Source of the DNA: Polaromonas sp.
GTDB taxonomy: Bacteria > Pseudomonadota > Gammaproteobacteria > Burkholderiales > Burkholderiaceae_C
Length of the DNA: 64,000 nucleotides
NCBI GenBank assembly: GCA_013297865.1
Contig: JAAFIP010000015.1
Coordinates: 31,359-95,358 of the forward strand
Direction: 5' to 3'
Shown one piece after another: positions 1 to 64,000 of this stretch. The notes beneath the pieces were generated by a model that was not told the origin of the DNA, did no database searches, and saw nothing but the letters and a program-made list of their open reading frames with translations. Positions within the stretch are counted from its first letter, which is position 1. Every line of letters starts with the position of its first letter. Made by a program: the position numbers and the translations under genes.

Positions 1-287
1 TGCGCATTGGCATGAAAACCTCGGCCATCACCCTGGGCCGACTGGATGTGCCTGCCGTGATGCTTTTTTATGCAGTTTATCTGCTCATTTGGCTTGCAGC
101 CCAATCAAATATCGCGGGAGCAGCTATACTTTTAATAGTGACTATGGTGGCTCTTGCACAGGTAGCTTGGCACTACACACTCATTCGCAGCCGCTCGCGC
201 GAGGGCTGCTTTGCGGCGTTTCGCGCCAACCACTGGTTGGGCTTGACGCTGTTTGCGGGCATTGTTGCAGGGTATGCGTTGCATTAG
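1..287 (+). CDS. ubiA: 4-hydroxybenzoate polyprenyltransferase, C-terminal part (gene continues upstream of the window)
   Basis: The frame is open from the window edge. 'RIGMKTSAITLG' and 'REGCFAAFRANHWLGLTLF' resemble, from memory, E. coli UbiA 'KIGIKSTAILFG' and 'REACFKAFMNNNYVGLVLF'. The Met at 12 in the ORF track is internal. Carries repeat copy 1. Confidence 0.8.
   Translation, partial: RIGMKTSAITLGRLDVPAVMLFYAVYLLIWLAAQSNIAGAAILLIVTMVALAQVAWHYTLIRSRSREGCFAAFRANHWLGLTLFAGIVAGYALH
92..140 (+). repeat. dispersed repeat copy 1 (subfamily A), inside the ubiA 3' region
   Basis: 'GCTTGCAGCCCAATCAAATATCGCGGGAGCAGCTATACTTTTAATAG', translated as 'AAQSNIAGAAILLIV'. Confidence 0.9.
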
Positions 288-1201
288 TTTTGCAAAGCGG
301 TGACCTGCGCCAGGCGGCTGAGCAAAAAATCCACCAACACCCGCACCCGGGGCGCCAGGCCTGCGCGATGCGGGTAAAACATGGCCATGCTGGCATCGCC
401 GCTGTCGTGCTGACGCGCCAGCACCTCGGTCAAGTCGCCGCGCTGCAAAGCGTCAAACGCATGGTGACGCCCCATGCGCGCAATGCCCATGTGCAGCAGC
501 GCAGCGTCCAAAATCACTTCGGGGTCAGAGATCAGCAGCTTGGCCGGGCCTTCAAAGGCCACGACCTTGCCTTTGTCCTTGAACAGCCAGGGTGACAGGC
601 GACCCGAGAGAAACTTCACGCGCAGCAGGTCGTGCTGCGCCAGATCGCTGTAATGCCTGGGCGTGCCGCGCGCCTTCAGGTAGCGCGGCGTAGCCACCAG
701 CACAGACTCCAGCGTGCAGATTTTGCGCGCCACCATGCCTTCGGGCGGCTGCGAGCCACCGCGAATGCCCACATCAAAACCCTCTTTCACCAAGTCCACC
801 GTCTGGTCATTCAAGCTCAGCTCCACCTGCACATCGGGGTGCTGCGCATAAAACGCAGGCAGCAGCGGCAGCACATAGCGCCTGCCAAAGCCTACAGCGC
901 AGTTCAGGCGCACCAGGCCTTGCGGTTTCAGGCCCTGCGTGGCTGCCTGTGAAGCAGCCTCCAGCAGGCTGAGGCCTTCGCGCGTTTGCGCTATGAAAGC
1001 GCGGCCCTCTTCGGTGAGCGACAGCTGGCGCGTCGTGCGGTTAAACAGCCGCACCTGCAGCAGCGCCTCCAGCGCAGCCACGTTTTTGCTGACCGCCGCA
1101 GGGGTCAGATCCAGCACTTTGGCCGCCGCACTGAAGCTGCCGCTATCAGCCGCCTGCACAGCACTGAGCAGACCGGGCAAAGTGGTTTGCAGTTGTTTCA
1201 T
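284..1201 (-). CDS. LysR-family transcriptional regulator
   Basis: N-terminal wHTH 'SFSAAAKVLDLTPAAVSKNVAALEALLQVRLFNRTTRQLSLTEEG'. The 305 aa length is typical, and it is divergent from the next gene. Confidence 0.9.
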   Translation of the reverse strand: MKQLQTTLPGLLSAVQAADSGSFSAAAKVLDLTPAAVSKNVAALEALLQVRLFNRTTRQLSLTEEGRAFIAQTREGLSLLEAASQAATQGLKPQGLVRLNCAVGFGRRYVLPLLPAFYAQHPDVQVELSLNDQTVDLVKEGFDVGIRGGSQPPEGMVARKICTLESVLVATPRYLKARGTPRHYSDLAQHDLLRVKFLSGRLSPWLFKDKGKVVAFEGPAKLLISDPEVILDAALLHMGIARMGRHHAFDALQRGDLTEVLARQHDSGDASMAMFYPHRAGLAPRVRVLVDFLLSRLAQVTALQN

Positions 1202-1319
1202 AGGATTCCTATTCTCAACTCAAAGTTGAAGATGATATGAGCCATTATGTCTTTTTCTAAACCCAGCGCAAGCCCACAATCCATTCCATCGCAACACTTT
1301 ATTTGAAAGGACACTTACC

Positions 1320-2177
1320 ATGTCAAATACTATTTTGGTAACGGGTGCCAGCGGCACCATTGGCACCCAGCTCACGGCACAGCTGCGCGCGGCAGGCGCC
1401 AGCTTCGAGGTCATGACCTCCAAGGCCACTGACAGTGTAGGCGGTGTGCGTGCACGCCAAGCCTCGTTTGAGGATGTGGCCCAGCTGACCCGCGCCTTCG
1501 CGGGCATCGACACGCTGTTTGTGCTGCTGCCCCTGGCGCCGCATAAAGTTCAGCTGGCCCGCAACGTGGCGCAGGCCGCCAAAGCAGCAGGCGTCAAGCA
1601 CATGGTGCGCTCCAGTGGTGCAGGCGCTGACGCGAAGACAGCGTACGCACTGCCGCAGCTGCAAGGCACGATTGATGACATCCTGGCTGCTACGGGTATT
1701 GCCTGCACGTTCTTGCGCAACGCGGGCTTCATGCAGAACTACACTACTTTTGGCGCACAGATGGTCAAGGATGGCATGTGGTATGCCGCAAGCAACGATG
1801 CTGCACAAAGCCTGATCGACGTGCGCGATATTGCAGCCGTGGCCGCGCAGATACTGCAAAACCCCGCTGCCCATGCAGGCAAGGCCTACACCCTCACTGG
1901 CGGCGAGTCGCTCACAGACACGCAGCGCGTGGCAGCGCTGTCTGCCGTGCTGGGCAAGAGCGTGGGCTTCACGCCTATTTCTGTGGAATACGCAGCCAAC
2001 ACCATGAAAAATCAATGGGGCATGCCCGATGTGATGGTGGACTGGATGAGCTCACTCAACCAGATCGTCAGCGCAGGTTATGCCGCAGGCATCAGCCCCG
2101 ACGCGCAGGTCCTGCTGGGTCGCACGCCGATCAGCTTTTCGCAGTTTGCCAAAGACTATGCAACGCAATGGCAATAA
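1320..2177 (+). CDS. NmrA-like / atypical SDR NAD(P)-binding oxidoreductase
   Basis: N-terminal Rossmann motif 'ILVTGASGTIGTQL'; 285 aa; ATG start. Confidence 0.8.
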   Translation: MSNTILVTGASGTIGTQLTAQLRAAGASFEVMTSKATDSVGGVRARQASFEDVAQLTRAFAGIDTLFVLLPLAPHKVQLARNVAQAAKAAGVKHMVRSSGAGADAKTAYALPQLQGTIDDILAATGIACTFLRNAGFMQNYTTFGAQMVKDGMWYAASNDAAQSLIDVRDIAAVAAQILQNPAAHAGKAYTLTGGESLTDTQRVAALSAVLGKSVGFTPISVEYAANTMKNQWGMPDVMVDWMSSLNQIVSAGYAAGISPDAQVLLGRTPISFSQFAKDYATQWQ

Positions 2178-2214
2178 AGTTTTTAACCCCTGTTTTTATT
2201 TTTAGGAGTGCATC

Positions 2215-2862
2215 ATGAAAGTCGCTGTATTAGGAACCGGACAAGTCGCCATCGCTTTGGCCAAGGGCTTTGCAAGCCGTGGGCACAGCGTGGTGTTTGG
2301 CACACGCGATGTGCAGGGCAAAACCGCGCTGGAGGCGGTTGCCGCTGTCAGTGGCAGCAGCGCCGCGCCTTACGCTGAGGCAGCCAAGAGCGCGGATATG
2401 GCCGTGATTACCACCTCGTGGAGCGGCACGCAGAACGCGCTGCAGCTCACGGGCGCGGCCCATCTGGCGGGCAAGCTGGTGATCGATGTGACCAACCCGC
2501 TGGACTTTTCCACTGGCAAGCCTGCTTTGGCTGTGGGCTTTCCCAGCTCGGCAGGCCAGCAGATCCAGCAATGGCTGCCTGGTGCCCATGTGGTCAAGGC
2601 CTTCAACATCATCACGGCCACGCGCATGGTGGACCCGAAGTTTGAAGACGGCCAGGCCGATATGTTTATCGCTGGCAACGACGCAGCGGCCAAGGCCAAG
2701 ACGGTCGATATCCTGAAAAGCTTCGGCTGGCGCACGCCGGTAGACATGGGCGATATCAGCAAAGCCTATTTGCTCGAAGCACTGGCCATGATCTGGATTG
2801 AGTATGGTGTGTCGCGCAATTACTGGGCGCATGGCTTCAGCCTGCTGGGCGCGCAGAAATAA
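2215..2862 (+). CDS. NADPH-dependent F420 reductase-like (NPD/COG2085 family) oxidoreductase
   Basis: 'MKVAVLGTGQVAIALAKGFASRGHSVVFGTRD' dinucleotide-binding N-terminus; about 215 aa; RBS 'aggag' upstream. Confidence 0.8.
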   Translation: MKVAVLGTGQVAIALAKGFASRGHSVVFGTRDVQGKTALEAVAAVSGSSAAPYAEAAKSADMAVITTSWSGTQNALQLTGAAHLAGKLVIDVTNPLDFSTGKPALAVGFPSSAGQQIQQWLPGAHVVKAFNIITATRMVDPKFEDGQADMFIAGNDAAAKAKTVDILKSFGWRTPVDMGDISKAYLLEALAMIWIEYGVSRNYWAHGFSLLGAQK

Positions 2863-2874
2863 GCTGCGACTACC

Positions 2875-3342
2875 CTAACGCCGCAGCCGCGCCCGCGCTG
2901 CGGCCAGTCGTTCGTCCAGCACGCTGCCCAGCATCTCTGCCGAGGCTACGCCTTCGATGCGCGGTGCAATTTCTGCACCCTCGGCGTTCAGAAACAGCAC
3001 GGTAGGTGTGAGCAGGGCCTGGTATGCCACGGCAATATCCGCGCCATGGCTGGGCTGCCCTTTGACATCGGCCACCACCTGCTTGCGGTCGTTGACGGTA
3101 ATCTGAAAGGCATGCACACCTTCGCTGCGCATGGGCGCAAGGTAGTTGCGCCGCAGCAGCTCACACCACGGGCAGCCGGGCAGGCTCACCAGCAGCACCA
3201 GGGGCTCGCCCTTGGCTTGCGCAGCCTGTGCGGCGCTGCGCAGCGAAGCGGGTGTGGGCAAAGGGGTTTCACGCCGCTGGGCCACGGCCCAGCCACCGAG
3301 CGTGGTGGCTGCCCCTAGCATCACAGCGGTGCGGCGTTTCAT
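2875..3342 (-). CDS. secreted thioredoxin-fold protein (CPWC active-site motif)
   Basis: Signal-like N-terminus 'MKRRTAVMLGAATTLGGWAVA' and a 'PGCPWCELL' CxxC motif. The start at 3342 gives a 4-nt ATGA overlap with the upstream gene. The longer ORF-track start at 3453 is unlikely. Confidence 0.7.
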   Translation of the reverse strand: MKRRTAVMLGAATTLGGWAVAQRRETPLPTPASLRSAAQAAQAKGEPLVLLVSLPGCPWCELLRRNYLAPMRSEGVHAFQITVNDRKQVVADVKGQPSHGADIAVAYQALLTPTVLFLNAEGAEIAPRIEGVASAEMLGSVLDERLAAARARLRR

Positions 3343-4070
3343 GCAGCGCAGTCTTTCAGAATCTGCAGCAGCGCATCCGGCGCGCTCACCATCGGGTCGT
3401 GGCCAGTTTTGATTTCTACATAGCGGCCCGCGCGCTGCCACGCCCCGCCCCAAAACTGTGGGTCGCGCACGCGCTGTCGGATGCTGTCGATGGTGGCCAA
3501 CGCAGGGGTGCTGCAGTCGACAAAGGTGCGCGGCACACCGGCTACGCGCTGGATGTCAAAAGCCAGGGGGTGGGTGTAGGGCTCAGCCGGGTGTGGTGTC
3601 TGGCGGCGCTGCACCCAGGCATGGTCATCGCCGCTGAGCCCGAAGATGGCCGGGTCGGGCGGTGGCAGGGTGTAGTGCTCTGACGCGGCAGCGGCGGCCA
3701 GGCGCGCGTCGCGTGTGGCTGGCGCATGGCGAGAGCTCCAGCTCTCGCCGGGCTCAGGGATGGCTGCGTCCAAATACACCAGATGCTTCAGGCGCTGGGG
3801 CATGCGGTCTGCCACGGCGGTGCCGATCATGCCGGCATAGCTGTGCACCACCAGCACCACATCATGCAGCTCCTGTGCCTCGATCGTGTTAATGACGTCG
3901 GCAATATGCGTCTCCAGCGTGATGGCTTTGCTCAGCAGGTGGGCGCGCTCGCCCACGCCCGTCAATGTCACGGCATGGGCCACATGCCCTAAGCGCACCA
4001 GCGCGGGCTGCACCCGGCTCCAGCACCATGCACCGTGCCACGCGCCATGAACCAATACAAAAGTCGCCAT
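3339..4070 (-). CDS. alpha/beta hydrolase (methylesterase/salicylate-esterase-like)
   Basis: 'MATFVLVHGAWHGAWCW' and the nucleophile elbow 'VVHSYAG'; 243 aa. Confidence 0.8.
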   Translation of the reverse strand: MATFVLVHGAWHGAWCWSRVQPALVRLGHVAHAVTLTGVGERAHLLSKAITLETHIADVINTIEAQELHDVVLVVHSYAGMIGTAVADRMPQRLKHLVYLDAAIPEPGESWSSRHAPATRDARLAAAAASEHYTLPPPDPAIFGLSGDDHAWVQRRQTPHPAEPYTHPLAFDIQRVAGVPRTFVDCSTPALATIDSIRQRVRDPQFWGGAWQRAGRYVEIKTGHDPMVSAPDALLQILKDCAA

Positions 4071-4099
4071 TTCAATCTCTTTTTTAGAATAAAACAGGG

Positions 4100-4146
4100 C
4101 GCTAGCCCAATAAAAAGCCGCGGGAGCAGCTATTAAAAGTATAGTA
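4100..4146 (+). repeat. dispersed repeat copy 2 (subfamily B, hairpin form), intergenic
   Basis: 'CCAATAAAAAGCCGCGGGAGCAGCTATTAAAAGTATAG'. On the minus strand it reads AGCTGC-TCCC-GCGGCT followed by TTTTTATT, directly downstream of the CoA-transferase stop. Confidence 0.85.
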
Positions 4147-4157
4147 AATGCCCTGCA

Positions 4158-5363
4158 TTACCTCTTCAACCAGCTGCGCAGCACTTCATCCGTATGCTGC
4201 CCCAGCATGGGTGGCGGCAGGTCGTTGCGCGGCGGGGTGAGCGACATCTTGATCGGGCTGGCCACCAAGGGCACGGCGCCGTTTAAAGGATGCTCCCAGG
4301 TGTGCACCATGTTGCGCGCGACCACCTGGGGGTCGGCAAACACCTCGGCCAGGTTGTTGATCGCCCCGCAGGGCACCTTGGCCGCCTCCAGCGCGGCCAG
4401 CCAGTCGGCCTTGCTGCGGGTTTTGAAAACCGCCTCCAGCAGGGGCACCAGCGTGGCGCGGTGGCGCACGCGGTCTGCGTTTTTGGCAAAGCGGGCATCC
4501 GCCGCCAGCTGCGCCTGCCCTGCCACAGCACACATCTTGGCAAACTGGCCGTCGTTGCCCACGGCCAGAATCAGATGGTCTTTTTCACCACTGGGCATGG
4601 GCGCGGTTTCAAACACCTGGTAGGGCACGATGTTCTGGTGCGCGTTGCCTGCGCGGCCCGGCACCTTGCCGCCGATCAAGTAGTTAGCGCCCAGATTGGC
4701 CAGCATGGCCACCTGCGTGTCCAGCAGCGCCATGTCGATATGCTGGCCCTGGCCTGTGCGCTCGGCATGGCGCAGCGCCGCCAATATGGCCGTGCAGGCA
4801 TACATGCCGGTGAACAGATCAGCCACCGCCACGCCCACTTTCTGCGGCCCGCCGCCAATGTCGTCGCGCTCACCCGTCACGCTCATCAGCCCGCCCATGC
4901 CCTGCACGGCATAGTCGTAGCCTGCACGGTCTTTGTACGGCCCGCTCTGGCCAAAGCCGGTGATGCTGCAATACACCAAAGACGGCTTGATCTGCGAGAG
5001 CGCGGCGTAGTCCAGCCCATAGCGCGCCATGTCGCCGACCTTGAAATTCTCCACAAACACATCGCAGTGCATCACCAGATCGCGGATGGTCTGCTGCCCC
5101 TCGGGTGTGCTGATGTCGCAGGCTACCGAGCGCTTGTTGCGGTTGGTGCCCAGATAGTAAGCCGCCTCGCTGGTGTCCTGGCCCTGCGCATCGCGCAGAA
5201 ACGGCGGCCCCCAGGTGCGGGTGTCGTCCCCGCCCACGCCGTTTTTCAGTGGCTTTTCAATCTTCACCACATCCGCGCCCAGGTCTGCCAAGGTCTGGGT
5301 ACACCACGGCCCCGCCAGCACGCGCGAGAGGTCGAGGATTTTGATTCCGTCTAAGCTGTTCAT
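4158..5363 (-). CDS. family III CoA-transferase (CaiB/BaiF family)
   Basis: 'GIKILDLSRVLAGPWCTQTLADLGADVVKIEKP' is the canonical N-terminus of this family; 401 aa. Confidence 0.9.
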   Translation of the reverse strand: MNSLDGIKILDLSRVLAGPWCTQTLADLGADVVKIEKPLKNGVGGDDTRTWGPPFLRDAQGQDTSEAAYYLGTNRNKRSVACDISTPEGQQTIRDLVMHCDVFVENFKVGDMARYGLDYAALSQIKPSLVYCSITGFGQSGPYKDRAGYDYAVQGMGGLMSVTGERDDIGGGPQKVGVAVADLFTGMYACTAILAALRHAERTGQGQHIDMALLDTQVAMLANLGANYLIGGKVPGRAGNAHQNIVPYQVFETAPMPSGEKDHLILAVGNDGQFAKMCAVAGQAQLAADARFAKNADRVRHRATLVPLLEAVFKTRSKADWLAALEAAKVPCGAINNLAEVFADPQVVARNMVHTWEHPLNGAVPLVASPIKMSLTPPRNDLPPPMLGQHTDEVLRSWLKR

Positions 5364-5449
5364 GACAGTATTGTCTATCCAAAAAGCTTATCTGCGTGCA
5401 AATCTCCTGTGAGCGAGATGCAGGATTCCTTTCGAGGGGCGCGAAGCAT

Positions 5450-5473
5450 AAAAAAAGAGCTCCGAAGAGCTCT
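5450..5473 (-). terminator. rho-independent terminator of the large lipoprotein gene
   Basis: The minus strand reads AGAGCTC-TTCG-GAGCTCT followed by a T7 run, 30 nt after the stop at 5503. Confidence 0.8.
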
Positions 5474-5502
5474 TTATAAACGGTGCTGAACTACGACACC
5501 GA

Positions 5503-8304
5503 TCAGTTAGCCCACTCCGTGGCCTGTGTAATGCGGATGCGGTTGATGTAGGTGTTGAGGAACACATTGCGGTAGGTCACCGAGCTTGTGCTGCCATTGG
5601 TGTTGAGCACGCGGGAACCGTCCAAGCGTTCCACCACGCTGGTGTTGCCTGTGGGCACGCGGCAGCCAGTGAAGCTGGACACGTCAGCCGCGGCGAACGA
5701 CTTGACAGCCGACCCGCTGGTGGACAGCTGCTGGCGCTTGAGCAAGCTGCTCGATGAGCGGCGCACTGTCAAAGGCGACGTGGGCCCATCCAGCAGCGAG
5801 GAGAACAGACCGACCTGGTAGGGCGTAGGCGCAGCGGTGTTGTTGCTCCATTGCACCTGCAGGCTGGGCGCGGCCCCCTGGCTTGGTGTGAGCACCGCAT
5901 GGCTGGGGCTCAGATCATGCAGGGGCATGGTCTGCAGCGACTGGGGTGGCCGGGGCTGGGCGATGATGCGGTCCGTCTCGGTGGACAGCAACACGCCATT
6001 GATGCCGTACAGCGCAATGGTGTAGCGCGACCAAGGCTTAATAAGGCTGTAGTCGATAGCGGTCAATGCGTTGTTGGGGCCGTACGCAGACGTCGTCGTG
6101 CTAAATGCCAGGTCAACGCCCGATAACAGTGCGCGCCCGAGGTGGAAGCGGTTGGTGGTGCTACCAGTGAATGGCGGATATGTCACCGTACTGCTTCCTG
6201 TGTCGCCACCCGCGTAGGTCAATGCACCACTGAAATACGAAACGCCCAAGGTCTCAGCCGTCTGGGTGAATCCGACGCTGACGGTCGTTGACTTGGCGGG
6301 CTCAGTGCCCACATGCCCGAGAAGTTGGAACGTAGTGGTGGCAATGGGCGTCGTGGAGGTCACCATGGGCACTGTGCTGCCGGGCGGCTGTATAACGGAA
6401 CCAGGGCTCAGCACCAGCGTGGTGGTGACACTGGGGCGGCCATAGATAGCATAGCTGTAGAAGGTGAGAGTAGCGGTGCGCTGCGTACCTACGCTGACAA
6501 ACGGATCGTCTCCAGTAGCTGGCGTCGGTGGAATGACCGGAAGGAAGCCTGGAGGCGAACCGGGGTTACCAGGGTTATAGGCAGAATATAAGGTGGGTAG
6601 CGTGCTAGTAAATGGCGCATAAGTGAACGTCGTGACCTTGGGGCCGGGCACCAGGCCCGTTGACGAGTAGTAACCCAAATAGGTGGCCTCGGTGGGGATG
6701 GGCGCGCCCGATGGGGTGTGCGCTACATCGTCAGGGGCAATGCAGGCACCGGTCTGGGTGGATGAGGCGATGCGCGACACGACTACGCCACTGACAGGCA
6801 GGCCCGGCCCGGTCACTTTGGCATACTCAATGCCTGCATCTTCCCAGGCGCGGGTGGTGGTGTTGAAGCGCTGTGTGCCTACAAACAGACCCAGGCTGCT
6901 GAAGTCCAGTGACGGTGCTGCGGGGGCTGTCAAAGTGCCAGTCACCACATTGGTCGCTGCATTCAGGTTGGTGTAGCGGGTCATGCGCGGCGTGACGCTG
7001 AAAGAATAGTTGCTCTGACCACCGTAGAACCACCAGTCACTGCTGGAGCCATCGGTGTTGGCGATAGCCGAGCGTTGCGCGCCTGCGGCAGCAAAGCCAT
7101 CAAAACGGCGCATCGTGAAAACAGAGGTGCGGTAAGCCTGGTTGGCGGGCTGGTACCAGCGCAGCTCCACGACGGCCTTGTCCAAGTCGCTACCAGTGCC
7201 TGCAGCGTTCTCCTGCAGCAGCAGTTCAGGGGCATCAAACATGGCGCCTGTCATCACATCAGCGTTTTCAAGAACGCGGTTGCGGTCCCTGCGTCCACTC
7301 ATCTGCACCACCACCTCGGTAAAGTCGCGCCCGGAGCTTTTGAAATTGGGGTGTGCCAGACCTGCACAGGCGTTGCCTGCTGCGTTGTAGTCACGCGCAG
7401 AATCGGTCTGTGCAAAGCAGGCCGTCAGTTTATTGCGCAGCGAGTCCAGACGCGCAAAGTTAAGCTCTTTGCCAGACGTCAATACCAAAGGCGTGCTCGC
7501 AGTCAAAGGCGCGGACACCACAGCGCCCGCTGCGTCATAGCTGATCGTTTTGGGGTACAGGTCTGTTGCTCCACTGGGCGTGATCTCGTGGCGCACCTGG
7601 TCCAGCACCTTGTCGTAGCCTGTGCCGTCCGCGTAGAAGGGTGTGGTCACCGGGTCAAAGCTGCTGGTGCCTGAAACGCCAGCGCTGCTCAGCGCACTGC
7701 CAAAAGTGTCCAGCACCGTGGCTTTGGCGCTGCTGATGTTGGCCGCAGTGATGTCGGCAGGCGTGATGGCGCTGCTGGCGGTTCCCGTGATCAGACTGGT
7801 CATCTTGTCCGTGAGCGGCGTGATGTTGGCATTGATCACCGAGCCTGGCGTGATGGCGGTGTCGCTCACTGAGTAATAGATCTTGCCGTTCTGCGAAATG
7901 ACTTTGACCACCAGTGGGGCCACAAAGCCCGTCACCTTGGCAAAGTAATAGCCTTGTGCATTGGTTTTGACGCTGACGGTCTGTGCAGGAGACGACGCAT
8001 CGGTCACGATGACGGTGCCGTTGCTGATCGGTCCGCCTTCGGCGGCAGTGCCGTTGAGGCCTGCGTCGGTGCGGGTGTAAGACACGGGGGTGCTGCCATT
8101 GAGCGAAAAGCCCGACAGGCTTGCCGGGTCTATGGCGCCCTGGCTGCCCGCGATGGTGAAGGCAGGCGTGCTGGTGTTGGGGTTGCTACCTGAATTGGTG
8201 CCGGGGTCTGCGCTGCCCTGGGCTGGCGAACCGCCCCCTCCCCCGCAACCGCTCAAGGCGCCTAATAACGCCAGTGCCCACGTGGCCAGAAACTTAGAGT
8301 TCAT
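5503..8304 (-). CDS. large (about 933 aa) secreted lipoprotein of unknown function, Ser/Thr/Gly/Ala-rich
   Basis: Lipobox 'LLGALSGCGGGGGS' after the Met at 8304, a long uninterrupted ORF, and its own terminator. A 'GTVIVTDASSPAQTVSVKTNAQGYYFAKV' segment resembles a carboxypeptidase-regulatory-like beta sandwich. No catalytic motif recognised. Confidence 0.7.
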   Translation of the reverse strand: MNSKFLATWALALLGALSGCGGGGGSPAQGSADPGTNSGSNPNTSTPAFTIAGSQGAIDPASLSGFSLNGSTPVSYTRTDAGLNGTAAEGGPISNGTVIVTDASSPAQTVSVKTNAQGYYFAKVTGFVAPLVVKVISQNGKIYYSVSDTAITPGSVINANITPLTDKMTSLITGTASSAITPADITAANISSAKATVLDTFGSALSSAGVSGTSSFDPVTTPFYADGTGYDKVLDQVRHEITPSGATDLYPKTISYDAAGAVVSAPLTASTPLVLTSGKELNFARLDSLRNKLTACFAQTDSARDYNAAGNACAGLAHPNFKSSGRDFTEVVVQMSGRRDRNRVLENADVMTGAMFDAPELLLQENAAGTGSDLDKAVVELRWYQPANQAYRTSVFTMRRFDGFAAAGAQRSAIANTDGSSSDWWFYGGQSNYSFSVTPRMTRYTNLNAATNVVTGTLTAPAAPSLDFSSLGLFVGTQRFNTTTRAWEDAGIEYAKVTGPGLPVSGVVVSRIASSTQTGACIAPDDVAHTPSGAPIPTEATYLGYYSSTGLVPGPKVTTFTYAPFTSTLPTLYSAYNPGNPGSPPGFLPVIPPTPATGDDPFVSVGTQRTATLTFYSYAIYGRPSVTTTLVLSPGSVIQPPGSTVPMVTSTTPIATTTFQLLGHVGTEPAKSTTVSVGFTQTAETLGVSYFSGALTYAGGDTGSSTVTYPPFTGSTTNRFHLGRALLSGVDLAFSTTTSAYGPNNALTAIDYSLIKPWSRYTIALYGINGVLLSTETDRIIAQPRPPQSLQTMPLHDLSPSHAVLTPSQGAAPSLQVQWSNNTAAPTPYQVGLFSSLLDGPTSPLTVRRSSSSLLKRQQLSTSGSAVKSFAAADVSSFTGCRVPTGNTSVVERLDGSRVLNTNGSTSSVTYRNVFLNTYINRIRITQATEWAN

Positions 8305-8453
8305 TGTGATCGTCTCCTGCTTGAAATGAAAATGCCGCGTGCAAACGAAGCTCACACGCTCGCACGAATCTAAGGCGTGCCGCTGAGCCCGCTAGCCAAA
8401 TGCGTATCTCTTGTATCTCGGGCCGCTGCGACCCTGCGGCTCGGTTCCGCCGC

Positions 8454-9905
8454 TCAGGGCGTCTGGCCAAGCAGCGCGTCGCGCAGCTCCCAGGGCCAAT
8501 GCGCTGTGTAGCCCTCAGCCTGCAGCTCATGCAGGACGCTCTGGGCTTGCCCGCGCAGCAGTTCTGTCATCTGGCCGCAGACCATGCTGACAGCTTTGCG
8601 CTGCGCCAGGCCCTGCATATGGGTGTGTGCAAAGCGCAGATATAAAGTCCAGCCAATCGCTACCTGGCGCACATCGCCGCATTCTTTTAAGCGTTGGATG
8701 GCCTGTTGGTAGAAGGTTTCGCTGGCGGGATTGCTGCCGTCGACTTCCTGTGCCAGCGGGTCGTGGTACTCGATAGCTGACAGGCTGGCGTGGTGGTCCA
8801 GCCAGAAGTTGCCCAGAAAGATATATTCCCACGCGCTGTCTCGGGCTGCTTCCAGTTTGTCAGAGTAGGCCAGCGTCAGCCGGTGCCAGCGAAACACCTG
8901 CTGCAGGCTGGGCGCACCTTCCATCGCCAGGCCATAGACACTTTGCAGATGGAAAGCCAGATTGGCCACATAGGCCTGCAGGCGGTCCCAGTCTCGCTGC
9001 CACAGGCCCAGATAGATGGCGCAGTCGAAATGCTGCAGCGCATCGGTGTGCAGTGCGGCGGGCGTGTCGGTGCCATCGCCGAGTGTTGACAGCCCCAGCA
9101 GCTTTCTGCGCGTGACCAGCGCGCGCAAGTTGTGCCACTCCGCCTGGGTGCGCCAGTCGGTGCCCAGTGTGGGGGGCAGCTGCGTCACGGTATGCCATAG
9201 CGTAGCCGCTGCGCTGGCGGGCGCCTCGTCGTAGGCAATGCGCTGCAAGAAAAAGCTGGCATGCGCCTGCAGGCTAGGGTCTGCAGGCGTCTGCACGGCC
9301 AAGGCGCGCAGCGCCAGATCGCGCGCCGCATCAAAATGCCCCAGCCGTTTGTGCCACATGGCCTCACGCAGCCAGACGGTGCAGCGCGCCTCGGTGGTGA
9401 TCGGGCGGGCGTAGATGGGCTGCAGCGCCTCAATAGCGCTGCGGTAGCTGCCGTGCACTGCAAACCCATCGCTGATCAACAGGTCGGTCACCGTGGCGTG
9501 CAGCTGGTCGATGCAGGGCGTTTGCAGCAGGCGGGGGTAATTCGTTGGCGTCTGCGCTGCGCCCACGACGGAAAAAGTCACAGGTGACTGGTAGCTCATA
9601 TGCCACGGCCCTACCGTGCCCTTGCGTGGCGCTGATGCAAGGCGCAAAGGCTGCCCGGGCAGGGCGGCCAGAAAACTGTGGATGTTGGTCAGGATGCGCT
9701 GCAGCTGCATTCGGTTCAGCGGTTTGAGCTGGCCGTGCTGCTGCAGCGCATGCTGCAGGCTGCTGGCACTCAAAGCCTGTGTGGCCTGCGCAGCCTGCAG
9801 CAGCAGGGCCAGCACCCGTGCCTCCCAGCGCCGGTTGAAGCGGTGCCGCTCTCCGTCGAGCACAGAGACCTGGTTGAGCTGCTCGTCAATGAACAAATGC
9901 GTCAT
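8454..9905 (-). CDS. hypothetical protein, possible winged-helix N-terminus plus helical-repeat C-terminus
   Basis: 483-aa ORF with an ATG start. The N-terminal about 90 aa loosely fit an OmpR/CadC-type wHTH pattern ('VLDGERHRF...VLALLL...LNRMQLQRILTNIHSFL'). The remainder is helical and Trp/Leu-rich (TPR-like). Function not recognised. Confidence 0.6.
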   Translation of the reverse strand: MTHLFIDEQLNQVSVLDGERHRFNRRWEARVLALLLQAAQATQALSASSLQHALQQHGQLKPLNRMQLQRILTNIHSFLAALPGQPLRLASAPRKGTVGPWHMSYQSPVTFSVVGAAQTPTNYPRLLQTPCIDQLHATVTDLLISDGFAVHGSYRSAIEALQPIYARPITTEARCTVWLREAMWHKRLGHFDAARDLALRALAVQTPADPSLQAHASFFLQRIAYDEAPASAAATLWHTVTQLPPTLGTDWRTQAEWHNLRALVTRRKLLGLSTLGDGTDTPAALHTDALQHFDCAIYLGLWQRDWDRLQAYVANLAFHLQSVYGLAMEGAPSLQQVFRWHRLTLAYSDKLEAARDSAWEYIFLGNFWLDHHASLSAIEYHDPLAQEVDGSNPASETFYQQAIQRLKECGDVRQVAIGWTLYLRFAHTHMQGLAQRKAVSMVCGQMTELLRGQAQSVLHELQAEGYTAHWPWELRDALLGQTP

Positions 9906-10058
9906 GTTGTTGGTTTTTATTTTCAGCAGCCCGCCATGGATCGCGACGGTGTCTGTGCCTCGTCCTCAAGCGTGACACAGAATCAAGCGGGATTAATTCA
10001 CACAATCCGAAAATCAGGGCTATGCACGGCGCAGACACGTTGCAACGATAATAGAGCC

Positions 10059-10547
10059 ATGTTTAAACCATCAAAACGGCCTCCAGACCAATGGAATATC
10101 GCGGGAGCAGCTATTATTTTTATAGTGTTTTCTGCGCTGATGGCACTGGCTGCCTGCACTCCTGCGTTCAACTGGCGCGAGGTGGGGTTTGAGGGGCTGC
10201 CGGTCAATGCGCTGCTGCCCTGCAAGCCCGACCGTGGCCAGCGCATGGTGCCGCTGGCGGCCCTGGGCGGTGCACAGCGCCCGATGGTGATGGCCGGTTG
10301 TGAGGCCGGCGGCGCCACCTTCACCGTGGCCGTGCTCAATGTGCAGGACGCTGCCAAGGTGCAGGCGGTCAAGGCCGAGCTGGGCGCACTCAGCAAGGCC
10401 AGCCAGAGCCAGTATTTCACCCATGGCGCACTCGTGGTGCAGGCGGCGGTGTACGGCACGCCCAGCGCCGAGCGCGACGGCCCGGGCGCGCTGAGCACGC
10501 AGGCGCTGGAGACGTTTTTCACCGGAGTGAAGGTGGCGGGGCTATGA
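10059..10547 (+). CDS. small lipoprotein, unknown function
   Basis: 'MFKPSKRPPDQWNIAGAAIIFIVFSALMALAAC' is a signal peptide plus lipobox. The stop overlaps the MFS start (ATGA). The part of the ORF-track ORF upstream of 10059 is antisense to the previous gene. Repeat copy 3 forms part of the signal peptide. Confidence 0.6.
   Translation: MFKPSKRPPDQWNIAGAAIIFIVFSALMALAACTPAFNWREVGFEGLPVNALLPCKPDRGQRMVPLAALGGAQRPMVMAGCEAGGATFTVAVLNVQDAAKVQAVKAELGALSKASQSQYFTHGALVVQAAVYGTPSAERDGPGALSTQALETFFTGVKVAGL
10081..10127 (+). repeat. dispersed repeat copy 3 (subfamily A), inside lipoprotein signal-peptide coding region
   Basis: 'CCAATGGAATATCGCGGGAGCAGCTATTATTTTTATAG', translated as 'QWNIAGAAIIFIV'. 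Confidence 0.9.
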
Positions 10548-11809
10548 GCGGCCCGCTGCGGGCACACACCCTGCCGCGCGCTCTGGCGGTGCAGGTGTTT
10601 TTGGCGTTTGCGCTGGCGTATTTTCTGTCGGCCCTGGTGCGCGCCATCACGGCCACGCTGTCACCCGTGCTGCGCGCCGAGTTTGCGCTCTCCTCGGGCG
10701 ATCTGGGGCTGCTGGCCGGGGGCTATTTTCTGGGCTTTGCGCTCACGCAGCTGCCGCTGGGCAAATGGCTTGATACCCATGGGCCCCGCAAGGTGATTTT
10801 GTGTTTTCTCAGCGTCGCGGTGCTGGGCTGCCTGGCGTTTGCCATGGCGCCGAACTTCACCGGCCTGCTGGCCGCGCGGGTGCTGTGCGGTGTGGGCGTG
10901 AGCGCCTGCCTGATGGCCCCGCTGACGGCCTATCGCCGCTGGTTCCAGCCCGAGATGCAGCTGCGCGCCAACTCGTGGATGCTGATGACCGGCTCGCTGG
11001 GCATGGTGGCGTCCACCCTGCCAGTGCAGTGGCTGCTGCCGCAGCTGGGCTGGCGGCCTATCTTTGCGGCGCTGGCGCTGCTGATGGCGGTGTCCATCAT
11101 CGTGCTGGCCTGGCGCCTACCTGCCTGGCCCGCCCTGCACGCAGCCGACCCCACCGCCCCTGCAGCGGACGACGGTGGCTACCGCGCCATCTGGCAGCAC
11201 CCGTACTTTCGCCGCCATCTGTGGGCGGGCTTTTTCAACTATGGCGGCCTGCTGGCCGTGCAGACCCTGTGGGCCGGGCCCTGGCTGGTACAGGTCAGTG
11301 GCTACACACCCGCCCAGGCGGCCACCGGGCTGTTCTGGATCAATGTGTGCATGCTGTGCACCTTCTGGACCTGGGGTCTGCTTAACCCCGCGCTGGCGCG
11401 CCGCGGCTGGCATGCCGACTGGCTGATCGCCCGCGGCGCACCAATCAGCCTGATCGTACTTGCTATGATTTGCATAGCTGGCCCCGCGACCCAATGGTGG
11501 GCCTGGGCGCTGTTTTGCATGGGCTGCAGCTTCATGTCCCTGGCCCAGCCGGCCGTGGGCATGGCCTTTCCCCAGGCGCTGGCGGGCCGCGCCCTGAGTG
11601 CCTACAACCTGGTGATTTTCAGCGGCGTGTTTGCCGTGCAGTGGGGCATTGGCCTGCTGATTGACCTGTTCACCACACGCGGCATGGCCACCGCAGATGC
11701 CTTCCGCGCCGCGCTGGGCGTGTTTTTTATCTGCAGCCTGGCGTCGTATCTGCGATTTGTTTTGGATAATAAGACCATCTCACCTGCCAGACTCCACACC
11801 GCCGCATGA
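10544..11809 (+). CDS. MFS transporter
   Basis: 421 aa with about 12 predicted hydrophobic spans and an MFS-type 'GKWLDTHGPRKV' loop motif between TM2 and TM3. Confidence 0.85.
   Translation: MSGPLRAHTLPRALAVQVFLAFALAYFLSALVRAITATLSPVLRAEFALSSGDLGLLAGGYFLGFALTQLPLGKWLDTHGPRKVILCFLSVAVLGCLAFAMAPNFTGLLAARVLCGVGVSACLMAPLTAYRRWFQPEMQLRANSWMLMTGSLGMVASTLPVQWLLPQLGWRPIFAALALLMAVSIIVLAWRLPAWPALHAADPTAPAADDGGYRAIWQHPYFRRHLWAGFFNYGGLLAVQTLWAGPWLVQVSGYTPAQAATGLFWINVCMLCTFWTWGLLNPALARRGWHADWLIARGAPISLIVLAMICIAGPATQWWAWALFCMGCSFMSLAQPAVGMAFPQALAGRALSAYNLVIFSGVFAVQWGIGLLIDLFTTRGMATADAFRAALGVFFICSLASYLRFVLDNKTISPARLHTAA
11462..11506 (-). repeat. dispersed repeat copy 4 (diverged), inside MFS gene
   Basis: 'GCTATGATTTGCATAGCTGGCCCCGCGACCCAATGGTGGGCCTG'. 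The core has several substitutions and is translated as 'LAMICIAGPATQWW'. Confidence 0.6.
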
Positions 11810-12249
11810 ACCACATCGTCATCATCGCCCACGCACCGCTGGCCTCGGCCCTGCGCAGCTGCGCGCTGCATGTGTTTCCCGATTGCGGCGAGTCGGTCAC
11901 CGCCTTGGACGTGCAGCCCAATACGCCGCCCGAAGAAACCGTGGCCATGGCGCGCATCATGCTGGCCCAGCGCAGCGCCCCCAGCGCCCTGCTGCTGGCC
12001 GACATCTTCGGCGCAACGCCCTCCAACGTCGCGCGCGAGCTGGCCGACGGCGTCAACACCAAGCTGATCACCGGCGTCAACCTGCCCATGCTGCTGCGTG
12101 CCATCACCTACCGCCACGAAAGCCTGGACGCGCTGGTCGCCCGCGCGCTGGCTGGTGGCGCACAAGGGGTCATGCAGGTGGCAGTCACCGCCCCACAAAA
12201 CCAAGCCAAAAAAGCCCATGATCCAGACCACCATCACCATCAGCAATAA
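11806..12249 (+). CDS. PTS EIIA component, mannose/fructose family
   Basis: 'MNHIVIIAHAPLASALRSCALHVFPD' is the typical EIIA(Man) N-terminus with the phospho-His region. It has an ATGA overlap with the MFS stop, and its 3' end overlaps ptsH by 32 nt. Confidence 0.85.
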   Translation: MNHIVIIAHAPLASALRSCALHVFPDCGESVTALDVQPNTPPEETVAMARIMLAQRSAPSALLLADIFGATPSNVARELADGVNTKLITGVNLPMLLRAITYRHESLDALVARALAGGAQGVMQVAVTAPQNQAKKAHDPDHHHHQQ

Positions 12250-12487
12250 ACTCGGCCTGCATGCCCGGGCCTCAGCCAAGCTCACCAAGCTGGCGGGCAG
12301 TTTTCCGTGCGAAGTGTGGATGGCCCGCGGCGAGCGGCGCGTCAACGCCAAGTCCATCATGGGCGTGATGATGCTGGCCGCAGGCATCGGCGTGGACGTC
12401 ATGGTCGAAACTAACGGTGCGCAAGAGCAGGAGGCGATGGACGCGCTGATTGCACTGATCAACGACAAGTTTGGTGAGGGCGAGTAA
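12218..12487 (+). CDS. ptsH: phosphocarrier protein HPr
   Basis: 'MIQTTITISNKLGLHARASAKL' carries the HPr active-site His context (GLHARA); 89 aa. Confidence 0.9.
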   Translation: MIQTTITISNKLGLHARASAKLTKLAGSFPCEVWMARGERRVNAKSIMGVMMLAAGIGVDVMVETNGAQEQEAMDALIALINDKFGEGE

Positions 12488-12546
12488 ATGAGCCCGCGCG
12501 CCACCTGCTGCACCATGCTCCTGCCAGACTGCGGGGCCAAGCAGCC

Positions 12547-14334
12547 ATGACCTTTTCCATCCACGGTCTTGCGGTCTCGCGCGGCATCGCCATCGGGCGG
12601 GCCGTGCTGGTGGCCTCCAGCCGCATGGATGTGGCCCACTACTTCATCAAGACCGAACAGATCGACGACGAGCTGCTGCGCGTGCGCCATGCCAAAGACG
12701 CGGTGGTGGGCGAGCTGATCAAGCTGCAGCACTCCCTGGTGGGCAAAGACGCCAAAGACGCCCCCGCCGAGCTCACCGCGCTGCTGGATGTGCACCAGAT
12801 GCTGCTGCAGGACCAGACCCTGCAGGACGGTGTGACCCACTGGATCAAAGACCGCCTGTACAACGCCGAGTGGGCGCTGACCACCCAGCTGGAGGTGGTT
12901 TCGCGCCAGTTTGACGAGATGGAGGACGAATACCTGCGCGAGCGCAAAGCCGACCTGGAGCAGGTGGTTGAGCGGGTGCTGCGCGTGATGAAGGGCGTGG
13001 CCTCGCCCATTGCCTCACCGCCGCCGCCCAGAAAGCGCCAAGGCGGCCAGCAGGACCTGCTGCCCACCGACGCGCAGGACGTGCCCCTGATCCTGATTGC
13101 GCACGACCTGAACCCTGCCGACATGCTGCAGTTCAAAACCAGCGTGTTTGCAGGCTTTGTCACCGACGTGGGCGGCAAAACCTCGCACACCGCCATCGTC
13201 GCGCGCAGTATGGACATCCCCGCCGTGGTGGGCGCGCGCACCGCCAGCCAGCTGGTGCGCCAGGACGACTGGATCATTGTGGACGGCGACGCAGGCATCA
13301 TGGTGGTTGATCCCTCGCCCATCATCCTGGCCGAATACGGCTTCAAGCAGCGCCAGGGCGAGCTCGAGCGCGAGCGTCTGGCGCGGCTGCTGCACACGCC
13401 TGCGGTCACGCTGGACGGCCAGAAAATCGAGCTGCTGGCCAATATCGAAATGCCCGAAGACGCGGCGCCCGCGCTGGCCGCAGGGGCCGTGGGCGTGGGC
13501 TTGTTTCGCAGCGAGTTCCTCTTCATGGGCCGTGCTGGCAAGCTGCCCAACGAAGACGAGCAGTACGCCGCCTATGTGCGCGCGGTCGAGGGCATGCAAG
13601 GCCTGCCGGTCACCATTCGCACGGTTGATGTGGGCGCTGACAAGCCGCTGGACGGCCACGGCGACAAAAGCAGCGACAAAGGCCACAGCCATATCAACCC
13701 CGCGCTAGGCCTGCGCGCTATCCGCTGGAGCCTGGCCGAGCCGGCCATGTTCCGCACCCAGCTGCGCGCCATCCTGCGCGCAGCGGCGCATGGCCAAGTC
13801 AATCTGCTGATCCCCATGCTCAGTGCCGCCAGCGAAATCCGCCAGACCCTGCGCCAGCTGGACCTGGCCCGCGCCGAGCTGGACAACCGCGGCGCGGCCT
13901 ATGGCAATGTACGGCTGGGCGCCATGATCGAGATCCCCGCCGCCGCGCTGTCGCTGCCCGTCTTTCTGAAATATTTCGACTTCCTGTCCATCGGCACCAA
14001 TGACCTGATCCAGTACACCCTGGCGATCGACCGTGCGGACGAAACCGTGGCCCACCTGTATGACCCGCTGCACCCGGCCGTGCTACAGCTGATCGCGCAG
14101 ACCATCGCTGCCTGCAACGCCCAAGGCAAGGGCGTCAGCGTCTGCGGCGAGATGGCGGGCGACACTGGCATGACCCGCCTGCTACTAGGTATGGGCCTGC
14201 GCACCTTCTCCATGCATCCTGCCCAGATACTGGCCGTCAAACAGGAGGTGCTGCGCGCCGACGCAGCCAAGCTCCAGACCCTGGCGGGCCGCGTGCTGGT
14301 GGCGGATGACCCCGCGGCCGAATTGGCAGGATAG
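12547..14334 (+). CDS. ptsI: phosphoenolpyruvate-protein phosphotransferase (Enzyme I)
   Basis: The phospho-His motif 'GGKTSHTAIVARSMDIPAVVG' and the C-terminal PEP-utilising domain 'SIGTNDLIQYTLAIDR'; 595 aa. Confidence 0.95.
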   Translation: MTFSIHGLAVSRGIAIGRAVLVASSRMDVAHYFIKTEQIDDELLRVRHAKDAVVGELIKLQHSLVGKDAKDAPAELTALLDVHQMLLQDQTLQDGVTHWIKDRLYNAEWALTTQLEVVSRQFDEMEDEYLRERKADLEQVVERVLRVMKGVASPIASPPPPRKRQGGQQDLLPTDAQDVPLILIAHDLNPADMLQFKTSVFAGFVTDVGGKTSHTAIVARSMDIPAVVGARTASQLVRQDDWIIVDGDAGIMVVDPSPIILAEYGFKQRQGELERERLARLLHTPAVTLDGQKIELLANIEMPEDAAPALAAGAVGVGLFRSEFLFMGRAGKLPNEDEQYAAYVRAVEGMQGLPVTIRTVDVGADKPLDGHGDKSSDKGHSHINPALGLRAIRWSLAEPAMFRTQLRAILRAAAHGQVNLLIPMLSAASEIRQTLRQLDLARAELDNRGAAYGNVRLGAMIEIPAAALSLPVFLKYFDFLSIGTNDLIQYTLAIDRADETVAHLYDPLHPAVLQLIAQTIAACNAQGKGVSVCGEMAGDTGMTRLLLGMGLRTFSMHPAQILAVKQEVLRADAAKLQTLAGRVLVADDPAAELAG

Positions 14335-14336
14335 TT

Positions 14337-14382
14337 GCTATTTATTTAATAGCTGTCCCCGCGACATTCTATTGGCCTGAGG
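14337..14382 (-). repeat. dispersed repeat copy 5 (subfamily A), intergenic after ptsI
   Basis: 'GCTATTTATTTAATAGCTGTCCCCGCGACATTCTATTGGCCTGAGG', starting 3 nt after the ptsI stop. Confidence 0.85.
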
Positions 14383-14411
14383 CACTTATTTACTAATAAA
14401 AAGCGGCTTGT

Positions 14412-14431
14412 GACGGCTTGCTGAAGCCGTC
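14412..14431 (+). terminator. stem-loop downstream of ptsI (weak T tract)
   Basis: GACGGCTT-gctg-AAGCCGTC is a perfect 8-bp stem, followed by TCTCTAC. Confidence 0.35.
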
Positions 14432-14528
14432 TCTACAGCCGCCACACAGCCGTTGGATGAACGCCACCCACATGCCGCCTAAGTAATCCACGCAGCCCCT
14501 GCACAGCGCCGCCTGCGACAATATCGCC

Positions 14529-14948
14529 ATGAAATTGCAAACTCCTTTTCTCTGGGCCGTGGGGGCCTTGCTGGTTGCCCTGGCCTACCAGCGCTTTGGC
14601 TGGGCTGGCGTGGCGCTGGTGGCGGGCGGCATCGTGTTTTGGATGCTGCTGCACTTCACCCGCATGATGACGGTGCTCCGGCGTGCGGCCAACGCACCAA
14701 TGGGCCATGTGGCCAGCGCCGTCATGCTCAACGCCAAGCTCAAGACTGGCGTGACCCTGCTGCATGTCACCGCGATGACCCGCAGCCTGGGCGCGCTGCA
14801 AAGCGACAAGGACGCCCAGCCTGAGGTCTACCGCTGGACAGATACCGGCGGCTCCCATGTCACCTGCACCTTCGCGGGCGGCAAATTGACGCATTACGTG
14901 CTGTGGCGGCCCGAGCAGGTGGTACAGGCCGAGCCCGGCGGCGCGTAA
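14529..14948 (+). CDS. hypothetical small membrane protein (2 TM)
   Basis: ATG start, two N-terminal hydrophobic helices, and codon usage like the neighbouring genes. No family recognised. Confidence 0.5.
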   Translation: MKLQTPFLWAVGALLVALAYQRFGWAGVALVAGGIVFWMLLHFTRMMTVLRRAANAPMGHVASAVMLNAKLKTGVTLLHVTAMTRSLGALQSDKDAQPEVYRWTDTGGSHVTCTFAGGKLTHYVLWRPEQVVQAEPGGA

Positions 14949-14993
14949 AATCAGGGGTTTTGACACTTCATCAGCCCCACACAAGGAACTCGC

Positions 14994-15935
14994 ATGGCAA
15001 CCCAAGCCCCCAGCATGTCGGACCGCGACGGCAAAATTTGGATGGACGGCCTGATGGTCGAATGGCGCGACGCCAAGATCCACGTGCTCACCCACACCCT
15101 GCACTATGGCTGCGGCGCGTTTGAAGGCGTGCGCGCCTACCACCTGCAGGACGGCAGCACCGGCATCTTCCGTTTGGAAGAGCACACCGAGCGCCTGTTC
15201 AACAGCGCCAAAATTTTGCGCATGAAAATTCCGTTCACCAAAGAACAGGTCATGCAGGCCCAACTGGACGTCGTGCGCGCCAACAAGCTGCCCAGCTGCT
15301 ATATCCGGCCCTTGACCTGGATTGGCGACAAAAAGCTCGGCGTGTCTCCCAAGGGCAACGACATCCACCTCATGGTGGCGGCCTGGGCCTGGGGCGCGTA
15401 CCTGGGCGACGAGGGCCTCAAGCGCGGCATCCGCGTCAAGACGAGCAGCTTCACGCGCCACCATGTCAACATCACCATGATCCATGCCAAGGCGGTGAGT
15501 AACTACACCAACTCGATTCTGGCCAACATGGAAGCCACCGACGAAGGCTACGACGAAGCCCTGCTGCTGGACCCACAGGGCTTTGTGTCCGAGGGCGCGG
15601 GCGAGAACGTGTTTGTGGTGCGCAAGGGCGTGGTCTACACGCCTGATTCAAGCGCAGGTGCATTGAACGGCATCACCCGCAACACGATTTTCTCCATCTG
15701 TAAAGATCTGGGGATTGATATCCGCGAAAAGCCGATCACCCGCGACGAAATCTACATCGCCGACGAAGCGTTTTTCAGCGGCACCGCCGCTGAAGTCACG
15801 CCGATTCGCGAGCTCGACCGCATCGAGATTGGCAGCGGCTCACGTGGCCCCATCACCGAAAAAATCCAGGCCGCGTTCTTTGACATCGTCAATGGCCGCA
15901 ATCCCAAATACGCCAGCTGGCTGAGCAAGGTTTGA
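14994..15935 (+). CDS. ilvE: branched-chain amino acid aminotransferase
   Basis: 'HVLTHTLHYGCGAFEGVRAY', 'EGAGENVF' and 'GITR' are class IV aminotransferase motifs; RBS 'aaggaa'; 313 aa. Confidence 0.95.
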   Translation: MATQAPSMSDRDGKIWMDGLMVEWRDAKIHVLTHTLHYGCGAFEGVRAYHLQDGSTGIFRLEEHTERLFNSAKILRMKIPFTKEQVMQAQLDVVRANKLPSCYIRPLTWIGDKKLGVSPKGNDIHLMVAAWAWGAYLGDEGLKRGIRVKTSSFTRHHVNITMIHAKAVSNYTNSILANMEATDEGYDEALLLDPQGFVSEGAGENVFVVRKGVVYTPDSSAGALNGITRNTIFSICKDLGIDIREKPITRDEIYIADEAFFSGTAAEVTPIRELDRIEIGSGSRGPITEKIQAAFFDIVNGRNPKYASWLSKV

Positions 15936-15945
15936 TGACTTTGCG

Positions 15946-15981
15946 GGACAGACCAACGAACAGCGCATCGTTGCTCTGTCC
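15946..15981 (+). other. extended stem-loop after ilvE (no T tract)
   Basis: GGACAGA..AACGA-loop-TCGTT..TCTGTCC; the two stem segments give 12 paired positions. Confidence 0.3.
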
Positions 15982-16001
15982 TCAACTGACTAAAGGAATG
16001 T

Positions 16002-16202
16002 ATGGCATCCATCGAACTCAAGGCCGCTGACCTCAACCCGCAGGGCGGCGTGTTCTGCCCCAATAAGCTGGCCGGTATGCAGCTGTGGAACTCCCATCCC
16101 CGCGTGTATCTGGACATCGCGAAGAACCACGAAGCCAAGTGCCCCTACTGCGGCACCGAGTATAAGCTCAAAGCTGGCGAGCACGTGGGTGGCCACCACT
16201 GA
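16002..16202 (+). CDS. zinc-finger (CHCC-type) domain protein
   Basis: 66 aa with 'CPNK...KCPYCGTEY'; RBS 'aaaggaa'. A small ORF of this kind is commonly found conserved upstream of waaF. Confidence 0.75.
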   Translation: MASIELKAADLNPQGGVFCPNKLAGMQLWNSHPRVYLDIAKNHEAKCPYCGTEYKLKAGEHVGGHH

Positions 16203-17238
16203 GTCTGGCGCGCTGCCGCGCACGAAGGCGACAGTGCGTGCGCTGGTGATTGCGCCGCAGTGGATTGGCGATGCGGTGATGACCGAGCCACTGCTGCGCC
16301 GCCTGCATGCGCGCGGCGAGCACATCACCGTGGGCGCCCTGCCTTGGGTGGCCCCAGTCTACCGCTGCATGCCCCAGGTGGAAGAGGTCATCGAGTTTCC
16401 GTTTGCGCACGGCGGCCTGCAGCTCAAGGCGCGCCGCACCATCGCGCAGCAGATTGAGGGCCGGTTCGATGTGGCCTATGTGCTGCCCAACTCGCTCAAG
16501 AGCGCCCTGCTGCCGCTGTTGGCCGGCATAGACAGGCGCGTAGGCTACATGGGCGAGGCGCGGGTGGGCTTGCTCACCCACCGGCTCAAAAACCCGCCCA
16601 AAGATAAACGCCCGCCGATGGTGGCGTTCTACTCGGCGCTTAGCGGCGACACAGAGGTGTCAGGCGACCGGCCGCATCTGCAGGTGAGCGAGGCCGACGT
16701 CGCGCAGACCCTGCAGGGTCTGCAGCTGCAACGCGGGCGCTACGCCGTCTTTGTGCCTGGCGCAGAATATGGCAGCGCCAAGCGCTGGCCTGCCGCGCAT
16801 TTTGCCGCCTTGGCGCGGCAGCAAGGTGTGCCTGTGCTGTTGCTGGGCTCAGGCAAAGATGCCGCCTTGTGCGAAGAGCTGGTAGCCATGGCGCCTGAGC
16901 AGTGCATCAGCCTGGCGGGCAAAACCTCGCTGATCCAGGCCATCCATGTGCTGGCAGCCAGCCGCTATGTTGTCACCAATGACTCCGGCTTGATGCATGT
17001 GGCCGCTGCGCTGGACGTGCCCCAGGTCGCACTGTTTGGCTCCAGCAGCCCATTGCACACACCACCGCTGAGCCAGGCTGCCCAGGTGCTGTGGCTCAAA
17101 AACGATCCCGCCTACCAACCCGCGCTCGACTGCGCCCCCTGCTTTGAGCGCGAGTGCCCGCTGGGCCATACCCGCTGCTTGCAGGACATAACATCTGAAC
17201 AGGTAATACAACGCATTCACGCGCTGGCATCTCAATAA
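16189..17238 (+). CDS. waaF: ADP-heptose:LPS heptosyltransferase II
   Basis: 'RALVIAPQWIGDAVMTEPLL' and 'VTNDSGLMHVAAAL' are GT9 family motifs. GTG start, exact start uncertain. Confidence 0.9.
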   Translation: MATTESGALPRTKATVRALVIAPQWIGDAVMTEPLLRRLHARGEHITVGALPWVAPVYRCMPQVEEVIEFPFAHGGLQLKARRTIAQQIEGRFDVAYVLPNSLKSALLPLLAGIDRRVGYMGEARVGLLTHRLKNPPKDKRPPMVAFYSALSGDTEVSGDRPHLQVSEADVAQTLQGLQLQRGRYAVFVPGAEYGSAKRWPAAHFAALARQQGVPVLLLGSGKDAALCEELVAMAPEQCISLAGKTSLIQAIHVLAASRYVVTNDSGLMHVAAALDVPQVALFGSSSPLHTPPLSQAAQVLWLKNDPAYQPALDCAPCFERECPLGHTRCLQDITSEQVIQRIHALASQ

Positions 17239-17272
17239 ATTGCGCAAGCCACTGCACCGTTATGATGCCACC

Positions 17273-18622
17273 ATGAACGCACCGCAGTCGCACGATAACT
17301 CCCCCTCGCCGTCAACAGCCAAACTGACCTGGCTGCAAACCCTCAAGGTCTATACCGAAGCGCCGACACTGCGCATGCTGAGCCTGGGCTTTTCTGCCGG
17401 GCTGCCCTTGCTGCTGGTGCTGGGCACCTTGAGCTTCTGGTTGCGCGAGGCGGGCATCAACCGTGCCACCATTGGCTACCTCAGCTGGATTGGCCTGGCC
17501 TATGGTTTCAAATGGTGCTGGGCACCGCTGGTGGACCGCTTGCCGATTCCCGTGCTGACCCGGCTGCTGGGGCGCAGGCGCAGCTGGCTTTTGCTGTCAC
17601 AGCTGGCCATCATGGCGGGCCTGGTGGGCATGGCGCTGAACGATCCCAAGCTTACGCTGATGCCGGTGGTGTGGTGCGCACTGGTGGTGGCTTTTGCTTC
17701 AGCCACGCAGGACATTGCGCTGGACGCCTTTCGCATCGAAAGCGCCGACATGCAGCGCCAGCCTGCCCTGGCCGCAGCCTACCAGACGGGTTACCGCATT
17801 GCCATGATCTGGGCGGGCGCAGGCGTGCTCAAGATTGCAGCGCGCGCCGAGGTGGCTGATGTGGCCAACTACCAGCATGCCGCCTGGCAGGTGGCCTATC
17901 TGGTCATGGCCGCGTCGATGCTGGTGGGTGTGCTGACGGTGCTGTTTACCGCTGAGCCCGCAGGGCGAGAGATGCCGTCTGCCAAAAACCTGGCCCAATG
18001 GCTGCAGACCGCTCTGATTGAGCCATTCACCGATTTTTTCAGCCGCTACAAACTGCAGGCCGCCCTGATTTTGGCCCTGATCGCCATCTACCGCATCAGT
18101 GATGTGGTCATGGGCATCATGGCCAATCCGTTTTATGTCGACATGGGCTACAGCAAGGACGAGGTGGCCAATATCACCAAGGTGTATGGCGTGGTCATGA
18201 CCTTGCTGGGCGCGTTTATCGGCGGCGTGCTGTCCATGCGCCTGGGGGTCATGCGTGTGCTGGCGTTGGGCGCGCTGCTGTCCGCAGGCAGCAACCTGCT
18301 GTTTGCCTGGCTGGGCACGCGCGGGCATGATGTGCAGGCCCTGATCTGGGTGATTTCTGCGGACAATCTGGCCAGCGGTATTGCCTCGGCAGCGTTTATT
18401 GCCTATCTTTCAAGCCTGACCAATATTCAGTATTCGGCCACCCAGTATGCGCTGTTCACCTCCATGATGCTGCTGCTGCCCAAGTTCATTGCGGGCTTCT
18501 CGGGTGAGTTTGTCAACCGGTTTGGTTACCAGAACTTTTTCATTGGCACGGCCCTGCTGGGCGTGCCCTCGTTGCTGCTGGTTGTGCTGGCCGCGCGCGC
18601 GGCGCCCGCAAAAACCCAGTGA
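17273..18622 (+). CDS. ampG: AmpG-family muropeptide/MFS permease
   Basis: 'LSLGFSAGLPLLLVLGTLSFWLREAG' and 'GYLSWIGLAYGFKWCWAPLVDR' are typical of AmpG. The first in-frame ATG at 17273 is preferred over the TTG at 17240. Confidence 0.85.
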   Translation: MNAPQSHDNSPSPSTAKLTWLQTLKVYTEAPTLRMLSLGFSAGLPLLLVLGTLSFWLREAGINRATIGYLSWIGLAYGFKWCWAPLVDRLPIPVLTRLLGRRRSWLLLSQLAIMAGLVGMALNDPKLTLMPVVWCALVVAFASATQDIALDAFRIESADMQRQPALAAAYQTGYRIAMIWAGAGVLKIAARAEVADVANYQHAAWQVAYLVMAASMLVGVLTVLFTAEPAGREMPSAKNLAQWLQTALIEPFTDFFSRYKLQAALILALIAIYRISDVVMGIMANPFYVDMGYSKDEVANITKVYGVVMTLLGAFIGGVLSMRLGVMRVLALGALLSAGSNLLFAWLGTRGHDVQALIWVISADNLASGIASAAFIAYLSSLTNIQYSATQYALFTSMMLLLPKFIAGFSGEFVNRFGYQNFFIGTALLGVPSLLLVVLAARAAPAKTQ

Positions 18623-18698
18623 AGTGCGGGGTTGAGGTGGCTTGCTGCTAGGCGCTGATTACAATGGCCCATGTCCAGAAGTTAATGCCGCACTGTCT

Positions 18699-19730
18699 AT
18701 GCAACATCCACGACTGAATTTGGGTCTGATCGGCTTTTCTGCCGAGCAGCAGACACTGATCCAGGCCCAGCTGGAGCGTGCTCCTGCCCAAATGGCAGGC
18801 TCAGATGCCAACAAGGTCGACCCCAACTATCCTATCTGGCTGATCACGGGCTACCGCGAGGCTAATGCCCTGCTGCTCAACGCAGACCACGTCTCCTGGG
18901 CCGATGCACAGGACCTGCGCTTTCACAGCGACGCGCAGCACAGCGATATCGTGGGGCTGCGTCCCAGCGAGCTGACCATGCCGTTTGCCATCTGCGGCAC
19001 CATCACACCACAGATGGCCGCAATCGTCTCAGACAAGGTGCCCAACACCGTATTGCACGATGAGCGCAGCATGGTGCACGCCCTGCAGTATTTCGAGGCC
19101 CTGCTGCGTCCGCTGCGCACGGTCTATGCCCTGGCCTACCAGATGGCCGAGCGCAGCCACGAGCTGGACAACAGCCATGTGTTCCACGTCGAGCGTGATG
19201 GCAAGCTCGAAGCGATTGTGGACATGCCCAGTCAGCGCGTGATGGTGCGCGACGGGCTGCGCCCTTTTGACCTGGATAACGCTTACTGGGCCCGCCGCCC
19301 TCCGTCAGCCAACAACTGCCCGGTCGGCTTTGTCGAGCTGACCACCGAGGAGCTGTCCTGGGTGCTGGCCATGCACGGCAAAAATTACGTGCTGCCCGAG
19401 CGTTACTTCAAAAAGAAAATCTACCTGCGCCGTCTGCCCCATGTGCGCATCGGCATGTTCTATCCCAGGCACAAGCCTCTGCTGGAGCTACTCAGCCAGC
19501 AAGGCTGGAGTTTTGCAGACCTGGCGGCCGCACTGGACGGAAACGATGAGCTGCTCAAGCGTGATCTGTATGCGCTGTACCTGTGCCGCGCCGTCACCAC
19601 CACCGCGCGCAAGCTGCCGCCCGGGGTGAGCTATGAGGCGTCGTTACAGAACTCAGATGCTGGGCAAAGTACAACCCCCAGTCTGATGGAAGATTTCCAC
19701 CTGGCCACCATCGCAGCCGACCTGCGCTAG
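18699..19730 (+). CDS. hypothetical protein (343 aa), no recognisable domain
   Basis: Long ORF with normal amino-acid composition and an ATG at 18699. No motifs recognised. Confidence 0.55.
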   Translation: MQHPRLNLGLIGFSAEQQTLIQAQLERAPAQMAGSDANKVDPNYPIWLITGYREANALLLNADHVSWADAQDLRFHSDAQHSDIVGLRPSELTMPFAICGTITPQMAAIVSDKVPNTVLHDERSMVHALQYFEALLRPLRTVYALAYQMAERSHELDNSHVFHVERDGKLEAIVDMPSQRVMVRDGLRPFDLDNAYWARRPPSANNCPVGFVELTTEELSWVLAMHGKNYVLPERYFKKKIYLRRLPHVRIGMFYPRHKPLLELLSQQGWSFADLAAALDGNDELLKRDLYALYLCRAVTTTARKLPPGVSYEASLQNSDAGQSTTPSLMEDFHLATIAADLR

Positions 19731-19768
19731 GGCCTGTTTACCTCAGCTGGCGCCGCTGCGCTGGCAGC

Positions 19769-21448
19769 TCAGGCGACCACGGCAAAACTGTTGGCCTGCG
19801 CGCGAGGCCAGTACAGCTTGAACACATTGTGCTGCGCGTCCAGCTCGCCACCGAGCAGCCCGCCCTCGGGCATGTGCGGCACCAGATTGGCCAACAGGCG
19901 CACCTGGTTGTCGTCCAGCCGGCGCACAATATGGTGCGCGGTGATGGCCCCGGGGTGCGTCAGGCCCGCAGCCTGCACCATCTCCTTGAGCGCGTGCAGG
20001 GTCTGCTGGTGAAAGTGGTAGACCCGGTCTGCCTTGGTGGGCACATGCAGGGCTTTTTGGCGTTGCGGGTCCTGGGTGGTCACGCCCGTGGGGCAGTGCC
20101 CCGTGTGGCAGGCCTGCGCCTGGATGCAGCCCAGCGCAAACATGAAGCCGCGTGCCGAGTTGCACCAGTCTGCGCCCAGCGCCATCATGCGTGCGATGTC
20201 AAAGGCGCTGACCACTTTGCCCGCGCAGCCCAGGCGAATTCTCTCGCGCAGCTTTACGCCCTTGAGCGTGTTGTGCACCAGCAGCAGGCCCTCCTGCAGC
20301 GGCGCGCCCACATGGTCAGTAAACTCCAGCGGCGCAGCCCCGGTGCCTCCTTCGGCCCCGTCCACCACGATGAAATCCGGCGTGATGCCCGTCGCCTGCA
20401 TGGCCTTGACGATAGCAAACCACTCCCAGGGATGGCCGATGCACAGTTTGAAGCCAGTGGGCTTGCCGCCCGAGAGCTCGCGCAAGCGGGCGATGAATTG
20501 CATCATCTCGATCGGTGTGCTGAACGCGCTGTGCGAGGCGGGTGACACGCAGTCCACCCCCACCTGCACACCGCGTGCGGCGGCTATCTCGGGCGTCACC
20601 TTGGGGCCTGGCAGCACTCCACCGTGGCCTGGTTTGGCCCCCTGGCTGAGCTTGAGCTCGATCATTTTGACCTGAGGGTCGCGCGCGTTGGCCTCGAACT
20701 TGTGAGCGTTGAAACTGCCATCGTTGTTGCGGCAGCCAAAATAGCCCGAGCCAATCTCCCAGACCAAGTCGCCACCGTGCACCTTGTGGTACTGGCTGAT
20801 GGAGCCTTCGCCCGTGTCGTGTGCAAAACCGCCGCGTTTGGCTCCGTGGTTGAGCGCCAGGATGGCGTTGGCACTGAGCGCACCAAAGCTCATGGCCGAA
20901 ATGTTGAACACACTCATGGCATAGGGCTGGGTGCAGCCACTAGCCGTCGTGCCCACCGTCACGCGAAAATCATGGGAGGCAAGCTGGGTGGGTGCGATCG
21001 AATGGTTGATCCACTCATAGCCTTGCGCGCCCACATCCAGCTGCGTGCCGAACGGGCGCTTGTCGCTCTCGCCCTTGGCACGCTGGTAGACCAGCGAGCG
21101 CTGTGCGCGTGAGAACGGCGCGGCTTCGTTGTCGCTTTCCAGAAAATACTGCCGCATCTCCGGGCGGATGTATTCGAGCAGAAAGCGGAAATGACCGATC
21201 ACCGGGTAGTTGCGCAAAATCGCATGCCGGCTCTGCAGCACATCGCGCGCGCCCAGGATGCTCAGGCCCAGAAAAAGCAGGCCATACAGCCAGCCCACAT
21301 CGAAAGCGATGATGCTAAACAGGCACAGCAGGGTCGCGAAAATGCACAGGCCCCAGGCGGTATAGCGAATCGGAAAATAGGCGTTGGCCCTGGCGATGGT
21401 TTCTGCAATCATGGCTTGGATGCTAATGGGTAATGGGTTTTTAACCAA
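19769..21448 (-). CDS. FMN-binding glutamate synthase family protein (GltB domain-2-like, membrane anchored)
   Basis: 'KLSQGAKPGHGGVLPG', 'GFKLCIGHPWEW' and 'VVDGAEGGTGAAP' motifs, with N-terminal TM helices. The start is either the TTG at 21448 or the ATG at 21412. Confidence 0.85.
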   Translation of the reverse strand: MVKNPLPISIQAMIAETIARANAYFPIRYTAWGLCIFATLLCLFSIIAFDVGWLYGLLFLGLSILGARDVLQSRHAILRNYPVIGHFRFLLEYIRPEMRQYFLESDNEAAPFSRAQRSLVYQRAKGESDKRPFGTQLDVGAQGYEWINHSIAPTQLASHDFRVTVGTTASGCTQPYAMSVFNISAMSFGALSANAILALNHGAKRGGFAHDTGEGSISQYHKVHGGDLVWEIGSGYFGCRNNDGSFNAHKFEANARDPQVKMIELKLSQGAKPGHGGVLPGPKVTPEIAAARGVQVGVDCVSPASHSAFSTPIEMMQFIARLRELSGGKPTGFKLCIGHPWEWFAIVKAMQATGITPDFIVVDGAEGGTGAAPLEFTDHVGAPLQEGLLLVHNTLKGVKLRERIRLGCAGKVVSAFDIARMMALGADWCNSARGFMFALGCIQAQACHTGHCPTGVTTQDPQRQKALHVPTKADRVYHFHQQTLHALKEMVQAAGLTHPGAITAHHIVRRLDDNQVRLLANLVPHMPEGGLLGGELDAQHNVFKLYWPRAQANSFAVVA

Positions 21449-21466
21449 GTCGTCACAAAAATCGGC

Positions 21467-22363
21467 TCAGGCGCCGAAAAACCGCTGCAGCGCCTGCGCC
21501 GTCGGGTCGGGCAGCTCTTCGGGAATAAAGTGGCCTGCGGGCAAGGCCTGGCCAGTGACTTGGCCCTGGCACTGGGCCTGCCATAAATCCAGCGGCTGGA
21601 ACATGCGGTGCACCACGCCGCGTTCGCCCCACAGCACCAAGGTGTCGCAGGCAATTTTCTGGCCCGCAGCGCGGCTGGCGCGGTCATGCTCCAGGTCAAT
21701 GCCTGCGCTGGCACGGTAGTCTTCACACATGGCGTGGATGGACGCCATCTGCCCAAAGCAGCGCTCGTACTCGGCCAGGGCCTGAGGCTCGATATAACCC
21801 AGCCCGGCACTGCCCCAGCCGCCCAGCTTGGCATGCAGATAGTTTTTCCAGTCGCTGTAGATCATGCGCTCAGGCAAGGGGCTGGGCTGGATCAGGTGAA
21901 ACCAGTGGTAGTAAGCACGGGCAAACGCCATATCGGTAGCGTTGTACATGTCCAGTGTGGGCGCAATGTCGATCACGCAGAGTTTTTTCACCTGGGCAGG
22001 GTGGTCCAGTGCCAGACGGTGCGCCACGCGGCCACCGCGGTCGTGGCCACACAGGTCGAATGTCTCGATGCCCAGCGCCGCCATCACATCCACCAGGTCC
22101 TGCGCCATCATCCGTTTGCTGGCCTGTACGTGGTCCGCGGTCGCCAGCAGCTTGGACGAGTCTCCATAGCCGCGCAGGTCGGGCATGACCACAAAGTAAT
22201 CTTTGACCAGCAGCTGCGCTACGCGATGCCACATGACATGGCATTGCGGAAAGCCATGCACCAGCAGCAACGCAGGTTTGCTGCGGTCGCCGCCATGGCG
22301 AGCAAAAATATCGACACCGTTGACCGCAAATTTCTGTGTTTTAAATCCGTCAAACCAAACCAT
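21467..22363 (-). CDS. alpha/beta hydrolase, haloacetate dehalogenase/epoxide hydrolase-like
   Basis: 'PALLLVHGFPQCHVMWHRVA', 'DLRGYGDS' and the nucleophile 'CGHDRGGRV'. The start at Met 22363 ('MVWFDGF') is preferred. Confidence 0.8.
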   Translation of the reverse strand: MVWFDGFKTQKFAVNGVDIFARHGGDRSKPALLLVHGFPQCHVMWHRVAQLLVKDYFVVMPDLRGYGDSSKLLATADHVQASKRMMAQDLVDVMAALGIETFDLCGHDRGGRVAHRLALDHPAQVKKLCVIDIAPTLDMYNATDMAFARAYYHWFHLIQPSPLPERMIYSDWKNYLHAKLGGWGSAGLGYIEPQALAEYERCFGQMASIHAMCEDYRASAGIDLEHDRASRAAGQKIACDTLVLWGERGVVHRMFQPLDLWQAQCQGQVTGQALPAGHFIPEELPDPTAQALQRFFGA

Positions 22364-22488
22364 CGCAACATGCTCCGCAAATGCTATAGGCCCATAGGGT
22401 ACAGCATTACAGGTGCGGCGCAAGCCACCCATGAAAATCATCCAAGCATAGCTTCAGGGACTCCAGATGGACGGTGAGGTCCAAAGCT

Positions 22489-23682
22489 TCAGGCTTGTAT
22501 AAAACGTTCCAGCGCCCGCCGGGGTGTCGCTGGCGGCGGGCTGGCAGTGTAGCCCAGGCGGCAGAACATTTGTACGGTGGCATCAGCCGCAGTGCTGGGA
22601 GCATTCTTACCCAGAATCAGTTGATGTATCTTGTCGTAGTATGGTTTCATATCGGAAAACTCTTGCAAGGCTTGGCTCATTGGGTGTACACCCACACCCA
22701 GCTCGCTGGCTTTGAGCTGCAAACGTACATAGGCGCGCCCAGCATCTATTTGCTGGCTACGGCTATTGCCCGCACTGGTCAGCCACACAAAGCCCATGGC
22801 CGTACGACTGTGCCCCTCAAAGCGACCAAAGGCGGTTTTGTAGGCGGTAGTGCCTTGCGCAAGAGGCGCATTTCTGTCTACCATGCCTACGGCGTTTGCA
22901 AAGCGGACAAAGCCCGTGTTGAGTGAAATGCCGTCGCGGTGTTTCAGAATCTCAGCAGGTCCAATCCGGGTAAGTTGGAGGCTTTCCAGCGAAGTGCGCG
23001 GATTGAGCAACTCTACCTGCGCAGATTGCCAGCAGAGCTCACGCATGGCAGGCAGTTTGGCATCATCCACTGTACCGCCTAGCGTGATGCCGTTGACATT
23101 GCTGCTCTCCAGCAATGTCTGTAGCGTTACAGCGCTGACTGCGCGTGTGGCATCGTAATCGCTTTTGGGTGTGTGGCGTTTCAAGATTTGTGCAAACAAG
23201 GCATCTGGTGCAGCTTCAGATGCAGGTTTGCCCAATGCAATGCGTGCAATAGGTCGTCCGTCCCACGCATTGAGATCCAATGGCAGTTCACCTTCAGGCC
23301 ACAGGGTGACCTTTGCTGCCAGACCTTCTTTAGCCAAAGCCATGACCAATAGCTCTAAAAATGCGCCATGCCCTATCAAGATTTGCCGTCCAAACGGGTC
23401 TGTTTCAGGCAGCACACGCTGTGGATCGGTTTTTAAAACGATGACATCAGGCTGGCGCAAATCGACCAACCATGGTTGCAAATTATGCGGATTAGGGGCG
23501 GTAATAGCGTAGGCTACGGCACGGCGGCGCGGGTCTGTCTCATTGCCCGGGCCTTTCCAGGCCTCGATGGCAGCATCAGGATATGCACCTGTGGTGGCGC
23601 ATCCACTGAGCGATGCGGTTGTTGTGACAGCGGCGGCAATAGTGCCACCGCCAACCAGTCGAATGAATTTACGGCGTTGCAT
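22489..23682 (-). CDS. Tat-signal nitroreductase-fold protein (Acg-like FMN-binding family)
   Basis: Twin-arginine signal 'MQRRKFIRLVGGGTIAAAV...LSGCA' and 'ITAPNPHNLQPWLVDL'. GC is lower, about 55%. Confidence 0.75.
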   Translation of the reverse strand: MQRRKFIRLVGGGTIAAAVTTTASLSGCATTGAYPDAAIEAWKGPGNETDPRRRAVAYAITAPNPHNLQPWLVDLRQPDVIVLKTDPQRVLPETDPFGRQILIGHGAFLELLVMALAKEGLAAKVTLWPEGELPLDLNAWDGRPIARIALGKPASEAAPDALFAQILKRHTPKSDYDATRAVSAVTLQTLLESSNVNGITLGGTVDDAKLPAMRELCWQSAQVELLNPRTSLESLQLTRIGPAEILKHRDGISLNTGFVRFANAVGMVDRNAPLAQGTTAYKTAFGRFEGHSRTAMGFVWLTSAGNSRSQQIDAGRAYVRLQLKASELGVGVHPMSQALQEFSDMKPYYDKIHQLILGKNAPSTAADATVQMFCRLGYTASPPPATPRRALERFIQA

Positions 23683-23731
23683 GGCTTTTCCTTTCAGTAG
23701 GGGGTTACGTAATAACAAAATGCAATGAGAC

Positions 23732-24553
23732 TCAGTTCAGAAACGGCAGGCCATTGCGGGCTTGCATGAATGTCCAGAAGCAAAAACCCGTGTACGCTGC
23801 AGCGAAGGCCCACACAGCGCGCACCGCAGGGGCTTGCGGTACTCGGACCCACGTCAACGCCAAGGCAAATGCAGGGATGAAATGCATGGCATGGATGCCA
23901 AAGAAATGGGCTACACGCAAGTCGCCGCCACTACGGGACCATTTGACTATTGGCAAGCCACCGCTGTCCGTCAGTGCGCCTCCTACCCAGTGGCCAGTGC
24001 GCTGTGCGCTAAGGTAGCCACCGAACCCTGTACCGATGAAAAAGGTTAAACCCAATCCCAAAATAACAGCGAGCGTGATGGCGGGCGGCAAGCTATAGGA
24101 TGGGTTGCGGGCAATCAGTATGGCAAGAGCCAATGATGCACTGGCCAACACCACTGCGCCAATGCCCATCAGGGTGTACATGGTGGATAAAAACGGCGTT
24201 GCAGTATTGAAATGCGAGGCCTGCCCCTGACTGCCTTGCCAGGTGATATAGGCCACCTCAAACAAACCAGCAATGACAGCGGCCCACACCACATAGCGTG
24301 CCGTCTTGGTGCGCAATGCAGCGGTGGGCAGCCAGACCATAAAGAGCGCCAAAGTCAGCAAATAGACGCCTGTCGAGAGCTGAAATTTAAATGGCTTTAG
24401 CCAAACACTCACACCTTGCAGCTGGCGACTGTCGGGTAGCGACAGTGCCAAGGTGGCTATGGACATGCACAACAGTATCCAACCAATCCAATAAAGTGGT
24501 GGTGCTGCAATGCGAACTTGGGCAAATAGACTGTCACCTGAAGTCATGGACAT
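23732..24553 (-). CDS. hypothetical polytopic membrane protein
   Basis: About 7 hydrophobic helices. Start uncertain (24553 or 24607). No family recognised. Confidence 0.5.
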   Translation of the reverse strand: MSMTSGDSLFAQVRIAAPPLYWIGWILLCMSIATLALSLPDSRQLQGVSVWLKPFKFQLSTGVYLLTLALFMVWLPTAALRTKTARYVVWAAVIAGLFEVAYITWQGSQGQASHFNTATPFLSTMYTLMGIGAVVLASASLALAILIARNPSYSLPPAITLAVILGLGLTFFIGTGFGGYLSAQRTGHWVGGALTDSGGLPIVKWSRSGGDLRVAHFFGIHAMHFIPAFALALTWVRVPQAPAVRAVWAFAAAYTGFCFWTFMQARNGLPFLN

Positions 24554-24767
24554 CTTTCGGGCTGTGTTGATACCCTGTATTGTCAAAATCACATCGGAAA
24601 TACGCAATTGGCTATCTGTTCATAGCAGAATTACATAAATGAATAACCGATAAGCTTGGACACACCCATTTTTGCAATGCCCGACCATGACAGCTTGCTG
24701 GCGGTAGCAGTGCGCAGCGCAAGATCACATGGCTTGGCGCAAAGCCGTGCGAATACAGCAACGGGGT

Positions 24768-25667
24768 TTACAAGATGCGTTGCAGCGCAGTAGCCAACGC
24801 GTCATAGACCTTACGGATCCGTGGACTGGTGCGGATTTCGCGGTGCACAGCCAGCCACATCGGAAGCGGCGGTATGTTCAAGTCTGGCAGCAGGTGCACC
24901 AGATCAGGGTCATTGCGCGCCACATACTCGGCCAAAAAACCGATTCCCACTCCTGCACGCACCGCCTGCCACTGCACGATCAGGTCATCGCTGCGCACGG
25001 CAAAAATCTCTTTGGGCACGTCATAGCCCATCTGCTGGAAGCCGCGCCGGATGACATCAATGGCATCGTCACCAATCAGTGCATGCTCCAGCAGGTCTGC
25101 AGGCGCGGTGGGTGTGCCGCGGCGCTGCAGATAGTCACGGTGTGCATACACGCCCAGGCGCACTTCACCGATTTTTTTGGCTACCAAGGAGGCCTGCTCT
25201 GGCCGCGCCATGCGGATGGCGATATCTGCCTCGCGGCGCAGCAGATTGCTGAACTGGTTGCTTGACACGATCTCAAACTGCACTTGTGGCATGTCCTGGC
25301 GCATCTGCGCGAGAACTGGCGGCAGCAGCGCGCAGGCCACGGGCTGGCTGGCACTGATGCGCACGCTGCCCTGCACGTTAAGTTGCGCTCCTGTGGCTTG
25401 CTGGGCCAGCTGCATCGCGCCCAGCTCCATGCTGCGTGCGGTATCTGCCAGTGCCAGCGCAGCGGCAGTAGGGTTCAGGCCACGCCCGGTGCGCTCAAAA
25501 AGCACACTGCCCAGTTGGCTTTCCAGCTCGGTGATCTGCCGCCCCACGGTGGGCTGGCTGGTCTTGAGCACGCGCGCCGCGCCCAGCAGGCTGCCATGGT
25601 CCAGCACCGCCAGAAAGGAACGCACCAGGTCCCAGCTGAAGGACTGGCTTTCTATTGCTTTGCGCAT
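24768..25667 (-). CDS. LysR-family transcriptional regulator
   Basis: wHTH 'FLAVLDHGSLLGAARVLKTSQPTVGRQITELESQLGSVLFERTGRG'. Divergent from the next gene. Confidence 0.9.
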   Translation of the reverse strand: MRKAIESQSFSWDLVRSFLAVLDHGSLLGAARVLKTSQPTVGRQITELESQLGSVLFERTGRGLNPTAAALALADTARSMELGAMQLAQQATGAQLNVQGSVRISASQPVACALLPPVLAQMRQDMPQVQFEIVSSNQFSNLLRREADIAIRMARPEQASLVAKKIGEVRLGVYAHRDYLQRRGTPTAPADLLEHALIGDDAIDVIRRGFQQMGYDVPKEIFAVRSDDLIVQWQAVRAGVGIGFLAEYVARNDPDLVHLLPDLNIPPLPMWLAVHREIRTSPRIRKVYDALATALQRIL

Positions 25668-25770
25668 GATGACTTATTCATTTTTGAAACTCTGCTGTAC
25701 ACACATAGGCAATTGTGTATCACAGCGATTGTTTTGACAATCACTTTCACAGTTGAACAAAGGAATCACC

Positions 25771-26682
25771 ATGCAGCAAACCATCGTCATCACAGGCGCC
25801 AGCGGCCGCTTGGGCCAAGCCTGCAGTCAGGCCTTTTCAGATGCGCACTGGCGTGTGCTGGCACACAGCCTGTCGGGCCCATCGGCAGACAATACGCCGC
25901 TGCCGCAGCAGGCAGATGTGCTTTTGCATGCCGCCAACCCGCCTTACACGCAGTGGCACACCCAGGCCCTGCTCGCGCTGGAAAAATCCATTGCCTTGAG
26001 CCTGCAGCTGGGCGCAGTGCTGATGCTGCCAGGCAATGTCTATAACTACCAACCTGTGCCTGCACTGTTGACCGAGGCGTTGCCGCAGCACAGCAGCACG
26101 CGCAAAGGGCAGCTGCGCATCGCCATGGAGACCTTGCTCAGGCGTGCCAGCGAGCAGCAGGGCCTGCAAGTCGTCGTGTTGCGCGCTGGAGACTTTTTTG
26201 GCTCGGGCACGGGCAGCTGGTTCGATCTGGCGCTGGCCTCCAAGCTGCGCAAGGGCCAGTTGGTCTACCCTGGCCCGGTGGACATACCCCACGCCTGGGC
26301 CTACCTGCCCGATCTTGCGCAAACACTGCTGCTTCTGGCGCAGCAACGCGATCAACTGGCGGCGTATGAAAGCCTGCATTTCCCGGGCCACACGCTCAGC
26401 GGCACCGACTGGCTGCATGCGCTAGAGCCCATGGCCCGCAGTCAAGGCTGGCTCAAGCCAGGCCAGGCGTTGCAACTCAAATCCATGCCATGGACGCTGA
26501 TGTCCTGGCTGGCGCCACTGGTGCCGATGTGGCGCGAAGTGCTGGAGATGCGCTATCTGTGGGACCAGCCCCATGCGCTACACAGCGCTCGCCTGCCGCA
26601 ACTACTTGGCACGGTGCCCAGCACGCCACTGCCGCTGGCCCTGCAGGCTTCGTTGCAGCAATTGGGCCTATCCACCTCGTAG
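25771..26682 (+). CDS. NAD-dependent epimerase/dehydratase-family protein
   Basis: 'IVITGASGRLGQA' Rossmann motif. The ATG at 25771 has the RBS 'aaggaa'. Confidence 0.75.
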   Translation: MQQTIVITGASGRLGQACSQAFSDAHWRVLAHSLSGPSADNTPLPQQADVLLHAANPPYTQWHTQALLALEKSIALSLQLGAVLMLPGNVYNYQPVPALLTEALPQHSSTRKGQLRIAMETLLRRASEQQGLQVVVLRAGDFFGSGTGSWFDLALASKLRKGQLVYPGPVDIPHAWAYLPDLAQTLLLLAQQRDQLAAYESLHFPGHTLSGTDWLHALEPMARSQGWLKPGQALQLKSMPWTLMSWLAPLVPMWREVLEMRYLWDQPHALHSARLPQLLGTVPSTPLPLALQASLQQLGLSTS

Positions 26683-26711
26683 GCCCTCATCTTTAACCTC
26701 AGGAGTTTTTC

Positions 26712-27434
26712 ATGACCATTTCTTCATCCCTCCCATCCACATCGCAGCATGCTTTCAACGCCAAGCTGGCAGGCCTGTTGTTCATCATCACCGCCCTGCT
26801 GTCGTTTGCGCCGCTGGTAATACTGGGCTCGGCCATTGGCTGGCCTGCATCTTTGGGCAAACCGGCGGCTGAGCAGCTCAGTGCCATAGCCAAGGTGCCG
26901 CAGGCACTGGCCCTGGGCTACGGCGTGTATCTGCTGTATTCGATCCTGGTGCTGCCGGTGATGGTGCTGGCAGCACGCCATATTTTCGGCACGCTGGCAG
27001 CCACAGGCGCGATGCTGGTGGTGGCTTTTGCTGCCTTATCTGCGTTGGCGCGTAGCATCGGCATCCTGCGCTGGCTCACCGTGATGCCCGAGCTTGCCCA
27101 GCAACATGCCAGCGCCGACCCCGCGACGCGCAGCACGATAGAGCTGGTGTTCAACGCCATCACGCGCTGGGGTGGCGGCATCGGTGAATTGCTGGGGGTC
27201 AGCCTGTTTATGGGGCTGTCGCTGGCCGTAGCCATGGCAGGTGCCTGGTCTGTGCGCAGCCTGCCGCGCTGGCTGACCTTGCTGGGCATGTTGGCTGCCG
27301 CGCTGTTGCTGGGATTGTTTTTGCCCGCGGTCGGCTTGGCCATCAATGTGCCGGTGGCCGCAGCGGTATCCACCCTGTCGGTCTGGATGCTGGCAACAGG
27401 GGCCTGGCTGCTGGTGGCGCGGCGCTCCGCTTAG
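26712..27434 (+). CDS. membrane protein (DUF4386-like)
   Basis: 240 aa with 6 hydrophobic helices; RBS 'aggag'. The family assignment is from memory of similar sequences. Confidence 0.6.
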   Translation: MTISSSLPSTSQHAFNAKLAGLLFIITALLSFAPLVILGSAIGWPASLGKPAAEQLSAIAKVPQALALGYGVYLLYSILVLPVMVLAARHIFGTLAATGAMLVVAFAALSALARSIGILRWLTVMPELAQQHASADPATRSTIELVFNAITRWGGGIGELLGVSLFMGLSLAVAMAGAWSVRSLPRWLTLLGMLAAALLLGLFLPAVGLAINVPVAAAVSTLSVWMLATGAWLLVARRSA

Positions 27435-27967
27435 ACATGCGGGTCGTTGTTCAGCAAAGTCAGCAGACGCTGCAGCGCATGGGCCACCGTAGCTTCGCGC
27501 ACAGCAGCGCGGTCACCTTCAAAGCGCTGCATCTCGCTGTGCAGCGCCCCATGCACCGAAAAGCCAAACCACACAGTGCCCACTGGCTTGGCTGCGCTGC
27601 CGCCCGTGGGGCCTGCAATGCCAGTGACGGCGATGCTGATCTGCGCCTTGGAGTGGCGCACTGCACCAAAAGCCATGGCGCGTGCCACCCCTTCGCTGAC
27701 GGCGCCCTGCTGCGCAATCAGCTGCGCGTCAACGCCCAGCAGCTCGGTCTTGGCCTCGTTGGAATAGGTCACAAAGCCGCGCTCAAACCAGTCGGACGAG
27801 CCTGCCAGCGCGGTGCACGCGGCAGCGATCATGCCGCCAGTGCAGCTTTCTGCGGTGGCCAGCTTATAGCCATCTTTGATAAGCTTTTCGGCCAGCAGCC
27901 CAATAGAATATCGCGGGAGCAGCTCTTGATTTAATAGCAATTGATTGTCTTGACCAAGCACAGCCAT
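27431..27967 (-). CDS. pncC: CinA-family nicotinamide-nucleotide amidohydrolase (PncC-type)
   Basis: 'TAESCTGGMIAAA', 'GSSDWFERGFVTYSNEAK' and 'GIAGPTGGSAAKPVGTVWF'. The start abuts the pgpA stop. The N-terminus carries repeat copy 6. Confidence 0.9.
   Translation of the reverse strand: MAVLGQDNQLLLNQELLPRYSIGLLAEKLIKDGYKLATAESCTGGMIAAACTALAGSSDWFERGFVTYSNEAKTELLGVDAQLIAQQGAVSEGVARAMAFGAVRHSKAQISIAVTGIAGPTGGSAAKPVGTVWFGFSVHGALHSEMQRFEGDRAAVREATVAHALQRLLTLLNNDPHV
27892..27940 (+). repeat. dispersed repeat copy 6 (subfamily A), inside cinA/pncC 5' region
   Basis: 'CCAATAGAATATCGCGGGAGCAGCTCTTGATTTAATAGC'. Read on the minus strand it encodes 'LLNQELLPRYSIGLLA' (residues about 10-26). Confidence 0.9.
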
Positions 27968-28537
27968 TCAAAACCTCCACAACGCAATCAGCAGCAGCGT
28001 GCAGGCTGCTGCGATCAGATCGTCAAAAATAATACCAAATCCACCGCGCGCGCCAAAGCCCTTGAACAGCGCATCGGCCCAAGCCACCGGGCCAGGCTTG
28101 ACCGCGTCAAAAAACCGAAACAGGCCAAACGCCACCAGCTGCGCCCACAGCCCGGCGGGGGCGATAAACCACAGGATGATCCAGAAGGCCAGCACCTCGT
28201 CCCATACGATATTGCCAGGGTCCATCACGCGCATGTGCCGGGCCGTCACGGTGCAGGCCCACCAGCCCAGCGGCAGCGCAGCGGCAATCACGGCGGCGAT
28301 CTGCTCAGGGCTCAAATACAGCTGCATCACGCCAAACGCCGCCCAGGCCCACAGGGTGCCTGCCGTGCCCGGCGCAATGCGCGACAGCCCTGAGCCAAAG
28401 CCCAGCGCCACCCAATGGGCAGGGTGCGAGAGCATGAAACGCACCGTGGGGTGCAGCACGCTGGGGCGCACCGAGGGCGCAGTGGCTGGCGTGGCCGCAG
28501 CGTCAGTGGGGGCCAAAGGAGGAAGCGGCTCGGTCAT
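27968..28537 (-). CDS. pgpA: phosphatidylglycerophosphatase A
   Basis: 'GFGSGLSRIAPGTAGTL' and 'DEVLAFW...FRFFDAVKPGPV' PgpA motifs. The start at 28537 overlaps the LysR stop (ATGA). Confidence 0.85.
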   Translation of the reverse strand: MTEPLPPLAPTDAAATPATAPSVRPSVLHPTVRFMLSHPAHWVALGFGSGLSRIAPGTAGTLWAWAAFGVMQLYLSPEQIAAVIAAALPLGWWACTVTARHMRVMDPGNIVWDEVLAFWIILWFIAPAGLWAQLVAFGLFRFFDAVKPGPVAWADALFKGFGARGGFGIIFDDLIAAACTLLLIALWRF

Positions 28538-29481
28538 GTGCGAGATTGTGCCTTCTTCCGGGGGGCTGGCGCACGCGGCGCCGTGATTTCCATGCCGTGG
28601 CCCTGCAGCCACTGTGCAAAAAAGTCGATGCAGACGCGCACCTTGGGGCTGCGGTGGCGCTCCTGCAGCATCACCGCGTTGATCGGCACCACCGGCGACT
28701 CGACGATATCGTTGAGCACATACACCAGCGCGCCGCTTTGCACCAAGGGGTCACAGATGGCGGTGTTGCCGCGCACAATGCCCAGGCCTTCGAGCGCAAT
28801 GCGCATCATGATGCCGGTGGAGCTGGCGCGGTAGTGGCCGCGCGGCTGGTACACCAGCGGCTTGCCATCAACGATAAACGGCCAGCGGTTGAACGCTGGA
28901 ATCACGCTGTTGGTGATCAGGCGGTGCTGGTCCAGGTCAGCCACGGTGCGCGGCGTGCCATGGTTTTGAAGGTAGCCTGGCGTGGCATAGATGCGCCGTC
29001 CATGCTGGCCAATCACGCGTGCCACCAGATTGTCCGAGCCCAGAGGCCCGGTGCGGATGGCAAAGTCAATGCCCTGGCGGGCGATGTCGATGGCGCGGTC
29101 ATCCACATGCAGTTCCACACTGAGCTGGGGGTGTAGCTGCGCCAGCGCATGCAGGCTGGGCACGATCACATAGTTGGCCATTGCGGGGCTCACGCCGATA
29201 TGCACCGTGCCGCTGATGGCCGCCTGGTTGGACGCAAACTCCGCTTCCAAGTCAGCCAGGCTCTGCAACATTCTGTGGCCATGCTCCAGCAGCGCCTGCC
29301 CCGGCTCGGTCAGCGACAGACCGTGGGTGGAGCGGTGCAGCAGGCGCACCTGGTGCAAAGCCTCCAGCCGCGAGATGGCGCGCGACACCAGGCTGACCGG
29401 CACGTCGCGCTCGCGCGCCACCGCCGACAGCGAGCCCAGCTCGGCTACCCGCGTGAAGACACGTACATCATCAAGATCCAT
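28534..29481 (-). CDS. LysR-family transcriptional regulator
   Basis: wHTH 'FTRVAELGSLSAVARERDVPVSLVSRAISRLEALHQVRLLHRSTHGLSLTEPG'; 315 aa. Confidence 0.9.
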   Translation of the reverse strand: MDLDDVRVFTRVAELGSLSAVARERDVPVSLVSRAISRLEALHQVRLLHRSTHGLSLTEPGQALLEHGHRMLQSLADLEAEFASNQAAISGTVHIGVSPAMANYVIVPSLHALAQLHPQLSVELHVDDRAIDIARQGIDFAIRTGPLGSDNLVARVIGQHGRRIYATPGYLQNHGTPRTVADLDQHRLITNSVIPAFNRWPFIVDGKPLVYQPRGHYRASSTGIMMRIALEGLGIVRGNTAICDPLVQSGALVYVLNDIVESPVVPINAVMLQERHRSPKVRVCIDFFAQWLQGHGMEITAPRAPAPRKKAQSRT

Positions 29482-29842
29482 GGTGAGGTGTTTGGCTGGG
29501 GATTTGATTTTGCAAAAATTGCAAAAGCATTATGCAGCCCGCAGGCTTTCCGTGCAAGTGCAGAGGTTCTACAGTCAACTCATCCCCAGCCACCCTGCCG
29601 GGGATTATCAAGGAGAGCACCATGCGAACATCCCGGTCCCCCAGCACCGCTTTCAGCCCCATCAGCCAGCAAGACTATTTGCGTATTTCGCAAAACGCCC
29701 GCGCTGCCGCGCTCAAGGCCCGCCGCCAGGCCGTACAGGCCTTTTGGGCAGGCGCCTGGCGTGCACTGCGCAGTCTGGGCCAGCGCCCCAGCGTGCGCCT
29801 GGGCGCTGGCCACAACGTGCACCGCGCAGGAGTTTAAGCACC

Positions 29843-30253
29843 ATGCCTACACTGCGTCTGCAGGTCGCGCCCCTGCTCAACCCTGAACGCTACGCCGCAC
29901 TGGGCGCAGCCCTGACCCGCATCACCGCGCAGGTGCTGCACAAAAAAGCCGAGGTCACGGCCGTGATGATTGACGACCTGCCCGCCGCGCGCTATCTGGT
30001 GGGCGGGCGCGATACGGCCCAGCCCATCGCCTGTCTGGAGATCAGTATCACTGCGGGCACCAACACCGCTGAGGAAAAATCCCAATTCATCCGCGAGGCG
30101 CATGCCGAACTGCAACGCCAGCTGGGCACCAGTGGCCAGAGCCTGCACGAGGCCAGCTATGTGATCGTGCGCGAGCTGCCCGCCAGTGACTGGGGCTATG
30201 CGGGCCTGACGCAGGCCGCGCGCCGCACGCTGCAGCCGGTGGCTATGACTTAA
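29843..30253 (+). CDS. tautomerase-superfamily protein (long 4-OT-like)
   Basis: It begins 'MPTLRL', and Pro-1 after Met removal is the tautomerase hallmark. About 136 aa, divergent from the LysR gene. The 3' end overlaps the thiL 3' end by 11 nt (convergent). Confidence 0.7.
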   Translation: MPTLRLQVAPLLNPERYAALGAALTRITAQVLHKKAEVTAVMIDDLPAARYLVGGRDTAQPIACLEISITAGTNTAEEKSQFIREAHAELQRQLGTSGQSLHEASYVIVRELPASDWGYAGLTQAARRTLQPVAMT

Positions 30254-31217
30254 AGTGGTCGAAGGACGCGAAGGTGTTGGGCACCAGCGCGCCCTGTGCA
30301 TCGCGCAGCACCAGCTGTGTGTCGGCCGTGATGCGCCCGATGCGCTTGGCCGGGGTAACGGCCCGGCCCGCGGCCTGGGCCACGGCTTCGCGGGCACTGG
30401 GCGGCGCGGTGAAGACCAGCTCGTAGTCATCACCGCCATTGGCCGTCATTTCACGGCAGAAATCTGATGAAAAACCGTGCCCAGCCCAATGAAATATCGC
30501 GAGAGCAGCTACATTATCAATAGCAACTTCCGCTCCGCAGCGGCTCGCCTTGAGGATATGGCCCAAGTCGCCCAGCAGACCGTCGCTCACGTCAATGGCG
30601 GAGGTGGCAATGCCGCGCAAGGCCTGGCCCAGCGCGACCCGTGGCGTGGGCCGCTCCATGCGCGCACGCGCGCTGGCAAACATGGCGGCATCCAGCTGCA
30701 CTGTGCCGCGAAAGGCCTCCAGTGCCAGCCGCGCATCGCCCACCGAGCCGCTGACATAGATGTCGTCGCCCGGCTGCGCGCCCGAGCGCAGCAGCGCCTG
30801 CCCGGGTGGCACCTCGCCTATCACGGTGATGCAGATGTTCAGCGGCCCCTGGGTGGTGTCGCCGCCCACCAGCGCGCAGCCATGCTGGTCGGCCAGCGCA
30901 AACAGGCCTTTGGAAAAACCGTGCAGCCAGGTGGTGTCCACGCGCGGCAAAGCCAGCGCCAGCGTAAAGGCCACGGGCTTGGCACCGCAAGCGGCCAGGT
31001 CGCTCAGGTTCACCGCCAAGGCCTTATGCCCCAGTGCATCGGGCGATACGGTAGACACAAAATGCCGCCCCTCCACCAGCATGTCGCTGCTAATGGCCAG
31101 CTGCATGCCCGCGCGCGGGGCCAGCAGGGCGCAGTCATCGCCGATGCCCTTGACCACGTTGTCGCCAGGGGCATAGTCGCGCTGAAAATACTGCGCGATC
31201 AGGTCAAACTCACCCAT
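30243..31217 (-). CDS. thiL: thiamine-monophosphate kinase
   Basis: 'GEFDLIAQYF', 'GIGDDCALL', 'AISSDMLVEGRHF' and 'GGDDYELVFT'. The ATG at 31217 has the RBS 'gaggag'. Carries repeat copy 7. Confidence 0.9.
   Translation of the reverse strand: MGEFDLIAQYFQRDYAPGDNVVKGIGDDCALLAPRAGMQLAISSDMLVEGRHFVSTVSPDALGHKALAVNLSDLAACGAKPVAFTLALALPRVDTTWLHGFSKGLFALADQHGCALVGGDTTQGPLNICITVIGEVPPGQALLRSGAQPGDDIYVSGSVGDARLALEAFRGTVQLDAAMFASARARMERPTPRVALGQALRGIATSAIDVSDGLLGDLGHILKASRCGAEVAIDNVAALAIFHWAGHGFSSDFCREMTANGGDDYELVFTAPPSAREAVAQAAGRAVTPAKRIGRITADTQLVLRDAQGALVPNTFASFDHFKS
30481..30526 (+). repeat. dispersed repeat copy 7 (subfamily A), inside thiL
   Basis: 'CCAATGAAATATCGCGAGAGCAGCTACATTATCAATAGC'. 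Read on the minus strand it encodes 'IDNVAALAIFHWAG'. Confidence 0.85.
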
Positions 31218-31230
31218 GGCGGCACGCTCC

Positions 31231-31623
31231 TCAGTGCATGGTGGGCTTGCCACCCAGTGCGCTCAGGGCGTCCAGTACAAACATGGGGATGTCTGCGTCA
31301 AATTTTTCACCGTCTTCGGCCACACAAAAATAGCTGCCGTGCATGGTGCCGGTGGGCGTGCGCAGGCGGCAGCCACTGGTGTACTGAAAGCTCTCGCCGG
31401 GCTTGAGCAGCGGCTGCTCGCCCACCACGCCCAGACCCTTGACCTTGTCATTGCGGCCATCGGCATCGTTGATGCTCCAGCTGCGCGAGATCAGCTGGGC
31501 GGGCACCTTGCCGGTGTTGGTGATGGTGACCGTGTAGGCGAAGGTGTACACGCCCTGCTCGGGTGCGGACTGGTCTGCGAGGTACTCGGGTTGAACTTGA
31601 ACACTGAATTGGTACTGGGCCAT
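31231..31623 (-). CDS. apaG: ApaG (DUF525) protein
   Basis: 'YTFAYTVTITNTG...QLISRSWSINDADG...VVGEQPLLKPGESFQYTSG...GTMHGSY' is the canonical ApaG fold sequence. The ATG lies 4 nt after the RND stop codon. Confidence 0.9.
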   Translation of the reverse strand: MAQYQFSVQVQPEYLADQSAPEQGVYTFAYTVTITNTGKVPAQLISRSWSINDADGRNDKVKGLGVVGEQPLLKPGESFQYTSGCRLRTPTGTMHGSYFCVAEDGEKFDADIPMFVLDALSALGGKPTMH

Positions 31624-31627
31624 CCCC

Positions 31628-34600
31628 TTATGGTACTGCTTTGTGGGCCACTTCGGCAGCAGTGCCAGGCTTTGCATGCGCGGCTGCACGCTGTGGGCGA
31701 TTTGTCAGTTTGCGCCACAGCTTGCCGCACTGGTGCTCAAAATCATCCACAAAGGTGTACACCGATGGAATGACCAGCAGGCTCAGGAAGGTCGAGGTGA
31801 TCAGCCCACCGATCACCGCCACTGCCATCGGGCTGCGGAAGCTTCCGTCAGCCGCACCCCAGCCCAAGGCGATCGGCATCATGCCTGCGCCCATGGCAAT
31901 GGTGGTCATCACGATCGGGCGCGCGCGCTTGTGGCAGGCGTCCAGCAGCGCATCCAGCCGGTTCATGGGCGCTACCGCGGGCTGCGTGTCAGTGGCTGCT
32001 TTGCCACGGCGCGCCTCAATGGCGTACTCCACCAGCAAGATCGAGTTCTTGGTGGCAATACCCATCAGCATGATCAGTCCGATCAGCGAGGGCATCGAAA
32101 AGCTCTTGTCCGCCAGCAGCAGGCCCACAAACGCACCGCCCAACGATAGCGGCAGCGCCGCGAGAATGGTCAGTGGATGCAGGAAGTCCTTGAACAGCAG
32201 CACCAGCACGATGTAGATGCACAGCACTGCAGTCAGCATGGCCAGGCCGAAGCTGGCAAACAGCTCCACAAACACTTCTGCATCACCAATCGTCACCTGT
32301 TTCACGCCTGCGGGCAGGTTCTGGATGGCGGGTAGTTTGTTCACTGCAGTGGTTATATCGCCCAGCGCCTGGCCTGAGAGCTCCACTTCAAACTGCACGT
32401 TGCGCGAGCGGTTGAAGCGGTCAATCACCGCCGGGCCGCCCGACAGCTCCAGCGTGGCCACCTGGCTGAGCATCACCGGCCCGCGCGCGCCGGGCACCAT
32501 CAGGCGCTCCAGCGTGGCAACGTCGCTGCGCGCGCTGTCGTCCAGCCGCGTGACGATCGGCACCTGGCGCTGCGACAGGTTCATCTTAGGCAGGGAGGCA
32601 TCAAAGTCGCCCACGGTAGCAATGCGCAGGGTCTCGCCAATGGCGCTGCTGGTCACGCCCAGGTCAGCCATGCGCGTGAAGTCAGGCCGCACCGTCACCT
32701 CGGGCCGCACCAGCGAGGCGCTTGACGCCACCGAGCCCAGGCCTGGAATGGTGCGCAGGTCTTTTTCCAGCGCGGCGGCTGCCGCAGCCAGGGCCACCGG
32801 GTCTTCGCTGGTCAGTGCCAGCACCAGCTTTTCGCCCGAGCCGCCCAGGCCCACCTTGCTGCGCACACCGGGCAGCTCTTCCAGGGCTTTGCGGATGTTG
32901 TTTTCAATACCCTGCTTGCGCGGCCGCGTGCCGCGCTCAGCTAGCAAAATCGTGAGCGTGGCTTTGCGAGCTTCAGACGCGCCACCCGGGGCAAACGGGT
33001 CGCCGCCCGCCGCGCCACCGCCAATAGTGGTGTAGACCGACTTCACATGCTCCACTTTGCTGATCAGCTGGCGCGCCCGCTCAGCAGCGACTTTGGTCTC
33101 TGCGAGCTTGGTGCCCGGTGGCAGCTCCAGGTACGCCTGGGTCTGGCTGTTGTCATCCGGCGGGATAAAGCCCGTGGGCAGCAGCGGAATCAGCAGCAGC
33201 GAGCCGACAAAAAATCCGCCCGCCACCAGCGCCGTGATCCAGCGGTACTTGAGGCACCAGCGGCTGGCGCGCATGTACCACTGCATCACCGGGCCGTCTT
33301 TTTCAACGTAGTTCACAATCGGCTTGAGGATGTAGGCCGCCATCATGGGTGTGAGCATGCGCGCCACGATCAAGGAGGCAAACACCGCCAGCGAGGCCGT
33401 CCAGCCAAACTGCTTGAAGAACTTGCCGACAATGCCGCTCATGAAAGCGGTGGGCAAAAACACCGCAATCAACGTGAAGGTGGTGGCAATCACCGCCAGG
33501 CCAATCTCATCTGCCGCTTCCATTGCCGCTTGATAGGGCGTCTTGCCCATGCGCAAATGGCGCACAATGTTTTCCACCTCGACAATTGCGTCGTCTACCA
33601 ATATGCCGATCACCAGGCTAAGTGCCAGCAAGGTCACCACGTTGATGGTGAAGCCCAAGTAGTTCATGCCAATAAAGGCCGGGATCACCGACAGCGGCAG
33701 CGCCACGGCTGACACAAATGTCGCCCGCCAGTCGCGCAGGAATATCCACACCACCAGCACCGCCAGCAGCGCGCCTTCTATCAGCAGGGTCAGCGAGGCA
33801 GCGTATTCCTCCTCCACCGGTGTGACGAAGTCAAAGGCTTCGGTCAGCTCCATGTCGGGGTGCGCTGCCTTGAGCTCCTTGAGCGCTGCGCGCACGCCCT
33901 GACCGACTTCCACTTCACTGGCGCCTTTGCTGCGTGCAACCTCAAAACCCACTACGGGCACGCCGTTGAGCAGTGCGGTCGAGCGTGGCTCGGCAATCGT
34001 GTCTTTCACCTCGGCCACCTGGTCCAGGCGCACTTTGCGCCCATCGCCCACCGACAGCTGCATGGCGGCCAGCTCAGCGGCTGACTTGACCGTGGCCAAG
34101 GTGCGCACAGGCTGCTCGCTGGTGCCCAGGTCGGCGCGGCCCCCTGCGGTTTCCATCTGCACCTCGCGCAGCTGGCGCGAGACGGCGGCGGCGCTCACGC
34201 CCAGCGACTGCATCTTGGCGCTGTCCAGCGCAATGCGCACCTCACGGTTGACACCACCCACGCGCGTGACCGAGCCCACGCCTTTGACAGCCAGCAGCTT
34301 GCGCGTGAGCGTATCGTCTACAAACCAGGACAGCGCCTCGTCGTCCATCGCTTTGCTGCGGATGGTGTAGGCCAGCACCGCCCCGCCCGAGATGTTGACC
34401 TTGTTGACAATCGGGTCACGCAGGTCGGCGGGCAAATCAGCGCGCACCTGCTGCACGGCAGAGCGGGTTTCGTCCAGCGCTTCCTGCGTGGGTTTTTCCA
34501 GGCGGAACTCGGCAGTGATGGTCACCACACCGTCCTGCACCTTGGTGTAGATATTTTTCAGGCCTTGCAGCGAGGCAATCGAATTTTCTATCTTGCGCGC

Positions 34601-34789
34601 CACCTCGGTCTCCATCTGCGAGGGCGAGCCGCCCGGCAGGCTGGCCGTGATGATGATGTTGGGCACATCCAGGTCTGGAAAGTTCTGCACCTTCATGTTC
34701 TGGTAGCCCAGCACACCTGCAAAGCACAGCAGGACAAAAAACATAATGGCCGCAATCGGGTTGCGTATGCACCAAGCAGATACGTTCAT
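31628..34789 (-). CDS. RND efflux transporter, inner-membrane permease (AcrB/HAE1-like)
   Basis: 1053 aa with an 'MNVSAWCIRNPIAAIMFFVLL' N-terminus and 12-TM architecture with two large periplasmic loops. Confidence 0.95.
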   Translation of the reverse strand: MNVSAWCIRNPIAAIMFFVLLCFAGVLGYQNMKVQNFPDLDVPNIIITASLPGGSPSQMETEVARKIENSIASLQGLKNIYTKVQDGVVTITAEFRLEKPTQEALDETRSAVQQVRADLPADLRDPIVNKVNISGGAVLAYTIRSKAMDDEALSWFVDDTLTRKLLAVKGVGSVTRVGGVNREVRIALDSAKMQSLGVSAAAVSRQLREVQMETAGGRADLGTSEQPVRTLATVKSAAELAAMQLSVGDGRKVRLDQVAEVKDTIAEPRSTALLNGVPVVGFEVARSKGASEVEVGQGVRAALKELKAAHPDMELTEAFDFVTPVEEEYAASLTLLIEGALLAVLVVWIFLRDWRATFVSAVALPLSVIPAFIGMNYLGFTINVVTLLALSLVIGILVDDAIVEVENIVRHLRMGKTPYQAAMEAADEIGLAVIATTFTLIAVFLPTAFMSGIVGKFFKQFGWTASLAVFASLIVARMLTPMMAAYILKPIVNYVEKDGPVMQWYMRASRWCLKYRWITALVAGGFFVGSLLLIPLLPTGFIPPDDNSQTQAYLELPPGTKLAETKVAAERARQLISKVEHVKSVYTTIGGGAAGGDPFAPGGASEARKATLTILLAERGTRPRKQGIENNIRKALEELPGVRSKVGLGGSGEKLVLALTSEDPVALAAAAAALEKDLRTIPGLGSVASSASLVRPEVTVRPDFTRMADLGVTSSAIGETLRIATVGDFDASLPKMNLSQRQVPIVTRLDDSARSDVATLERLMVPGARGPVMLSQVATLELSGGPAVIDRFNRSRNVQFEVELSGQALGDITTAVNKLPAIQNLPAGVKQVTIGDAEVFVELFASFGLAMLTAVLCIYIVLVLLFKDFLHPLTILAALPLSLGGAFVGLLLADKSFSMPSLIGLIMLMGIATKNSILLVEYAIEARRGKAATDTQPAVAPMNRLDALLDACHKRARPIVMTTIAMGAGMMPIALGWGAADGSFRSPMAVAVIGGLITSTFLSLLVIPSVYTFVDDFEHQCGKLWRKLTNRPQRAAAHAKPGTAAEVAHKAVP

Positions 34790-34815
34790 GGTGATTCTCC
34801 TGAGGGCAAAGGGGT

Positions 34816-35982
34816 TTACTTGGATGCAGCGGCTGAGGCCGGTGCAGCAGGTGCGGTAGCTGCGATCAGCTTGACCGTGTCACCATCGGCCAAAAACGCC
34901 GCGCCACTGGCTACAAAACGGTCGCCGCTTTTTGCGCCCTGCAATATCTCCACCGCGTCGCCCACGCGGCGGCCCGTCTGCAGCTTGACCTGGCTGACCT
35001 TGTTGGTCGCCTCGATGCGCATGGCGTAGGTGAAGCCATCACGCAGCACCAGGGCCTGCTGCGGCAGGGTGAGCGCGTTGGCGCTGCCCAGGGCAAACTC
35101 GCCTTTGGCAAACATGCCGGCTTTGATGTCGGGGTGCTGCGGCAGATCGACATAGACCAGCGCGTTGCGGGTTTGCGCGTCCACCGTGGGTGCCACCATG
35201 CGCACCTTGCCCTGCACCTGGGTGCCGCTGGCTGCAGTGACGGTGGCTACCGTGCCAGGTTTGAGACGCGCCACCTCGGCGCTCGTGACCTCGGCGCGCC
35301 ACTCCAGGCGGCCCTGGCGGATCATGCGAAACAGCTCCGTGCCTGCGCCCACCACCGAGCCCACCGTGGCCGTGCGTGACGAAATCACGCCATTGTCGGG
35401 GGCGGTGAGCTGGCCATTTTTCAGCCGCAGCTGTGCATTGGTCAGCAAGGCACGCGATGCCTCCACCCGTGCCTTGGCCGTGGCCTCGGCGGTGGTGAAC
35501 TGCGCAATCTGCTGCGCACTCAAAGCGCCGGTGTCCTGCAAGCTGCGGGCACGCGCGGCGTTGGCTGCTGCTTCTCCTGCAGTAGCCTGCGCCTCGGCCA
35601 GCGAGGCCTGTGCCTGCAGCACGTCAGCGCGGGCCGTATCGGCGTTGAACACGGCCAGCACCTGGCCTTTTTTCACCACATCGCCTACGTTAACGCGCAC
35701 TTCGGTCAGCTTCAGGCCGTTGACCTCCGCACCAATCAGGGCCTCCTGCCAGGCGGCCACATTGCCGTTGGCCAGCAGCTGCAGGCCCAGCGCGCCATTG
35801 CTGGGGCTGATCGCACTGACACTGAGCGCGGCTTTGGGTGGGGCAGCGGTCTTGCCATCCTTTTTATCCGTCTGAGCCCAAGTTTGAGACAGAAAAAGGC
35901 CACCAGCCGTTAAAAATATCGCGGCGGCAGCTATGGTATTCATAGCATTTAATTTAAAGAAAGGAAAAGATTTCATACACAA
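34816..35982 (-). CDS. RND efflux membrane fusion (periplasmic adaptor) protein
   Basis: Biotinyl-lipoyl-like and coiled-coil regions ('VGDVVKKGQVLAVFNADTARADVLQAQASLAEAQA'). Start uncertain (35982, 35976 or 35943). Repeat copy 8 lies in the signal peptide. Confidence 0.9.
   Translation of the reverse strand: MCMKSFPFFKLNAMNTIAAAAIFLTAGGLFLSQTWAQTDKKDGKTAAPPKAALSVSAISPSNGALGLQLLANGNVAAWQEALIGAEVNGLKLTEVRVNVGDVVKKGQVLAVFNADTARADVLQAQASLAEAQATAGEAAANAARARSLQDTGALSAQQIAQFTTAEATAKARVEASRALLTNAQLRLKNGQLTAPDNGVISSRTATVGSVVGAGTELFRMIRQGRLEWRAEVTSAEVARLKPGTVATVTAASGTQVQGKVRMVAPTVDAQTRNALVYVDLPQHPDIKAGMFAKGEFALGSANALTLPQQALVLRDGFTYAMRIEATNKVSQVKLQTGRRVGDAVEILQGAKSGDRFVASGAAFLADGDTVKLIAATAPAAPASAAASK
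35912..35946 (+). repeat. dispersed repeat copy 8 (partial, diverged), in the MFP signal-peptide region
   Basis: 'AAAAATATCGCGGCGGCAGCTATGGTATTCATAGC'. It lacks the CCAAT arm. Read on the minus strand it encodes 'MNTIAAAAIF'. Confidence 0.6.
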
Positions 35983-36047
35983 CTCCCAAAATAACAGGCC
36001 TTCATGGCCTCAAAACCATTCAAATACACCATCCAGTGCCAGCAGCA

Positions 36048-37541
36048 TTACGGCAGGGCCTTGCCCATGCCCTGCGCGCTGGGGCTCCAGCCGCCGCCCG
36101 CAGCGCGGTACAGGCTCAGCCAGGCGGCAACACGCTCGCGGTTGAGCGCCACTTCGCTTTGCTGCGCGGCTACGGCCGTGCGGCGTGCGTCTTCCAGCTC
36201 GACCAAGCTGGCCAATCCCGCGCGGTAGCGCGCCTGTGTGGCGTCCAGCGAGGCCTTGTAGCCTGCGGCTGCAGCCTGCACGCTGGTGGCTCGCTGGCCT
36301 GTGCTGTCCAGGTTGACCAGGGCTTCTTCCACTTCACGCACAGCGTTGCGCACCTTGGCACGCAGGGTGACCACGGCTTCGTCGTAGGCAGCCACGGCAG
36401 CCTGCGCGTTGGCAGCATTGCGCCCGCCGTCAAAAATCGGCACTGACAGCATCACCGGCCCCAGCGACCAGGTCACGCCCTCGGTGGTCATGCCCATCTG
36501 GCGCTGTGCACCCGCGCCTACACTGCCGCTGAGCGAGAGCATCGGCAGGCGGCGCGCCTGGGCGGCGTTGGCATCGGCGCTGGCTGCGGCCACACTGCGC
36601 TGGGCACTGGCAATGTCCGGGCGCTGCACCAGCACCTGCGCGGGCAGACTATTGATGCTGAACAAGGCGTTAGGCACGGTGATCTTCTGGGCCGTGGGCT
36701 GGTTGGCCATCAGCTTGGTGCGCAGGTCAGCCTCGGGCAGGCCGGTCAGTGCCACGAGCGCTTTGAGGCGCACCTCGCACTGGGCCTTGGCAGACTGCAA
36801 GGTATTGACCGCATCGGCCGCACTGGCCCGCGCCAGCTCAGCCGATGCAGGCGCGGCCAGGCCAGCCTTGGCTGTCAGGTCGGCCAGGCGCGCGGTCTCA
36901 GCGCGTGAGGTGGCATCGCTTTGGGCCACGGCGATGCTGCCCAGGCATGAATACCATTCGTAGTAAGCCACAGCGGTTTCAGCCGCCACGCTCACGCGCG
37001 CCTCGTGCCAGCCGATCTCTGCGCCCGCCAGGCGCTCCTGCGCTGCGCTGCTGCTGGCGCGGTTGGTGCCAAAAATATCTGCCTCCCACGAGGCTTGCAG
37101 AGCAATGCTGGCGCTGGTGCCCACAGGCGCATCGGGCGCCTGCACGCCGCGGCTGGCCTGGGCTGTGGCGTTCACGCCGGGCAACAAGGCAGCGCGTGCG
37201 CCAGTAGCTGCAGCGCGCGCCTGGGCCACACGCGCGCGCGCGCTGGCCAAGGTGGCGCTTTCCTTCTGGGCCGCGTCAATCATCTGTATCAGCAGGTTGT
37301 CGCCCAGCTGAGCCCACCACTGGGCCAGCTGCTCCATGCTGCCGCCATGGGGCAGTGTGGCCTGCCACTGCGCAGGTGCGCTGATCTGGCTGTCAGCGCG
37401 TGTCTGCTCTGCGTTAGGCAGGCCTGCCACGCTGGCGCAGCCTGCGAGCAAGGCCAGCAGCAGGGCGCTGGCACCACTGGCGGTGCGGCGCAGGGCGGGG
37501 GCGGGAGTCGCGGGGTTGTTTCGGTCAGTAGTTAATGGCAT
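36048..37541 (-). CDS. outer-membrane efflux lipoprotein (NodT/OprM family)
   Basis: Lipobox 'LLALLAGCASV', two OEP repeats, 497 aa. Confidence 0.9.
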   Translation of the reverse strand: MPLTTDRNNPATPAPALRRTASGASALLLALLAGCASVAGLPNAEQTRADSQISAPAQWQATLPHGGSMEQLAQWWAQLGDNLLIQMIDAAQKESATLASARARVAQARAAATGARAALLPGVNATAQASRGVQAPDAPVGTSASIALQASWEADIFGTNRASSSAAQERLAGAEIGWHEARVSVAAETAVAYYEWYSCLGSIAVAQSDATSRAETARLADLTAKAGLAAPASAELARASAADAVNTLQSAKAQCEVRLKALVALTGLPEADLRTKLMANQPTAQKITVPNALFSINSLPAQVLVQRPDIASAQRSVAAASADANAAQARRLPMLSLSGSVGAGAQRQMGMTTEGVTWSLGPVMLSVPIFDGGRNAANAQAAVAAYDEAVVTLRAKVRNAVREVEEALVNLDSTGQRATSVQAAAAGYKASLDATQARYRAGLASLVELEDARRTAVAAQQSEVALNRERVAAWLSLYRAAGGGWSPSAQGMGKALP

Positions 37542-37552
37542 TGCATATCCTT

Positions 37553-38215
37553 TCAGGCGACAGCCGCAGCGCGGCGCGCGCCTTCGGCGTCGATCATGGC
37601 GTGGGCATACATCACCAGCCGCTGGCCCATGGTATCCAGCGCTTTGGCGCCCGTCACTATGCGGGGGTGCAGCTTGAGGCTCAGCTCGCGCCCCACATAC
37701 ATATGCACGCCCAACGCCACAATCGCCAAGGCCAGGCGCACGATATCGTCATCGCTTTTCTTGACACCGTAGTGACGGCACAGTAGCTTGGTCAGCGCCG
37801 CGAGGTAAGGCTTGATGTCCTGATTAACCTCCTCTTCCCACAGATCGGTAGGCTCCACCATCTCTCGCATGTGCAGACGGATGCATTGCTGCACCAGCAC
37901 GTTTTGCTTCAAGGGTTCGATAAAGCCAAAGTACAGGCCCTGCAAGGCCTGCTCCAGGGTCAAACTCTCGCTGTCAAACAGGGCAATATCGTCCTTGGGG
38001 CTGCCCATCGGTTCGGTAAAGGCGGCGCGGTACAGCCCTGCCTTGTCACCAAAGTAGTAGCTGATGGCCGCAATGTTCACCCCCGCTTCATTGGCGATTT
38101 GGCGGGTGGAGGTCTTGCTGTAGCCATGCTCGGCAAAACACTGCACAGCGGCGTGCAAGAGGCGCAGACGGGATTCTTCGCCGTCGACCCTTGCGGGTAA
38201 GTGAGTAGTACGCAT
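37553..38215 (-). CDS. TetR-family transcriptional repressor
   Basis: HTH 'FAEHGYSKTSTRQIANEAGVNIAAISYYFGDK'. It is the first gene of the efflux operon. Confidence 0.9.
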   Translation of the reverse strand: MRTTHLPARVDGEESRLRLLHAAVQCFAEHGYSKTSTRQIANEAGVNIAAISYYFGDKAGLYRAAFTEPMGSPKDDIALFDSESLTLEQALQGLYFGFIEPLKQNVLVQQCIRLHMREMVEPTDLWEEEVNQDIKPYLAALTKLLCRHYGVKKSDDDIVRLALAIVALGVHMYVGRELSLKLHPRIVTGAKALDTMGQRLVMYAHAMIDAEGARRAAAVA

Positions 38216-38234
38216 GCAGACAGTGTAGCAAGTA

Positions 38235-38250
38235 AATCAATCGATTGATT
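38235..38250. promoter_or_regulatory. perfect 16-bp palindrome, candidate TetR operator
   Basis: AATCAATCGATTGATT lies 20 nt upstream of the tetR start codon in an AT-rich spacer. Confidence 0.5.
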
Positions 38251-38270
38251 AGTTTAATTGTAAAGAATTT

Positions 38271-38296
38271 AAAATTTTTGAAACCTCCCGAGGGGG
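38271..38296 (-). terminator. terminator-like hairpin after the mipA-like gene
   Basis: The minus strand reads CCCCC-TCG-GGAGG followed by TTTCAAAAATTTT, 33 nt after the stop at 38329. Confidence 0.45.
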
Positions 38297-38328
38297 CTCG
38301 CGCACCCTACGGGAGTCGGGGTCCATGC

Positions 38329-39252
38329 TTAAAATTTGTAGTTCACGCCAGCAGTGACAGTGGTCTGGGCTTTCTTCTGTACCAGGGGGCTTTTGGCAGC
38401 ATCGCCGCGCAGCTGGCTCACAGCCACACCCGCGTTGGCGGACCAGTTGGGTGTGAATTTGTATTCCCCGCCCACCGTCAGGCCCACACTCTTGATACCA
38501 GCGCCCGCATTGTAGGCTTTGAAGCTGCTGTTGGCAGCCTGCGCACTGGTGACACCAAAGTAAGCCTGGTTATATTTCTTGTCAGCCCAGACGATATTGG
38601 GCGAGAAGGACAAGGTGAAATTGCTGCTGATCTGCCAGGGAATGTCGGTGCTCAGCTCCACACGCGTGCCGCCATGGCCGCTCAGGCTGCGGTCTCTGGC
38701 GTTGGGCTTGCCGTCGCCAGCGCCCCTGACAACAGACAGCATGATGGGCACACCTGCATTGACGTGGCCAAACACACCATACTCTGCGGCTGACTTGATC
38801 TCGCCCATGCCCCGAAGGCGCTTGCTGCCCGGGCGAAACAAGGTGCCGTCTTTGTTGTCAACACGCCCGGTGTTGGCGCCCAAGGTGATGCCGAAAGAGT
38901 AATCTTCTTTGTCAATGATGGTCCAGGCGGCGCCCAGGCCTTTGCCTCCGAGCGAAAACGTGCCATAGTCCTGTGTCTTGTAGCTGATGCTCAGGCTGGG
39001 GGCCAGCCCGGTGACCGTTTTGCTCGCGCCTTCGTACTCTGGCGTGGACACCACCGACGCACCGATGGACACATCCCAGGGGCCGGTGTCTTTTTTCTTT
39101 TCTGCGCTTTGGGCCAGCGCAGACTGTGCTGCCAGAGCCAGCACCAAGGCCAGGCCCAGGCCAGCGCGTGCGCGCGAAGGCGCCAAACCAAGCTGCGCCA
39201 GACCACGGCGTGCGGGGACAGATGTCGAGAGATAAGGCATAGATAGCTCCAA
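38329..39252 (-). CDS. MipA/OmpV-family outer-membrane protein
   Basis: Signal peptide ending 'ALAQS', alternating beta-strand pattern, and a C-terminal 'TAGVNYKF' aromatic terminus. Confidence 0.8.
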   Translation of the reverse strand: MELSMPYLSTSVPARRGLAQLGLAPSRARAGLGLALVLALAAQSALAQSAEKKKDTGPWDVSIGASVVSTPEYEGASKTVTGLAPSLSISYKTQDYGTFSLGGKGLGAAWTIIDKEDYSFGITLGANTGRVDNKDGTLFRPGSKRLRGMGEIKSAAEYGVFGHVNAGVPIMLSVVRGAGDGKPNARDRSLSGHGGTRVELSTDIPWQISSNFTLSFSPNIVWADKKYNQAYFGVTSAQAANSSFKAYNAGAGIKSVGLTVGGEYKFTPNWSANAGVAVSQLRGDAAKSPLVQKKAQTTVTAGVNYKF

Positions 39253-39305
39253 AAAAGTAAGATCGCTATCGTAGAAATGGGCGGATAAAAGTACCTTGGT
39301 ACTCG

Positions 39306-39354
39306 CTTAAACAGGTTTAATGCGAACTTAAGCAAGCTTCGATTACATTTTTAA
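39306..39354 (+). promoter_or_regulatory. phased yTTAA direct repeats in the mipA / response-regulator divergent spacer
   Basis: CTTAA (39306), TTTAA (39316), CTTAA (39327) and TTTAA (39350). The 10-11-nt phasing is typical of OmpR/PhoB-family sites. Confidence 0.3.
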
Positions 39355-39357
39355 GTT

Positions 39358-40020
39358 ATGCGACTGCTACTTCTTGAAGATGATCTGCAACTGGGCAAAG
39401 CCCTGCAGACCGCCCTGGGCCAGAGCGGGTTTCAGACCGTGTGGGTGCGGCGCGTGCAAGAAGCCAAAGCCCTGCTCGCCAGCGAGTCGTATGGCGCTGT
39501 GTTGCTGGACATCGGCCTGCCCGACGGCTCGGGTCTGGATGTGCTGGCCTGGCTGCGCAAAAGCGGCAGCGGCGTGCCGGTGGTCATGCTCACAGCCCGC
39601 GACAGCATCAACGACCGCATTGAAGGCTTGGACATGGGCGCTGACGACTATATGCCCAAGCCATTTGCCATCCCCGAGCTGGTCTCGCGTATCCATGCCA
39701 TCAGCCGGCGCAGCGCAGGCTTTGCCGAAGAGGTCTGGCGCATTGGCCAGCTCAGCTTGGAGCCTGCCAAACACCGTGCCAGCCTGGCCGAGGTGCCGCT
39801 GGAGCTGTCGCTGCGCGAATACACCCTGCTGCTGGAGCTGGCCAAAAGCGCGGGCCGCTACGTGACCCGCAGCAAGCTGGAGCAGGCGGTGTTCAGTGCC
39901 CAGACCGACATCGAGAGCAACGCGCTGGAGGTGCACATCCACCATCTGCGCAAAAAACTCGGTGCCCAGCGCATACAGACCATTCGCGGCGTCGGCTATT
40001 TACTGATGGAGCAACCATGA
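39358..40020 (+). CDS. OmpR/PhoB-family response regulator
   Basis: Receiver 'MRLLLLEDD...VLLDIGLPDGSG' plus a C-terminal wHTH 'LEVHIHHLRKKLG...IQTIRGVGYLL'. Confidence 0.9.
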   Translation: MRLLLLEDDLQLGKALQTALGQSGFQTVWVRRVQEAKALLASESYGAVLLDIGLPDGSGLDVLAWLRKSGSGVPVVMLTARDSINDRIEGLDMGADDYMPKPFAIPELVSRIHAISRRSAGFAEEVWRIGQLSLEPAKHRASLAEVPLELSLREYTLLLELAKSAGRYVTRSKLEQAVFSAQTDIESNALEVHIHHLRKKLGAQRIQTIRGVGYLLMEQP

Positions 40021-41423
40021 ACTTCTTCGTTCCCAGCCTGACACGGCGCATGGTCATTGGCGAGGTGATCGCCGTGGTGGTGTTTTCGCTGCTTTTGGTG
40101 GGCAATCTGCTGTGGGAGTTCATCAGGCAGGGCGAGGGCGAGCTTGACAAACAGCTGTTGTATTCAGCCAAGGCAACCGCCATGGCCGCACGCGCAGAGG
40201 CCAGCACACCGCTGGAGATGCAAATCGTTCTGCGCGGCCTGGAAACTGCAACACGTGAAGCGATAGCCTTGATCAAGAAGGATCGAGGAGAAGACCCCAA
40301 AACAGCGGCTTATGCCACGCGTATCACCGACCTGGAAGGCCGGGAAATCCATGTCACACCAGGCTACGAGCAACTGCCCATTGATCCGCAGGCGACGAAG
40401 GCTTACGACTTTCAGTACGATGGGCAGCGCTGGCGCGGGCTGAAATATCGCGCTGTAGAGCAGAACATGGTGGTCCATATAGCGCAAAGCACGGAATACA
40501 TCAGCACCGAGATGTGGACCCTGATCAAGACCTATATTATGTGGCCGCTGCTGTGGTTTTTGCCGTTGGCCTACATCACCAGCTGGCTGATGGTGTCGCG
40601 TGGCCTGCAGCCACTGCGGCGCCTCGCCGACAGCATTGCACGGCGCAACCCCAATGACCTGAGCCCCCTGGCCCATACGGCAATGCACACAGAAACCAAG
40701 CCCCTGGTGCAGGAAATCAATTCCCTGCTGTTCAAGCTCAACACTACGCTCAGCCGCGAGCGCAATTTTCTGGCCGATGCCGCGCATGAGCTGCGCACGC
40801 CGCTGGCAGTGATCCAGGCCCAGGTGCATGTGCTGCGTAATGCGCGCAACGAGGCCGACAAGGCCAGCGCTTCGGACGAGCTCAATATCGGTATCGAGCG
40901 CGCGGCCAGTTTGATCCAGAAGCTACTGCTGACTGCCAAGGTGAGCGTAGAGCACTTTGCCCCTCGTCTGGAGACGGTGGACCTGGTGTCGTTTGTGCAA
41001 GAGCGCATGGCCATGCTGTCGGTGCTGGCTGCCAACAAGCAGATTGACATGGAGCTGCAGGCGCCGCTGCAGTGCTTTATCCAGCTGGACCGCGAGACCT
41101 TTGTCTCTGCGGTGGATAACGTGCTGGACAACGCCATTCGCTACACCCCTGCTAACGGCCAGATCCAGGTGAGCATCGAGTCCGTGGGCACGGGCCAGGT
41201 GTGTGTGCGCGTGGCCGACAGCGGCGTGGGCATAGCGCCTGAGCTGCACGAGCGTGTATTTGAGCGCTTTTTCCGCATCACTGGCACCGAGCAGCAAGGC
41301 AGCGGGCTGGGCCTGGCGATTGTGAAAAAAGTGCTGGCGCTGCATGGCGGCAAGGTCGCCCTGCTGCCTGGCCTGAACCAGCGCGGCCTGGCGGTGGAGC
41401 TGACCATGCCGTTGGCTGGTTAG
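40017..41423 (+). CDS. sensor histidine kinase (periplasmic sensor, HisKA/HATPase_c)
   Basis: H-box 'FLADAAHELRTPLAVI', N-box 'VLDNAIRYTP' and G-boxes 'DSGVGI...GSGLGLAIV'. ATGA overlap with the response regulator gene. Confidence 0.9.
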   Translation: MNFFVPSLTRRMVIGEVIAVVVFSLLLVGNLLWEFIRQGEGELDKQLLYSAKATAMAARAEASTPLEMQIVLRGLETATREAIALIKKDRGEDPKTAAYATRITDLEGREIHVTPGYEQLPIDPQATKAYDFQYDGQRWRGLKYRAVEQNMVVHIAQSTEYISTEMWTLIKTYIMWPLLWFLPLAYITSWLMVSRGLQPLRRLADSIARRNPNDLSPLAHTAMHTETKPLVQEINSLLFKLNTTLSRERNFLADAAHELRTPLAVIQAQVHVLRNARNEADKASASDELNIGIERAASLIQKLLLTAKVSVEHFAPRLETVDLVSFVQERMAMLSVLAANKQIDMELQAPLQCFIQLDRETFVSAVDNVLDNAIRYTPANGQIQVSIESVGTGQVCVRVADSGVGIAPELHERVFERFFRITGTEQQGSGLGLAIVKKVLALHGGKVALLPGLNQRGLAVELTMPLAG

Positions 41424-41449
41424 GTCTTGCTCACCAACCGCGCTGGCAA

Positions 41450-43189
41450 TTACTTCAGAGCACTCCAGGCGGCATAGTCTTTGGGGTAGGCCTCTTTGTA
41501 GCGGGCCAGGTGGGCCATGGCCACATCGTCAAAGTGCAGCATCGTGGCCGACTCGATCAGCGCCTCAATCACCCGCGGCTCGGGCGAATAGTGCACCAGG
41601 TCCAGCGACAGCCGCAGCACATGCACCGCGGTTTGCGGTGTGAGTGGCGTGGTCACCAGCTCGGCAAACTGCGCCTGCCGCCTGAACAGCCAGCTGCGCT
41701 GCGCCGCGGCCATCACATCGCCCTCGTAGCGCGCGCTGCGTTGCTCCACGGGCAGGTAGATCTGGCTCACGCGGTGGTAGTCAAAGGCAGCATAGAGCGT
41801 AAAACACAATAACCCAATTGCTATGCTTTTAATAGCTGCTCCCGCGATATTCCATTGGCCTGCAGCCCTATTTTGTATATAAAAGCCCTTCCCAGAAGGC
41901 GCTGCAGCCGCTGCTGGGGCCAGCAGCAGCCCCAGGCACAGCCCCAGCGTCATCAAAAACGGCCCATACCACAGCGGATACTCCACCATGCTGTGCAGCG
42001 CCAGCAGCGCCAGCACACCCCAGGCCAGCTGGCGTGCAGCGTCTGCCTCGCGCCAGGGCGCAGCGCGCCACACCCACCAGGCCAGCGTGCCACAAAACAG
42101 CAGCGCAAAGGGCAGGCCCAGCTCGACGGCCAGGTGCAGCGGCAGGTTGTGGGCATTGTCCAGCAGGTCCATAAAACGCACGCCCTCCTGCGTGCCAAAG
42201 CTGGTGGCGTAGTGTGCATAGGCCAGCTCCCGCCAGCCCCAGCCCAGCCAGGGCTTTTGCGCAATCAGCTCGATCACATTGCTGTACAGCGCCACCCGCC
42301 CGCTGCCCGTGCTGTCCTGCATGCGCGAGAGCACACCACTGGAGGTGTTACCCACCACATCAGCAAACCAAGGCATCAGCGCCACCGCCACCGCATAGAT
42401 CAGCATGCTGCCCCAGGCCAGACGCTTCACCTGCGCCGACAGGCTGCCGCGCCACAGCCACACCAGCGCCCCGATCAGCAGCCACTGCAACGCCCCCGTG
42501 CGCGAGCTAGACAGCGCATTGCCCAGCGCCAGTGCGCCAGCTGCCAGCCACGGCCAGTAGCCCATCCCTTCGCGCCCCGCAGAGAGCTGCCGCAAATACA
42601 AAAGTGCCAACAGCCCCATGCCACACAGCGTAGCAAACTGATTACGCTGGCGCAGATTCGCATAGGCCGTGCCATCACCCGACACGCTGATCCACGGCGC
42701 AAACCAGTGCTCCACGCGCAAGTATTGGCACAGTGCCATCGCCACACTCACCAGCGCCACTACCAGCCAGGTGCGGGCCAGCCCAGGTAGCGCAACAGCC
42801 TGCCCCATGCTCCACAACTCTACGTCCCGTTGCGTCACATCCTGCCGCATCGGCCCCGCTGCGCCAGCTTGCTCTTGCCCTATACAAAGCCCCACAAACA
42901 GCATCAGCCCCACACTAGCCCAAGCCAGCAAAGTCGCCAGATTCTCCGCCCCCGCCCCCACCGAGCGCCCATGCAGCACAAAAAACAGTGCACACCCTAG
43001 CCCCAACACCATCGCCCCCCGCGGCTGCGCCACTGTACGCTGCCCCACAAGCGCCAGCCAGGCAGCACAGCCCACACACAGCAGCGACACCAACCAAGGC
43101 ACCATCGCCGCCGATGGTCCAGGCGCAAAAGGACTCAGCCAGGGCAGAGCCAGTACAGTAAAAAATAAAGAAGTGCGCAGCGAGGTCAT
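41450..43189 (-). CDS. PglL/PilO-type O-antigen ligase-like O-oligosaccharyltransferase (Wzy_C plus C-terminal Wzy_C_2-like domain)
   Basis: About 12 TM helices, a periplasmic-loop region 'SSRTGALQW', and a C-terminal soluble domain 'YHRVSQIY...LVHYSPEPRVIEALIESA'. It sits next to the pilin genes. Carries repeat copy 9. Confidence 0.8.
   Translation of the reverse strand: MTSLRTSLFFTVLALPWLSPFAPGPSAAMVPWLVSLLCVGCAAWLALVGQRTVAQPRGAMVLGLGCALFFVLHGRSVGAGAENLATLLAWASVGLMLFVGLCIGQEQAGAAGPMRQDVTQRDVELWSMGQAVALPGLARTWLVVALVSVAMALCQYLRVEHWFAPWISVSGDGTAYANLRQRNQFATLCGMGLLALLYLRQLSAGREGMGYWPWLAAGALALGNALSSSRTGALQWLLIGALVWLWRGSLSAQVKRLAWGSMLIYAVAVALMPWFADVVGNTSSGVLSRMQDSTGSGRVALYSNVIELIAQKPWLGWGWRELAYAHYATSFGTQEGVRFMDLLDNAHNLPLHLAVELGLPFALLFCGTLAWWVWRAAPWREADAARQLAWGVLALLALHSMVEYPLWYGPFLMTLGLCLGLLLAPAAAAAPSGKGFYIQNRAAGQWNIAGAAIKSIAIGLLCFTLYAAFDYHRVSQIYLPVEQRSARYEGDVMAAAQRSWLFRRQAQFAELVTTPLTPQTAVHVLRLSLDLVHYSPEPRVIEALIESATMLHFDDVAMAHLARYKEAYPKDYAAWSALK
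41820..41867 (-). repeat. dispersed repeat copy 9 (subfamily A, closest to consensus), inside the PglL-like gene
   Basis: 'GCTATGCTTTTAATAGCTGCTCCCGCGATATTCCATTGGCCTGCAGCC'. Read in the gene's sense it encodes 'AAGQWNIAGAAIKSIA'. Confidence 0.9.
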
Positions 43190-43264
43190 GTCCCAAGTCT
43201 AACCATGCCGGTCAATACATCGCTGCAAAACTTACGGCGGGCGACTAACACTCGCTAGGGGATG

Positions 43265-44053
43265 TTAGAAACCATCAATTGGGGCATAGGCCAAGGGCAA
43301 AGCGGTTTTAGCGTCAATAAAAGCAACCCAATCTGCAGTTTTAAAGCTTGTTACTGGGATATAGAGCAAACTGCTTTCTGCAACGCCACTATCGATAACT
43401 GTTTGATCAATCAAGCGAGAGGCCTCTGGGCGTTTGGCACGCAAATTTGCAATAGATTTTGCACGACTCAAAACTTGATTTCGACTTAACTCGTAACTTT
43501 GCCACCAGTCTGGTCGTACTGCTTCGTCTTGGCCCTGAAACGCTAGATCCAAACTTTTCGCCCTTTCAAGGGGATCTTTGGCACTACGTACCCCAATTAA
43601 TTTGGGCCCAAATATCGGTAACTTATGGAAGCCGCCTAGTTCAGGTTTAAGTTGCCCCTCTGGAATATCTGCTCTAGACACCACTCTTAAGCGGTCAACT
43701 TCATGGACTAGGTAAACAGGGCGCGCTAAATATACGGTATACAGACCATAAACCAAAGCGGCCATCTGAATAACTGCCACTATGCCCAGATCTCGAATAA
43801 GCTCACCGCGTGGTTTGGCAGGATTAAACAAAACAAATGTAAGCAACGGGCCACACACCACGTCCACCGAGATAATCAGTACAAACAACTCTCTGCCACC
43901 CGATAACTCACGGTAAGGGTAGGGATACCAAACGCCAAATACCAATACACCTGCAAAAAAAGCTACCAGCAAGCTGAGAAAGAGATGCCAAGCTGCAGCT
44001 TTTAAAGAATACTTAAGGCGCGTATTGAATATATTACTGACCAACAACTGCAT
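43265..44053 (-). CDS. TfpX/TfpZ (FimB)-family type IV pilin accessory protein
   Basis: 'VFGVWYPYPYRELSGG...ISVDVVCGPLLTFVLFNPAKPRGEL...ALVYGLYTVYLARP' matches my memory of this membrane protein family, which is encoded downstream of group III-V pilins. GC is low, about 42%. Confidence 0.75.
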   Translation of the reverse strand: MQLLVSNIFNTRLKYSLKAAAWHLFLSLLVAFFAGVLVFGVWYPYPYRELSGGRELFVLIISVDVVCGPLLTFVLFNPAKPRGELIRDLGIVAVIQMAALVYGLYTVYLARPVYLVHEVDRLRVVSRADIPEGQLKPELGGFHKLPIFGPKLIGVRSAKDPLERAKSLDLAFQGQDEAVRPDWWQSYELSRNQVLSRAKSIANLRAKRPEASRLIDQTVIDSGVAESSLLYIPVTSFKTADWVAFIDAKTALPLAYAPIDGF

Positions 44054-44101
44054 ACAAACTAAGACTGGTTTTCAAATTCATAATGTAGTTGTGAGTTTAC
44101 T

Positions 44102-44668
44102 TTAACGGCATTGTGCAGGCACGTACTTAGCTCGTACGGCAGTAGCACCTAATGCTGCAGGAATCACACCTGTACCAGCAAACTGAGCAGTAGCGGTTGC
44201 ATTTGTTTCAGAAACACATGCAAAGTCTATATCACCTGAAACTTGTGTTGCAGGTGTCAATGCAGTTAGCAGCGTCACAGCAGTTCCTGTTCCAGTGCGA
44301 ACGATCGGATGAATTTGAATCAGGCGCTCACCTGCTTTAATACCAACGCTAACGTCGTTGTACTGAATTGTCATGATACCGGTTGTAGTAGAACCTTGGA
44401 TGTTGTTAACGAACTTGCTGGTTGCACCAGTACCACCAGATTGGTTGTTAAAAGTTGTCATGGCTCCTGCCAAATCGGCAGCGGTAACCGCGCCGTAAGT
44501 AACTATGCCCTTCTTCAAAGGCTCAACCAAGCTCAAACCCTCAGTGATACGTGCGCGGATGGTGTAGTCTTGGTACGCGGGCAATGCAATAGCAGCCAAT
44601 ATACCAATAATCGCTACAACTATCATCAGTTCGATCAGGGTAAAGCCCTTTTGCAATAAACGTTTCAT
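44102..44668 (-). CDS. pilA: type IVa major pilin, paralog 2
   Basis: Class III signal '[35 protein letters not shown]' and a C-terminal Cys pair (disulfide loop). About 92% aa identity to paralog 1. Confidence 0.9.
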
Positions 44669-44688
44669 AATTAGCTCCAAGCAGTCAT

Positions 44689-44714
44689 TAAAAAAAAGAG
44701 CGCCTAAGCGCTCT
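44689..44714 (-). terminator. rho-independent terminator between the two pilin genes
   Basis: The minus strand reads AGAGCGC-TTAG-GCGCTCT followed by T8. It starts 26 nt after the paralog 1 stop. Confidence 0.8.
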
Positions 44715-44739
44715 TTTCAAGTAGAAACTATATTAGAGA

Positions 44740-45306
44740 TTAGCGGCATTGTGCAGGTACGTACTTGGCACGCACGGCAGTAGCGCCTAATGCTGCAGGG
44801 ATTACACCTGTACCAGCAAACTGAGCCGTAGCTGTAGCATTGGTTTCAGATACACATGCAAAGTCCACAGTACCCGATACTTGTGTTGCAGGTGTCAATG
44901 CAGTCTGCAAGGTCACAGCAGTACCTGTACCAGTGCGGACAATCGGATGAATTTGAATCAGGCGCTCAGCGGCTTTGATACCTACATTACCGTCGTTATA
45001 CTGAATCACCATAATACCGGTAGTAGTAGAACCTTGAATGTTGTTAACGAACTTGCTGGTTGCACCAGTACCACCAGATTGGTTGTTAAATGTTGTCATG
45101 GTTCCTGCCAAATCGGCAGCGGTAGAAGCGCCGTCCGTAGCTAAGGATTTCTTCAGAGGCTCAACCAAGCTCAAACCTTCAGTGATACGTGCACGGATGG
45201 TGTAGTCTTGATAAGCTGGCAGAGCAATAGCAGCCAAAATACCGATAATCGCCACAACGATCATCAATTCGATCAGGGTGAAACCCTTTTGCAGAGTACG
45301 CTTCAT
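44740..45306 (-). CDS. pilA: type IVa major pilin, paralog 1 (promoter-proximal)
   Basis: '[35 protein letters not shown]'; 188 aa; SD 'ctggaga'; sigma-54 promoter immediately upstream. Confidence 0.9.
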
Positions 45307-45344
45307 AAAAAAATCTCCAGGTTGGTTAAGAAAGCGATATCTAT

Positions 45345-45361
45345 TTGCAAGTGGTGTGCCA
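45345..45361 (-). promoter_or_regulatory. sigma-54 (-24/-12) promoter of pilA paralog 1
   Basis: The minus strand reads TGGCAC-ACCAC-TTGCA, an exact match to the TGGCAC-N5-TTGCW consensus and spacing, 39 nt upstream of the ATG. Confidence 0.85.
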
Positions 45362-45554
45362 GGGGCCTTGAATGCTATTTATGCGTGAAATGTCACAATA
45401 TAGATACTTTAGAACTAACTTTCAGAGCCAATTTTGTGTCACACGCCATCTGCACTGACAATTATGTTACTTGTGCGGACAAAATACGTAACAAAATTCG
45501 TGAAATGTGACCAGATGATGGTTTCCGTCTTGGCACGCAGCCGCTGGCCCGACG

Positions 45555-47987
45555 TTACTTCAGGCACACCGCTCGCACCTGTTTAAGGTCGGTCAGGCCC
45601 ATCAGAATCTTTTCCATGCCGTCCATCTTGAGGGTGCGCATGCCTTGGGCTACGGCCAGAGTGAATAGTTCGGCCACGCGGGCGCTCTCCTGGATGAGTT
45701 TTTTGATGGCGTCGTCGGCCACCAGCAGCTCGTGCAGGCCCACGCGACCTTTGTAGCCGGTGTGCTTACATTTGTCGCAGCCGCCCTGGCTGTTGACGCG
45801 GTAGAGCTTGAGGCTGCCGTCTTTGCCGTAGGCTTCGCTCCAGTGGTCCAGCAGGAGCTGCTGTTCGCCCCCGGGGTCGGCCTGCCAGGCAGCGGTGTGG
45901 CGCAGCTCGTCGGCATATTCGGTGATAAAGCTCTTGAGCTCGGTCGAAGTGGGCGTGTACTCTTCTTTGCAGTCGCACAGGCGCTTGGCCAGGCGTTGCG
46001 CCAGGATGCCCAGCAGCGCATCGGCAAAGTTGAACGGGTCCATGCCCATGTCCAGCAGCCGGGTGATGGACTCGGGCGCGCTGTTGGTGTGCAAGGTGCT
46101 GAACACCAGGTGGCCGGTGAGCGAGGCTTCCACACCCATGCTCACGGTTTCCTTGTCGCGGCTCTCGCCCACCATGATGATGTCGGGGTCGGCGCGCAGA
46201 AAGGCGCGCATGATCAGGGCAAAGTCAATACCGGCTTTTTTGTTGACCTGGACCTGACGCAGGCCCTTTTGGGTGATCTCCACCGGGTCTTCGGCCGTCC
46301 AGATCTTGGTGTCGGGCGTGTTGAGAAACTTGAGGATGCTATGCAATGTGGTGGTTTTGCCCGAACCGGTAGGGCCGCACACATAAAACAGGCCGTAGGG
46401 TTTGCTGACGGTTTTTTCCACACGCTCACGGTTGTGGGTGGTGAGGCCCAGTTTTTCCAGCGGGATAGGCTCGCCTGCGGCCAAAATGCGCATGACCACG
46501 TCTTCCACGCCGCCTGCGCTGGGGATGGTGGCCACGCGCAGCTCGATGTCCAGCGGGCCGTATTTTTTGAACTTGATCTTGCCGTCCTGCGGCTTGCGCC
46601 GCTCGGAGATGTCCAGGTCGCACATGATTTTCAGGCGAGTGACCATGGCCTGGCGAAAATGCGAAGGCACCTCGATATACGGTGCCAGCGTGCCGTCAAC
46701 GCGAAAGCGGATGCCGGTTTTGGCCTTGCCGGGCATGGGCTCGATGTGGATGTCCGAGGCCTTCTGGTGGTAGGCGTCCACAATGACCTTGTTGACAAAC
46801 TTTACCAGCTCGTTGTCGGCCGCGGCTGACTCGAGAGCCGAATCGTCAAAGCCAGAGTCGTCCAGCGGCGCGTTCATGTCGGCCAGTAGCTGGTCGATAG
46901 AGCCGCTGTCGTTGCCTGCGCCAAACAGCTGGCCCAGGGTTTCTTCAAACTCCGCATGGGTGGTGACGCGGTAGCTGACTTTGGACAGGCGCGGGAACAG
47001 CTGCTGCACCATGCGCGCGCCGCGCGTGGCCTCAGGGTCCAGGCACATCACCACCAGGCCTTCGGAGGTTTCTTCCAGCGGGATCCAGCCTTGCTGGTGG
47101 ATGAAGTCCACCTTCAGCGCAGCGTGCAGCATCTCCGAGCGGATGCGCCCGTTGCTAAATGGCTCATACGGCACACCAAAAAACTGCGCAAGCGACGGGC
47201 CGATCTGCGCGGGCTTGATGTGGTGGTCGGCCATCAGCATATGCTCCACCGACTGGCCCTGCTCGCGAGCCTTGCGCACACACTGCGCCAGCGCTTCGGC
47301 AGACAGCATCTCCTGGCTCACCAGCAAATCGTATTTGGTGGCTTTGCGCCGCTGGCTGTCTTCGGCGCGCTGCGCGCGCTGGCGGATGGCGGTGGCCAGG
47401 GTTTTGCACAGCTGGGTGGCGCCTTCAATCTCCAGCATACCAAATGGCGCATTGCTTTTGTTGTTGATCACCTGCAGCACACCATGCAGCTGCTGGCCGT
47501 CCACAATCGGCACCACCAGCATCTGCTTGGTGCGGTAGCCCGAGCGCTTGTCCACCTCTTTGAGAAAACTCAGCTGGGGATGGATGCGCTTGAGGCTCTC
47601 GTCGTCATACACATCGGCAATATTGACCATATCGCGCGACATGGCGGCATAGCCCGCAATGCTCTGCACGCCAATGGGCAGCTTGAGGTCTTTGGCCACC
47701 TGCAGGCCGGTTTTGACCTTGGAGATGATCGAGCTTTTGTCTTCGCTTACAGCGTACAGCGTGAGCCGGTCTGCATTGAGCAGCTTGCAGATGTCCTGGC
47801 TGGACTCCAGCATCAGCTGGTCAATGTTCTCGGTGTCGTGGATGCGGGTGGTGACCTGCTGTAGCTGGCGGTAAAACAGTACCTCAAAGGTGACGCCGCG
47901 TTTTTCAGGGGGCAGCAGCTGGGAGTTGAAAAACGCCTGTTCAGCGCTGGCATGCGCATGGCTCGACGGCGAAAACCCGGAGCTCAT
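45555..47987 (-). CDS. GAF domain-fused PilB/GspE-family (T2SSE) hexameric ATPase
   Basis: - 810 aa in total.
- N-terminal GAF-like region (about aa 40-200).
- T2SSE_N-like region (about aa 220-360).
- ATPase core: Walker A 'GPTGSGKTT', Asp box 'TAEDPVEI', Walker B 'DIIMVGESRD', His box 'GHLVFSTLHTN'.
- Zinc motif 'CDC...CDKC'. Confidence 0.9.
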   Translation of the reverse strand: MSSGFSPSSHAHASAEQAFFNSQLLPPEKRGVTFEVLFYRQLQQVTTRIHDTENIDQLMLESSQDICKLLNADRLTLYAVSEDKSSIISKVKTGLQVAKDLKLPIGVQSIAGYAAMSRDMVNIADVYDDESLKRIHPQLSFLKEVDKRSGYRTKQMLVVPIVDGQQLHGVLQVINNKSNAPFGMLEIEGATQLCKTLATAIRQRAQRAEDSQRRKATKYDLLVSQEMLSAEALAQCVRKAREQGQSVEHMLMADHHIKPAQIGPSLAQFFGVPYEPFSNGRIRSEMLHAALKVDFIHQQGWIPLEETSEGLVVMCLDPEATRGARMVQQLFPRLSKVSYRVTTHAEFEETLGQLFGAGNDSGSIDQLLADMNAPLDDSGFDDSALESAAADNELVKFVNKVIVDAYHQKASDIHIEPMPGKAKTGIRFRVDGTLAPYIEVPSHFRQAMVTRLKIMCDLDISERRKPQDGKIKFKKYGPLDIELRVATIPSAGGVEDVVMRILAAGEPIPLEKLGLTTHNRERVEKTVSKPYGLFYVCGPTGSGKTTTLHSILKFLNTPDTKIWTAEDPVEITQKGLRQVQVNKKAGIDFALIMRAFLRADPDIIMVGESRDKETVSMGVEASLTGHLVFSTLHTNSAPESITRLLDMGMDPFNFADALLGILAQRLAKRLCDCKEEYTPTSTELKSFITEYADELRHTAAWQADPGGEQQLLLDHWSEAYGKDGSLKLYRVNSQGGCDKCKHTGYKGRVGLHELLVADDAIKKLIQESARVAELFTLAVAQGMRTLKMDGMEKILMGLTDLKQVRAVCLK

Positions 47988-48775
47988 AGGTCAAATACTT
48001 GCCCCGCCCGCAGCCAGCGGATGTCATGGCTCACATGGGGGCCAGAGGGATGGGTCTGGTCAAAGCGTTGCACCTCTTCCATGATCAGGTCGGTCTCAGC
48101 TGGCTTGGTATGGGTGATGTAAATCGGAAAGTGCTTGTCCTGGGCGATCTGGTCCAGCTCGTCTGCCAGTGCGGTGGGCGAGAGGTGCAGGCTGCGTTTG
48201 GCCAGCTCCTGCTCACGGTTGCTGAAAGCGGTTTCTATCACTAGCATCGCCACGTTCATGGAGTTCAGACGCTGCCAGAAGGCGGCGTTGCGCTCGGTAT
48301 CGCCAGTAAACACCCAGCTGCTTCGGCCTGCATGCACCGCGTAGCCCACCGCAGGCACGGTGTGCACTGCTGGCATCACCTCGACGGTTTTGCCTGCGAT
48401 TTGCAGGATTTGGCCGGTATGGATCGGGTGAAAACTCAAAAACGGCGCTTCGGCCGACGGAATTTGGCTGAAGTCGGGCCAGATGGCGTTATTGAAAATA
48501 TGCTGGCGCAGGGCGGCAATCGTCTCGGGCAGGGCATGCACGCGCAAAGGCGCGCTGCGCTGGGCTGCGACCGAGTCGATCATCAGCGGCAACGAGGCGA
48601 TATGGTCCAGATGCGAATGGGTCAGCAGCACATCGTTGATCTGGCACATCTCATCCAGACGGAGGTCGCCCACGCCCGTGCCTGCGTCCACCAGCAGGTC
48701 GGCATCAATCAGGAAGGAGGTGGTACGGCAGTCCTTGGCAATCGCGCCAGAGCATCCTAAAACCCGTACTTTCAT
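47984..48775 (-). CDS. class II 3',5'-cyclic-nucleotide phosphodiesterase (MBL fold)
   Basis: 'MKVRVLGCSG' and 'LLTHSHLDHIASLPL' match the start of the class II PDE signature H-x-H-L-D-H-[LIVM]-x-[GS]. The stop overlaps the ATPase start (ATGA). The start is at 48775, or possibly 48802. Confidence 0.8.
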   Translation of the reverse strand: MKVRVLGCSGAIAKDCRTTSFLIDADLLVDAGTGVGDLRLDEMCQINDVLLTHSHLDHIASLPLMIDSVAAQRSAPLRVHALPETIAALRQHIFNNAIWPDFSQIPSAEAPFLSFHPIHTGQILQIAGKTVEVMPAVHTVPAVGYAVHAGRSSWVFTGDTERNAAFWQRLNSMNVAMLVIETAFSNREQELAKRSLHLSPTALADELDQIAQDKHFPIYITHTKPAETDLIMEEVQRFDQTHPSGPHVSHDIRWLRAGQVFDL

Positions 48776-48812
48776 TGTGCAAAATTCCCCAAAGACATAC
48801 ATCGCCTATGCA

Positions 48813-51062
48813 TTATTTAGTATCAAAATTGGTTGCGCCGTCCCACGCGGGATCAATAGGCAACATACGCATAGAGGCTACACGCTCTGAGTACAGTTGG
48901 TAAAGGTATTTTTTGGCATTTACGCGCTGCAAATTAAGTATTTGTACATCGCATTGCTCCCAGTCCTGGTTTCTGTAGGCCTTAAGTAAGCCATTCCAGA
49001 TTTTCAGCTCGTCGGCCTGATCTTTGCCCAGATGGTCAGCGCTGGCCACGGGCATGAAGATGGAAACGGCCTGTTCCTTGCCCTTGACGCGCACTTTGTC
49101 CAGCTCCTGCCAGGCAAAATCAGGCGCCAGCCTGCGGGTGGACTCACTCACCACAATCTCCACGCCATAGTTTTTGGACAGTCCTTCCAGCCGCGAGCCC
49201 AGGTTGACGGCGTCGCCAATGACGGTATAGCTTTTGCGGATCGACGAGCCCATGTCGCCTACGCACATATTGCCCGTGTTCAGGCCAATGCCGATGCCGA
49301 TGGCGGGCAAGCCCTTGGCCTCGTGCTCGGCATTGAGGGTGCGCACGGCCTGCGCCATCTCGATGGCGGTTTTTACCGCCAGCGAGGCGTGCTGTGGCGA
49401 GTCCACTGGCGCGCCCCAAAACGCCATCACGCAGTCGCCCATGTATTTGTCGATGGTGCCCCGATTGGCGCGGATCAGGTCGGTCAGGCGGCTGAAGACA
49501 GTGTTCAGCAGGGCCTGCAGCTGGGTGGGCTCCATGTTCTCAGACAGCTTGGTAAAGCCGCGCATGTCACAGAACATGACGGTCAGCTCCTTGCTGGCGG
49601 CCTTCATGTTGTAACTGTCGGGGTCTTTGACCATTTCATCGACCAGCTCGGGCGGCACATAGGTGCCAAACAGGTTGGCGATCTGGCGCTTGGATTTGCT
49701 CTCGACAAAATAGCCGTAACTCATGTTGAGCGCAAAGGCCGTCAGCGACATGATCAACGCCGCAGCCAGGGGCAACACCAGACCATAGCCCAGGTACATC
49801 CAGAAATTCAGGCCCACTACTGCGCCGATTACCAGCAAGCTCAGCGCGACAGCCTTGGGCGCAGACAGCATCGGCAGCGCAATGGCCAGAATCAGGCCGG
49901 CGAGCACCAGCACCACCACCTCAAAACCAATGGCGTAATCAGGCCGCACAGGCACACGGCCATCAAGCAGGCCAGAGATCATGTTGGCATGCACCTCTAC
50001 CCCCGGGTAGGTCTCGCCCACGGGGGTGACGCGCAGGTCCAGCAGGCCGGGGGCTGTGGTGCCCAGCAGCACGATCCGGTCTTTGAGCGCACCCGCAGGC
50101 ACCCGCTGCATCACCACATCCGAGGCAGAGTAGTATTTGAAGGAGCCGCCAGTCGTGTTGCCCGGGCCCCGAAACGGGATCAAAGCGGAGACTTTGTCAT
50201 CCACCGGAATGGCCAGGCTCTTGCCGTCCTGGCGCAGCAAAATGCTCTCCAGTCCCTGGTAATTGCGTGCCAGAAAGCGCTCTTGTGGAAAGCCCGGCTC
50301 GATTTTGGGCAAACCGGTGAGCATGCGGAAAATGCCCAGCGACAGAGATTCGTAATACTGCCCCTTGTGCTCCGCCACCAGCGGGATGGATCGCACCACA
50401 CCGTCGAGGTCAGTAATGGAGTTGAAAAACCCGGCCATGGGCGCTGCTTTGGCCAGGGACTCAATATTGGAGCCAAAGCCCGACCAACTGGTGAATTTGA
50501 TGGGCTTGCCTTGCAATGCGTCACGCTGCATCACGGGGGCAGGCAGCGCGCCGCTGGTGCGGCCATCGCGGTCACTGGTGAAGTAGTAGCCCATCACTAC
50601 GGCGCGTTTATCTAGAGACTTGGCAAATGCGGCGTCGTAGTCCAGGCTGTTTTCAATCTGTCCCAGACGCTCGGCAAACCCGGCCTGGTCCTTGAGCTCG
50701 TTGCTGGCCAGCTGGCGCAGGCGCTTGAGACCCGAGCTCTCGTCGGCTTCCGCAAACACCACGTCAAAACCCAAAATGGCGATTTTCTGGCGCTCGAACA
50801 GCTCATCCACCAGGGTGGCCATTTTGTTGCGGCCCCAGGGCCAGCGGCCGACTTCGGCCAGGCTTTTCTCGTCAATGTCGATGATCGCAATGCGCTCATC
50901 CAGGGTCTTGGGCATGGTCGCGCTCAGGCGCGAGTCGTAGATGATGTCATCCAGACGCTGGAAGACATTGATGGGCAACATGCCGCTGGCGTGCAGCAAG
51001 GCAATGACTAGGGGGATAAGTGTGACGGCGATGCGGCGCCAATGTTTCAGCAGCACCTGCAT
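48813..51062 (-). CDS. CHASE2 sensor-linked class III adenylate/guanylate cyclase
   Basis: N-terminal CHASE2 region ('IAIIDIDEKSLAEVGRWPWGR'), then 3-4 TM helices, then the cyclase domain 'VMFCDMRGFT...DKYMGDCVMAFWGAP...GDAVNLGSRLE' with both metal Asp residues and the Asn/Arg pair present. Confidence 0.9.
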   Translation of the reverse strand: MQVLLKHWRRIAVTLIPLVIALLHASGMLPINVFQRLDDIIYDSRLSATMPKTLDERIAIIDIDEKSLAEVGRWPWGRNKMATLVDELFERQKIAILGFDVVFAEADESSGLKRLRQLASNELKDQAGFAERLGQIENSLDYDAAFAKSLDKRAVVMGYYFTSDRDGRTSGALPAPVMQRDALQGKPIKFTSWSGFGSNIESLAKAAPMAGFFNSITDLDGVVRSIPLVAEHKGQYYESLSLGIFRMLTGLPKIEPGFPQERFLARNYQGLESILLRQDGKSLAIPVDDKVSALIPFRGPGNTTGGSFKYYSASDVVMQRVPAGALKDRIVLLGTTAPGLLDLRVTPVGETYPGVEVHANMISGLLDGRVPVRPDYAIGFEVVVLVLAGLILAIALPMLSAPKAVALSLLVIGAVVGLNFWMYLGYGLVLPLAAALIMSLTAFALNMSYGYFVESKSKRQIANLFGTYVPPELVDEMVKDPDSYNMKAASKELTVMFCDMRGFTKLSENMEPTQLQALLNTVFSRLTDLIRANRGTIDKYMGDCVMAFWGAPVDSPQHASLAVKTAIEMAQAVRTLNAEHEAKGLPAIGIGIGLNTGNMCVGDMGSSIRKSYTVIGDAVNLGSRLEGLSKNYGVEIVVSESTRRLAPDFAWQELDKVRVKGKEQAVSIFMPVASADHLGKDQADELKIWNGLLKAYRNQDWEQCDVQILNLQRVNAKKYLYQLYSERVASMRMLPIDPAWDGATNFDTK

Positions 51063-51156
51063 ACCGTCTCCTATGGTGCAATGGGGTCGTGATGGGGCTC
51101 AGGCAGACAGGTCAATCCAGCGGCCTTGGCATCAAGGCGACGCAGAGGGGCCCGCC

Positions 51157-51798
51157 TCAGCCTTGGACAAACTGCATCTGAGTGCCAGCAAGCTCGAGAA
51201 CATCCATGTCTTTAAGTGTGACAGGCTCCGCGCCAATAGGCGCACCGTTGAGCGTGGGCTTGTTGGAGCCTTCCACATGGGCCACCACAAAGCCATGGGG
51301 GCGCTTGGTAATGGCAGCAACGGCCACACCGGGCTTGCCAATCGTAGTGACTACCTTGACCAGAGGCACTTCGCGGCCGGCAGCGGCACCTGAGAGCACC
51401 TTGATGGCCGCATTGACCGAAGGCGCAGCAGCAGCACTGGCCGCAGGCGGCATGGCGACACCGGCAGAACCGGGTTTGACGACCATCGTCTGCTCAAAAC
51501 TCGCATTGGCCGCTTCGTTGACAAATTTGATCTTATATTTGCCGATTTCAACAGTATCGTTGTTTGCCAACAACTGTTTTTTGGCAGCTTTGCCGTTGAC
51601 ATAGGTGCCATTGGTGCTGTTGAGGTCTTCCAGGTACACCTCATTGCCCGTCATCTGCATGACGGCGTGCTCGCCACTGACGGCCAGATTGTCGATGACA
51701 ATGTCGTTGTAAGGACGCCGTCCCAGGGTGGTACGGTCCTTCGTTAGCTGGACTTCCTTGATGACGACACCGTCGATCGATACGATCATTTTCGGCAT
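51157..51798 (-). CDS. FHA domain protein (N-terminal FHA plus second beta-rich domain)
   Basis: 'TTLGRRPYNDIVIDNLAVSGEHAVM...LNSTNGTYVNG' carries the FHA signature residues G-R, S-x-x-H and N-G; 213 aa. Confidence 0.85.
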   Translation of the reverse strand: MPKMIVSIDGVVIKEVQLTKDRTTLGRRPYNDIVIDNLAVSGEHAVMQMTGNEVYLEDLNSTNGTYVNGKAAKKQLLANNDTVEIGKYKIKFVNEAANASFEQTMVVKPGSAGVAMPPAASAAAAPSVNAAIKVLSGAAAGREVPLVKVVTTIGKPGVAVAAITKRPHGFVVAHVEGSNKPTLNGAPIGAEPVTLKDMDVLELAGTQMQFVQG

Positions 51799-51832
51799 GG
51801 CCGACTCCTGTTGATATAGCTATACATTTATT

Positions 51833-52618
51833 CTACTTTCTCAGTAAGCGCGACATCAAGCCACGCTTGTTTGAGCCTTCTTTGGCCTGCATCAGCAGCA
51901 CCGTAATATTATCCCTGCCACCAGCCTCATTGGCCGCTGCAATCAAGGTATTGCACTTTTGCTCCAGCGTCTCATCGTTACGCAAGATCTGTGCAATGCC
52001 GTCGTCGTCCACCATGTCAGACAGGCCATCAGAACACATCAAGTACAGATCGCCAACCTCCACGCGGTGCTCATTGACTTCCAGCAACACCGTGTCTTCC
52101 ACGCCCAGTGCGCGGGTGACCAGGTTTTTGTTCAGCGATGTAGCAGCCTGCTCAGGAGTGATTAAGCCTGCATCAAGCTGTTCCTGCAAGAGCGAATGGT
52201 CCCTGGTGATCTGGCTGAACTCCTCGCCACGCAGGCGATAGCAGCGCGAATCGCCAATATGGCCGAGCATCAGGCGTGCTTCGTGGCACACCCCCACCAC
52301 CAGCGTGGTGCCCATGCCGGCGTACTGCGGATTGGAGTTGGCAGCATTGAAGATCGAACGATTGGCGTTGTCCACGCAGATTTCCAGCGCGCGGCGCACT
52401 TCGCGGGCATTGGCGGTTTTGCCCACCTGCGACAGCCAGCGGCTGAGTTCGGAGCGGATAAACGCGGTGGCCATGCCACTGGCGACTTCGCCAGCGTTAT
52501 AGCCGCCCATGCCATCGGCTAGGACGGCCAGCTGGGTGGGTGCATCAAAAGTGACCGAATCCTCGTTGTTGTCTCGCGCGAGTCCGGGGTCGGTATGGGT
52601 ACAAAATTGGTAAATCAT
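51833..52618 (-). CDS. PP2C-family Ser/Thr protein phosphatase
   Basis: 'RDNNEDS', 'LADGMGG', 'CSDGLSD' and 'GGRDNITVLL' are PPM motifs; 261 aa. Confidence 0.9.
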   Translation of the reverse strand: MIYQFCTHTDPGLARDNNEDSVTFDAPTQLAVLADGMGGYNAGEVASGMATAFIRSELSRWLSQVGKTANAREVRRALEICVDNANRSIFNAANSNPQYAGMGTTLVVGVCHEARLMLGHIGDSRCYRLRGEEFSQITRDHSLLQEQLDAGLITPEQAATSLNKNLVTRALGVEDTVLLEVNEHRVEVGDLYLMCSDGLSDMVDDDGIAQILRNDETLEQKCNTLIAAANEAGGRDNITVLLMQAKEGSNKRGLMSRLLRK

Positions 52619-52647
52619 GGTATAGCCGGGGCCTACTATAACGAGTT

Positions 52648-55386
52648 TTAGCTATGAGTCCCCGAATTGGGAGGGGGCGCGACTATGGTTTTCTCGAACT
52701 TTGAAGGCTCAGGCGTGAATTTTTGCGTTGCAGCAAAACCATCTGGACTGGTTTTGGACACTGCTGGCGCGCTCATGATACGGGTGGGCTCTTCTGCGTC
52801 TGCGCTGGCGACAACAGGACGCGGGCTGGCTACTGTCTGGGGCTGGGTATCGCCCACACCCATCTCGGCGATGGCCAGGCGCAGATCGCTGGCCAGTTGC
52901 TCGCCATCCTGGTAGCGCGTCTCAGGGCGTTTGCTCAGTGCGCGCATCACCACATGGGCTACTCGCTCGCTCAGGTCGGCTCGGATGGCGCGTACATCGG
53001 GGGCTTCTTCGTTGGCGATTTTGTACATCAGCTCAGCCATTGAGTCACCACGGAACGGCAGCACGCCAGCAAGCATCTGGAAAAGCATCACGCCCAGGGA
53101 ATACAGGTCTGAGCGCCCGTCGACTTTTTTGCCCGCAATCTGCTCGGGTGACATGAAGCTGGGGGTGCCCAGCACCAGACCGGTTTTGGTTTTGCTGGAG
53201 TCGGTAATGCGTGCAATGCCAAAGTCGGTCACCTTGACCGTGTCGCTGTCCAGCTCATACATGATGTTGGCAGGCTTGATGTCACGGTGCACCACATTCT
53301 GGCGGTGTGCATAAGCCAGCGCCTGCGCCACGCGCTCCACAATCGACAGCACCTTGGCCACCGGCAGCAAACTGCCTTGTTTGCAGAAATCCACCAGGTC
53401 TTTGCCTTTGAGAAACTCCATGGCGATGTAGGCCAGATCATGCTCTTCGCCCGCATCAAAAATCGTCACGATGTTCTGGTGCTGCAGGCGCCCTGCGGTT
53501 TCTGCCTCGCGGAAGAAGCGCTCACGCGCATCAATCAGCTCATCCCCATCGAACTCCTGCGACAAGGCCATGGTCTTGATAGCCACAACGCGGCCAATCT
53601 TGGGGTCCTTGCCCAGATAGACCACCCCCATCGCGCCCTTGCCCAGTTCTTTTTCGACCTGGTAACGGCCCAGCATGGGTTTCTCCACGCCGCCGCCGTC
53701 CAGTAGCATGGTGCCGCCAGGGTGCGCGCCTGTGCCACCGAGGATGACGGTTTCCGAGAGGTTTTTGGCACGGCTGAGTTTGGCATCCAGCCCTTTGTAG
53801 CTGCGGTCCAGCCCGGCCATGTGCTCATACACCGCCTGGGCCTTGTTGAACTGGCGCTTGCGCTCAAAATCCAGCGCCAGATTGCCCAGGTTACCCATCA
53901 GGGCGTCACTCACCGGCACGCGGCGAAAACGGTCAAATGCCATGTCCAGCTGGCCTTGGCCCTGCAACGCCAGGCCCATCATGCGGTTGGTCTCGGCAGA
54001 CTCCTCATCGCTTTTAACTTTGCCTGCTTCGGTGAACAGGAAACGTTTGGTGGTCAGCGCCAGGTGGCCGATCACCAGCAGCATGGCGGGAAACACCAGC
54101 TTGAGCCACTTGCTGTTTTGCGAGAGCAGCACATATTCAGCGATCAAAAACAGCGCGAACACTGCGCCCGTCATGACCGCGCCCTGGCCTGCAGACAGGC
54201 GCGGCAGCAGCACAATCAGATAGGCCATGGTCAACAGCACGGCCAGACCGGAGGTGATGTAAGCCCATGAGGGCGTGCTGACGAAGTGCTCAGACAGAAT
54301 GCCCGAGGTGACATGGGCCGTGAGCTCTACCGGGGTCATGGAGCGGCCCAGCGGCGTGGGAAACTCCACACCCAAACCTGCTGCGGTAGGGCCGAGCAGC
54401 ACGATTTTGTTGGCGTATTTGCTGGCTTGTACTTTGCCAGACAGCACATCAAAGGCAGAGTCGGTGGCAAATGCGGTCTTGCCATCGCGGTCGGCGTAGA
54501 AGAAGGGGCGCATCAAGGCCGCGCCGCCTTCGTCAGTACCAATGCGCAGCTTGCCCAGCTGAATTTCAAACGGATTGTCGTTCACACGGATGTCAGCCGG
54601 GCCCAGATTGAGACTGCGGGCTGCCGCCAAAAGCGCTATCGAGGGAACAAGCTGGCCGTAGTAGTTGGTAAGCAAAGGCTCGCTGCGTATCGCGCCGTCA
54701 ATATCTGCCACCTTGCTGGCATGCCCGATGCCAATGGCCTTGCTGCCCAAAATCTCCAGCGGCTCCAAAATACCGGCCGCCTCTACGCCCAGCAGTGTGG
54801 CAGGCGCGGCAACCAGGCTTTTGGTGGTGCCCGGGCTCAGGGGTTTGTCTGGCTTGCCACGGGCTTCACCCGGCGTGAAAGACGCCGCCAGAATGACCTT
54901 GTTGGATGCCGCAATCGACTGCGCCAGTTTGGCGTCACTGTTGAGTGCTTCTTCACCCTCGGTGGCGATCTTGTTGACCGCCTCCAGCGTGGAGTTGCTG
55001 GCCGAGGGGTCGATGGCCAGCGCCTCGCGGATCTTGCGCAGATAGGGCAAGCCGCGCTCCATCTGCGGCTCAAAATAGAACACGGTGTTGACGATGGACT
55101 TGGGTGCGCCGGAGTTGATTTTGTCGATCAGCTGGGCCTGCACATCGCGCGACCAGGGCCAGCGACCGATATTGGCAATGCTTTGGTCATCAATGGCGAT
55201 GATGGCGATCTGGTCAGAAGGCTTTTTGTTGGCCGCGCTGAGGGATACGTCGTAGAAGCGGTTTTCAAACGTATCTACAAAGTTGGTACTTTTGTAGAGC
55301 AGCAGTACGCCAAGCACCACCAGGACGCCCACAAACCAGTCGGAGCGCCAGAATTGGCTACGTTTTGAAGAAGATCCTGTCCCCAC
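52648..55386 (-). CDS. CHASE2 sensor-linked Hanks-type Ser/Thr protein kinase
   Basis: - N-terminal CHASE2 region ('IAIIAIDDQSIANIGRWPWSR').
- TM cluster followed by a helical linker.
- Kinase domain with 'GKGAMGVVY', 'VAIKTM', 'HRDIKPANI', 'DFGIA' and 'GTPSFMSPE'.
- Pro/Ser-rich tail.
- 912 aa in total. Confidence 0.9.
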   Translation of the reverse strand: MGTGSSSKRSQFWRSDWFVGVLVVLGVLLLYKSTNFVDTFENRFYDVSLSAANKKPSDQIAIIAIDDQSIANIGRWPWSRDVQAQLIDKINSGAPKSIVNTVFYFEPQMERGLPYLRKIREALAIDPSASNSTLEAVNKIATEGEEALNSDAKLAQSIAASNKVILAASFTPGEARGKPDKPLSPGTTKSLVAAPATLLGVEAAGILEPLEILGSKAIGIGHASKVADIDGAIRSEPLLTNYYGQLVPSIALLAAARSLNLGPADIRVNDNPFEIQLGKLRIGTDEGGAALMRPFFYADRDGKTAFATDSAFDVLSGKVQASKYANKIVLLGPTAAGLGVEFPTPLGRSMTPVELTAHVTSGILSEHFVSTPSWAYITSGLAVLLTMAYLIVLLPRLSAGQGAVMTGAVFALFLIAEYVLLSQNSKWLKLVFPAMLLVIGHLALTTKRFLFTEAGKVKSDEESAETNRMMGLALQGQGQLDMAFDRFRRVPVSDALMGNLGNLALDFERKRQFNKAQAVYEHMAGLDRSYKGLDAKLSRAKNLSETVILGGTGAHPGGTMLLDGGGVEKPMLGRYQVEKELGKGAMGVVYLGKDPKIGRVVAIKTMALSQEFDGDELIDARERFFREAETAGRLQHQNIVTIFDAGEEHDLAYIAMEFLKGKDLVDFCKQGSLLPVAKVLSIVERVAQALAYAHRQNVVHRDIKPANIMYELDSDTVKVTDFGIARITDSSKTKTGLVLGTPSFMSPEQIAGKKVDGRSDLYSLGVMLFQMLAGVLPFRGDSMAELMYKIANEEAPDVRAIRADLSERVAHVVMRALSKRPETRYQDGEQLASDLRLAIAEMGVGDTQPQTVASPRPVVASADAEEPTRIMSAPAVSKTSPDGFAATQKFTPEPSKFEKTIVAPPPNSGTHS

Positions 55387-55567
55387 GGCCCGCCCCTTTG
55401 CGAGATGTCAACGCGCAGTCTCAAGTTGCGGCGCCAAGTTATTACTGCTGGCGAAATTTTTACCAGGCCCCAACATTACCAGAGCGGATATGCCCAGACA
55501 AGGGAGTTTGTCACAAAACGCCTGTTTTCTGTTGCAAATAGGCGCCACCGAGCCGGCCGCACAAAGC

Positions 55568-55593
55568 ATCAGGGCCTGCGAACGGGCCCTGAT
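55568..55593 (-). terminator. stem-loop after the TerC-family gene (weak T tract)
   Basis: ATCAGGGCC-loop-GGCCCTGAT (9-bp stem), 23 nt after the stop at 55616. Confidence 0.35.
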
Positions 55594-55615
55594 AGCAGGG
55601 TACAAACAGTTCAGT

Positions 55616-56311
55616 TTAAGCGGCGGCTTGGCTGCGCTTTTGCATCCACAGGCCCAGGCTGACGACAATGGCAGCGCCCACCACGCCAGCGAACAGGATG
55701 GTCTGCTCACCCATCTTGCCGAACCAGCCCACAAAAGCCGGGTCGGTCAGCAGCATTTCGCCGGCCAGGAAGCCCAGCAGCGCAGCACCCAAGGTGATGA
55801 TGATGGGGAAACGTTCCATGATTTTCATCAGCAGGGTGGAGCCAAAAATGATCAGGGGAATGCTGACCAGCAGACCCAGCACGAGCAAGGCCGTGCTGCC
55901 CTTGGCCGCAGCAGCGACGGCGAGCACGTTGTCCAGGCTCATCACCAGGTCAGCAATCAGGATGGTGCGGATCGCAGCGCCCAGACCGTTGATTTCCTTG
56001 CCGTGGCTGTCATCGTCACCGCCACCGCTGAGCAAATCTACGCCAATATAGACCAGCAGCACTGCACCGATGATCTTCAAATAGGGCAGTGCGAGCAGTT
56101 GAACAGCGACCACTGTCAAAATAATACGCATCACAATGGCGGCAGCGCTGCCCCAGAAGATGGCTTTATTTTGGTGCTCGGGCTTGAGGGACCGGGCAGC
56201 CATCGCAATGACTACGGCGTTGTCGCCCGATAAAACGATGTTGGCCAGCATGATGGAGCCCAAAGCGCTCCACATCGCAGCAGATGAAATATCGAGTCCG
56301 AAAAACACCAT
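55616..56311 (-). CDS. TerC/YjbE-family integral membrane protein
   Basis: 'NIVLSGDNAVVIAMAAR' and 'IADLVMSLDNVLAVAAAA' are duplicated TerC motifs. The ATG at 56311 has the RBS 'aagga'. Confidence 0.85.
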   Translation of the reverse strand: MVFFGLDISSAAMWSALGSIMLANIVLSGDNAVVIAMAARSLKPEHQNKAIFWGSAAAIVMRIILTVVAVQLLALPYLKIIGAVLLVYIGVDLLSGGGDDDSHGKEINGLGAAIRTILIADLVMSLDNVLAVAAAAKGSTALLVLGLLVSIPLIIFGSTLLMKIMERFPIIITLGAALLGFLAGEMLLTDPAFVGWFGKMGEQTILFAGVVGAAIVVSLGLWMQKRSQAAA

Positions 56312-56483
56312 GTCTTGTATCCTTGTTGTAGTTGCACCGAAAAAAAGCGCTTCAGGCAGGGCCAGCACTTTTAGTCACCCGCTGGAGCAACAACGAGTGT
56401 AAACGGCGATACACGCCATGGTGTGCGTAAAACTGCTTACCGTTGGGATGGCGTCAGCCATCCCTGCTGGCACCAGCTCTGGC

Positions 56484-57377
56484 CTAGAGCATCGCCTTCA
56501 GCAGCTTGGCCATCTCGGACGGGTTGCGTGTGACTTTAAAGCCGCACTCTTCCATCACCGCCAGCTTGGCGTCTGCCGTGTCAGCGCCGCCGCTGATCAG
56601 CGCGCCGGCATGGCCCATGCGCTTGCCTGCGGGGGCGGTAACGCCCGCGATAAAGCCGACGATGGGCTTTTTCATGTTGGCTTTGCACCAGCGGGCAGCG
56701 TCTGCCTCGTCCGGGCCGCCGATCTCGCCAATCATGATGACAGCGTCGGTGTCCGGGTCGTCGTTGAAGGCCTTCATCACGTCGATGTGCTTCAGACCGT
56801 TGATCGGGTCGCCACCGATGCCCACTGCGCTGGACTGGCCCAGGCCGATTTCGGTCAGCTGCGCCACGGCTTCGTAGGTGAGCGTGCCTGAGCGCGAGAC
56901 CACGCCAATGCGGCCCTTGCGGTGGATGTGGCCGGGCATGATGCCAATCTTGATTTCATCTGGTGTGATCAGGCCCGGGCAGTTGGGGCCCAGCAGCAAG
57001 GTGCGCTTGCCGCCAGCGGCTTCTTTGGCCTTCATGCGGTTGCGCACTTCCAGCATGTCACGCACGGGGATGCCCTCGGTGATGCAAATCGCCAGGTCCA
57101 GGTCGGCTTCGACAGCTTCCCAGATGGCCGCGGCAGCGCCTGCGGGCGGCACATAGATCACGCTGACCGTAGCGCCGGTGGTGGCAGCAGCTTCTTTGAC
57201 CGATGCGTAGATCGGGATGTTGAAAATCGACTCGCCCGCCTTCTTGGGGTTTACGCCCGCGACGAAGCAGTTTTTGCCGTTGGCGTATTCCTGGCACTTC
57301 TCGGTGTGAAACTGGCCGGTCTTGCCGGTGATGCCTTGGGTGATGACTTTGGTGTTTTTGTTGATGTAAATACTCAT
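56484..57377 (-). CDS. sucD: succinyl-CoA synthetase alpha subunit
   Basis: 'MSIYINKNTKVITQGITGKTGQFH', 'SRSGTLTYE' and 'MGHAGA'; 297 aa. Confidence 0.95.
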   Translation of the reverse strand: MSIYINKNTKVITQGITGKTGQFHTEKCQEYANGKNCFVAGVNPKKAGESIFNIPIYASVKEAAATTGATVSVIYVPPAGAAAAIWEAVEADLDLAICITEGIPVRDMLEVRNRMKAKEAAGGKRTLLLGPNCPGLITPDEIKIGIMPGHIHRKGRIGVVSRSGTLTYEAVAQLTEIGLGQSSAVGIGGDPINGLKHIDVMKAFNDDPDTDAVIMIGEIGGPDEADAARWCKANMKKPIVGFIAGVTAPAGKRMGHAGALISGGADTADAKLAVMEECGFKVTRNPSEMAKLLKAML

Positions 57378-57504
57378 GATGGATCCTTGTCAAAACGCGA
57401 TGGAGGATGCGTGCCTTTTCAAGCGGCCACCTCGGAACCGGCTCTGCCGGGCCGATGGTGGCGCCCCCTGGAGGGGGAGGCGCCGCAGGCGCATCGGGGG
57501 TGGG

Positions 57505-58668
57505 TCATTTAGCTACAGCGGCGACGACTTTCTGGGCCGCCTCAGCCATGCTGTCAGCACTGATGATGGGCAGGCCAGAGTCCTTGAGCATTTGTTTGCC
57601 CAGCTCTTCGTTGGTGCCTTTCATGCGCACGACCAGGGGCACGCTCAGGTTGGTGGCTTTACAGGCAGTGATGATGCCGGTGGCAATGGTGTCGCACTTC
57701 ATGATGCCGCCAAAGATGTTGACCATGATGGCCTTGACCTTGGGGTTTTTCAGCATGATCTTGAAAGCTTCGGTCACTTTCTCGGGTGTAGCGCCACCGC
57801 CGACATCCAGGAAGTTGGCAGGCTCTGCGCCATACAGCTTGATGGTGTCCATGGTGGCCATGGCCAGGCCTGCGCCGTTGACCAGGCAGCCGATGTTGCC
57901 GTCCAGCGAAATGTAGGCCAGGTCGAATTTGGAGGCTTCGATCTCGGCCGGGTCTTCTTCGTCCAGGTCGCGCAGGGCAACGATTTCGGGGTGGCGGAAC
58001 AGCGCGTTGCTGTCAAAGTTGAACTTGGCGTCCAGCGCCTTGATGCCGCCATTGCCTTCCAGGATCAGCGGGTTGATCTCGACCAGTGCTGCGTCGGTAT
58101 CCATATAGCACTTGTAGAGCTTTTGCAGCACGTCCACGCAGGCAGCGGTGGAGGCGGCGGGCACGGTCATGCCGTCGGAGAGCGTTTTGCCCTGCTCGGC
58201 GGTCAGGCCGATGGCGGGGTCTACAAACACGGTGATGATTTTCTCGGGCGTGTCGTGCGCCACGGCTTCAATGTCCATGCCGCCTTCGCTGCTGGCCATG
58301 AACACCACTTTCTGCGTAGCGCGGTCGGTCACTACGGAGACATAGAGTTCTTTTTTGATGTCGGCGCCATCTTCGATGAACAGGCGGCGCACTTTTTGGC
58401 CTTCAGGGCCGGTTTGCACGGTTTTGAGCTGCATGCCCAAAATCTCACCGGAGAGCTTTTTGACATCATCAATGCTGCGAGCCAGCTTGACGCCGCCGCC
58501 CTTGCCGCGGCCACCCGCGTGGATCTGTGCCTTGACCACCCAGACTGGGCCGCCCAGCTTCTGTGCGGCTTCCACCGCTTCTTGCACGGTGAATGCAGGG
58601 ATGCCGCGCGGGACGGGAATGCCAAAAGAGCGCAAGATGTCCTTGCCTTGGTACTCATGGATTTTCAT
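57505..58668 (-). CDS. sucC: succinyl-CoA synthetase beta subunit
   Basis: '[22 protein letters not shown]', '[18 protein letters not shown]' and '[18 protein letters not shown]'; 387 aa. Confidence 0.95.
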
Positions 58669-58842
58669 AGGTTGTGATCCGAGTGGTGATGATAAAAATT
58701 AGTCAGAAATGGAATGATGTCGTGCACAATTTGCATACCGATAACCGTGCAATTACAGCGGGTGAACTGTATCATGTTGCAATGCACAAAGTTTGTGCGC
58801 AAACTTACAGCCCGGTCCACAGGCAAAAAGCGAGATTTAACC

Positions 58843-59799
58843 ATGGCAGCACCCAAAGCAAAAGTCTTTATTGATGGCGAAGCAGGCACCACCGGCCTGC
58901 AGATTCGCGAGCGTCTGGCCACCATGGACCAGGTGGAGGTCATCAGCATTGCGCCCGAGCGGCGCAAAGACCCCGAGGCCAAGAAAGAGCTGTTTGCCGC
59001 AGCAGACCTGGTGGTGCTGTGTCTGCATGACCAGTCCGCTATTGAATCTGTAGCTGCCTGCGCGACTATCCAGAGGGCTGCAGGCCAAAAACCCTTGAAA
59101 ATCATTGACGCTTCCACGGCCCATCGCGTGGCCCCTGGCTGGGTGTTTGGCTTTCCCGAGCTGTCAGCCCAACATCGGCAAGCCGTTCAAAACGCCCAGT
59201 TCGTCTCCAACCCCGGCTGCTATGCCACGGGAGCCATTGCCATACTTCGCCCCTTGGTGGACGCAGGCATCTTGCCCAAAGACCATCCGCTGGCGCTGCC
59301 CGCCGTCAGCGGCTACAGCGGCGGTGGCCGCCAGATGATTGAAGACTACGAAGGCAAAAACGGCGAAAAAGGCAGCGCACCCGCCTACGAGCTATACGCC
59401 CTGGGTCTCAAGCACAAACACATCCCAGAGATCATGGCGCACACCGGCATCACCCGCCGCCCCATCTTTATCCCCAGCGTGGGCAACTTTGCCCAAGGCA
59501 TGCTGGTGGAGCTGCCGCTGCACCTGGACACCCTGCCCGGCAAACCGCGCATCGCTGACCTGCACGCCGCCTACGCCAAGCATTACGCTGGCAGCCAGTG
59601 GGTGCGGGCCGAGCCCGCCACCGAAAACGGCAAGCTCGACCCGCTCGCGCTCAACGGCACCAACCAGCTGGAAATCCGCGTGTTTGGCAACGACGAGGCC
59701 CAGCAAGCCGTGGTTGTCGCCCGGCTGGACAACCTGGGTAAAGGCGCCAGCGGCGCAGCCGTGCAAAACCTGAAGCTGATGCTGGGCCTGGACGGCTAG
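58843..59799 (+). CDS. argC: N-acetyl-gamma-glutamyl-phosphate reductase (short, type 2 form)
   Basis: '[19 protein letters not shown]' and the active site '[11 protein letters not shown]'. The ATG at 58843 is preferred over the longer ORF-track start. Confidence 0.9.
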
Positions 59800-59898
59800 C
59801 CGTCTGGTCAGCTGCAAGCCCTAATCGAGAGGCTGCATCCTCCTGCCTGGCATGCCTGTGGCCGCACCGGCGTCTACCCTGGCTGAGCGATCAGGCTC

Positions 59899-60348
59899 CT
59901 AGCGCACATACGGATTGTTGGGCCGCGCATCGCGGGCGTTGCGCCTGCCATCGCCATCCCGGTCGCGGTCAAAGCGGTTGCGCACACCGTCGCCGTCCCG
60001 GTCCCGGTAGTAGGCGGCATGCTGCTCGCGCACCCAGCTGTCGCGGACAAAGATCACCGGCTGGTTGCAGGCTTGGTAGCGGGCGCAGTAGCGCGGCCAG
60101 TTGCTGGAGTGGGCCACGGGAACATACAGGTAGATCGGCGCGCGCTCGACGACCACAGGCGCGGGCGTGATGACCACGGGCCGGGGGACCAGCCAGCCAA
60201 CCTGCGGCACCGGCCCACCCAGCGTCACCCTGCCGTACACGCCAGGCTGGTGCACGTTGACCGTCACGCTCGCTGCCATGGCAGCGCCTGTCCACAACGC
60301 TGCTCCTGCAGCCAAGCTTGCGAACTTGTACAACATATTTGCTTTCAT
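59899..60348 (-). CDS. small secreted protein with C-terminal Asp/Arg-rich D-x-D-G-D repeats
   Basis: Signal 'ASLAAGAALWTGAAMA' and a C-terminal 'RDRDGDGVRNRFDRDRDGDGRRNARD' (thrombospondin type 3-like calcium-binding repeat pattern). Confidence 0.5.
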   Translation of the reverse strand: MKANMLYKFASLAAGAALWTGAAMAASVTVNVHQPGVYGRVTLGGPVPQVGWLVPRPVVITPAPVVVERAPIYLYVPVAHSSNWPRYCARYQACNQPVIFVRDSWVREQHAAYYRDRDGDGVRNRFDRDRDGDGRRNARDARPNNPYVR

Positions 60349-60489
60349 GAAACCACCTCGTCGTTAGCATCGAAGCACCCAGTCTGGAGGTGCATCATGG
60401 CTGCCGTGTGAGCGGGCCGTAAACTTGGGTAAACGGATGCGAAAGTCTGTAGGAGGTGTTGCTGCAGGGGTCTAAAGCACACCCTGTTT

Positions 60490-60537
60490 GCTATAAATTA
60501 AATAGCTGCTCCCGCAGCTTTTTATTGGTCTCAAGCC
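60490..60537 (-). repeat. dispersed repeat copy 10 (subfamily B, hairpin form), intergenic
   Basis: 'GCTATAAATTAAATAGCTGCTCCCGCAGCTTTTTATTGGTCTCAAGCC'. It has an AGCTGC-TCCC-GCAGCT stem flanked by A/T runs on both sides and lies 24 nt after the stop at 60561. Confidence 0.85.
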
Positions 60538-60560
60538 GGTTTTCATTACTATTTCAGGCG

Positions 60561-62198
60561 CTAATCGCCATAGATGCTGGCGGGAATCCGGTTGCCCAGG
60601 GTTTGCCAGATGTAGCGGGTCAGCGTGTGGGGCTTGCCATACGCATCCACACCCGGGGCGCAAAAGCCGCGCTGGGTGTTGTTCACCGCAGGCACCGCGC
60701 CAGCAGGGACCGGGTTGGGCTCTGCAAAAACCGCCTTGATCTGGTCTTCATAGGGCCAGGGCCACAAAGGCACATTGGTCGTCTGGTCGTAGCCAGGCTC
60801 TCCCCAAGACGTGCCGTCTACCCCGTAGCGGGTGAGGATTTTGGCCCCGCTGATGTTGCTCTCGCGGTCTACGATATAGCGCAAGGCCGGGTTGGCCGCC
60901 GTGGCTACCTGGCTGTAGCCGCCGGTAAAGCCTGCGCTGCCAGTGCTGGAGAGATTCGGATTGCCCAGCAGCAGCGAGTCTGAAAATCGGTTTTGCGCAC
61001 CGATGATGTCGGCGTAAAAGGCATAAGGGTTCTGGCCTATGGTGAGCTGGTTCCACAGCGTGTCACCCCCATTGTTGTTGGCCCGCACACCCGCCAAAAA
61101 GCTGGTGCCCAGGTTGCCCCAGGCGACAGAGTTGACCAGATGGATCGACTTGCTGGCGGGGTATTCGGCCAGAAAAAAGCCAGCGTATTCGGCCCGGTTG
61201 TTCAACACAATCGAGCCATAAAACTTCAGGTTTTCGGTATTTTTGGGGTTGTAGACCCCGCCGTACACCGTGTCGCCTGCGGTAGGCCCCATCTGTCCGT
61301 CGATCACGATCAGGTTCTGCACCAGAAAGTCTTTGACCCGGATCGGCAGATCGTTGTTGCCGTAGATGGAAAAAGCCGCTTTGGGCTGCGCTGAGCTGAT
61401 GTAGTCCACACGTGCCACGATCCTGCGGAAGATGTTCTTGCTTTGGGTGGCGTCTGGCCCACCGGCGTTGAAGCCGTAGCGCGCATGCCCTACACCCGCC
61501 AGGTCTTCCATCAGGTTGTTGTTGCCGCCCACATAGAAAAAGCCGCCGTATTGCTCGGCCTCGCCCTGGCGCTTGAAAATGCTGCGCGTGATTTTGACAA
61601 AATTGCCATCGACCTGCCCTACAAACGGCGGATAGGCAGTGTCTTTTTGCACAAAAACGAAGCCATCGACCTTGATGTAATTGCCCGTGATGAACAGCGC
61701 ATTGTCGTAATAGTTCAGCGGGCCAGCGTTTTCGATCCGTACGGAGTAGGGGCTTTCGGCGCGGATGGTGGTCAGCTTTTGTGCGCTGCCGTTGGGAAAG
61801 GGGTGCATTTGCTGGTTGATGAAGTTGGCGCTGCCTGTGTACAGCCCGGCCTTCACCACGAGGGTGCCACCCGCAGACAGGCGGCTGATGCCCTTGGAAA
61901 GAGTCTTGTACGGGCTGGCTTGCGTACCAGCGCCAGAGGTGTCGTTGCCCGTGGTTGCCACCCATATCGCGTCAGCAGGCACTGGCTCCTGCGGTGTGGG
62001 GGGCACGGTCACCGTGGTGGTGCTGGTGGGAGTGGTGCCTGCCGAGGGCGTGCTGTCCTGGGGCGTGGACACGCTGGCAGCATTGCTGGCAGTGCTGGGG
62101 CCGCCAGAGCCGCCACCGCCACAGCTGCTTATCAGCAGCGCGGCCATACCTAACAGCAGCGCAAGTGAGATGCCACGCGGGCGCAGGAGATGGGTCAT
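60561..62198 (-). CDS. secreted lipoprotein with right-handed parallel beta-helix (pectate-lyase-fold/DUF1565-like) domain
   Basis: Lipobox 'LLISSCGGGGSGG', a Thr/Pro-rich linker, then 'TGNDTSGAGTQASPYKTLSKGISRLSAGGTLVVKAGLY', typical of beta-helix N-caps. Start at Met 62198. Confidence 0.7.
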   Translation of the reverse strand: MTHLLRPRGISLALLLGMAALLISSCGGGGSGGPSTASNAASVSTPQDSTPSAGTTPTSTTTVTVPPTPQEPVPADAIWVATTGNDTSGAGTQASPYKTLSKGISRLSAGGTLVVKAGLYTGSANFINQQMHPFPNGSAQKLTTIRAESPYSVRIENAGPLNYYDNALFITGNYIKVDGFVFVQKDTAYPPFVGQVDGNFVKITRSIFKRQGEAEQYGGFFYVGGNNNLMEDLAGVGHARYGFNAGGPDATQSKNIFRRIVARVDYISSAQPKAAFSIYGNNDLPIRVKDFLVQNLIVIDGQMGPTAGDTVYGGVYNPKNTENLKFYGSIVLNNRAEYAGFFLAEYPASKSIHLVNSVAWGNLGTSFLAGVRANNNGGDTLWNQLTIGQNPYAFYADIIGAQNRFSDSLLLGNPNLSSTGSAGFTGGYSQVATAANPALRYIVDRESNISGAKILTRYGVDGTSWGEPGYDQTTNVPLWPWPYEDQIKAVFAEPNPVPAGAVPAVNNTQRGFCAPGVDAYGKPHTLTRYIWQTLGNRIPASIYGD

Positions 62199-62330
62199 GG
62201 AACAAAGTTGTACCACTAAAGTGAGCATGCTTGCAACAGCGCAAGTGACCAAGCGGGTCAAATTTGCGATGCAAAGCCAAAGTTTTGCGTGGTTTTGGGC
62301 TGCTGTGGGGACCAGGACAGATTTTTAAAT

Positions 62331-62379
62331 GCTACAAATAATATAGCTGCTCCCGCGATATTCTATTGGGCTGGAGGCC
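62331..62379 (-). repeat. dispersed repeat copy 11 (subfamily A), forming the 3' end of a GNAT remnant
   Basis: 'GCTACAAATAATATAGCTGCTCCCGCGATATTCTATTGGGCTGGAGGCC'. The TAG stop at 62363-62365 lies inside its CCAATAG arm. Confidence 0.9.
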
Positions 62380-62653
62380 GATTGGATGCCAAATGACAGG
62401 TCATGAAGGCCAAATCCAGCCAGCGGTCGAACTTGAAGCCCACCTGACGCAGCACGCCCGCCTCTTCAAAGCCCAGCTGGCGGTGCAGCGCGATGCTGCC
62501 AGCGTTGACGGCGTCAATGCCGGCCACCATGGTGTGCAGGCCCTGGGCGCGGGCTGGGTGTAGGGTGTAGGGCGAGGTCATGGGTGGGCTGGAGTGGTGA
62601 AATAGCGGGGTGATGGCTAAGGGCGGTGTTCGATGACGACCAGGTACTGGCAA
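62363..62653 (-). pseudogene. remnant of a phosphinothricin-acetyltransferase-like GNAT (C-terminal half only)
   Basis: 'HTMVAGIDAVNAGSIALHRQLGFEEAGVLRQVGFKFDRWLDLAFM' matches the C-terminal half of PAT-type GNATs, which are normally about 170-180 aa. The space where the N-terminal half should be is occupied by the XRE-cupin gene, and the 3' end is replaced by repeat copy 11. Confidence 0.5.
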
Positions 62654-63300
62654 GGTGTGCCCAGCAGGTTCTCAAAAGCAAATCTCTCTTGGGCCCACAT
62701 GAACAAGGCGTCTCCCGCCATGAGATCTGTGGTGAGGGTGTTCTGCCCCAAAGCGCCATGCTGGGTGATGCGCAGGCCGTCCGTCTGGGCGATGATGTGT
62801 TGGCCGTAACCAGAGGAGGTGAGGGCGCTGGGGTGAGCTGCGTCGCCAGCCACGCTGGGGCCGTACTGTACGGTGGCTTGGGGCGGCAGTGTGACTGCAA
62901 CCACCTCTACCTGGGAGCGGGGTATGCGCGGCGTGACGGTTTCGCGCACAAAGCCGGTGGCCGGGTCTTGCCAGCGCATGCGCTGGCTGCGGCGCATGAT
63001 GGCACTGGGCTGGCTGTGCGCGGGCGCCAGCAGATCTGACAGGCTGATGCCCAGGGCCGTGCACAGCTTGTGCAGCAAGGCGGCGGTGGCGCTGGCCTCG
63101 GCGCGCTCGATCTTGGAGATCATGGCCCGGCTCACGCCGCTGCCGGCGGCCAGATCCTGCAAGGTCAGGCTACGCTCAGCGCGCAGCGCCTTCAAGCGCG
63201 CAGCGATATGGGCATCGATCGGCGCGGCGCCAGGCAAGGCGTCGGCGTTAGCAGCGGGTGACGCCAGTGTCTTGTTAGTAAGAGGCTTTGTGTATTCCAT
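62617..63300 (-). CDS. XRE-family HTH regulator with C-terminal cupin domain
   Basis: HTH 'LTLQDLAAGSGVSRAMISKIERAEASATAALLHKLCTALGISLSDL' plus a cupin-like C-terminal half; 227 aa. Confidence 0.85.
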   Translation of the reverse strand: MEYTKPLTNKTLASPAANADALPGAAPIDAHIAARLKALRAERSLTLQDLAAGSGVSRAMISKIERAEASATAALLHKLCTALGISLSDLLAPAHSQPSAIMRRSQRMRWQDPATGFVRETVTPRIPRSQVEVVAVTLPPQATVQYGPSVAGDAAHPSALTSSGYGQHIIAQTDGLRITQHGALGQNTLTTDLMAGDALFMWAQERFAFENLLGTPCQYLVVIEHRP

Positions 63301-63433
63301 TAAAATGGAATTTAATCTAATTTATATGAAATTACAAGCAGTCCCGGTAGCAGCAAAAGCGCCCGGTTGACTGCGCAAGTCGCTAGGCCTGCCATATAGC
63401 GGCTGCGGCTAGGGCAGCCAAAGCAGCGCTTGA

Positions 63434-63462
63434 TTGCGGTGGGCCTTGCTCCGCGCTATAAT
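63434..63462 (+). promoter_or_regulatory. candidate sigma-70 promoter of rpsL
   Basis: TTGCGG-N17-TATAAT, 78 nt upstream of the rpsL ATG. Confidence 0.5.
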
Positions 63463-63539
63463 GGAAAGCTTTTCCGCGTTCGCGTGACGAATTGTGAGCG
63501 GGGAAAAGATTTCTTTTTTATTCACGTTTAGGTAGATCA

Positions 63540-63917
63540 ATGCCCACCATTAACCAGCTCATACGCCATGGACGCGAGGTCGAAACGATCAAGTCGAAGT
63601 CCCCGGCTATGCAAAACTCCCCCCAGCGTCGGGGTGTGTGCACGCGTGTGTACACCACGACTCCCAAGAAACCCAACTCCGCGTTGCGTAAAGTTGCCAA
63701 AGTGCGCTTGACCAACGGTTTTGAGGTGATTTCCTACATCGGTGGCGAAGGCCACAACCTGCAGGAACACAGCGTAGTGCTGGTTCGCGGCGGTCGTGTC
63801 AAGGACTTGCCCGGTGTGCGTTACCACATCGTGCGTGGTTCGCTCGATTTGCAAGGCGTGAAAGACCGCAAGCAGTCGCGCTCCAAGTACGGCGCTAAAA
63901 AGCCAAAGGCTAAGTAA
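63540..63917 (+). CDS. rpsL: 30S ribosomal protein S12
   Basis: '[12 protein letters not shown]...[55 protein letters not shown]' is essentially invariant S12 sequence. Confidence 0.97.
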
Positions 63918-64000
63918 TTAGCCAGAGCCCCAGGCTCAAAAAAAGGTGCTGTTTCCCGCGTGGCGCGGTGAATGCAGCGTAGTGACTCCAGCAGACAATC

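Follow-up and report, generated by a model that had tools for sequence, protein, structure and literature searches.

A class III cyclase, a class II-like phosphodiesterase and a GAF-bearing PilB-family ATPase encoded in tandem in Polaromonas sp.: a candidate local cAMP circuit at an accessory type IV pilus motor

To our knowledge, the second-messenger control of pilus motors known so far is exerted by c-di-GMP, through MshEN domains or FimX-PilZ. The cyclic nucleotide cAMP acts on pili via transcription factors, and in the Pil-Chp surface sensing of Pseudomonas the membrane cyclase CyaB and the phosphodiesterase (PDE) CpdA set cAMP, together with Vfr, in a type IV pilus context. In the H1-T6SS of P. 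aeruginosa, threonine phosphorylation runs through the kinase PpkA, the PP2C phosphatase PppA and Fha1. [quoted passage not shown] The cAMP contacts of the CyaB2 GAF-B domain are R291, T293, I308, D356 and N359, the Arg forming a hydrogen bond with adenine N1, and the isolated domain binds cGMP too (PMC4411481).

Here we analysed a 64,000-nucleotide stretch of Polaromonas sp. DNA (the window), in which a cyclase, a PDE and a GAF-ATPase are encoded in this order, the last two with an overlapping junction; this arrangement is confirmed. All genes described below lie on the minus strand, and no paper on this cassette was found in the literature. The first gene of the operon encodes a CHASE2-sensor Hanks-type Ser/Thr kinase (52648–55386; Pfam Pkinase 188 bits and CHASE2 165 bits), and it is followed by genes for a PP2C Ser/Thr phosphatase (51833–52618; NCBIfam Stp1_PP2C_phos 255 bits, exceeding its cut-off) and an FHA-domain protein (51157–51798; Pfam FHA 79 bits, syntenic in most loci). 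The cyclase (48813–51062), the PDE (47984–48775) and the ATPase (45555–47987) come next, and no terminator-like intergenic sites were found within the operon. Just downstream of the ATPase, a sigma-54-type promoter read in the sequence, TGGCAC-N5-TTGCA (45346–45361), precedes genes for two type IV pilin paralogues (44740–45306 and 44102–44680; Pfam N_methyl/Pilin) and the accessory gene TfpZ (43265–44053; NCBIfam TfpZ 215 bits). Since these two pilin paralogues and TfpZ adjoin the operon, its machine is taken to be a type IV pilus.

Our best reading, to which we give an even chance of being right, is a local cAMP circuit gating an accessory type IV pilus motor, in which the cyclase and PDE would be the writer and eraser of the messenger and the product of the next gene its reader. 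We infer it from the order of the genes, from catalytic and ligand-contact residues and from folds and conservation. On these sequence grounds the interpretation of the earlier note, which had seen a synthase and a hydrolase for one messenger placed before a GAF-bearing effector, is supported, and every check able to overturn it went its way. In the proposed mechanism, the extracytoplasmic CHASE2 domain of the membrane cyclase would control the production of 3',5'-cAMP from ATP by a homodimeric class IIIb catalytic domain in the cytoplasm; a 263-aa cytoplasmic MBL-fold enzyme would hydrolyse cAMP to 5'-AMP; and cAMP would bind the GAF domain at the N terminus of the ATPase, altering the activity or assembly of an accessory type IVa pilus extension-type motor. 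A bolder version is tentative and falls somewhat short of an even chance: cAMP from the CHASE2 cyclase would bind the GAF domain and directly switch the pilus motor on or off, the coupled PDE would be a co-dosed local sink, and the locus would hold the first pilus motor gated by cAMP instead of c-di-GMP and a hard-wired cAMP microdomain integrated with a phospho-threonine input.

If true, a motor that senses cAMP and shares its operon with the enzymes for writing and erasing the messenger would let an envelope signal, sensed by CHASE2, reach surface behaviour by a new and fast route, and the second-messenger control of PilB-type motors would gain a new form. The cassette would also offer a compact, genetically tractable system for how bacteria keep cAMP local, and both the bacterial class II-like PDEs, which have been little studied, and the CHASE2 domain would gain a testable physiological context.

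The locus resembles CyaB-CpdA-Vfr of P. aeruginosa in that a membrane-anchored cyclase and a PDE are linked to type IV pili. The components differ: the sensor of the window cyclase is CHASE2 instead of the MASE2 of CyaB, and erasing would fall to an MBL-fold class II-like PDE, where P. aeruginosa has the class III CpdA. Moreover, the operon is without Vfr/CRP and its candidate reader is a GAF domain fused to the motor, which would mean post-translational and not transcriptional control. With Vibrio cholerae MshE and the PilB/MshE/PilF motors the window ATPase shares a PilB/GspE-family hexamer, an N-terminal messenger sensor ahead of the N1 domain and the link to type IV pili. Unlike these c-di-GMP-gated motors, it has a cAMP-type GAF as an extra domain, and its operon encodes the messenger's writer and eraser.

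The ATPase, the presumed signal receiver, has 810 aa and the architecture GAF, T2SSE_N (MshEN-like) and PilB/GspE-family ATPase (Pfam T2SSE 374, GAF 44 and MshEN 31 bits), with Walker A, Asp box, Walker B, His box and four Cys residues. Against the NCBIfam PilB model TIGR02538 it scores 468.5 bits, under the equivalog cut-off of 675.65, and the platform genes (pilC) in its own genome adjoin other ATPases on two contigs. A canonical PilB was ruled out by this sub-cut-off score and by the absence of a neighbouring pilC; by sequence, the protein is an accessory PilB-family paralogue. Neither strict nor relaxed patterns of the 24-residue MshEN c-di-GMP motif matched the window ATPase or 80 orthologues; the motif on which other PilB/MshE motors rely is lost in the ATPase.

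The GAF domain of the ATPase (residues ~40–205; 47373–47870) has, by phmmer against CyaB2 (1YKD), a cAMP-type pocket made of R74, T76, V91, D146 and G150-Y-R-T153. The contacts R291/T293/I308/D356/N359 of CyaB2 correspond to R74/T76/V91/D146/S149, three of them identical and two conservative; R74, T76 and D146 are invariant or nearly so among 66 ATPase orthologues and are retained in ~40%-identical GAF-ATPases from other classes. The cAMP binders share the string ADR(x)T/A, as in the ATPase (ADRxT), while the cGMP-binding PDE2A has AEICS. As in Anabaena CyaB2/CyaB1 (1YKD) and PDE10A GAF-B, the domain has ADRxT, a hydrophobic residue at the I308 position, the counterpart of D356 and a GYRT strand. 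The NKFDE motif is retained in part, with N175, K176 and F182 present and D-E replaced by E-x-E (E186-I-E188), which counts against the preferred reading. The domain is single, not tandem as in CyaB2/CyaB1. Its output also differs, being a secretion-type AAA+ motor and not the catalytic domain of a cyclase or PDE. Likewise, compared with Tlr0485 and Lcd1, the only GAF effector here is a pilus-type ATPase.

The most serious alternative, which we still consider unlikely, is that the pair makes and degrades cAMP whose main readers lie elsewhere, as CAP/CRP-type transcription factors or different cNMP binders through which pilin or pilus genes are regulated, in the manner of CyaB-Vfr; the GAF domain of the ATPase would then be a dimerisation module or the binder of another ligand. 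The domain itself gives mixed testimony. Its AF2 model (pLDDT 87) has the GAF fold, and in fold comparison the GAF domains of PtsP, from which it is not separable by this search, and of HD-GYP proteins come as near as cNMP binders, which favours other readers. In sequence, however, phmmer against solved GAF domains places cAMP-bound CyaB2 far nearest (E 1.3e-25), ahead of 4MCW, a GAF-HD-GYP phosphohydrolase with no bound cNMP (E 1.6e-10), PDE10A (E 1.5e-7), PDE2A (1.8e-6) and then PDE6 and PDE5. The strong conservation of the adenine-contact Arg, and of the Thr and Asp, also speaks against readers elsewhere, as does the operon itself, which encodes no transcription factor. The "GAF-bearing effector" of the earlier note is thus upheld to the extent that its GAF domain is of the cNMP type.

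The junction between the PDE and the ATPase bears on the same alternative. It reads ...GAC CTA TGA GCT..., and the TGA of the PDE (47986–47984) overlaps the ATG of the ATPase (47987–47985) as ATGA (47984–47987), a putative site of translational coupling; the overlap had been read before and is borne out. At this junction 39/39 Comamonadaceae-type loci keep an NTGA that includes a start-type codon, and 30 of them have ATGA, a form that requires the last sense codon of the PDE to end in A (here CTA, Leu). This constancy argues against main readers outside the operon. Given the overlap, and since no Shine-Dalgarno of good quality was found 5–10 nt from the ATPase ATG, the ATPase is probably translated by ribosomes that have just left the PDE, and the amounts of eraser and reader would be tied.

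Of 120 loci, drawn from about 35 families, most have the order (kinase)-PP2C-FHA-cyclase-PDE-ATPase. Around the ATPase, cyclase-PDE-ATPase is the order in ~52 of 70 loci, and both deep clades of the ATPase tree show this state; around the PDE, the cassette adjacency occurs in 23–29 of 40 loci (about 35 families), with a GAF-ATPase directly after the PDE in 29. Because it recurs so often, the adjacency is more than chance. Among Burkholderiales-type Betaproteobacteria, a large share have the cassette; the PDE gene was present in 194 of the 301 genomes sampled, and GAF-ATPases extend to other classes. In sister lineages, a gene of the CAP-type cNMP_binding+rhodanese kind is inserted between PDE and ATPase, and a GAF-HD-GYP gene with the architecture of Tlr0485 is added after the ATPase; both additions speak for the cAMP circuit, the former also for readers other than the ATPase. 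No homologue of the GAF-HD-GYP gene was found in the window's own genome.

The members also occur apart. In 15 Rhodoferax-type loci the GAF pocket is unchanged while the local cyclase and PDE are missing, and in 5 of these genomes no PDE orthologue was found anywhere; the ATPase therefore does not need the pair. Conversely, three complete genomes of the same family and one other have kinase-PP2C-FHA-(cyclase)-PDE beside pilins and no GAF-ATPase at all, so the pair must have other targets there. Both patterns favour readers elsewhere, the second resting on three loci with the cyclase-PDE pair. In the window's own genome there are 7 class III cyclases and, as further candidate readers, 10 CAP-type cNMP-binding proteins, and cAMP is thus not private to the operon. 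Of the minimal local circuit proposed earlier, the adjacent predicted writer, eraser and GAF effector stand, and its closure does not, as there are GAF-ATPases without the pair and pairs without the ATPase.

The eraser of the preferred reading, the local cAMP circuit, would be the predicted cytoplasmic MBL-fold class II-like cyclic-nucleotide PDE. Its open reading frame as listed (47984–48802) contains HSHLDHIAS, given earlier as the start of a class II PDE signature and indeed present. The most likely start is the second ATG, at 48775 (MKVRVLGCSG...), which gives 263 aa; begun at the upstream ATG, 48802, the protein would have 272 aa. The choice follows from close Comamonadaceae-type homologues, nearly all of which have 263 aa and begin with MKVRVLGCSG, from a database entry identical to the 263-aa protein and from a GGGGA better placed for ATG 48775. 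The spacer to the cyclase is then 37 nt, against 10 nt with the start at 48802. The binuclear metal site is complete (H53xH55xD57H58, H138, D159 and H222 in the 263-aa numbering) and invariant in 59 and 39 sequences. Of the pattern H-x-H-L-D-H-[LIVM]-x-[GS]-[LIVMA]-[LIVM](2)-x-S-[AP], which we take to be the PROSITE class II signature, the PDE sequence HSHLDHIASLPLMID fits about the first 9–10 positions only, with P at position 11 and no S-[AP]. No TM segment or signal peptide was predicted, so that the enzyme, predicted to be cytoplasmic, would differ from the periplasmic CpdP of Vibrio fischeri.

The same gene could instead encode an RNase Z/BN-like nuclease or another diesterase, acting on 2',3'-cNMP, a cyclic dinucleotide or a phosphonate ester, and the cyclase would then be without a dedicated eraser here; we regard this as improbable. 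Names are divided: NCBI calls homologues 3',5'-cyclic-nucleotide phosphodiesterase, and JGI pipelines label most of them "ribonuclease BN"; this label and the best NCBIfam matches, sub-threshold hits to RNase Z models, favour a nuclease. The Apyc1-type NCBIfam model gives 32 bits, far under its 400-bit cut-off, and Pfam Lactamase_B_2 56 bits. The score against Pfam PDEase_II (PF02112), 51.4 bits, is twice the curated cut-off of 23.7, which argues for a PDE, but the match is partial, being limited to residues 54–144 and to profile positions 82–175 of 340, about a third of the model. In Foldseek, the AF2 model (pLDDT 92.6) matches yeast PDE1 (4ojv) best (E 5.5e-16, TMq 0.79), and the YhfI/Apyc1 group of cNMP-degrading enzymes comes next; RNase Z-type folds trail PDE1 by only ~3 orders of magnitude, and PhnP and arylsulfatase folds are also close behind. 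Yeast PDE1 (4OJV), ~100 aa longer than the window PDE, has in common with it the binuclear MBL site and the class II-specific FNxxIWPD after HxHLDH, a stretch invariant within the PDE family and one that speaks against a nuclease. The protein is, moreover, ~40 aa shorter than RNase Z (NCBIfam models of 302–307 positions), and it matches these models over its first ~150 residues only. RNase Z has a tRNA-binding arm, which would not fit the MBL protein. Finally, the gene nearly always has a cyclase on one side and readers of the GAF or CAP type on the other, which also speaks against this alternative.

The writer would be a CHASE2-sensor class IIIb adenylate cyclase (predicted), 749 aa long with 1 + 3 predicted TM segments by Pfam domains and hydrophobic stretches (TM-like segments at residues 11–29 and 378–448). 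Its extracytoplasmic CHASE2 domain (residues 20–391; 49890–51005; PF05226, 184 bits, E 5.6e-54) has hydrophobic segments on both flanks. The catalytic domain (residues 490–666; 49065–49595; Guanylate_cyc PF00211, 94.9 bits against a cut-off of 21.9) was defined by alignment to CyaB (3r5g) and the photoactivated cyclases (PACs), and holds D499, K539, D543, T613, N620 and R624. The nearest solved relatives are the Cya2/CyaB/PAC cyclases, and P. aeruginosa CyaB (3R5G) is the closest natural solved adenylate cyclase (HMMER E 2.8e-31); its Lys/Thr, Asp/Asp and Asn/Arg pairs are those of the window cyclase. The strings FCDMRGFT (D499), IDKYMGDCVM (K539, D543) and KSYTVIGDAVNLGSRLE (T613, N620, R624) were confirmed; K539, 4 residues ahead of D543, aligns to the K of "gtidkfvgdcvm" in CyaB, and T613, 7 residues ahead of N620, to the T of "mdytiigrevnlasrle". 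All six residues are invariant among 51 orthologues (44–81% identity). The metal-binding Asp and transition-state Asn/Arg pairs, as well as the substrate-specifying Lys/Thr pair claimed from the letters alone, thus hold up in alignment, and with the metal and transition-state pairs on one chain the cyclase is homodimer-competent. By its residues it is predicted to belong to subclass IIIb, in which Thr replaces the Asp of class IIIa. That the product is cGMP or another cNMP, read by the GAF domain and erased by the PDE, is very unlikely: the cGMP binding of isolated CyaB2 GAF-B, the dual specificity of class II PDEs such as yeast PDE1 and the existence of bacterial class III cyclases whose residues are atypical and whose product is cGMP would allow it, but the invariant Lys/Thr equals that of the proven adenylate cyclases CyaB, bPAC and OaPAC, where the guanylate cyclase Cya2 (2w01) has Glu/Gly, and the GAF domain has the adenine-N1 Arg of CyaB2 that is missing in the cGMP-specific PDE2A GAF-B.

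The kinase/PP2C/FHA trio upstream of the cyclase may add a second input, by phospho-threonine, to the same output. As in the H1-T6SS, a Hanks kinase/PP2C/FHA trio is encoded with, and presumably gates, an envelope-spanning machine; in contrast to it, the trio here would serve a type IV pilus-type motor, its kinase has CHASE2 as sensor and a cAMP module is interposed. No platform gene accompanies the ATPase, which adjoins sigma-54 pilin genes, and the two pilin paralogues and the TfpZ gene together span 43265–45306 on the minus strand.

The gene order described in the earlier note, a class III cyclase and a phosphodiesterase encoded back to back before an ATPase, was confirmed in its coordinates, its strings and its ATGA junction. 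All genes of the region are co-directional on the minus strand. According to Pfam and NCBIfam, they encode a CHASE2-Ser/Thr kinase (52648-55386), a PP2C phosphatase (51833-52618), an FHA protein (51157-51798), a CHASE2-class III cyclase (48813-51062), an MBL-fold phosphodiesterase (PDE; 47984-48802 as the longest open reading frame) and a GAF-T2SSE_N-T2SSE ATPase of 810 aa (45555-47987). The spacers from kinase to ATPase measure 29, 34, 94, 10 or 37, and -4 nt. Intrinsic terminators between these genes were rejected, as none of the intergenic spacers of the row holds a terminator-like hairpin and hairpin counts equal the shuffled expectation. A sigma-54-type -24/-12 element, read as an exact TGGCAC-N5-TTGCA on the minus strand (45346-45361), lies about 40 nt 5' of the first pilin ATG and is followed by two pilins, TfpZ and a PglL-like gene. 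Because this element precedes the first pilin, the pilins have their own promoter, apart from the signalling operon. Upstream of the operon region, sucD and sucC for succinyl-CoA synthetase (56484-58668, minus strand; 127-nt spacer) are unrelated to the finding.

The cyclase was proposed to use the Lys/Thr pair of class IIIb adenylate cyclases, and every coordinate and quoted motif behind this proposal was correct. The top phmmer matches in PDB are adenylate cyclases, including the engineered Cya2 chimera 6FHT, Pseudomonas aeruginosa CyaB (3R5G, E 2.8e-31) and the photoactivated cyclases OaPAC and bPAC. The alignments pair D499 and D543 with the metal-binding Asp residues, K539 with the Lys in "tidkfvgd", T613 with the Thr in "dytiig", and N620 and R624 with "vnlasrle". 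K539 and T613 thus stand on the Lys/Thr of CyaB, whereas both specificity columns differ in the guanylate cyclase Cya2 (2W01), which carries Glu and Gly there. All six catalytic and specificity residues are invariant among 51 orthologues of 44-81% identity, and the K-4-D and T-7-N-4-R spacing matches the Rv1625c numbering. The class IIIb assignment therefore holds, and cAMP is the product expected from these residues. Judged by hydropathy, the chain has a single membrane segment at its N-terminus and about three more after CHASE2, so that CHASE2 lies outside the cell and the catalytic domain within it.

For the PDE, the second ATG (48775) is the most likely start and yields a protein of 263 aa. 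Close homologues of the Comamonadaceae type are nearly all 263 aa long with the N-terminus MKVRVLGCSG, an identical 263-aa entry (P0001) exists in the database, and GGGGA lies 11-15 nt 5' of this ATG, against no more than AGG at -5 for the first one. The 272-aa start at 48802 was judged less likely on these homologue lengths and starts and on the ribosome-site reading. Homologues of the Rhodocyclales-like type have 254-256 aa. Pfam PDEase_II scores 51 bits (cut-off 23.7), covering only residues 54-144, and Lactamase_B_2 spans the whole protein. The sole significant PDB sequence matches are yeast PDE1 (4OJV, E 4.8e-9), which shares HxHLDH...FNxxIWPD, and BA1088 (1ZKP). H53, H55, D57, H58, H138, D159 and H222 are invariant among 59 homologues, as are N95, W99 and P100. 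The AlphaFold2 model (pLDDT 92.6, alignment of 39 sequences) has yeast PDE1 as its top Foldseek match (E 5.5e-16, TMq 0.79), followed by YhfI, by BA1088, by Apyc1, which is an anti-Pycsar cNMP hydrolase, and then by RNase Z. Homologues are named 3',5'-cyclic-nucleotide phosphodiesterase at NCBI, and "ribonuclease BN" or "cAMP phosphodiesterase" at JGI. We file the predicted enzyme as class II-like; it fits only the first positions of the PROSITE class II signature, and not the full pattern. Since it has no hydrophobic segment, it is placed in the cytoplasm. The class III enzyme PdeM is not relevant to this PDE (PMC4320098).

The overlap between the PDE stop codon and the ATPase start was borne out, as the junction reads GAC CTA TGA GCT and the PDE TGA and the ATPase ATG share ATGA. 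Among Comamonadaceae-type loci with the PDE directly before the ATPase, the last four PDE bases are NTGA in 39/39, where N is A (30), G (8) or T (1) and never C. For ATGA to arise, the codon before the stop must end in A, as CTA (Leu) does in the window; such a codon, we infer, would be rare at about 60% G+C and would point to selection for an overlapping start. Upstream of the ATPase ATG, the closest run rich in purines is 15-18 nt away; together with the conserved NTGA, this distance would fit termination-reinitiation. In the Rhodocyclales-like clade, the two genes are 77-214 nt apart or have a cNMP-binding gene between them.

In the ATPase, Walker A, Asp box, Walker B, His box and a four-Cys motif are present, and its score lies below the NCBIfam PilB equivalog cut-off. 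The source genome also encodes a canonical pilB, which adjoins pilC on a different contig, as well as a gspE-gspF pair and a third PilB-like gene; this ATPase is therefore an accessory motor without its own platform gene. Its control by c-di-GMP through MshEN was rejected, because neither the strict nor the relaxed form of the MshEN motif (PMC5013675) occurs in it or in 80 orthologues. Among solved structures, the tandem GAF of Anabaena CyaB2 with bound cAMP (1YKD, E 1.3e-25) is by far the closest relative of the ATPase's GAF domain, ahead of a GAF-HD-GYP protein (4MCW) and then PDE10A, PDE2A, PDE6 and PDE5. In CyaB2 GAF-B, cAMP is contacted by R291 (N1), T293 (N6/N7), I308, T309, D356 and N359 (PMC4411481). 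The aligned 1YKD sequence fixes the numbering through its R-S-T, I-T and D-Q-Q-N strings (offset 57), and the window GAF then has R74, T76, V91, K92, D146 and S149 at these positions. At this site cAMP binders read ADRTT, ADRST or ADRCA, the window GAF ADRLT and the cGMP binder PDE2A GAF-B AEICS. R74, T76 and D146 are invariant or nearly so in 66 orthologues, and are kept in GAF-ATPases of about 40% identity from other classes of the phylum. The AlphaFold2 model (pLDDT 87) is a regular GAF fold, and PtsP and HD-GYP GAFs rank alongside cNMP binders at fold level, so that fold alone does not name the ligand.

Taken separately, these parts belong to common families that are annotated as a matter of routine. 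What is of interest is how they are wired, in that a predicted cAMP writer and eraser are hard-linked to a pilus-type motor with a cAMP-type GAF where a c-di-GMP motif would be. Literature searches for GAF-PilB, for MshEN with GAF and T2SSE, and for CHASE2 with cyclase, pili and FHA found no description of the architecture or the cassette.

A scan with one genome per species gave 80 ATPase loci, from Polaromonas, Ramlibacter, Rhodoferax, Curvibacter, Rhodocyclaceae, Azonexaceae, Sterolibacteriaceae and Nitrosomonadales. By tblastn with the window's proteins, the order kinase-PP2C-FHA-cyclase-PDE-ATPase was found in about 52 of the 70 loci with visible context; in 15 both cyclase and PDE are missing, in two to four the PDE stands without the cyclase, and in one the cyclase without the PDE. 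In the ATPase tree, a Polaromonas MAG (87% identity) forms the sister of the window, both deep clades contain the complete arrangement, and the loci without cyclase and PDE all lie within the Rhodoferax clade, where at least three losses are needed. Relocation of the PDE in such genomes was rejected for five of them, which have only MBL matches of about 31% identity and no orthologue anywhere. Relaxation of the GAF pocket after loss of cyclase and PDE was also rejected, since no GAF column differs between the 51 sequences with both genes and the 15 with neither. MAGs labelled Synechococcus, Mycobacteriaceae and Bordetella parapertussis (loci L053, L058 and L064) carry this betaproteobacterial cassette and nest within betaproteobacterial clades of the ATPase tree; they are probably mis-binned or mislabelled. 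In other classes of the phylum (L121-L132), PilB-like ATPases with a fused GAF (740-800 aa, about 40% identity) mostly lack the cassette; in L122 a convergent CHASE2-cyclase adjoins the GAF-ATPase, and several of these loci have a second GAF gene with "NADAGT" in place of "ADRxT".

PDE homologues (E <= 1e-10) occur in 194/301 sampled genomes of the order and 88/143 genera. Forty PDE loci from about 35 families were taken from the head of the list, if possible with a single locus for each family, and are thus not a random sample. The GAF-ATPase lies directly 3' of the PDE in 29/40, the CHASE2 cyclase directly 5' in 23/40, and PP2C/FHA genes are present in 33/40. An additional gene follows the PDE in 7/40 loci, between PDE and ATPase in six of the seven. 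It encodes cNMP_binding and rhodanese domains (Pfam) with an intact FGE...RNAT phosphate-binding cassette. In Rhodocyclales-like lineages, the insert between PDE and ATPase encodes 350-365 aa with two cNMP_binding stretches and a rhodanese domain; it was found in L054 (8748-9845), L079 (8779-9819) and 20 other loci, and nowhere in the source genome. Another gene, 3' of the ATPase in 26/40, encodes GAF and HD/HD_5 domains, i.e. the HD-GYP type; it occurs in L079 (12375-14072) and 51 other loci, 3' of the GAF-ATPase in most non-Comamonadaceae loci, and has no homologue in the source genome. In the ATPase-less L112 and L115, it directly follows the PDE. The characterised GAF-HD-GYP protein Tlr0485 and the GAF-GGDEF protein Lcd1 are both activated by cAMP (PMC8846402). 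The PDE, usually with the cyclase, thus typically precedes one to three genes whose products have sensor domains of the cyclic-nucleotide type. These genes are the strongest contextual support for the local second-messenger circuit suggested in the earlier note, a predicted circuit supported in each check run here.

The modules can be lost singly, as seen from loci without the ATPase and without the cyclase. In three complete genomes from the family to which the window belongs (L094 in G109, L106 in G058, L107 in G197), kinase-PP2C-FHA-(cyclase)-PDE lies directly before pilins/TfpZ, and no GAF-ATPase was found anywhere in these genomes; its relocation was rejected for G197, G058, G109 and G175. 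PDE and ATPase occur without the cyclase in 11-12 loci, so the PDE is tied more tightly to the readers than the cyclase is. The source genome encodes 7 class III cyclases and 10 CAP-type domains, and cAMP would therefore not be private to the operon unless kept local.

Further genes of these types were observed outside the cassette. A stand-alone open frame of 191 aa in G074 (C20:195825-196331), whose cassette has no ATPase, is 45% identical to the ATPase GAF. In the source genome, a paralogue of the operon FHA protein (45% identity over 206 aa) lies at an extreme contig end (C24:292155-292754). A second class III cyclase (C7:18919-20189, 1144-aa open frame), about 11 kb 5' of where the window begins, adjoins a CAP-type cNMP-binding protein of 221 aa, possibly another cAMP pair on the same contig.
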